Assembly (NCBI GenBank): GCA_965225945.1
Contig: CBDDBZ010000013.1
Coordinates: 1-32,701 of the forward strand
Origin: Alphaproteobacteria bacterium
GTDB lineage: Bacteria > Pseudomonadota > Alphaproteobacteria > GCA-2731375
Length of the DNA stretch: 32,701 bases
Direction: 5' to 3'
Shown here: positions 1-32,701 of the stretch, one piece after another
Layout: every line of letters starts with the position of its first letter
How positions within the stretch are numbered: position 1 is the stretch's first letter
The notes under the pieces: model-generated
The model's database searches: none
What the model was told of the DNA's origin: nothing
The model's input: the letters and a program-made list of their open reading frames with translations, nothing else
Made by a program: the position numbers and the translations under genes

Positions 1-2351
1 GGTCAAAGCCCTAAGCTTCAAGTCGCTCTCGCTAAGCAACGGCCGGTCGTCGAGATAACCGTTATCGCGAAGATATTCTTCCAATGCCTCGGCAATGCTA
101 TGCCTGAAGCCCCTCAAACGAGGATCGTTCCTGGCGAGGAGCGCCACGAGTAGCTTATCCGCGTCCCCATGCAGGTCATCCGCAATGGCCGCAACGTGAT
201 CGAGATACCGGTCGCTCAGTGCACGGCTCTGCACTAGCCCGTCGCGATCGACGGTCCGGCCTCTCCCCTGACGCCATAGCTCGCAGAACACCTCAAGCAA
301 GCTAACTCGAGAGTCGATTTCCTGGGAGGTTTCGGAACGTGCTGCCAGCTTCTCGGCCAGGGCGGTCCCTGAAACCGTTCTCCATTGCCCTGCCTGTTCG
401 ATGCCGTTTTTCAGAAGGGCGTGCAGTAGATCCAGATTGTCAGGCAACACATAGAAGAAATGCTGCCGGGTATATCCTCGCGACGGCACAAACTGGGGCA
501 CATCCAGAGTGGTTCCGTATTCTTCCGCCGTTGTCCCATCAGGTGACGGGATGGTCGGTCTCGTTGGGATTTGAAGAGCAGATGACTCCGTGACGCTGGC
601 TGCTCTACCGCGGAGCAGACCGAGATCAATCTCGGCGGCGACTACGCAGTTCTCTTCGTCCAGGGGCGTGGCGAATACGGTCTCGATCCAGAGGATCGCT
701 GGTTAGGTAGAAGATCTGACGTCCCTGGTCATTTGCGATACGGCCTAGACTGCGCACGATGGCGTCGAAGCGCTCTGGGTCGCTTTGATCGAGGGCTTCG
801 TCGAGAAACAATGGAAGGGTTCTTCCTTGCTCGACTTCCTCTGCAAATGCTATTCGAGCCGCCAGCAGAAGCTGCGCACGTGTGCCGTCAGACAGTTCAT
901 CGAGTTCCCGAGCCTCGTCACTTTGCAGATCGATCGCGAATAGTCGCGGAGACTCGGTGTCGCGGCCCAAACGAAGTTCATATCTGTGATGTGTAAAGGC
1001 TGAAAAGTGACCGTGCGCCCGCTCGAATACACGGGGCATTTGTGTCTGTTCGTATTCCCGTTCCACCGCGTCGATCAGAAACTTGCCGGCCCAGGCGAAC
1101 ATCGCGTCGTCTCGGCGATTCTTCAACTCGGCGCGGGCGTTCTCCCGCCGCTCAAGCAGGTCCTGGAGACTGGTGGCGCGCTTGGTTTCGTTTACCTGCG
1201 CATTGATGTCGGCGATTTCGTGCCGCAAATCGTCGGCCCTGTCGGGCGCCGAAGAAAGTTGGAGCAGCAGTCGTTCCAGGCTAACCCTGTCGAAATCCGT
1301 AAGTTCGGCTTCCCCGACCTTCGCCAAGCTCATCATGATCGAGGCCGATTTGGCCTTCGAGGCGAGTGGCCCGCACCCGCAGCTCACGATATTGCGGCAA
1401 TAACTTCAGCAGCGCCGTCAGGCCCGGCAGGTCCCCGTCGTCCAGAGAGGCGGCCGGATAGAGTTTCCTTATCGAATCGAGAGCCGTATCCCGGTCAGCG
1501 GAATTATGTTTCAGTTGAGTATTCGCCTGGCGCTCGTCGTCGAGCCCCTTGATCAACCTCGAATTGCGATCTGAAAGACTGGCGAGGTAAGCCTTTGCGG
1601 TCGTGGCATCCTTCGGTAGCAGTTCGCCATATTCTTGCAGAACGTCCGTCAGGTCAGAAAGTAGGCCAGAATGTGTTGCTTCGAGCTCGCTGACGCGGCC
1701 CGCTGCGCCTTCGTACTTGATACGGGTGGCCCTGAGCTGATCGAGAGCGCGCGCGAAATCGACGAGCTCCGCGTCGGGCCGAAGGGAATCGAGCTTTAGG
1801 CTCTTGAGCAGATCTTGCCGCCGTTCGTGGAGCGAGGCTTCCGCTTCGTCGAGCTGGGTCAGTTGAGTACTGAGGCTTTGTCGGTCGCCATCCCGATCTC
1901 GAGAGCGCTGCAAGCGCGACTCGATGGACACAACTTCTGCTTCGAGGTTGCGCAATCGGGCTTCGACTGACCCGGCATTCCATTCGTCAGGCGCTTCTAC
2001 GTCGAGCCGTGCAAACGCCTCCTCGGCCTGAGCCCGCGTGGTCGAAGCCGGGTTCGTGCTGCGCAACAGCAAGACGGGCACCAAGACTCCAGCACCGAGC
2101 ATCAGTAGAAATCCGGAACCGCGGATCGACCAAGACCGACATGCCTGCGCAGAGAACCGCTATCGTCACGGCGATAAGAATCCAGATACGCCGGGCTCGC
2201 AGCCTGTCCTGGAGCGTTTCCGCCTCGGGCGCTCGAAGCCAGTGGCGCAGTAGATCGATCGCGGCACGAAGTTCCACGAGGCGGCTTTCACCGTCCTCGC
2301 TTTGCTCGATGCTCGCCAGAAGGCGCAATCTCCACTCGATGGCACTCCTTT

Positions 2352-2365
2352 TCATCTGGTGTTCG
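2352..2365. repeat. Left target-site duplication TCATCTGGTGTTCG (partner 3715-3728)
   Basis: Exact 14-bp match directly outside each IS end. Confidence 0.95.
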
Positions 2366-2400
2366 TGTAGCGCACCCGGTTCCTTGGACACAAGTTTGTC

Positions 2401-3282
2401 TCACGCGGCGGGCCTGATTGAGATCGCGGCGTGCCACGCCTGACGAGCTTGAGCGGGGCTCAGGTAGCCGTTCTTTTCGACGATCCACTGGGCATTGTAG
2501 AGTTCGACGAAGTCGCGGACGGCGTCCCGCAGCTCCGCGATGTTGCGGTAGATGCGACCATGGATGATCTGTTCCTTCAGCGTGCGATTGAACCGCTCGG
2601 CGACGCCGTTGGTCTGGGGCTCGGCGACGAAGGCGTAGGACGGCTGGATGCCCCAGAACTTGATCTGGTTGGTGAAGTGGTCCGACAGATACTGGGAGCC
2701 GTGATCCTCCGCAAGGCCAGCCCCCGAGCCGCGCCGGCCGCGGTCGAGCCATACAGCCCGGCAAGCCCCATGGAGATCGGCTGCAGGGCGGCGAAGCGGT
2801 CGCCGCGCTTGCAGACATGCCAGCCGACACACTCGGCGATCGACGGCGGTGAAGATCCAGCCCCAGCCGTCGTCCACCGTGAACACCCGAACATCGGTGC
2901 CCCCTCGGGGCATGAGTGATGATCTCACCGTCATGGGGATTGCCGCCACGGCGGCGGCAGCGATGGGGCGAGAGCAGATTGTTCTCGCGCATCAGGCGGA
3001 GCACCCGCTTGCGGGCAACCCGGATGTCGCGACAGACCCGAAGCCGAGCCCAGACCTTGCGGTAGCCCTCGCCCTCCCAGGGCGATCCAGGTCGGCTTCG
3101 ATCGCCACCAGCAGCGCCTGGTCCGAGATCGCGGGCTTCGGTCCCCGACGCTTTGCCGGCGGCTGCTCGGCGTGCTGGCCGGAGGTCATGGCGTAGAACG
3201 AGGAGCGGGCCATGCCCCAGGCGGCGCAGACCCGCCGCAGGCCGTAGGCCAGACCCGTGCCGGGCGAGGTGGCGGCACTCAT
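2401..3282 (-). pseudogene. OrfB integrase-core (rve) transposase, fragmented by small deletions and frameshifts
   Basis: Pieces in three frames: MSAATSPGTGLAYGLRRVC; LMRENNLLSPHR; GTD..RVFTVDDGWGWIF; DHGSQYLSDHF; EPQTNGVAERFNRTLKEQ (DDE motif). Confidence 0.88.
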
Positions 3283-3648
3283 CGCCGCGACCTCCGCCGC
3301 CCCAAAGGGCCGAAGGTCTCCGTCTTGGCCTCCAGCAGTTCCACCTGCGCGATCCGCTTCATGGCGCTATCCAGTTCCGCCTGCACCGGATCGCCCTTGC
3401 GTTGCTTGAGCGAGGCGTCGATCCCGCCGATCGAACTGCTTCTCTACGACTGGCGCGACAGAAGTTGCACCGGCTCGTCACGCAAAAGCCGCGGAACGAC
3501 CTCACGCTTGCGCGCCACCGTCCATCGCTGGCCAAGTCCCAGCGGGCCTGCCGGCAAAGCCTGGCCTGGGGAAAACGTGACGAGCCAAGCTCGCCCGCAT
3601 TTACCACAGGCCCATCAACGCAACTTTCTTCTCAAAATTATCGGCCAT
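3283..3648 (-). pseudogene. OrfA (HTH) of the IS3-like element, frameshifted
   Basis: AAGGAGG RBS then ATG at 3648. Fragments QRWTVARKREVV and IDASLKQRKGDPVQAELDSAMKRIA. 3' end approximate. Confidence 0.65.
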
Positions 3649-3659
3649 GTTCCGGTCCT

Positions 3660-3697
3660 CCTTGGACACTTCGATTAAGCCAATTCTGTGTCCAAGG
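3660..3697 (-). promoter_or_regulatory. Stem-loop occluding the orfA ribosome-binding site
   Basis: CCTTGGACAC (3660-3669) and GTGTCCAAGG (3688-3697) form a perfect 10-bp stem. On the minus-strand RNA the 3' arm contains the AAGG of the RBS. Confidence 0.7.
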
Positions 3698-3714
3698 AAA
3701 TCGGGTCCGACTCA

Positions 3715-3728
3715 TCATCTGGTGTTCG
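3715..3728. repeat. Right target-site duplication TCATCTGGTGTTCG (partner 2352-2365)
   Basis: Exact 14-bp match directly outside each IS end. Confidence 0.95.
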
Positions 3729-4764
3729 CTTGCGACGCGCAGGAATTCGAATAGCCGCCCGTCTTCCTCAAGAGTGAGAGCGACTTCGTCCACATCGCCG
3801 CCGCCGAGGGCCGACAGCGCAGACGCAACCTCCCTTTGACTTTCGGCGCGATACGTCCTTGTGTTCTGAAGGTCCAATTCAACGCGGGCCAATTCTTCAG
3901 CATTTTGTCGCCAGACAGTGAATTCGGATTGGTTCACCTCGGCCGCGAGTCGTGAATCGCGCACGGCATCGCGCGCGGCGTCACGTTGGCTTTCCAAGGC
4001 TCGGATTCGTATGTCCAATTCACCAATGCGCGCCTGGTGCTGATCGATTTGCTCCAATTCCAGGCCGGTCAGGCTTGCCAAGGAATCGGGCAGGGCTGCG
4101 ATGTCTTCGTTTACGGCCGCATACTCTTCGACGCGACTGGCCAGCCCAACCGCCCGATTGACCGATGGCAGGCGGCGCGCGTCCGCTTCTGCAGCGTCGA
4201 GTTGCGGCAGCAGAGTCCCCAGCTGATCCTCACGGCGCTGCAACGCCGACTGGTTTCCCTCCGCGGCCTGCACCTCCCTCGTCGCGGCGTTGAATTCGTC
4301 CCGCTGTCGGCGCCCGTGTCGTTTGGTAACCCCGGAGAAAAAGATCTCCACGATCCGGTGCAAGTCGAAGCCGCCAGACATCTGACGCCTGATCTCGGAG
4401 GCGATGTCTTGTGTGCCGTCCAGGGATGGATCGATCAGATCCCGGAGTCGGAGAAAGAAACAGCTATGGTGGTGGGAACCCGGAATGCCCGGTCGTAGTC
4501 TGTCCCCGTCGTCACAACGCCATCGCAGGCGCGTGCCTTCACGTTCCGCCCTCCAGGTTTCACCGTCCAGTTCGAATTGAGCGGTTATGGAGGTTCGTTG
4601 GGTGGGACCTCGATCATCCCAGTACAGGCCTTCGACCGCGCGGCAAATGCTTGACTTCCCGATCGCATTCGGACCGAAAATGATGTGGACACCGGCACCG
4701 GGCGACTCGAACTCGAACGGCTGATCGATGCCTGGTAGTCGGTCGATTCTCAGCCGCTTCAACT

Positions 4765-6108
4765 TCATGAAGGATCGCCTGGTTCATTCTGGGATAACAT
4801 TGCGGTGAGGGTCGTCATCCCGGATCGCAAGAGAACGTCGCGTAAAGCCTCGTCAGTCAGCGGGTCGGTCGCGCTCCGATGCTCGTCGATGACGGACCAT
4901 CGCTCATCGCGGGCAACGTGAATCAACGCTGCGCGAGCTTCGTCGAGCAGACCCCTCGACCGGTCGTCGTCCTGCTCGAGGAGCAACAACCGACGGGCCA
5001 TCAGGGCGGCCGGATCGTCGCCCTTGGCGATTTCAGCCAGATCCAGCCGGGGCGTCATCGTGGCGACTATCTTTCTGTAGAACACCGCGGTGCCGTTGAC
5101 AACGCGTCCCAGATCGTTCCATTCGCCAGAATCGATGCACCGGCCGATGTCTTCATGGCAGAGACTCGAACCCGTCAGTCGCGCGATCAGCCCTACCGCG
5201 CGAGGCGCGGGGTTTTCCTGGCCGATCCGACGAACAAAGTCCGCCGCCTCGCTCAACAGTCGGTCCGCTACGTCTTCGACTTGTTCGAGACCTTCGACCG
5301 AAATGGAGACCTGCTCCCAACGCAGTGGCGCCAGTGGGATATGCTCCAGATGTAGCCCACCTCCATCGTGCACTCTCAGGATCCATGGGCCATGAGGTCC
5401 GTATTCAGATGGATCGAGCCCCACAAGCGAGCCCAGGTAACCAGATGGCCGGGAATCCACTCGTGTCGAAAGGCTTTCGATGGAAGGCTTATGAATGTGA
5501 CCAAGAAGCCAGGCGTCGTAACCGGTATCGTTCAGTTCAAATTGCCTGATGGGTGCGTAGTGCCCTCCAGAAGCGTTCAGATCGGCATGAAGCAAGCCGA
5601 TACGGGGAACGGAAGGCGCCATGGGCTCCAGCGGCTGCGATAGGAGTTGTGCAACTGGACCTTGGCGCACAAACCGCTCGCCGAACGACCAGCCCACGAT
5701 CTCGGCGACTATTGCCTTGTTCTTCGTTACCGCCTTGGACTCCCACCTGCCCCCGGCCCCCAACAGCGTAAACCCGTCCAGAAGGGAAGCGAGTCTCGGC
5801 AGGGCCTCGACATCATGATTGCCGGCGACAGCGATGACCTGGATCCCTGCATCCAGCAGGCGCCGTATGCACTCTTCGAGCGGCGGTATCGCTTCGAATC
5901 TGGCATTGGTGCTCTCAACCACGTCCCCCGCGAAGAGGACCGCATCAACTTCCTGCTCGATGGCGAGATCGGCGGAGAGTTTCAACGCGGCCGCTGGGGT
6001 CAGCTCGTTCGGATCGATACCCCAGGAATGGACCACGTCTGGCACACCCGAGCACTTTGTGCCCAAGTGGACGTCTCCAATCGCCAGGATTGCAGCGCGA
6101 TCATCCAT
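4765..6108 (-). CDS. YhaO/SbcD/Mre11-like metallophosphoesterase (DNA repair exonuclease), about 447 aa
   Basis: Motifs GDVHLG, FAGD, GNHD, LLH, LGHIH. The stop overlaps the ATPase start (ATGA at 4765-4768). Start chosen at MDDRAA (6108); 6141 is an alternative. Confidence 0.92.
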   Translation of the reverse strand: MDDRAAILAIGDVHLGTKCSGVPDVVHSWGIDPNELTPAAALKLSADLAIEQEVDAVLFAGDVVESTNARFEAIPPLEECIRRLLDAGIQVIAVAGNHDVEALPRLASLLDGFTLLGAGGRWESKAVTKNKAIVAEIVGWSFGERFVRQGPVAQLLSQPLEPMAPSVPRIGLLHADLNASGGHYAPIRQFELNDTGYDAWLLGHIHKPSIESLSTRVDSRPSGYLGSLVGLDPSEYGPHGPWILRVHDGGGLHLEHIPLAPLRWEQVSISVEGLEQVEDVADRLLSEAADFVRRIGQENPAPRAVGLIARLTGSSLCHEDIGRCIDSGEWNDLGRVVNGTAVFYRKIVATMTPRLDLAEIAKGDDPAALMARRLLLLEQDDDRSRGLLDEARAALIHVARDERWSVIDEHRSATDPLTDEALRDVLLRSGMTTLTAMLSQNEPGDPS

Positions 6109-6654
6109 TCTGGGTCCCCGAGACTTCGACGCAACGTCCATCGCTAGTCTGACAGATTCCACCGATGTAGCGAATGCGGCGATACTCGAAGACGGGGCAG
6201 CGGGTGATCTACGACGTGACCGACCGCGAGAAGTGGACGGAGGGGCCGAAGCGTCCCTTGGACGACGGATCGGCAGGGATGGGAAGGTCGAAAGCGCAAG
6301 AACATATTTTGGTGAAAAGAATTTTTTCGAAGTCACCTGTTGCAGGGAGTTGCATGATCATGTCGCGAGATGGCTGGAGTCTATTAAGCCATTGAAAGCA
6401 TGTGCGTATCACGGTTGACAGGCCTATTCTTGCGGGTTTTCCTGCATGCCGTCCATGGCCGCAAGAGGGGTTCCGGCGATGCCGGAAAGACGCAATCCGG
6501 CTCTTGCAGACACTGCCATTCTCGCCTTCGGATCGCCCGCGGGCAGCGTCCGGGCGCCGAAAGGGAAGGCTGAGGGTGGCCCTGCTTCGCGCGTTCGTGT
6601 CGACGGCTCGCGGCATGGTGCCAGAAGCCGGCGCATCCGGCGACGGAGGTATGC

Positions 6655-7293
6655 ATGACGAACAGGAAAGCCCCCGTCAAAGACGGAAGAGTGACAGGCG
6701 CATCTGTGGGAGCGCCGTCGGAAGCACCCATCCATCCGGATGGACCGCTCTTCGCGGCCGGACAACCTGACGCGGCGAGCGCGACAGATACCGCATCGCC
6801 CTACCCTTGGGATGCACCTGTGGAGCCGGAACCCAGCACGGAAGCCGACGCCGAAACGGATCCGCCCGGAGACCTGCCCGCGGCCGAAGAAAATTTCGAT
6901 CCGGCGGCCCCATCCACGGCGGCCGGCGAGGACCCGCCGAGCGGCCTCGAGCGGCTAAACGAGAACATCGAGCAGCTGCTCGAAACCGTCGACGCGGTCG
7001 CGGCGGATGTCGCGGAGTCGCGATCGCATCTGGAACGGCTGACCCGGAGCACCCCGGATGATCCAGAGGCCGCGAACGGCGCCGGCGGGATCGAGGATCG
7101 CATCAAGGTGCACACCGCGGATTTCCACCGATGGATCGAGAGCGACCGGCGTCGGCGGCGCTGGTGGCCGGCCGTGGCGGCAGGGATCGCCGCACCCACG
7201 GCGCTGCTACTCGGCCTGCTGGTGGAGCAGCAATACCAGGTCATCCCGCTCCACGATCCGACCGGAGGCTGGCGCGGCAATATCTGGGAACAT
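6655..7293 (+). pseudogene. Hypothetical protein (disordered N-terminus, coiled coil, one TM helix), probably truncated at ~7293
   Basis: GGAGG RBS upstream and GC-rich codon usage up to ...GGWRGNIWEH. Then an abrupt shift to AT-richer IS-end sequence; the ORF only runs on to 7413. TM segment WWPAVAAGIAAPTALLLGLLV. Confidence 0.6.
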
Positions 7294-7308
7294 GGCGTAA
7301 TTGAGTTA

Positions 7309-7394
7309 GGGTCACCCTCCCAAAGACCACGAAGTCCGCTCTGGTTTGAAGCTTGCCTATCCGGTTATCACCCACACCCACTATATGTAGTGTG
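7309..7394 (-). mobile_element. Orphan left end of an IS110-family element (inverted relative of 8064-8147)
   Basis: 7352-7394 is the reverse complement of 8064-8106 at 42/43 nt. It continues to GGAGGGTGACCC, matching the GGAGGATGACCC that precedes the IS110 ATG, and is cut where the start codon should be. Confidence 0.8.
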
Positions 7395-7626
7395 CACCCA
7401 TTTTCCTGAGTAAAGCTCGGTGCAGGTCGAAGCGGAGATATCTCCGGCGATGCCGAGCAGGGACTCGGACGGCATTGTAGCGGCTTTTAGGCGACACTTT
7501 AGCGTGGTGGAAATCCTAATCATTGAGTCGGATTTGGCAAAACGCCACGTTGCATAAAGGACCGTCACTTCATTGAAATTTATCTGAAATCGGAGGTGAA
7601 CGATACCGATGGAATATTCCAGGAAA

Positions 7627-7935
7627 TCAGAGCTTCATTGAATTGTAGGATTCGAGTGCCGGATTATTCACAAATAGCTCTGTGAACTGGTTTTCAAGTT
7701 CGCTCAATACGTCATATGGAGTAAACGGATTGAGGATCACGTTCTTGCGTGTCGCTTCGTCTTCGCTGCGACTCAAAACGCGCAGGAGACTAACAGGCGC
7801 GGACGGGTTCTTCGCAACGATTCGTGCCAGCGCGTCGCTTTCTTCGACTAGTGCCGTCAATCGCTCAGACGATGTCGTTTCATCAGCAGCTTCCGGTCTG
7901 GCCGTGGGTTTCTTCGTTTTTCCCTTGGTCGCCAC
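7627..7935 (-). CDS. Small leucine-rich-repeat-variant (LRV/HEAT-like) protein, 102 aa
   Basis: Repeats VAKNPSAPVSLLRVLSRSEDEATRKNVILNPFTPYDVLSEL..NNPAL fit the VAxNPxTPxxxLxxL LRV pattern. GGGGGA RBS-like sequence before the GTG. Confidence 0.7.
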   Translation of the reverse strand: MATKGKTKKPTARPEAADETTSSERLTALVEESDALARIVAKNPSAPVSLLRVLSRSEDEATRKNVILNPFTPYDVLSELENQFTELFVNNPALESYNSMKL

Positions 7936-8147
7936 CGTTCCGTCCCCCGATGTTAAGTACGTGACGTGAATTAAACTCCGGTTCGGTTTTCAGAACAATC
8001 AAGAATTAGCCGGATCGCCTCCTCAATGCGCCTGCGCCGGCCCTTGCCTGCAGTCCAAGGAGACACACTACATATAGGGGGTGTGGGTGATAACCGGATA
8101 GGCAAGGTTTGAAGACCGTTGGGCGGCTTCAAGAAGGAGGATGACCC

Positions 8148-9153
8148 ATGCGCGAAGTCTATGCCGGCTTGGATGTTTCCGACAAGCAGACCCACATTTG
8201 TCTGGTGGATGGTGCCGGAGCGGTGCTCTGGCGCGGGCGCTGCGCGAGCGATCCGGACGTGATCGCCAAGACGCTGGCCAAACACACGGCGAAGCTGCCG
8301 GCGGTGCTGGCCAGGGCGGTGCTGGAGACCGGCCCGCTCTCGACCTTCCTGTTTCATGGTCTGCGTCTGCGCGCGCCATGCCAAGGGCGTGCTCTCGACC
8401 CGGCTCAACAAGACCGACCCCAACGACGCCGAGGGACTGGCCCAGCTCGCCCGCACCGGCTGGTTCAAGGCGGTGCACGTCAAGGACCCCGAGAGCCATC
8501 TCGAGCGGGCGCAGCTTCGGGTGCGCGAGCAACTGGTCAAGAGCCACCGGGACATGGTCAATCAGCTGCGTGGCCTCTTGAAGCTGTTCGGCCTCCGGCT
8601 CGGCCAGGTGACGACGCCGAACAAGCGACGCGAGCGCGTCGAAGCGTTGCTGACCCGCATGCCGGCGCTACGCCCGGCGCTGTCGCCGCTTTTGCAGACG
8701 CTCGCCGCCCTGGACGAGGAACTGGCCAAGCTGAAGAAGAGCCTAAAAGCACGCGCCGCCCGCGACCCGCTCACCCGCCGCCTGATGACGGCGCCCGGCG
8801 TCGGGCCGCATCTGGCGTTGGTCTACAGATGCACGATCGAGGATCCGGGGCGCTTCGCCCGCTCGGGCGACGTCGGCGCCTATGTCGGGTTCACGCCGAG
8901 GCGCTATCAGTCCGGCGAGGTCGATCTCGTCGGCCACATCCCGAGGGCGGGCGACGCCATGTTGCGCCATGCCCTCTACGAGGGAGCCAACGCGGTGCTC
9001 GGGGCCCTGAAACGCCCTTGCGCGCTCAGGACCTGAGGTCTCGCCTTGCAGGAACGCAAAGGCGCCAAGCGGGCTCGCGTCGCCGTCGCCAGGAAGCTCG
9101 CCGTCCTGCTGCACCGCCTGTGGCAGGACGAGACCGACTTTCGTTGGGCCTAG
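8148..9153 (+). pseudogene. IS110 DEDD recombinase/transposase, inactivated
   Basis: [47 protein letters not shown] short deletion with frameshift at ~8357 and an in-frame TGA at 9034-9036. Confidence 0.93.
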
Positions 9154-9159
9154 GCGCTG

Positions 9160-9305
9160 GCGCCGGCGGGCCCCAGGCCCGTTTCCGCCTGCTTGCCGCA
9201 GCCTGACGGGGAAGGGTGATCTCGCCTATACTGTCGCGGCATCGACCGCGTTGGGGACCTCAAAGACACCCTTCTTCCCCTGACCGCCATCCTGAGGCGC
9301 CGGCA
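9160..9305 (+). ncRNA. Candidate bridge/seek RNA region of the IS110 element
   Basis: Outer stem GGGGAAGGGTG (9208-9218) / CACCCTTCTTCCCC (9267-9280), a large internal loop, and inner stem CGCGG/CCGCG (9235-9250). Position downstream of the recombinase fits IS1111-type elements. Confidence 0.45.
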
Positions 9306-9368
9306 ACTCCAGCTGTCGTTCCTCAAAACCTATCCTGATTACGCACTTTACTCAGCCGGGTTGATGTG

Positions 9369-9383
9369 GTACAAATAGTGAAC
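9369..9383 (+). promoter_or_regulatory. Putative alphaproteobacterial LexA (SOS) box GTAC-N7-GAAC
   Basis: GTACAAATAGTGAAC lies between a TTGATG -35-like hexamer (9361) and the RBS/ATG (9411) of the outer transposase. Confidence 0.55.
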
Positions 9384-9478
9384 AAATGGCGGTTTTTCTG
9401 GAGGTTCACAATGCCACGCAACAAGGTTCCCTTTCAGAAGGGGCTCAGCGAAGCGCGTTTCCGTGGGCAATTATATAC

Positions 9479-9507
9479 TTGACGAACACGCTCTCTGACT
9501 CCATATT
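9479..9507 (+). promoter_or_regulatory. Sigma70-like promoter overlapping the left TIR
   Basis: TTGACG-N17-CATATT, followed by an AGGGAG RBS and ATG at 9528. Confidence 0.6.
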
Positions 9508-9527
9508 AGAAATCAGGGAGATAGATC

Positions 9528-10466
9528 ATGTCCATACTTTCCGCACCATTCTTTCACGATGAGCGGGCCGCCTATGCCAAGCTGGAAAGCCTGCTTTGGC
9601 CGCATGGTCCCATGTGCCCGCGCTGTGGGAGCCTGGATCGAATTACTTCGGTCAAGGGCGGACGCATTGGTCTTTACCGTTGCGGTTCTTGCAAGCGGCA
9701 GTTCAGAGTCACGGTTGGCACGATTTTCGAGTCCAGCCACGTCAAACTGCACCTGTGGTTTCAGGCTGCGCATCTAGTCTGTGCGAGCAAGAAGGGCATG
9801 AGCGCTCATCAAATCCATAGGCTTCTTGGCGTGACCTACAAGACCGCGTGGTTCATGTGCCATCGGCTCCGGGAAGCGATGCGCGAAGGGACATTCCCCG
9901 ACACGCTGGGCGGCAAAAACCGGGTCGTCGAGGCTGATGAAACCTACATCGGTGGGAAAGAAAAGAACAAGCACGCTAACAAGCGCACTCGCAAAGGGCG
10001 CGGCGCGGTCGGCAAGGAAGCCGCCTTCTCCCTTGTCGAGCGCGGCGGACGCGTGCGTTCCTTCCATGTGCCAAAGGTGAACGCCAAGACACTCAAGCCC
10101 ATCCTCAAGGCACAGATCAGCGCTAGCTCCCGTGTGATGACCGATGAGGCAGGTGTGTACGGCCAGCTCGGGCGAGACTTCGCCGAACATGAAACGGTCA
10201 ATCATAGCATCGGTGAATACGTACGCGGCGATGCCCACACCAACACCGCCGAAAACTACTTCTCCATCTTCAAGCGCGGGATCGCTGGCGTGTATCACCA
10301 CGTCAGCCAACAGCACTTGAAGCGCTATCTGGCGGAGTTCGATTTCCGGTATAATACGCGGATGGCGCTTGGCATCGACGATCAAGAGCGGACCGAACGG
10401 GCACTTCGTGGTATAGTCGGAAAGAGATTGACCTACCGGGACTCGTCACCAGTCACCGACGCGTGA
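9528..10466 (+). CDS. IS1595-family DDE transposase, intact, 312 aa
   Basis: Zn ribbon CPRCG/CGSC; VEADETYIGG; MTDE; HTNTAENYFS; HLKRYLAEFDFRYN. Confidence 0.95.
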   Translation: MSILSAPFFHDERAAYAKLESLLWPHGPMCPRCGSLDRITSVKGGRIGLYRCGSCKRQFRVTVGTIFESSHVKLHLWFQAAHLVCASKKGMSAHQIHRLLGVTYKTAWFMCHRLREAMREGTFPDTLGGKNRVVEADETYIGGKEKNKHANKRTRKGRGAVGKEAAFSLVERGGRVRSFHVPKVNAKTLKPILKAQISASSRVMTDEAGVYGQLGRDFAEHETVNHSIGEYVRGDAHTNTAENYFSIFKRGIAGVYHHVSQQHLKRYLAEFDFRYNTRMALGIDDQERTERALRGIVGKRLTYRDSSPVTDA

Positions 10467-11338
10467 AAGACGCAACCATGATCAGCCCAATCAACTTTAG
10501 CATTAGTGGTCACAACGCCGAAACTGATGCTCCGACAGTGGATGATCTGGTCAACCAAATCGGTGACTACGTTTCCATCATGCATGCGGTTGAAGAGGCG
10601 CTAGCCGATGACGGTACTAGCGAGATCGAATGGCGTGTGACCAACGCAAAGAAGAACAGTCCTCTTGAGTTAGAGATCATGCCGTTCCCGCGTCAACATG
10701 GGGTTGACATTGAACAACGCGTTCACAAGGTCAAAGAGTATACGGCGAGCGGGCTTGCACTCTTGGCCGCTAATGCAGAACGGCCCAGTTTTTTCAATGA
10801 TCCTGTCTTGGAAAAGGTTGAGCGCCTATTTCAGCGGGTTACAAACGGCCTGAGTCTGACTAAGGTTGATTATGGACCGGAGATACAGTCCACAATCGAA
10901 ATCACTCCGAGCATCGCCCGAGCGGCCGTTTCTCATATCAGCGCCGTCCGAGTGCCGAAGGAAAAGCCGTACCGTGAACTTGGGTCCGCTGAAGGCTTTT
11001 TGAAGGGGATCGATCGCGACGGCTTTGGCCGCGCGATTGTTTACGTGAAGCTGCGGCTTAATGGTGAGATAGTGAAATGTCTCGTGAGTGAGGAAGCCGA
11101 ATCTGAAGTTGAGAGACATCAAATCGGCGATGTGTGGAAAAATCGCCGCGTCAGAGTGGCCGGTACGGTCTACTACAAGAGTCTCGGGCGCATCTCCAAA
11201 ATCGATGCTGACGTTGTGCAATTTCTTCGTCGTCGTGATGAACTTCCAAGCTCTTCCGACATAATCAATAAAGATTTTACGGGCGGCCTCGCGTCCACGG
11301 AATACTTAGAAAAACTGCGGAATGGCGAACTCTCCTAA
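10463..11338 (+). CDS. Hypothetical 291-aa passenger protein, putative large partner/antitoxin of the PIN protein
   Basis: GTGA overlap with the transposase stop and AT-richer composition. Beta-rich C-terminal part (possible OB fold) and tail ASTEYLEKLRNGE. Overlaps the PIN gene by 17 nt. Start could be 10478. Confidence 0.85.
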   Translation: MKDATMISPINFSISGHNAETDAPTVDDLVNQIGDYVSIMHAVEEALADDGTSEIEWRVTNAKKNSPLELEIMPFPRQHGVDIEQRVHKVKEYTASGLALLAANAERPSFFNDPVLEKVERLFQRVTNGLSLTKVDYGPEIQSTIEITPSIARAAVSHISAVRVPKEKPYRELGSAEGFLKGIDRDGFGRAIVYVKLRLNGEIVKCLVSEEAESEVERHQIGDVWKNRRVRVAGTVYYKSLGRISKIDADVVQFLRRRDELPSSSDIINKDFTGGLASTEYLEKLRNGELS

Positions 11339-11837
11339 AAGGCTTGCATGGGATTCGTGTGCGTGGATCTCATACATTCAACAGGAAAAAGTCGTCTTAA
11401 AGGATGGCACTCCGGAGGATCGCGGGGCAATGTGCCGCCCCGTTCTGCAAGCTGCTGAGAAGGGGACTGTTGAGATCGTCGTGTCTTCAATCGCATTGGT
11501 AGAAGTAATATGTAAGAACAAGGACGTATCGATTGATGACCAGAAGGTTCGAGATTACTTCGACAATGATTACATTTTGCTCGTGAGTGCGGACAAGGAC
11601 GTATGCGACCTCGCACGTCGATTGATGTTAGCGGGCCACGCGGGACTTCGGCCCGCAGATGCAATTCATGTTGCGACCGCCTGTATCTCAAACGCCGACG
11701 AACTCCACACTTTCGATGGCAAGTTGCTAGACCTGAATTCCAGGACCGACAGGAAAGACGGAACTCATTTACGCATTAGGAAGCCCAGGTTGCCGGCCCC
11801 GCCAGCCCCATTGTTTGCAGGGATTGAAGGTGCCTAA
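11322..11837 (+). CDS. PIN-domain (VapC-like) ribonuclease, 171 aa
   Basis: Complete acidic tetrad: LAWDSC, SSIALVEV, LRPADAIHVATA, LHTFDGKL. Confidence 0.92.
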   Translation: MANSPKRLAWDSCAWISYIQQEKVVLKDGTPEDRGAMCRPVLQAAEKGTVEIVVSSIALVEVICKNKDVSIDDQKVRDYFDNDYILLVSADKDVCDLARRLMLAGHAGLRPADAIHVATACISNADELHTFDGKLLDLNSRTDRKDGTHLRIRKPRLPAPPAPLFAGIEGA

Positions 11838-12006
11838 AGCTAAGGCAAAGAAAAAGAATATCTCGCAACGTGTCCGCTTCATCGAAGCCGCCCGCGAGGC
11901 CGAATGCAGCGACGATGAGGGTGTGTTCGACCGCGCCATAAAGCATATCGCCACGGCCACGCCGAAGCCGAAAGCTAGGAAAGGTGGGACGGGCGATGAG
12001 CGCTGA
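11830..12006 (+). CDS. Small basic hypothetical protein, 58 aa
   Basis: GTG overlaps the PIN stop. MPKAKAKKKNISQRVRFIEAAREAECSDDEGVFDRAIKHIA is helical and protein-like. It overlaps the next start. Confidence 0.7.
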   Translation: MPKAKAKKKNISQRVRFIEAAREAECSDDEGVFDRAIKHIATATPKPKARKGGTGDER

Positions 12007-12213
12007 GACTGACTTAGATGATTTTTTTGAGAAACTTCTCCAAGAGGTACAAGCATCTTTAGAGAAAAAGAAACTTAGGCGGGAAAGGCCATGGACTTAC
12101 GACATTATTCGCATTCTATGGCCGTGTAAGTCTGGTCTGCATATGGATAATCTTGAGCGCGAATTATGGACCCTACGAAATCGCACCCTTCCAATGCCAA
12201 AGGAATTTAGAAA

Positions 12214-13247
12214 GGCTCAATTCGTGAAACGTATGCATTTGTGATAGAATGCCCGGAACGTCAGGAGGTTGGGTCATGGACGGCAAGGGTTTCCAGGTGT
12301 GGCTTTCGGCGGCGCGCGGGCTGACGCGCGTGCAGCGGCACGAGGCGCTCGCGGTGCTGTCGGGCCGGAGCGAAGGCGAGGCATCGAAGGCCGCGATCGA
12401 GCTTGGTGTGGACGAGGCCCGGCGCTGTCCGCACTGCGCGAGCGAAGGGGCGGTTTCGCGCGGTATGGCGCGGGGTCTGCGGCGCTACCAGTGCAAGGGC
12501 TGCGGCAGGACCTTCAACGCGCTGACCGGTACGCCGCTGTCGGGCCTGCACCACAAGGAACGCTGGCTGTCGTTCGGGGCGTCGCTGGCGGAGGGGGAGA
12601 CGGTGAAGGCCTCGGCGGCGCGCTGCGACGTGGCGGTGAGCACGGCGTTCCGCTGGCGTCACCGGTTTCTGGCGGCGGCGCGGAGCGATTCGGAGGTGCT
12701 CAAGGGGATCGTGGAAGCGGACGAGACCTACGTCCTGGAGAGCCGGAAGGGCGCGCGCGGGCTGGGACGCAAGGCACGGCGGCGGGGCGGCAAGGCGAAG
12801 AAGCGCGGCCTCTCGCGCGAGCAGGTGCCGGTTCTCATGGCGGCGGACCGGAGCGGGACGACGGTGAGCGCGGTGCTGCCCAGGGTCGACGCGGCGGCGC
12901 TCACGGCTGCTCTCGACCCGGTGGTCGCGAAGGACGCCCTGCTGGTCTCCGACGGTGGCGCGAGCTACCCCCCTTGCGCCGCCGCGCTCGGGGTGAGCCA
13001 CGAAGCACTCAACCGCTCGATGGGGGAACGGGTTCGGGGCGATCTGCATGTGCAGACGGTGAACAGCCGCCACAGCCGCCACAGCCGGTTGAAGGACTTC
13101 CTGCGTCCCCGCCGCGGCATCGCCACCCGCTATCTCGACAACTACCTGAGCTGGTTCCACCTCGTTGGCCTCGCCCCCGGCGCCAATGACCGGGCCTGCC
13201 TCGCCGCCGCCGTAACAAGGTGACGCATACAATTCACGAATTGAGCC
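12214..13247 (+). mobile_element. Inner IS1595-family element (ISPna2-like), 1034 bp
   Basis: TIRs GGCTCAATTCGTGAAACGTATGC / GGCTCAATTCGTGAATTGTATGC (21/23). 8-bp TSD TTTAGAAA at 12206-12213 and 13248-13255. Confidence 0.95.
12249..13223 (+). CDS. IS1595 transposase (DD-N type)
   Basis: CPHC/CKGC, VEADETY, LVSDG, HVQTVNS, GIATRYLDNYLSWF. The start is more likely ATG 12276, after AGGAGG. Confidence 0.93.
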   Translation: MPGTSGGWVMDGKGFQVWLSAARGLTRVQRHEALAVLSGRSEGEASKAAIELGVDEARRCPHCASEGAVSRGMARGLRRYQCKGCGRTFNALTGTPLSGLHHKERWLSFGASLAEGETVKASAARCDVAVSTAFRWRHRFLAAARSDSEVLKGIVEADETYVLESRKGARGLGRKARRRGGKAKKRGLSREQVPVLMAADRSGTTVSAVLPRVDAAALTAALDPVVAKDALLVSDGGASYPPCAAALGVSHEALNRSMGERVRGDLHVQTVNSRHSRHSRLKDFLRPRRGIATRYLDNYLSWFHLVGLAPGANDRACLAAAVTR

Positions 13248-14035
13248 TTTAGAAAAACGGTACAAAGCACATTGAATCACCATACTTCTCAATCAAAGGT
13301 TTTTAAAAATAAGCGCCGCTCCGTAGACGACGACTTATTTTACTCACCGAGGGGAAAAGGGTCTGGCACCTGGGCTGTCCATCATGACCGTGTGATTGCG
13401 TGGCTGGAAAAGAAACGACTTCGCCCGGCCTAGGTGTGTTTGTTAAGTATACAATTGCCTTTCCGTGAGTTGTACGGTAGCGAGGAGCAGTGTCGCGAGG
13501 CGCTGTTCCGCTGGCGCTGGCCGGAGGGGTTCTCCTGCCCGCGATGCGGCGCCACGCGCCATTGCGAGATCGCCGGGCGAAAACTTTACCAATGCGCCGC
13601 CTGCCGTCATCAAGTCTCGCTGACCGCCGGCACGCTCTTCCACGCGACCAAGCTGGCGCTGACGCTGTGGTTCTCGGCGATCTATCACATGACCCAATCG
13701 AAGAAGGGGATCTCCTCCATCGAACTCGGCCGCCGGCTCGGCGTCACCCAGACCACGGCCTGGAAGATCAAGCAGAAACTGATGCAGGCCATGCTCGAGC
13801 GCGACGCCAAATTGCCGCTCACCGGGCGGGTGGAGATGGACGATGCCTACCTCGGCGGCCGGCGTTCCGGGGCCAAGCGCGGCCGGGGCGCGCCGGGCAA
13901 GACGCCATTCGTCGCCGCCGTCCAGACCACGGCGGAGGGCCAGCCCGTGCGCATCAAGCTCCGCCGCGTCAAGGGCTTCCGCAAGAGCGAGATCGCCAAG
14001 ATGGCCAAGCGCGACCTGAGCCCCGGTGCGACGGT

Positions 14036-14855
14036 TGACGGCGTCGAAGCCGATCGCGCCGAGCTTCAGCGCATCGCCGATCGCCGCCTCGACCTCGGCG
14101 AGGCGGAAGCTCTCCAGGAGACGCAGGACCTGGACGTACTCCCGCTTGCCGGCCTTGCCCATGCGCGCCTCCATCAGACGGCGCAGCGTGGCGAAGGCCT
14201 CCGGCAGGTCCCAGCCCGCCAGCGGCGCGGCCTGGTCAAGCGCACCGATCTTCCGCTCGATCAGCGGCAGGTAGTGCAGCGGATCGAAGATCAGGTCCTC
14301 GCGCTCGCAGGACCGCCGATGACGGGCGATCACCTCGGCGCCGCAGCCGATGACCACTTGGTCGACGTAACCCCGGATGACAACCTCGCGATAGCCGTAG
14401 GCCACCGGCACCGAGTAGTCGTTGTCGCGGTAGCGGACCAGCGACAGCGAGCTCACGCGTCCAGGGCGCTTGTCGCAGGCATCCTATGGAGCCGGGGGTA
14501 GCGCTAGCAGAGCTTCGCGATCCCGTGCGAGGCGCTCGCCGATCGTCTCCCCGTGGCCCCGCAGCCGTGCGGCCTGGCGCCGGCGGCACTGTCCCGCGAG
14601 ATCATCGTTCAGCGCCTCGATGCTCTCAACCCGCGGAACCGGCACGAGGAAGTTCCGCCGGATGAAGCCGACCAACCCCTCGACCTTGCCCTTGTCGTTG
14701 CCCTTGCCCGGCCGGCCGAACCTGTCCTCGAACAGATAGTGAGATTGCAGCTCCGTGAAGACGCGCGTTCGCTGCCGCTTTCCATCGCCCAGGATGCGGG
14801 CAACCGCCAGCTTGGTGTTGTCGTACAGGATGGAGCGGGGGACGCCGCCGAAGAG
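14036..14855 (-). pseudogene. istA: IS21-family IstA transposase internal fragment
   Basis: FGGVPRSILYDN, GNDKGKVEGLV, SLVRYRDNDYSVP, FDPLHYLPLIERKIGALDQA. In-frame TAG at 14484-14486. Both ends missing. Confidence 0.9.
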
Positions 14856-15134
14856 CCTGGCCGTGGGTCCGGAGGGGACCCGGTTCCTGCTCAACGCGAA
14901 CCAGATGCATTTCTCCAAAAATTCGAGCCTCGGATCTGCTCGAACTGGACGCCAACGGCACGGAGACGTTGAGCCGGCCCGGGGCGGCTGATGCAACGGC
15001 CTGGGGGCTGCACGCGATGGCGACAGCATCGTTGTCGCCGACAACGCGGCCCTTCGCTGTACTTGCCAGCCGAGCTTCGTAAGCGGCAAGTATTATGGCC
15101 GTCGTCCGCCGTTAAGTTGATAACGGCGCTGGCT

Positions 15135-15226
15135 TGTTATTCGGCGCGGCAATTTGACCCCCCAGAATCAAGTAATCTCAACGGGTTAGAGCGCCGATCG
15201 GCGTCGAATCTGCGCGCCGAATAACA
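15135..15226. mobile_element. 92-bp miniature IS21-like element (two ends, no genes)
   Basis: Perfect 14-bp TIR TGTTATTCGGCGCG with TGT...ACA termini and IS21-style subterminal TTGACCCC / ATCGGCGTC. No TSD visible. Confidence 0.75.
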
Positions 15227-15320
15227 CCTGTTCACCGGTATAGGGAATTCGGCCGTAAACTCCAGCGTTTCTGCCACCGTTCGGATATGGGAAGGCCTTC
15301 GAACCCCCGCGAAACAGAAC

Positions 15321-15395
15321 AATTCCCTGTATTTTCCCTGCTAAACAGGGAATTGACCACAGAGACGAGTTCGCAGCAGACTGTGTGCACAGCCA
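15321..15395 (+). other. att-like island boundary motif
   Basis: Inverted repeat AATTCCCTG...CAGGGAATT (15321-15354), then a tRNA-3'-like tail GAGTTCG...CAGCCA. It sits at the switch from IS debris to intact genes. Confidence 0.45.
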
Positions 15396-15668
15396 AATCT
15401 CGTTTTTCGTGGAATTGCCACCGTCTCCCGCCTTTTGGCGGGCGGCAATGGTAGTGGTTTTCGCCAATAGATCAAACGGTTGGCGAATGATTGGCAGCCA
15501 TATGAAATTACCAGGGCATCTTGTGACGCTAAGAGGTTGTTAAGCCGGCCATGAAAAAATTCGAAACGGGAAACGCGGTAACGGTTGAAATCACGTTTCC
15601 AACCGTTTGGAGAGTACGGGTCAGTGAGCACAAGTGCGGATGCCTGCATTCCGACCGCGCGAAACGCG

Positions 15669-16769
15669 ATGACGTCGGTGCCACCGGGTGTTTCGGGGGC
15701 GAGGCGGCTGGTGGTCGATGTCGTCCTCGTTCACGACGATTCCCTCGATCCCCAATCGATCGTCGGGAATTTGCGGAACTACCTCGACTGCCATCCGATC
15801 GACCTGGATCGAAGTTCGGAGTGCGACGTTCCGGAGGCCGGGATCTTCGTTTTCGGCGCCGATCTCCAAGTCTCCAGTTCCTTCCGGCGCGTTCGAAAGA
15901 TCATCGAGCAAACCGAGGGGCGAAAGATTTTCGTGCTCCCGGCCTACAATCGGTCGTCGATATCGAGAATATACGATCTCAACATAAGCGATTACCTGGT
16001 TCAGCCGGTCGATGTCGATGCCTTGCATGCCATGCTGAAGGTCGCGCTCAACGATCGGACCGAGAATTTGTGGGAGACCTTGCATCCGGCGAAAAGGGAA
16101 GCGCTGCAAGGTAGCTTGGCGTGTTTCAAGAACTGTTTTTCCCTGGTACAGCGGGGCGAGCCCTTGCCGATCGAGGAAATTCACTCCAGCTGCGATCGGC
16201 TTCGCCGCGCCGACGCGCTGGGTGGCCTCGATTCCTGGATCGAAGCGCTCGACGGTCACCATAACTATTCGTTCCGGCACAGCATGTTCGTGGCCGGCAC
16301 CATGGTTTATTTCGCGCATGCCATCGGCATAGGCGGGGCGGAGTTGGAGAAGATTTCCGTCGGGGGTCTGCTCCACGATATCGGTAAATCACAGGTTCCA
16401 CATCGCATTCTCGACAAGGCCGGTCGCCTCGACGATGGGGAATGGGCCACGATGCGGCGTCATCCGGAGTATTCGCGGGAAATTTTCCTCGCGAACCGGG
16501 ATGTCGACGCGGATGTCGTCGCCATGGCCGTGCATCACCACGAGAAATTGGACGGAAACGGCTATCCGGACGGCTTGTCCAGCTCCCAAATCAGCGATTT
16601 CGTCCGAATCACCTCGATCGCGGATGTGTATTCCGCCCTGATCGATAAGCGGTCTTACAAAAACGCGATGGGTCAGGAAGAGGCACTGGAAATCATGGCC
16701 GGGTTCGAGGGGCATCTCGACATGGACCTGCTGGCGGCGTTCGGAGGCTTCGTTCGCGGCGAGGTGTAA
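15669..16769 (+). CDS. HD-GYP c-di-GMP phosphodiesterase with a degenerate receiver-like N-terminus
   Basis: LLHDIGK, HHEKLDGNGYPDG, IADVYSAL, RSYK; N-terminal DYLVQPVD. Start uncertain (15585-15712). Confidence 0.92.
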   Translation: MTSVPPGVSGARRLVVDVVLVHDDSLDPQSIVGNLRNYLDCHPIDLDRSSECDVPEAGIFVFGADLQVSSSFRRVRKIIEQTEGRKIFVLPAYNRSSISRIYDLNISDYLVQPVDVDALHAMLKVALNDRTENLWETLHPAKREALQGSLACFKNCFSLVQRGEPLPIEEIHSSCDRLRRADALGGLDSWIEALDGHHNYSFRHSMFVAGTMVYFAHAIGIGGAELEKISVGGLLHDIGKSQVPHRILDKAGRLDDGEWATMRRHPEYSREIFLANRDVDADVVAMAVHHHEKLDGNGYPDGLSSSQISDFVRITSIADVYSALIDKRSYKNAMGQEEALEIMAGFEGHLDMDLLAAFGGFVRGEV

Positions 16770-16812
16770 AGCAGCGCCCGGCGGCGAAGAGCGGCCACGC
16801 CCGGGCCGGGTT

Positions 16813-17727
16813 CTATTCGGCGGCCTCGGCGGCGAGAAACCCCGTCTCGCGCAGGATCGCGGCGACCACCGAGCGTTGCTCGTCCGTGAACGGCAGCATC
16901 GGCGCCCTCATATGGCCGCCGGGCTTGCCCAGCAGGTTCATCGCCTCCTTCACGGCGACATACATGCTGCCGACCTGGAACAGAATGTCGTATATTCGTG
17001 CCACCAGATAGTGACAACGGCGCGCCCGCTCCAGATCGCCGGCGACGAAAGCGTCGTATATTTCCGGCGCCGGTCGGCCGACGATCTGCGGCGCCATCGC
17101 CACGGCGCCCGCCGCGCCGATCGAAAGCGCGGGCAGGTACATGTCCTCGACGCCGATGAAGACCTTCATGGCATCGCCGCAGGCACGCATGAGATCCGAG
17201 GATTTTCGGATGTCGAACGAGCTGTCCTTTATGGCGACGATATTGTCGTGTTCCGACAGCTGGTGAACCAAATCCGTCGTCAATTCCTTCTTGACCATGA
17301 ACGGGCTGTTGTAAAGCATCACCGGGAGGGAACTCGCATCGGCGATGCGCGTATAGAATTCAACAACTTCGTTGTCATCGACGCCGACATAGATGGGCGG
17401 CAACACCATCATGCCGTCGCAGCCGGCCCGTTGCGCCGCTCGCGTATGGGCCAGCACGTCCTCCGTGCGCGTCGCCGCCGGGCAGGCCAACACGGGCACG
17501 CGTCCCGCCGCCGCTTCCACCGCGAGAGCGAAAACCCTGGCACGTTCGACGTCGTTCATCAGGAAGAACTCGCCCGTGCTGCCGGCGGCGATCACCCCGT
17601 GGCATCCGGCCTCGATGGTGTCCGAAAAGACCTGGCGGCATCCCGCATCGTCGATCTCGCCATTCGCGCCGAATGTGGTGACGTTGACGGCGAACGAGCC
17701 GTGCCAGTCGACCTGAACCTTCGCCAT
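16813..17727 (-). CDS. DapA/NanA-family class I aldolase/lyase, 304 aa
   Basis: GSTGE, MLYN, Schiff-base lysine in AIKDSS. GGAGG RBS. Confidence 0.92.
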   Translation of the reverse strand: MAKVQVDWHGSFAVNVTTFGANGEIDDAGCRQVFSDTIEAGCHGVIAAGSTGEFFLMNDVERARVFALAVEAAAGRVPVLACPAATRTEDVLAHTRAAQRAGCDGMMVLPPIYVGVDDNEVVEFYTRIADASSLPVMLYNSPFMVKKELTTDLVHQLSEHDNIVAIKDSSFDIRKSSDLMRACGDAMKVFIGVEDMYLPALSIGAAGAVAMAPQIVGRPAPEIYDAFVAGDLERARRCHYLVARIYDILFQVGSMYVAVKEAMNLLGKPGGHMRAPMLPFTDEQRSVVAAILRETGFLAAEAAE

Positions 17728-17934
17728 CGTCGCCTCCCGTCGCTTCGCGTCGCTCTCGAACAAAGCCTGGCGCCTCGAGATAATGATGACATCGCCACGG
17801 ATTGTCCATCGGAGGGAAGTTCGAATCCGCCTCGGCTCGTCCCGGGGCGCGCCGGGTTCCGGGACGGCGCGCCGGGCGGTTCGACCGGCGCCGCGACGAT
17901 TCCCCGAAAGGATTTCAGCATCCAAGGCTGGCGA

Positions 17935-18951
17935 TTACGACGGACTCCCGGCGAGGAAGGCGGCCAGCGGTTCGCGCCATTTCCGCCACGCGGTTCGGGG
18001 CGCCGCGTGGCCGTGTTCGCTGTCGATCTCGTGATAGCGGGCGGTGACGCCGGCGCTCTCGAAGGCGGCCAGCGCCGGGGCCGCGAGCTTTGGCGGGAAC
18101 AGCGTGTCGGTGCGGGCGAGCACGTAGAGCACCGGGGCACGGATTTCGCCCAGGCGGGGCGTGATGTCGTGGCCGATGAGCGGCTTGCGCAGCGCCATCA
18201 AGGAATTGAGGTCGAACTCGGCCGCCCATGCGCGTGCCTGGTCGTCGAGCGCGCGCTCGGCCGCCGCCCGGTCGCCGAGGTCATCGACCAGCGCTTCGTC
18301 GGCGCCGTAGCCGCGAAGCGTCTCCAGGCGGATCTCGACCAACAGGTCGCGGATGCCGCCCGCCTCCTCGTTGCCGTAATAGTGCCCGCCGTTCCAGCCC
18401 GGGCAGGTGGCGAAGCGGGCTTCCATCTCGCGCAACAGGTCGGGCGATCCCCGGCCCTTGAAGCCACTGGCGACGACGACGAGGCGTGCCATCCAGTCCG
18501 CGAAGTCGGCGCCCCATTGCAGGGTCAGATAGCCGCCATAGGAATAGCCGACGATGGCGTGCAGCCGGCCGACGCCGAGGTCGTCCAGCATCAGGACCTG
18601 CGCCCGGACCATGTCGGCGAGCGAGAGGTCGGGGAAGTCCGGGCCGTAGGGGCGGCTGGTGGCGGGATCGAGGCTGCGCGGGCCGGTACTGCCGTGGGCC
18701 GAGCCCGGCATGTTGGCGCAGACGATGAACCAGCGCTCCGTATCCAGCGTCTTGCCCGGGCCGATCAAGCCGTCCCACCAGGTGCCGGCCTTTTGGCTGC
18801 TGGTGTAGCCGTGGCAAACCAGGATGGCGTTGTCGCCCGCCGTCGAGAGCGTGCCGTAGGTCTCGTAGGCGAGTGTCATCTCGGCCAGGCCGCCGCCGCG
18901 GGCCAGGGCGAAATCGGGAGAGGTAAAGGTAGCGGCGGTCGTGTTCGTCAT
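17935..18951 (-). CDS. Homoserine O-acetyltransferase (MetX)-like alpha/beta hydrolase, 338 aa
   Basis: LAYETYGTL, LVCHG, WWDGLIGPGKTLDT, GSTGPRS, GYSYGG, DSEHGH. Confidence 0.88.
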   Translation of the reverse strand: MTNTTAATFTSPDFALARGGGLAEMTLAYETYGTLSTAGDNAILVCHGYTSSQKAGTWWDGLIGPGKTLDTERWFIVCANMPGSAHGSTGPRSLDPATSRPYGPDFPDLSLADMVRAQVLMLDDLGVGRLHAIVGYSYGGYLTLQWGADFADWMARLVVVASGFKGRGSPDLLREMEARFATCPGWNGGHYYGNEEAGGIRDLLVEIRLETLRGYGADEALVDDLGDRAAAERALDDQARAWAAEFDLNSLMALRKPLIGHDITPRLGEIRAPVLYVLARTDTLFPPKLAAPALAAFESAGVTARYHEIDSEHGHAAPRTAWRKWREPLAAFLAGSPS

Positions 18952-18954
18952 CGT

Positions 18955-19761
18955 TCAGGCTCCAGTGAAGGCGTCGAGGCCGTCACGCAGCAGGGCGTTG
19001 AACGCGGCCGGCACCTCGACGTTCGAGAAGTGGCGCTGGCCCTCGATCACGTGCAGCTCGGAGCCCTGGATTCCGTCACGGATCTCCTCCGCCCGTTCGG
19101 GCGGCGTCGCGGGATCGGCGCCGGCGGCGATGATCCGTGTCGGCGCCTGGATTCGATGCAGCGAGCCCCGGTAGTCGAGGTCGGCCACGGCCGAGGTGGC
19201 GCCGAGGTAGCCGGCGACGGGGGTTCGAACGAAGACCTCGCGAACGGCCTCATAGTCCGCGCCTCCGGTGTCGACATAGGCGTCGGTGAACCAGAGCCGC
19301 CTGGTCATCTCCCAAACCGGGTCCATGCCGCCCTGGCGCACCACCGCCTGGCGTTCCGCCACCCACTCGCGGTACCAGGGCGTCGACTGCGAGGTCGTGT
19401 TGCAGAGGCCAAGGGAGGCAATCCGTTCGGGGTGGTGGATGGCGAGCCCCTGGCCGATCATCCCACCGGTCGAGATGCCGACCCAATGCACCTTGTCCAG
19501 GCCCAGGGCATCCATCAGGCCGACCGCGTCTTCGACGAACTGGGCGAGCGTATAGGCGCCCTCCGGCGCGTCGGTGTCGCCATGGCCCCGCCAGTCGTAG
19601 CGCAGCAGTCGGTATCGGTCGCCGAGCGCCGGCACCTGATGGTCCCAGATCCGGTGGCTGGTGCCCATGGCATGCGCCATCATCACCACCGGGCCATCGG
19701 CCGCCCCGTCCCAGCGATGGGCGACGTCGATATCGCCGACGCCGATTTTCTCGATCCCCAT
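18955..19761 (-). CDS. 3-oxoadipate enol-lactonase (PcaD)-like alpha/beta hydrolase, 268 aa
   Basis: RYDWRGHG, GISTGG, GADPATPP, HFSNVE. Confidence 0.9.
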   Translation of the reverse strand: MGIEKIGVGDIDVAHRWDGAADGPVVMMAHAMGTSHRIWDHQVPALGDRYRLLRYDWRGHGDTDAPEGAYTLAQFVEDAVGLMDALGLDKVHWVGISTGGMIGQGLAIHHPERIASLGLCNTTSQSTPWYREWVAERQAVVRQGGMDPVWEMTRRLWFTDAYVDTGGADYEAVREVFVRTPVAGYLGATSAVADLDYRGSLHRIQAPTRIIAAGADPATPPERAEEIRDGIQGSELHVIEGQRHFSNVEVPAAFNALLRDGLDAFTGA

Positions 19762-19833
19762 GACCCCTCGCTCCGGCGCGTGGCAATCGCTAAGGTCGGC
19801 GCGCCGACGGGACGTTAGGAGAAAGGGGCGGCG

Positions 19834-20634
19834 GTGACAATTCGACGGATCGACGCGGGCGAGATCCAGATGGCCCATGAGTTCACCGGGCCCGAGACCG
19901 CGCCCGTGGTTTGCCTCAACCACTGTTTCGGCGCCGGCCTCGACTATTGGCGGCCGCACCTGCCGGCCTTCGCGGGCTTTCGCGTGCTGCGCTGGGACAC
20001 CCGGGGCCACGGCGGAAGCGATGCGCCGCCCGTGCCCTACACGCTCGAGACGCTGGCGGCCGACGTCGCCGGCCTGCTGGACGCGCTTTGTATCGACCGC
20101 GTCCACTTCTGCGGCGTTTCCCTCGGCGGGCAGATCGGCCAGACCTTCGCGCTCCGCTGGCCGGAGCGCGTCGCCTCGCTCATGCTCGTCAATACGACCT
20201 CCGAATACGAGGAGGCGCAGCTCGCGCTCTGGGGCGAGCGGGCCCGACAGGTGCTGGCGGGCGGCATCGAGCCGGTGCACGCGCCCCTGATGTCGCGTTG
20301 GTTCACGGACAGGGCGGCGGCGGAGCGGATCCCCGGCTACCTCTACATGGAACGAAAGATCCGCGAGTTCTGGCCCGAGAGCTTCGCCGCCGTGGTCGAG
20401 GCGTTGCGCGGGCTCCACACCACGCCGCGCCTGCCCGAGATCGCGGCGCCGACCCTCGTCGTCGGCACGCCGGAGGATCCGGGCGCGCCGCGCAAGGTGA
20501 CGGAGACGATGGCCCGCCTGATCCCGAACGCCCGCCTCGAATGGCTGAGGCCCGCGCGCCACCTCTCGAGCCTGGAGCACCCGGAACGGTTCAACGAGTT
20601 GGTTCGCGATTTCCTCCGCGAACAACCCGGATGA
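19834..20634 (+). CDS. PcaD-like alpha/beta hydrolase, 266 aa
   Basis: RWDTRGHG, GVSLGG, EDPGAP, HLSSLEHPERF. Confidence 0.9.
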   Translation: MTIRRIDAGEIQMAHEFTGPETAPVVCLNHCFGAGLDYWRPHLPAFAGFRVLRWDTRGHGGSDAPPVPYTLETLAADVAGLLDALCIDRVHFCGVSLGGQIGQTFALRWPERVASLMLVNTTSEYEEAQLALWGERARQVLAGGIEPVHAPLMSRWFTDRAAAERIPGYLYMERKIREFWPESFAAVVEALRGLHTTPRLPEIAAPTLVVGTPEDPGAPRKVTETMARLIPNARLEWLRPARHLSSLEHPERFNELVRDFLREQPG

Positions 20635-20676
20635 CCGCGCGAACCGGTGGCGCGGTACCGATATCGAGCCCGGCCG

Positions 20677-21375
20677 TCATCGCGCGAACAGAAACAACCG
20701 GTTCCCCGAGCGGTCGAACTCGAAGCGATAGCCGTCGAGGAAACTCATGCCCAGCAGGGCCTTGCCGCCCATTTGGGCGTCGTCGATGAACGAGACGAGG
20801 ACCTCGTGCCTAAGCGCCCGGCCGATCGCCACGGCTTGCAGCCGGCCGATTTGCGTCGCCACCTGGCCGCCCGCCGTGTGCGCCATGCCCGGCGACAGCT
20901 CCTCCGGCAGGAAGCCCAGCCGGTCGATCCACGAGGCCGGCAGCACCACGCTCGTCGCGCCCGTGTCGACGATCAGCCGCAGGTCGTGCGCCGTGCCGTC
21001 GGGGCCCGTCAGCCGGGCCGCCACCACGTGGTGCGACCCCAGGCGCTCGGTTTCCACGACGATGCCACGTGGCACCGTGTCCGGGTCCGGCTTGGCGCCG
21101 AGGATGACGATCTTGGCGATGGCGCCGTCGGGTCCATGGCGGATGACGTGATTGTGGCCCGCGAGCAGGGTCCCGACCTCCGCCTCGACGTCATTGCCGC
21201 CGGCGACGACCGAAGCTTCGCCCCGGAGGCGGTCGACGCCGACGATGGTGAAGCCGTGTTCCCGCGCCAGGCCGGCGAGGCGTTCGGCCAGGCTCGTCTC
21301 GGCGGCGACGGCCGGCCCGGCGAGCAGCGCCAGCCAAAGGGCGATGAAGAGCGCGCGGGTCGGGGCTCGCGTCAT
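20677..21375 (-). CDS. Secreted retropepsin-like (clan AA) aspartic protease, 232 aa
   Basis: Signal peptide ending AVAA; LIVDTGAT, HTAGG, ALLGMSFL. ATGA overlap with the upstream TauD-family gene. Confidence 0.88.
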   Translation of the reverse strand: MTRAPTRALFIALWLALLAGPAVAAETSLAERLAGLAREHGFTIVGVDRLRGEASVVAGGNDVEAEVGTLLAGHNHVIRHGPDGAIAKIVILGAKPDPDTVPRGIVVETERLGSHHVVAARLTGPDGTAHDLRLIVDTGATSVVLPASWIDRLGFLPEELSPGMAHTAGGQVATQIGRLQAVAIGRALRHEVLVSFIDDAQMGGKALLGMSFLDGYRFEFDRSGNRLFLFAR

Positions 21376-22226
21376 CCGGCGATCTGGGTGCGCCGCATGT
21401 GCCGGGTGCCGCCCTGGGCGTCGTTGATCGCCAAGTGCAGGCTGCAGCGGTTGTCCCAGAAGGCGATCGAGCCCGCCCGCCAGCGAAAGCGGCAGGTGAA
21501 TTCGGGCCGCCGGGCGTGCGCATGGAGATAGTCGAGGATCGGGCGGCTCTCCTCCACCGTCATGCCGTCGATCCGGTGGACGTAGACCTCGTTGACGGAG
21601 AGGCAATTGCGGCCGGTTTCCGGGTGTGCGCGGACGATTGGATGGATGTGCTCGGTCGGATGCCAGTCGTCGTCCTCCCGCACCTTGGTCGATCGGGTGG
21701 CGTTGACGCCCGCCTTGGGCCCGGCGACGCGGGTATCGTTGTGCACGGCCTTCAAGGTTTCGATCAACGCCTTCATGCCGTCCGAGAGGCTCTCGTAGGC
21801 GAGGTACTGGTTGGCGAAGAGCGTGTCGCCGCCGACCTCGGGCACCTCGAGCGCATAGAGGATGGCGCCCATCGGCGGCGTCGCCATCATCGTCGTATCG
21901 GCGTGCCACTTGCCGCCGGCGACGGTGCGGTCCTCGGGCTCGCGCAGCAGATGGACGATCTCCGGCTCCGCCTGGCCCATGTCATAGTTAGGATGGATGA
22001 AGAGTTCGCCGAAGCGCCGCGTGAAGGCCCGGTGGCGCTCGACGTCGAGTTTCTGGTCGCGAAAGAAGATCACCAGATAATCCAGCAACGCCTGGCGGAT
22101 CTCGGCGATGGTCTCGTCGTCCAGCTCCGCCGCCACGTCGACATCGAAGATCTCGGCCCCAATGGTGCCGCCGAGCGGCTTCACCGAGATCCGCGAATAG
22201 CCGCTCGCCTCGCGTGCCTGAAGCAT
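21372..22226 (-). CDS. TauD/TfdA-family Fe(II)/2-oxoglutarate dioxygenase, 284 aa
   Basis: IGAEI, VIFFRDQ, WHADTT, GGDTLFAN, HPIVRAHPETGR, WDNRCSLH. AAGGAG RBS. Confidence 0.95.
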   Translation of the reverse strand: MLQAREASGYSRISVKPLGGTIGAEIFDVDVAAELDDETIAEIRQALLDYLVIFFRDQKLDVERHRAFTRRFGELFIHPNYDMGQAEPEIVHLLREPEDRTVAGGKWHADTTMMATPPMGAILYALEVPEVGGDTLFANQYLAYESLSDGMKALIETLKAVHNDTRVAGPKAGVNATRSTKVREDDDWHPTEHIHPIVRAHPETGRNCLSVNEVYVHRIDGMTVEESRPILDYLHAHARRPEFTCRFRWRAGSIAFWDNRCSLHLAINDAQGGTRHMRRTQIAG

Positions 22227-22310
22227 TGCCGGTTCTCCTTGGCATTCCTCGCCTGGGAGGGTATCGCAGCCGGGCCCCGGCGAGAAGACCAAGCTTGAGC
22301 CGGAACCAGG

Positions 22311-23171
22311 ATGGGCGATAGGCTTGCCACAATGTTGAGCGAACGAGAAATTGCCAGCCATGGTGACGACGGCCTCGTCATTCCAAAGGGCTTCCGGCTT
22401 TCCATTGACGAGGTCCAACGGCTGAGCCGGGCGGTCGATGATGCCGTCCGTGACAATCCCGAGACGCCGGCCGATCACCTCTACAACCTGCACATGGACG
22501 CGGCCCCACCCTTCGCCAACAAGGGCAATCCGGCCTTCACCTACTTGGTCCGGAATCCGGAAATCCTCGACCTGGTGGGGCAGTTGATCGGCCCGGACAT
22601 CATCCTCTGGACGACGCAGCTTTTCTGCAAGCCGCCGGCGGTCGGGCGCGAGCTGCCGTGGCACCAGGATGGGCACTATTGGCCGATCCGCCCGCTTGCG
22701 ACCTGCACTGCCTGGGTCGCCTTCGACGATACGAACATTGCCAACGGCGCCATGCGTTATATCCCGGGCTCCCACAAGCAGGGCGACTTCGGCCACGGGA
22801 CCGACCGCGATCCCCGCCTCACTTTGCATCAGGTGATCGACGACGAGAAGATGGACGAGGCGAAGGCCCACTACGTTGAACTCGAAGCCGGACAAATCTC
22901 GCTGCACGATGTGCACCTCGTGCATGGCTCGGCCGCCAACACGTCTGGCCACCGCCGCGCCGGCATCGCCATCCGCTACATGCCCGCGACCTCGGTGTTC
23001 CGCCGCGACCTCGACATGAGCGTCAACAGTCGCCTCGAGTGGACCGACCTGCCGATCACCTTGGTCAGGGGCGAGAACCGGCAAACGGAAAACGATCTGG
23101 TGGTCGGCCATCCCGCGAGAGGGAGAGGAAACATGTCTCGGGTACTGAGTGACGAACAGATCGAACGTTAA
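22311..23171 (+). CDS. Phytanoyl-CoA dioxygenase (PhyH)-family protein; last 12 aa read into the next gene remnant
   Basis: PWHQDG, TAWVAFDD, NGAMRYIPGSH, HGSAANTSGHRR. Confidence 0.92.
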   Translation: MGDRLATMLSEREIASHGDDGLVIPKGFRLSIDEVQRLSRAVDDAVRDNPETPADHLYNLHMDAAPPFANKGNPAFTYLVRNPEILDLVGQLIGPDIILWTTQLFCKPPAVGRELPWHQDGHYWPIRPLATCTAWVAFDDTNIANGAMRYIPGSHKQGDFGHGTDRDPRLTLHQVIDDEKMDEAKAHYVELEAGQISLHDVHLVHGSAANTSGHRRAGIAIRYMPATSVFRRDLDMSVNSRLEWTDLPITLVRGENRQTENDLVVGHPARGRGNMSRVLSDEQIER

Positions 23172-23267
23172 CGCGAGGACGGCTTCGTCGCTCCGGGTCC
23201 GGTACTCGACGCCGAGGAGGTTGCCACCTACCGCGCCGGCCTCGAGGCGTTCGAACGGGTGCCCTAA
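23133..23267 (+). pseudogene. N-terminal remnant of a second PhyH-family gene
   Basis: GAGGA RBS then MSRVLSDEQIER*REDGFVAPGPVLDAEEVATYRAGLEAFE. Confidence 0.7.
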
Positions 23268-23271
23268 CCCA

Positions 23272-23754
23272 CTATCGAATAGCCGCCCCCGTCACCACCG
23301 AGGTTCCGTCTTCGATCCCCAGGTACATGCCGTCTCCTTCTTCCTCGCCCCTTGGATCAGCCGGAACAGACGCTCCGGCGTGATCGGCAGTTCCATGATC
23401 TCGATTCCGGCCGACCATCGCCGCCGCGCCGGCCAGGGCGAAATCGCCGGCCCGGTGGGAAAATTCCTCGAAGCCCCAGCCTATTCCCTTCGGCGGCGGA
23501 GGAATTTCGATGCCGACCAGGAACTCGTCGTCGGCCAGCGCGGTCTCCAGGGCGTCGGCGAAGAAGTCGCGGGCTTGAATCGTCCGTGCCCCGGCCGGCC
23601 CCCTGGCGGTCAGCCGCGCGTCGAGAAGGAGCATCATCGTCGGCGGTTCGGCCGCCGGATCGCCATGCGCCAGGCTGCCGCCGTGTTCGCCGAGGAAGGC
23701 AATCACCTCCTCGAGGCTCTCGGGCGCGACGTAGTCGAAGGGTGGCGGCTTCAT
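23272..23754 (-). pseudogene. Collapsed molybdenum-hydroxylase locus: CoxM-like FAD subunit pieces, CoxL-like C-terminus and an SDR start
   Basis: MKPPPFDYVAPESLEE...EHG|GSLAHGDPAAE...RAGDFALAG; then, in another frame, GIEIMELPITPERLFRLI; then AAGGAG + MYLGIEDGTSVVTGAA at 23328. Confidence 0.8.
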
Positions 23755-23932
23755 CGGGGGTCGGCCCGGGGCGAGGACGCGGGAGCGAAAGTCTTAATAC
23801 CAACCCGCAATGAGAGGGACTAATCGCGGATTGTCAGGCGTTCAGATGCCTCGCGGGCTTTTCCTCGCACAAGCTCGGTCGCGCGGTCGCGCTTGCCGAC
23901 CCGCGATGAGTTGCACGCAACGCAGGTCGGAA

Positions 23933-25021
23933 TTACGGCACGGGCCCCTGGATGTCACCAGACCGCGCCCCGACGAAGTGCTTCGGCAGATGCGCCATGG
24001 AGACCAAGTTGCCGATCAGGTTGCGCACCGGTAGCGCTGGCCAGAAGCAGCCGGGCCTGGGGGTGGTCCGACCGGAGGCCGACGCGCTTTCGAGCGCCGC
24101 CGCGACGCGCCGCATGTATCCGGGCCCGTGCGGCCAGGCGGCCAGGCCGTCGATCCAGTCCCTCGGGATGCCCGCTTCGCCAACCGTGGCGCCGGCGATC
24201 GCGCCGGCGATCGCGGCCACGGTGTCGGTATCGCCGCCGCAATCCAGGACCTCGCGCACCGTCGCCTCGAAATCTCCCCAATGGGTATGCCAGGCATGGA
24301 TCGCCACCGGCACCGTGTGGTTGATGAAACCCGTCACCGCCTCGCCGAGGCCGAGGGAGGCGGCGAATTCCGCCACCGAAAGCCCCGCCTCCGCCGCGCT
24401 TTCAATCGCCTCGCAAAGCCCCGCCCACTCCACGTCGTCCGGTCCGGCCGACCGCAAGGCCGCATTGAGGGTGTCGACATCGGGGCGGTCGTCGGTGTTC
24501 AACGCGGCGACGAGGGCGATGGCGCGCGCGCCGACCAGCGCGCGGGGATCAGTGTGCGTCATCAGCGTGCCGGCCGCGACGAAATCACCGAGACGGTCCG
24601 CATCGTCGGCAAAAAAGGCGCCGATCACGGCGCTTCGCATCGCCGGGCCGTTGCCGGCGGAGTGAATCCCGCTGCGCCCGGGGCCGAAACCGAGCCAGAG
24701 GCGGAGGACGGCGAGATAGGTGGCGCGGCCGGCCCCGACGGGGAGGCCCGCGAGCCAGCCGCGCAGGCGCCAGGCCAGATCGCGCTCGAAATCGTCGCGC
24801 CCGCGTGGCGCGGCCGTCAACGACAGGGCGACCAGGAGCGTGTGGTCCGTGTCGTCGCTGACGAAACCCCGGCCGAGGAGGAACCGATGGCGCCACCGGC
24901 CCTGGCGCAGGCGGGCGAGCTGTCCGCGCGTCAGGCCCTCGAACGGCAGGCCCAGGGCATCGCCGACCGCGGTGCCGAGGATCAGGCCTCGAAAACGCTC
25001 CTCGCGGGTCAGGGGGCGCAT
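23933..25021 (-). CDS. ADP-ribosylglycohydrolase (DraG/ARH family), 362 aa
   Basis: GTAVGDALG, SDDTD, GNGPAMR, TH, GGDTDTVAAIAGA. Confidence 0.93.
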   Translation of the reverse strand: MRPLTREERFRGLILGTAVGDALGLPFEGLTRGQLARLRQGRWRHRFLLGRGFVSDDTDHTLLVALSLTAAPRGRDDFERDLAWRLRGWLAGLPVGAGRATYLAVLRLWLGFGPGRSGIHSAGNGPAMRSAVIGAFFADDADRLGDFVAAGTLMTHTDPRALVGARAIALVAALNTDDRPDVDTLNAALRSAGPDDVEWAGLCEAIESAAEAGLSVAEFAASLGLGEAVTGFINHTVPVAIHAWHTHWGDFEATVREVLDCGGDTDTVAAIAGAIAGATVGEAGIPRDWIDGLAAWPHGPGYMRRVAAALESASASGRTTPRPGCFWPALPVRNLIGNLVSMAHLPKHFVGARSGDIQGPVP

Positions 25022-25108
25022 CTTCCTCCGGCCGGCCGCCGCCGGGTCTGTTCATTCGGCCATGGGGACTCTATATAGCGCTTCGAAGCGCATCAATTCG
25101 GACCACCC

Positions 25109-26728
<1,620 letters not shown>

Positions 26729-26787
26729 GCGGTGGCGGGTGGTGAACCGAGGCAGCCTCGCCGCCGCCATCCCTCGAATGTCCAACG

Positions 26788-26806
26788 CGCGTATCACATC
26801 GGGCGC
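26788..26806 (+). repeat. 19-bp direct repeat CGCGTATCACATCGGGCGC, copy 1
   Basis: Identical to 27407-27425. Confidence 0.9.
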
Positions 26807-26875
26807 GTTGCCCCCTCCCTCATTTCCTTGGAATTATCGGGACGCGATTTGGTCTCGGATCGGAGGGAGCCAGGG

Positions 26876-27292
26876 ATGGCGGCGAGGCATATTTTGATCG
26901 TGGACGATGATATCGAGATTGGCGAGTCGATCGCCGGGATCGTCGAGGACATGGGATTCGAGGCGACGGCGGTGACTTCCGGCGCCGAATTCCGCGCCGC
27001 CTATGATGACCGGACCCCTGACGCCATTGTCATGGATATCGTGATGCCGGGCGAGGACGGGGTCGAGTTGCTCGGCTGGCTCACGGACTGTGATTGTCCG
27101 GCACCCGTGGTTCTCGTCAGCGGCTACGATCCGCTCTACCGCCGTTCCGCCCGCCTGTTGGGACAAGCCGGCGGCCTGACCGTCGCCGCGCTGGCGAAAC
27201 CGTTTCGAACCGGTGATCTGGAAGCCCTGCTCATGCGGTGGCATGCCGGCCTGGCCGGACCGATCATTCGCCCGGTCGCGCTTGCCGAGTGA
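26876..27292 (+). CDS. Single-domain response regulator (REC), 138 aa
   Basis: ILIVDDD, VMDIVMPGEDG, VSG, LAKPF. GGAGGG RBS. Confidence 0.93.
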   Translation: MAARHILIVDDDIEIGESIAGIVEDMGFEATAVTSGAEFRAAYDDRTPDAIVMDIVMPGEDGVELLGWLTDCDCPAPVVLVSGYDPLYRRSARLLGQAGGLTVAALAKPFRTGDLEALLMRWHAGLAGPIIRPVALAE

Positions 27293-27406
27293 CGATGCAT
27301 CGAACACGTCGTCGCTCGTTACGACGATAATGAACGTGCGGCGAACGAAGCCGGCGATGCAATACGCCGGCCTGTCGCGGTTCGACGGCGGCAAGCCCGG
27401 GAAACT

Positions 27407-27425
27407 CGCGTATCACATCGGGCGC
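27407..27425 (+). repeat. 19-bp direct repeat, copy 2
   Basis: Identical to 26788-26806. Confidence 0.9.
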
Positions 27426-27430
27426 CTGCC

Positions 27431-28609
27431 TCAATTCGCACGCAAAATCCGCCGCGCCAGCGCCCAGCGGTGCACTTCCGAGGGGCCGTCGTAGATCCGG
27501 AAGGCGCGGATGTCCTTGTAGATCTTCTGCACCACCGTCTCGCCCGTGATCCCCCTGCCGCCCAGGACCTGGACCGAGCGGTCTACGACGCGGCCCAAGG
27601 CCTCCGAACAAAGCACCTTGGCCATCGAACTCTCCGTGCCGCCGCGTCCACCCTGGTCCAGCACCCAGGCGGCGTGCCAGATCGCGAGGCGGGAGGCGTG
27701 CAGGTCCATGTTATTGTCGGCCAATTGAAAGCCGACGCCCTCGTGCTCGCCGATCGGCTTGCCGAAGGCATGGCGATTGCGGGCATAGTCGACCGCGACA
27801 TCGTGGGCGCGGCGCGCCTGGCCGAGCCAGCGCATGCAGTGCGTCAGGCGGGCCGGCGCCAGGCGCACCTGGGCGTAGCGGAAGCCCTGGCCGACCTCGC
27901 CCAGGATGGCGGATTTCGGCACCCGCACGTCGTGATAGTCGACGATCGAGTGGCCGCCGGTGAGGTTGGTGTCCATCGTCTCCAGCACGCGGACGACCTC
28001 GGTGCCCGGCGCGTCGGCCTCGAACAGGAACATGGTGGCGCCGACGTCGCGGCCCGATGCATCCAGCGTCTTGGCCATGACGATCTGGAAGGCCGCCCCC
28101 AGCATGCCGGTGATCAGCCACTTCCGCCCGTTGATGACGTAGTCGCCGCCCTCCTCGCGCGCCGTGGTCTTCATCATCGAGGGGTCGGAGCCCGCGCCCC
28201 CGTCCGGCTCCGTCATCGAGAAGGCGGAGCGCACCTCGCCGGCCACCAAGGGGCGGAGGAAGCGTTCCTTCTGCGCCTTGTCGGCGATCTCCTCCAACAT
28301 GTGCATGTTGGCCTCGTCCGGGGCCGAGATGTTCAGGGCGTGGGCGCCGAGCGTCGAATAGCCGGCCTCCTCGAACACCACCGCCTTGCCGACGTGACCC
28401 AGACCCAGGCCGCCGAACTCGACCCCGCAATGGGGCGACAGCAGGCCGGCGGCGCGCGCCTTGGCCACGAGGTCGGCGCGGAGTTCGTCCGTCGGCCCAT
28501 GCTCGTCCTGGCGCGGATCGCCCTCCATCGGCATGATCTCGTCGCGGACGAACGCCGCCGTCCGCTGTTTCAGCTCCTCCAGCTCCGGCGACGGTTCGAA
28601 ATCGATCAT
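27431..28609 (-). CDS. Acyl-CoA dehydrogenase, 392 aa
   Basis: APDEANM, SAFSMTEPDGGAGSDP, INGRKWLITG, AQVRLAPARLTHCMR, RIYDGPSEVH. Confidence 0.96.
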   Translation of the reverse strand: MIDFEPSPELEELKQRTAAFVRDEIMPMEGDPRQDEHGPTDELRADLVAKARAAGLLSPHCGVEFGGLGLGHVGKAVVFEEAGYSTLGAHALNISAPDEANMHMLEEIADKAQKERFLRPLVAGEVRSAFSMTEPDGGAGSDPSMMKTTAREEGGDYVINGRKWLITGMLGAAFQIVMAKTLDASGRDVGATMFLFEADAPGTEVVRVLETMDTNLTGGHSIVDYHDVRVPKSAILGEVGQGFRYAQVRLAPARLTHCMRWLGQARRAHDVAVDYARNRHAFGKPIGEHEGVGFQLADNNMDLHASRLAIWHAAWVLDQGGRGGTESSMAKVLCSEALGRVVDRSVQVLGGRGITGETVVQKIYKDIRAFRIYDGPSEVHRWALARRILRAN

Positions 28610-28767
28610 CGGGCGCGCTCCTCGTCTTTTGGCCGGCCTTGATAGCATCGGCGGGGTGGCCGGCGAAAGCGGGGCGCCGCGCGACTTTCCCGCGCGCCCG
28701 TCCCGTGCTAAGCTCGGGACCGGACGCCGTCGCCCGGCGGCGTCTCCAAGCCTGGAAAGGTGGCCCC

Positions 28768-30067
28768 GTGACGCGGCCGTCTGGCTCCACATCTCGTTTC
28801 CCCCATCCCGCCCGCGCCCTGGCCGGCGGGCTCGCGCTCCTGGTCGCCCTGCTGCTGGCGGCTGATCCGGTTCGCGCGGCCGAAGAGGTGAAGATCGGCG
28901 TCCTCTATCCGTTGAGCGGTTCCTCGGCGGCGGCCGGCAAGGCGGCGCTGGCGGCGGTGGAGGCCGCCGTCGACGTGGCGAACGGTGCCCATTACGGCGA
29001 ATTGCCGCTGGCGCGGAACGCGGGTCTCGCGGGGCTCGCCAATGCCAAGGTCAGGCTCGTCGTCGCCGACACGGGCGGCGAGCCGGTGCGCGGGCGGAGG
29101 GAGGCGGAACGGCTGATCGCGGAAGAGGGCGTGGTGGCCCTCCTCGGCGCCTACCACTCCAGCGTCACGGCGGCGGCGAGCGCGGCGGCGGAGCGGGCCG
29201 GCATTCCCTTCCTCACCGGCGAGTCCTCGGCCCCCGGCCTCACCCGGCGCGGCTTCCGCTGGTTTTTCCGCACCGGCCCGCATGACGGCCGCTATTCGAA
29301 GGTGATGTTCGACTTCCTGGAAGAATTCGCCAAACGGCGCGGGACCGCGCCGGCCCCCCGTCGCCATCCTGCACGAGGATTCCTCCTTCGGCGTCGAGAG
29401 CGGCCGGGTGCAGTCGGAACTGGCCCATGAGCGGGGCGTGGAGGAGGCCGCCAAGCTCGCCTACCGGGCCGAGACCACATCCCTCGTCGCCCAGCTCGTC
29501 ACCGCGATGGGCAGTGGGGCCAAGACCCTGTTGCCGACCGCTTATTCTAAGGACGCGCTGCTGATGATGCGGACCGTGAGCGAGCTTGGCTGGGTGCCCG
29601 AGATCGTACTGGCGCAGAACGCGGGCTTCATGGACCCGGCGGTGATGTCGGCGCTCGGCCCGCTGGCCGAGGGCATCATCTCCCGCGCGCCCTTCGCCAG
29701 CGACCTGGCCGATCGTCGGGCCTTGATCGAGGAAGTCGACACGCATTATCGCCGGCGCTCCGGCGGCACGGCGATCCACGACCCGCCGATCCGTGGGTTC
29801 GTCGGCGCCCTCGTATTGTTGTCGGCGATCGACCGGGCCGGCTCGAGCGAGCCCGAGGCGATCCACCAGGCGCTGCGCGAGACCTTCATTCCCGGCGAGG
29901 ACCTGCCGATGCCCTGGCGCCACGTTCGCTTCGACCCGGATGGGCAGAACGACGGCGTCACCGCGATCTTGGTGCAGTACCGGGACGGCGCCTACCACAC
30001 CATTTATCCCTTCGACATGGCGACGCGGGAGGTGCTGTTTCCCTATCCCGCCGGCGGAAGCGAGTGA
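28768..30067 (+). CDS. Branched-chain amino-acid-type ABC substrate-binding protein with one +1 frameshift (C6 run 29354-29359; possibly a sequencing error)
   Basis: Signal peptide, VKIGVLYPLSG, LGAYHSSVT, RGFRWFFRT. Removing one C gives APAPVAILHEDSSFG, continuing into ORF 29408-30067. Confidence 0.85.
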
Positions 30068-30077
30068 GGAGAGGCGC

Positions 30078-31313
30078 GTGAAGCACATTCTGGACGGCAT
30101 CACGGTCTTGGACTTCACCCAGTTCATCGCCGGCCCGGTGATGACCCGGGCGATGGCCGAGATGGGCGCCGAGGTGATCAAGGTGGAACTCGCCCCCCGG
30201 GGCGATTTCGCCCGCCAGATGCCGGTCATGAAGGACGGGCGCAGCGCCTACTATGTGCAACAGAACCAGGCCAAGCGCGGCCTCTGCCTCGACCTCAAGG
30301 ACCCACGGGCGTTGGAGCTGGTTAGGGGCCTGGTCACGAAGGCCGATGTGCTGGTGGAGAACTTCTCGCCCGGCACGATTGGCCGCCTCGGCCTCGGCTG
30401 GGAGGCGGTTCATGCGATCAACCCCCGCCTCATCATGTGCTCGATCTCCGCCTTCGGTCAGGAGGGGCCGCTCGCCGACCAGCCGGGCTTCGACTATATC
30501 GCCCAGGCCTATACCGGCGTCACGCACCTGATCGGCGAGCCGGGCGAGGCGCCGCCGGTGACGGGCGTGGCGATCGGCGACGTCGGCGCCGGCATTTCGG
30601 CCTTGGCCGCGGTCAACGGCGCGCTCTATCACCGCCTGGCCTCGGGCGGCGAGGGCCAGTATCTCGATATCGCACTGATCGACTTCTATTTCTATTCCCA
30701 CAGCCTCTCGGTCGAGGTCTGGAGCGCCAGCGGCGGCGCCATCCAGCCGAACCGCTCCGGCTCCCACCACCAGCACGTGGCCCCCGTCGGCGTCTTCAAG
30801 GGTAGCGAGGGCTTCCTCTTCATCTGCGCCGTCTCCGACGACATGTGGCAGCGCCTGGTCCGCGCCATGGGCCGGGACGACTTGGCGGACGACCCGCGTT
30901 TCGGCGGCCTCGTCCAGCGGCGCGAGAACCTGGAGCCCTTGGCCGAGATCATCGAGGGCTGGATCCAGGCCCAGACGAGCGACCAGGTGGCGCTGGAGAA
31001 AATGCAGGCCGAGCGGGTGCCGGTGGCCCCCGTGCTGGACGTCGCGCAAGCCATCCAGACCCCGCACCTGCAACAGCGCGGCACGGTCCGCACCGTGACC
31101 GACCCGATCGTCGGCAGCTACCAGATCCCGGGCGTGCCCTTGCGCTTCTCCGCCTTCCCCGAACCGGCGGCCGAGGGCGCCCCCTTCCTCGGCGAACACA
31201 ACCGCGACGTCCTGACCCGCCACCTTTCCATGCCGGCGGCGGAGATCGATGCCCTTGAGGCGGCGGGCGTCCTGGTATCGGAACCGATGCCGAAGGCCGA
31301 CGCGGCGGATTGA
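30078..31313 (+). CDS. Family III CoA transferase (CaiB/BaiF), 411 aa
   Basis: LDGITVLDFTQFIAGP, GAEVIKVE, DVLVENFSPG, GFDYIAQA, APFLGEHN. Confidence 0.95.
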   Translation: MKHILDGITVLDFTQFIAGPVMTRAMAEMGAEVIKVELAPRGDFARQMPVMKDGRSAYYVQQNQAKRGLCLDLKDPRALELVRGLVTKADVLVENFSPGTIGRLGLGWEAVHAINPRLIMCSISAFGQEGPLADQPGFDYIAQAYTGVTHLIGEPGEAPPVTGVAIGDVGAGISALAAVNGALYHRLASGGEGQYLDIALIDFYFYSHSLSVEVWSASGGAIQPNRSGSHHQHVAPVGVFKGSEGFLFICAVSDDMWQRLVRAMGRDDLADDPRFGGLVQRRENLEPLAEIIEGWIQAQTSDQVALEKMQAERVPVAPVLDVAQAIQTPHLQQRGTVRTVTDPIVGSYQIPGVPLRFSAFPEPAAEGAPFLGEHNRDVLTRHLSMPAAEIDALEAAGVLVSEPMPKADAAD

Positions 31314-31320
31314 CGCGGCC

Positions 31321-31798
31321 TCAGAGCGGAATCACCAACAGGGTGTCGATCCGCTTGTTGTCGAAGACGGCGAAGCGTTCGGCGAGGCGGAGTTGGCCGT
31401 CCTCGGTGACCAGGGCGGTCGAGATAACGCCCGACGCTGAAGAGCATGGCCGACCCATCGCGCATGATGCGGGTCACCTGGTAAGGGGTCTCCGCGCGGA
31501 TCGCGCCTTCCCCTATCTCGCGCACCAGCGGCGTGGACAGGATGCGTCGGTAGCGGTGCTCTTCGTAGATGTTGGCGTCGCGCAGCGCGGTGATGCGGTC
31601 TCGCATCATCGCCCGGCCGCGGCAGTCGATGACGCCCAAGGGCAGGCCCTGGCCGTGGTTTTCGGCCGAGATGATCTTGTAGCCGCCGTTTTCGGTGAAG
31701 AAGTCCGGCCATTCCTCGAAGCGGCCCTGGTCCAGGCAGTCCACGTAGCGGGCGTTCAGCGCCTCGATCGCCAGCCGGGCCTCCAGCGCCACTTCCAT
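31321..31798 (-). CDS. Ring-hydroxylating dioxygenase small subunit (AndAd/NagH-like) with a +1 frameshift at ~31413
   Basis: YVDCLD, WPDFF, MMRDRITALRDANIYE. The corrected end reads GRYLDRLVTEDGQLRLAERFAVFDNKRIDTLLVIPL*. Confidence 0.85.
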
Positions 31799-31799
31799 G

Positions 31800-32430
31800 C
31801 TATTCGCCCATGGCCCGGCGCCAGGCGCGCCAGAAGCCGCGCACCGAGGCTTCCGTCGCCCGGGTCTTCTGGCTTTCATCCCCAGCGCCGCCCATCTCGA
31901 CGATCGAGGCGGCGCCGCCCGCTCCCTCGATGCCGCGCTGGACGAAGCCGCCGACGGCGCCGTCTTCCAGGCTGATATAGCCGGCGGGGCCGATCAGGTT
32001 GGCCTGCTTCAACCGCATTTCGGTCATGGCCGCGTCGTCGTCCTCGAAGCCGAGCACGGTCCACAGCAGCTCCGTCTCGCAACGCCCTTGGGCAGGATCT
32101 GGCGCACGGCGATCGAGTTCTCCACCTGTTGCAGCACGAAATTCGGAAAGACCGTCAGGATCTGCACGTTGATGCCGTCGCCGAACTCGTCGACCGAGTC
32201 GAGGAGCGAGGGGTCGGCCAGGTCATAGTCGTCGCGGCTCGCCCTGAGCGTGTCGGAATCATATTCCTCGTTTGCATGGATGGTGCGACGGCGCGAGTAG
32301 CTCGCGTGGTTGCCGCCGCAATCGCTGACGATGACGCCGCCTTCGGAGGCCAGGCGCGGCCACTGTCGTTGGCCAGGCAGAGGAATTGCCAGCTCGGGCC
32401 CCGGAAGATCCGCGCCTGTTCGCGAGCGTG
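31800..32430 (-). pseudogene. Rieske dioxygenase large subunit (AndAc/NagG-like) lacking the Rieske domain
   Basis: REQARIFRGPSWQFLCL joins directly to EGGVIVS...[13 protein letters not shown]...[17 protein letters not shown]...EASVRGFW. No CxH...CxxH motif; further frameshift at ~32080. Confidence 0.85.
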
Positions 32431-32701
32431 CACGCCCGAATGGCCGCCCCGCCGAAATCGTTTCCGAGATGCCGCGAACGGCGAGCGATCAGCGTAATCG
32501 CGAGGCGCGAAACGCCTTGGCGATCAGCGCGGCGTGACCAGAATCGTCGGTTTCGCGGGGCTCGAGACAGCCGGGATCGCCACGATCGCGCAATGACGAA
32601 TTTGGCTTCCCCCCAAATTGTCGAATGATTTTCAACCCCTCAAGCCGGCGCGAAGACATCCTCGTGGGTTTTTTCCACGCCCGGCAGGGGGCGGGCTCGA
32701 A

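Follow-up and report, generated by a model that had tools for sequence, protein, structure and literature searches.

Why should a bacterial insertion sequence (IS) carry, inside its ends, an intact gene for a PIN-domain nuclease and a larger gene that overlaps it? The two genes lie in a stretch of alphaproteobacterial DNA of 32,701 nucleotides (hereafter the window), where an initial annotation had taken them for a candidate defence module composed of a large sensor-antitoxin and a PIN toxin. We asked what the larger protein (A) is, whether it belongs with PIN, and what the pair might do for the element that carries it.

A gene pair inside an IS1595-family element

The element occupies 9466–13459, with 24-nt inverted repeats at its ends and an 8-bp duplication of the target on either side. 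Its features are as follows, in window coordinates.

9458–9465, no strand: left target-site duplication TTTCCGTG, identical to 13460–13467 and present once in 7/7 uninterrupted copies of the host IS
9466–9489, + strand: left inverted repeat (IRL) of the transporter IS, pairing with 13436–13459 (score 33)
9479–9507, + strand: promoter-like site TTGACG-17-CATATT, its -35 hexamer within the conserved IRL core
9528–10466, + strand: intact IS1595-family transposase, 312 aa (Pfam, NCBIfam)
10478–11338, + strand: gene A, which encodes the putative antitoxin partner of PIN (286 aa if started at ATG 10478); the open reading frame (ORF) also opens at GTG 10463
10478–10957, within A: N-domain, residues 1–160
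10961–11242, within A: modelled OB fold, residues 162–255 approximately
11243–11335, within A: conserved tail, residues 256–286
11322–11837, + strand: PIN (VapC-type) nuclease gene, 171 aa, overlapping A by 17 nt
11830–12006, + strand: small lysine-rich ORF, of 58 aa if started at GTG 11830 and 63 aa if started at TTG 11815
11996–12205, + strand: 5' part of a fourth cargo ORF, interrupted by a nested IS (ORF list, reading by eye)
12206–12213 and 13248–13255: 8-bp duplication TTTAGAAA of the nested IS (flank reading)
12214–13247, + strand: nested IS1595-family IS with transposase ORF 12249–13223 (inverted repeat, Pfam)
13256–13433, + strand: 3' part of the fourth cargo ORF, no Pfam family
13436–13459, - strand: right inverted repeat (IRR) of the transporter IS, pairing with IRL
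13460–13467, no strand: right target-site duplication TTTCCGTG, a perfect copy of 9458–9465

The transposase matches the Pfam models DDE_Tnp_IS1595 (2.7e-43) and Zn_ribbon_IS1595 (6.2e-12) and the NCBIfam model transpos_IS1595 (4.1e-64). IRL and IRR align with a score of 33, against 21.8±2.5 (maximum 27) for shuffled sequences. The IRL core TATACTTGACRAAC lies 5' of the transposase in 10 of the 13 related loci that have a full transposase, and inverted repeats of the same type occur in loci L089, L056/L057 and L104. The transporter IS is itself inserted in a third, multi-copy IS, whose sister copies reveal the empty site: in all seven, the sequences that flank the insertion overlap by exactly 8 bp. 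A DDE transposase with a zinc ribbon, enclosing repeats, a target duplication and an empty site together identify an IS1595-family transporter IS, and the initial description of an IS1595 carrier with intact ends was correct. That description had closed the module at the end of the PIN gene; carriage by the IS stands, whereas the element reaches 13459. A right end close to PIN was considered and rejected, since the alignment of 9300–9530 with 11800–12260 scores 17 (shuffles 18.1±2.3) and the real end lies at 13436–13459.

Four genes follow the transposase, and each begins within the preceding gene or at most 11 nt from its end. The small ORF has no Pfam family and only two relatives in a word-indexed search, and its motif is kept in transposase-linked loci. 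The frame of the fourth cargo ORF resumes at 13256–13433, as judged by eye, once the nested IS and one copy of its repeat are removed. The promoter-like site is unique in 9300–13600; shuffled sequences contain 1.7 such sites on average, so the case for it is one of position. The neighbours of the pair had been called broken, and so they are: the nested IS splits the downstream gene, and pieces of frameshifted IS110-like and IS21-like elements, recognised by eye, lie farther out.

The A and PIN frames, by contrast, are both intact in the ORF list and overlap by the 17 nt first reported; the strings that had been quoted from the tail and the OB region are both found in the A translation. The listed frame of A runs from GTG 10463 to 11338 (+) and encodes 291 aa, the length initially given. 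Its relatives mostly measure 285–286 aa and begin at what is residue six of this frame, so ATG 10478 is the likelier start and 286 aa the likelier length. The pair is also AT-richer than its surroundings, as had been observed, with a GC content of 0.51–0.52 at 10501–11500 against 0.56–0.58 over the transposase and mostly 0.60–0.74 elsewhere in the window. In metatranscriptome libraries from two studies, short contigs match parts of A and PIN with 0–2 mismatches, which, as DNA carry-over is possible, is a weak hint of transcription; parts of the window that such contigs leave uncovered carry no meaning. We found no close copy of the element in its own genome, nor in 32 other genomes of the family, which yielded only distant pieces of IS1595 transposases.

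Transporter IS of the IS1595 family, ISNha5 among them, were reportedly described by Siguier, Gagnevin and Chandler in 2009. The window element resembles them in its IS1595-type zinc-ribbon transposase, terminal inverted repeats, 8-bp duplication and passengers inside the ends. It differs in what it carries, for the passengers of ISNha5 are transcription regulators in the passages of PMC11891212 that treat them, whereas those of the window element are A and PIN.

The partner protein and its predicted complex with PIN

PIN matches Pfam PF01850 (E 1.3e-8; score 35.9 bits, cut-off 23.6), which is a VapC-type model and not one of the FEN-like families. Four catalytic acidic residues had been read from its sequence; in an alignment of 38 sequences, D11, D113 and D132 never vary and E61 occurs in at least 90%. 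Searches against the sequences of solved structures gave only chance-level matches (E>=0.07), and RefSeq names the homologue on plasmid pMOC1 a 'type II toxin-antitoxin system VapC family toxin'. We infer that PIN is a VapC-type RNase and that it is toxic.

Protein A has no such ready identity. It matched nothing in Pfam or NCBIfam at E<=0.1, and its best hit among PDB sequences had E 1.6. AbrB, RHH, Phd/YefM and HTH DNA-binding domains were found neither in A (Pfam, NCBIfam) nor in 126 members of its family (Pfam), in agreement with the earlier remark that AbrB, RHH and Phd are missing; the 126 members gave just two single-member Pfam matches, neither of these types. The family is large: a profile search retrieves 1506 cluster representatives (50% clustering), and the ESM Atlas clusters nearest to A are all labelled 'hypothetical protein'.

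The AF2 model of A has a mean pLDDT of 85.5. Residues 162–255 of the model match SSB and LysRS structures in Foldseek (E about 5e-4) and superpose on the SSB 4dam_A in VIA (Z 9.3, rmsd 3.7 over 87 residues), and the Pfam family tRNA_anti-codon is found in one of the 126 members (E 1.9e-4). This segment of the model is an OB fold, as had been suspected for the body of the protein. The alpha+beta N-domain has no clear relative in the PDB (best VIA Z 5.7, within the common range; best Foldseek E 0.04), which does not establish a new fold. In the tail, F267, T268, G270, S273, Y276, R281 and G283 are conserved in at least 90% of sequences. Among relatives of odd length, one (P0161) joins the N-domain to a short-chain dehydrogenase that lacks part of its sequence, which looks like a deletion artefact; the others showed no Pfam family.

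Modelling of A together with PIN gave ipSAE values of 0.83, 0.83 and 0.84 in three runs, against 0.00 for the best of three controls, with a contact agreement of at least 73% and a partner pLDDT of at least 84. When the tool was calibrated, 58 of 80 solved complexes attained this mark, as did 2 of 110 mismatched pairs; these counts apply only roughly here because the complex was modelled from our own alignments. The score may also be owed in part to the model's memory of solved VapBC complexes. On the A side, the modelled interface comprises residues 250–286 with 162–172, 193–194, 224 and 233–237; on the PIN side it comprises 12–24, 61, 63–69, 110, 112 and 131–133, which lie on or adjoin all four acidic residues. 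The tail of A and one face of its OB fold are thus predicted to cover the PIN active site, and the docking of the tail that the initial annotation had put forward is what the models return.

Recurrence of the pair and its persistence beyond the transposase

We retrieved 86 loci by their match to A; 74 of them extend 200 nt or more past A and so can be tested for PIN. PIN lies directly 3' of A in 73 of the 74 (54 copies are whole, 7 run off the contig, 7 carry frameshifts and 5 are truncated), and the stop of A overlaps the start of PIN in all 73 loci measured, by 17 nt in 57. The exception, L053, has A and 2.9 kb of downstream sequence that contains no PIN. Further instances came from five of five class-level genome matches and from plasmid pMOC1. 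A pair that recurs in 73 of 74 related loci is not a product of chance, and the co-occurrence on which the original proposal depended is secure. The identities of A and PIN co-vary (rho 0.65 over 66 non-independent pairs). Among the 66 loci free of contig-end limits, 12 have a disrupted PIN; this asymmetry is biased, since the loci were retrieved through A, and may include assembly errors.

The conserved unit is larger than the two genes first singled out. The pair stands, but transposase, A, PIN and small ORF follow one another in this order in another 13 loci, as they do on a plasmid of Methylobacterium (pMOC1). A and PIN are standing cargo of one lineage of IS1595-family transporter IS, in which IRL with its promoter-like site is followed by the transposase, A, PIN, the small ORF, a variable gene and IRR, the whole flanked by an 8-bp duplication.

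The pair also occurs outside this setting. Among 75 classifiable loci, 29 have a transposase directly 5' of A (full in 13, cut off by the contig end in 6, a remnant in 10) and 46 have none beside A and PIN; on a quick tree of A the former are scattered among the latter. The small ORF is missing from 30 of 31 transposase-free loci. In a transposase-free clade, A has a median dN/dS of 0.107 (from 31 usable pairs out of 45) and PIN one of 0.083 (25 of 45), compared with 0.18 and 0.14 in the clade of the window, ratios that indicate purifying selection on both genes where the transposase is gone.

The explanation that we favour, and hold to be moderately probable, is that A and PIN form a translationally coupled, VapBC-like type II toxin–antitoxin pair with an atypical antitoxin, serving as an addiction or stabilization module. 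The latter part is our reading of the survival of the pair, under purifying selection, beyond the transposase and the small ORF. A would dock on PIN with the conserved ~35 residues at its C-terminus and with one face of the OB fold, capping the catalytic pocket, and the nuclease would stay silent as long as A is produced. The N-domain and OB fold would remain free and would probably contact nucleic acid, which could serve autoregulation or act as a trigger. As an IS decayed, its transposase and small ORF would vanish while A and PIN stayed under purifying selection, so that the element and its carrier DNA would tend to be retained.

With VapBC the pair shares a PIN toxin with four acidic residues, a co-oriented upstream partner gene that overlaps it, and a mobile, patchy distribution; the C-terminal stretch of the partner is moreover predicted to lie over the active site. 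Ordinary VapB antitoxins are roughly 70–100 aa long. In contrast, A measures about 285 aa, lacks AbrB, RHH, Phd and HTH domains, combines an alpha+beta domain (best Z 5.7) with an OB fold that shares the predicted interface, and is absent from Pfam and NCBIfam. Toxin–antitoxin pairs embedded beside transposition genes are also described for Tn3-family transposons, where in the relevant sections of Lima-Mendez et al. 2020 (PMC7157771) they are proposed to serve the element itself, and the section headings of that paper include PIN toxins. The present carrier differs from these, as portrayed there, in being an IS1595-family DDE element with the pair 3' of the transposase in one operon and a putative antitoxin of a new type. 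Larger, non-canonical partner sets of VapC-like toxins are known from three-component PIN systems, whose partners are HTH and DUF955 protease proteins in the passages of Matelska et al. 2017 (PMC5499597) that present them; A-PIN has neither HTH nor DUF955. Those passages name no OB-fold partner, and the words 'OB-fold' and 'transposase' are absent from the main text of that paper. Our literature search found no description of the A-PIN pair or of PIN cargo in IS1595 elements, although a named IS with such cargo may exist.

Alternative readings and what the pair means for the element

Neutralization of PIN by A is equally part of an anti-phage reading, which differs from ours in trigger and benefit: the N-domain or OB fold of A would sense a phage protein or nucleic acid and free PIN for abortive infection, and the IS would merely spread the pair. 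We regard this as unlikely. It would account for the ~250 conserved residues that A has beyond its PIN-binding tail, including an OB fold of nucleic-acid-binding type, and for a patchy presence in 6 of 401 genomes of the class (the genome of the window included). The best structural matches of the N-domain in BFVD are uncharacterised phage proteins (top E 6.7e-5, TMq 0.65). However, neither A nor PIN has a match in PADLOC-DB 2.0 (E<=1), and the 126 family members produced four unrelated marginal PADLOC matches, each in 1/126 (E 5e-4 to 9e-3). This covers the PADLOC part of the database check first proposed; across PADLOC, Pfam and NCBIfam no described system was matched. There was likewise no match in 50,697 phage records, and a PHROGs search returned marginal matches only (E 0.06 and 0.0065). 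At five transposase-free genome loci, ten neighbours were tested, a small sample that held no defence gene (seven metabolic genes, one BrnA antitoxin, two genes without a family).

One lead towards defence was DUF6575 (PF20215), for which there is a structural match of the N-domain at E 0.011 (BFVD) and an Atlas score of 0.78, and which appears among the domains of validated E. coli defence systems in the portion of PMC9519451 that lists them. The lead was rejected: the Pfam model matches none of the 126 members (E<=0.01), and hhalign of the profile with one DUF6575 protein returned a probability of 0.4%. DUF6575 was found in none of 301 genomes of the class, a result of little weight, as control genomes were equally blank. 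Of the initial proposal of a defence module, co-occurrence, the OB fold, predicted docking of the tail and carriage by the IS have stood, whereas sensing and abortive infection are so far unsupported. A selfish addiction or stabilization role for the IS fits the data at least as well as abortive infection does.

A and PIN belong to the same operon as the transposase, so they may play a part in transposition. A might, for instance, use its OB fold to bind the IS ends or single-stranded intermediates while PIN processed DNA or trimmed transposase mRNA, tuning transposition; the two would then be accessory factors of this IS lineage and not a toxin and antitoxin. The tight operon in the window with a promoter-like site in IRL, a gene order that holds down to 25% identity of A, and a weak co-variation of transposase and A identities (rho 0.44) all agree with this. 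Against it, 46 of the 75 loci keep the pair with no adjacent transposase, often between housekeeping genes and with both genes under purifying selection, and the small ORF was lost along with the transposase. The persistence of A and PIN under these circumstances argues that the pair works without the transposition machinery; PIN, moreover, fits the VapC-type model rather than the FEN-like families, and we judge the accessory reading quite improbable.

Least probable of all, in our estimation, is that A is a positive subunit whose OB fold brings RNA or DNA to PIN, forming a two-subunit nuclease for housekeeping or stress: A is large, strongly conserved and predicted to bind PIN, and OB folds accompany nucleases in many systems, but the modelled tail sits on PIN residues 12–14, 61, 110, 112 and 131–133 around the catalytic acids, an inhibitory geometry, and a patchy, IS-borne, single-copy distribution ill suits a housekeeping enzyme.

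We return, then, to the reading as a toxin–antitoxin pair. The first ~250 residues of A are under strong constraint (dN/dS), more than simple neutralization by a tail should need, so A probably does more than inhibit. A bolder form of the same reading, which we put forward tentatively as a possibility, makes the pair a private nucleic-acid-sensing toxin–antitoxin module integral to the IS1595 lineage, in which the OB fold and N-domain would read a signal and PIN would be released. The signal might be, for example, that the element has been lost or excised, an intermediate of transposition, or nucleic acid from an invading phage. If this is true, A would represent a new antitoxin architecture in which one OB fold both senses and clamps the toxin, and this would be the first example in which an insertion sequence, and not a Tn3-type transposon or a plasmid, enforces its own retention or pays its host with immunity.

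For the A family, large yet unnamed, the analysis supplies a testable role, that of a PIN-toxin partner whose domain composition is new. It also suggests a rule for annotation: a hypothetical protein of ~285 aa that overlaps a PIN gene 3' of an IS1595 transposase points to a transporter IS or its remnant. In a lineage of simple insertion sequences, a toxin–antitoxin-like pair has been fixed as cargo over deep divergence and has outlasted the transposase, so what toxin–antitoxin modules do for transposable elements becomes testable in an element of 3 kb.

Architecture of the transporter IS

The gene A, a putative antitoxin, and its neighbour PIN, a VapC-type nuclease gene, are cargo of an IS1595-family transporter IS of 3,994 bp (9466-13459, nested IS included). 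Its layout, with transposase, A and PIN taken from the ORF list, is as follows:

9334-9465 and 13460 to ~14037, host IS, interrupted by the transporter IS
9466-9489, left inverted repeat (IRL), pairing with IRR (score 33 versus 21.8±2.5 for shuffles)
9528-10466, IS1595-family transposase, co-oriented with A and PIN
10463-11338 (+) as listed, A, 291 codons, co-oriented
11322-11837 (+), PIN, 171 codons, co-oriented
11830-12006, small lysine-rich ORF
11996-12205 and 13256-13433, halves of a fourth cargo ORF
12214-13247 (ends), nested third IS, IS1595-family, transposase 12249-13223, 8-bp duplication TTTAGAAA
13436-13459, right inverted repeat (IRR), pairing with IRL

The initial annotation placed the pair in an IS with intact ends, and the window holds the complete footprint of its transposition. 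The two inverted repeats are bounded by the same 8 bases, TTTCCGTG, outside each end, and in all seven sister copies of the host IS examined the flanks overlap by exactly 8 bp, revealing the empty site; one RNA-library contig crosses this site (9465) uninterrupted. Comparison of the 5' flank of the transposase with the region just after PIN gave no inverted repeat.

The host IS is itself of the IS1595 family, and its left 132 nt (9334-9465) recur in more than 30 genome copies at 83-95% identity. In its transposase ORF (listed as 13434-14501), similarity to IS1595 models is confined to the first ~200 residues; beyond these, the opposite strand carries what we take, by eye, to be an IS21-type IstA. 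The nested IS (12206-13255 with its duplication) splits the fourth cargo ORF, whose halves share one frame once the insertion is set aside and match no Pfam family. A presumed IS110-like transposase, assigned by eye and broken over two frames (8148-9206 and 8356-9036), is a further sign that the element lies in an IS graveyard.

Because most relatives of A are 285-286 aa long and begin at its sixth codon, the likely start is ATG 10478, 11 nt past the transposase stop; from the listed GTG the two genes would overlap by 4 nt. A and PIN overlap by 17 nt, PIN and the small ORF by 8 nt, and the small and fourth ORFs by 11 nt. As first noted, the pair is AT-richer than its flanks (GC 0.51-0.52, against 0.60-0.74 across most of the window). 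Positions 9300-13600 contain a single promoter-like site (TTGACG-17-CATATT, 9479-9507), no more than chance would yield; its -35 hexamer falls inside the conserved IRL core.

A conserved, overlapping gene pair

Searches of Pfam, NCBIfam, PADLOC and PDB sequences gave no match to A, in keeping with the original view of a partner without a recognisable AbrB, RHH or Phd domain, and the closest ESM Atlas clusters share no Pfam family. A word-indexed search returned 310 relatives, and all those with a source name are called 'hypothetical protein'. A profile of 44 members, searched against 1.84 billion representatives, matched 1,506 at E≤0.001, 695 at E≤1e-10 and 131 at E≤1e-30; the best 150 of the 1,506 span 98-404 aa, most of them ~270-300 aa. 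Occurrence is patchy: A was found in 6 of 401 sampled alphaproteobacterial genomes (the window's own included), one copy each.

We scored 86 loci, 6 from genomes and 80 from metagenomes, with HMMs of A and PIN. Where at least 200 nt follow A, PIN lies directly 3' of it in 73 of 74 loci, the sole case without PIN being a metagenome contig (L053) with none in 2.9 kb downstream; among further genome matches PIN adjoins A in 5 of 5. The A stop and PIN start overlap in all 73 measured loci, by 17 nt in 57, 14 nt in 10, 11 nt in three, 8 nt in two and 4 nt in one. Purifying selection acts on both genes: in a clade that lacks the transposase, median dN/dS is 0.107 (A) and 0.083 (PIN), and in the clade of the window it is 0.18 and 0.14, respectively. 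The 73 PIN genes comprise 54 whole, 7 cut by a contig end, 7 in two frames and 5 truncated. The 12 disrupted genes stand beside intact A genes, as expected of toxin decay; we give this little weight, since the loci were picked by their match to A.

The PIN product matches PF01850 (E 1.3e-8), and the acidic residues first picked out are conserved among 38 relatives: D11, D113 and D132 never vary, and at least 90% retain E61. Four close relatives (P0276, P0278, P0279 and P0282, 96-98% identical) are annotated with a length of 135 aa, from an internal Met37, a start that would remove the first catalytic Asp; these look like gene-calling errors, because the first 36 residues are conserved family-wide. 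PIN also carries a conserved, proline-rich C-terminal extension (residues ~150-171, window 11769-11834, consensus ~IRKP-VPAPPAPLL), with P155 invariant and P163 and L164 at least 90% conserved.

Predicted structure of A and its complex with PIN

The AF2 model of A (mean pLDDT 85.5) has three parts. Residues 1-160 form a predicted alpha+beta domain (pLDDT 95.3, pTM 0.90 when modelled alone with 126 sequences) without a clear solved relative: the best VIA match (Z 5.7, rmsd 3.5 over 93 residues) is to generic ferredoxin-like sandwiches, and the best Foldseek E is only 0.04. Residues ~162-255 are modelled as the OB fold guessed at the outset, aligning with 4dam_A (VIA Z 9.3, rmsd 3.7, 87 residues) ahead of SSB, PriB, RPA, MCM and AspRS; Foldseek matches SSB and the LysRS N-domain (E ~5e-4), and one of 126 family members matches Pfam tRNA_anti-codon at 1.9e-4. 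The tail (256-286) comprises two short helices of lower model confidence and strongly conserved sequence. A distant relative, L111 (genome G258, C1:1900269-1900586 region), retains only the OB-plus-tail part (profile positions 149-261) within a frame of 328 aa whose N-terminal part is unlike that of A and matches no Pfam family; a PIN gene follows. The N-domain and the PIN-binding module thus seem to be exchangeable.

Modelling both chains with alignments gave ipSAE values of 0.83, 0.83 and 0.84, versus 0.00 for three controls, with at least 73% of contacts shared between runs and partner pLDDT of at least 84. This mark was attained by 58 of the 80 solved complexes used to calibrate the tool and by 2 of its 110 mismatched pairs; these counts apply only roughly here, as we used our own alignments. 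The predicted interface involves A residues 250-286 and OB residues 162-172, 193-194, 224 and 233-237, and PIN residues 12-24, 61, 63-69, 110, 112 and 131-133, so placed that A would sit beside D11, on E61, beside D113 and on D132. The PIN C-terminal extension lies outside this modelled interface. The model supports direct binding of A to PIN and predicts, as originally envisaged, that the tail lies over the active site, in the same inhibitory geometry as VapB on VapC; solved VapBC complexes may have contributed to the score.

Persistence of the pair and its possible role

The four-gene order recurs elsewhere. A transposase 48-75% identical to that of the window lies directly upstream of A in full at 13 loci, cut by a contig end at 6 and as a 3' remnant at 10; another 46 loci, each reaching at least 300 nt upstream of A, have none, and 11 of the 86 could not be judged. 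Matching inverted repeats in L089, L056/L057 and L104 define elements of 3,137-3,366 bp. Plasmid pMOC1 of Methylobacterium oryzae carries, in RefSeq order, an IS1595 family transposase, a 288-aa hypothetical protein 25% identical to A, a PIN homologue annotated 'type II toxin-antitoxin system VapC family toxin' and a 62-aa hypothetical protein with the small-ORF motif.

That motif (~QRxRF-E-AREL-CD-DE ... F ... KL-KIAK-KP) is the shared centre of lysine-rich ORFs of ~55-63 aa found 3' of PIN in 18 loci (for example L089:6332-6520, L056:2829-3011 and L105:3122-3310). Among loci with room for it, the small ORF occurs in all 12 that have a full transposase, and 30 of the 31 without a transposase lack it; it goes with the transposase, not with the pair. 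It matches no Pfam family; its product could serve the IS as an accessory protein or bind DNA.

In a quick tree of A (77 rows, midpoint root), transposase-linked and transposase-free loci are interleaved, and well-supported branches force at least 9-10 state changes. The simplest reading of this pattern and of the visible transposase remnants is that the IS has decayed repeatedly around a surviving pair. Ten neighbours at five transposase-free genome loci encode ThiC (twice), SnoaL, GFA, NUDIX, a short-chain dehydrogenase, a Cys/Met PLP enzyme, a BrnA antitoxin and two proteins without a family.

We consider a plain toxin-antitoxin or addiction role probable; toxin-antitoxin pairs in Tn3-family transposons offer a precedent (PMC7157771). 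The initial annotation's sensing and abortive-infection system shares the same core mechanism; we rank it below the toxin-antitoxin reading and think it rather unlikely. Positive support for it is confined to the size and conservation of A and a weak structural lead: in BFVD the modelled N-domain is similar to uncharacterised phage proteins (best E 6.7e-5, TMq 0.65) and also to a DUF6575 protein (E 0.011), a domain found in a validated E. coli defence system (PMC9519451). As sequence tests of the DUF6575 link failed, it stays a lead. Since A and PIN outlast the transposase, we think it unlikely that they act in transposition.

VapBC systems and toxin-antitoxin cargo in transposons are already known, as are IS1595-family transporter ISs (Siguier et al. 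2009, as cited by later papers). The literature searched, supplements aside, yielded no description of the A-PIN pair or of IS1595 PIN cargo. What seems new is the partner family and its architecture, the predicted share of the OB fold in the PIN interface, and the fixed tie of pair and small ORF to one IS lineage. On the toxin-antitoxin reading, PIN would be toxic and A would neutralise it, so that the pair would serve as an addiction or stabilisation module for the element.
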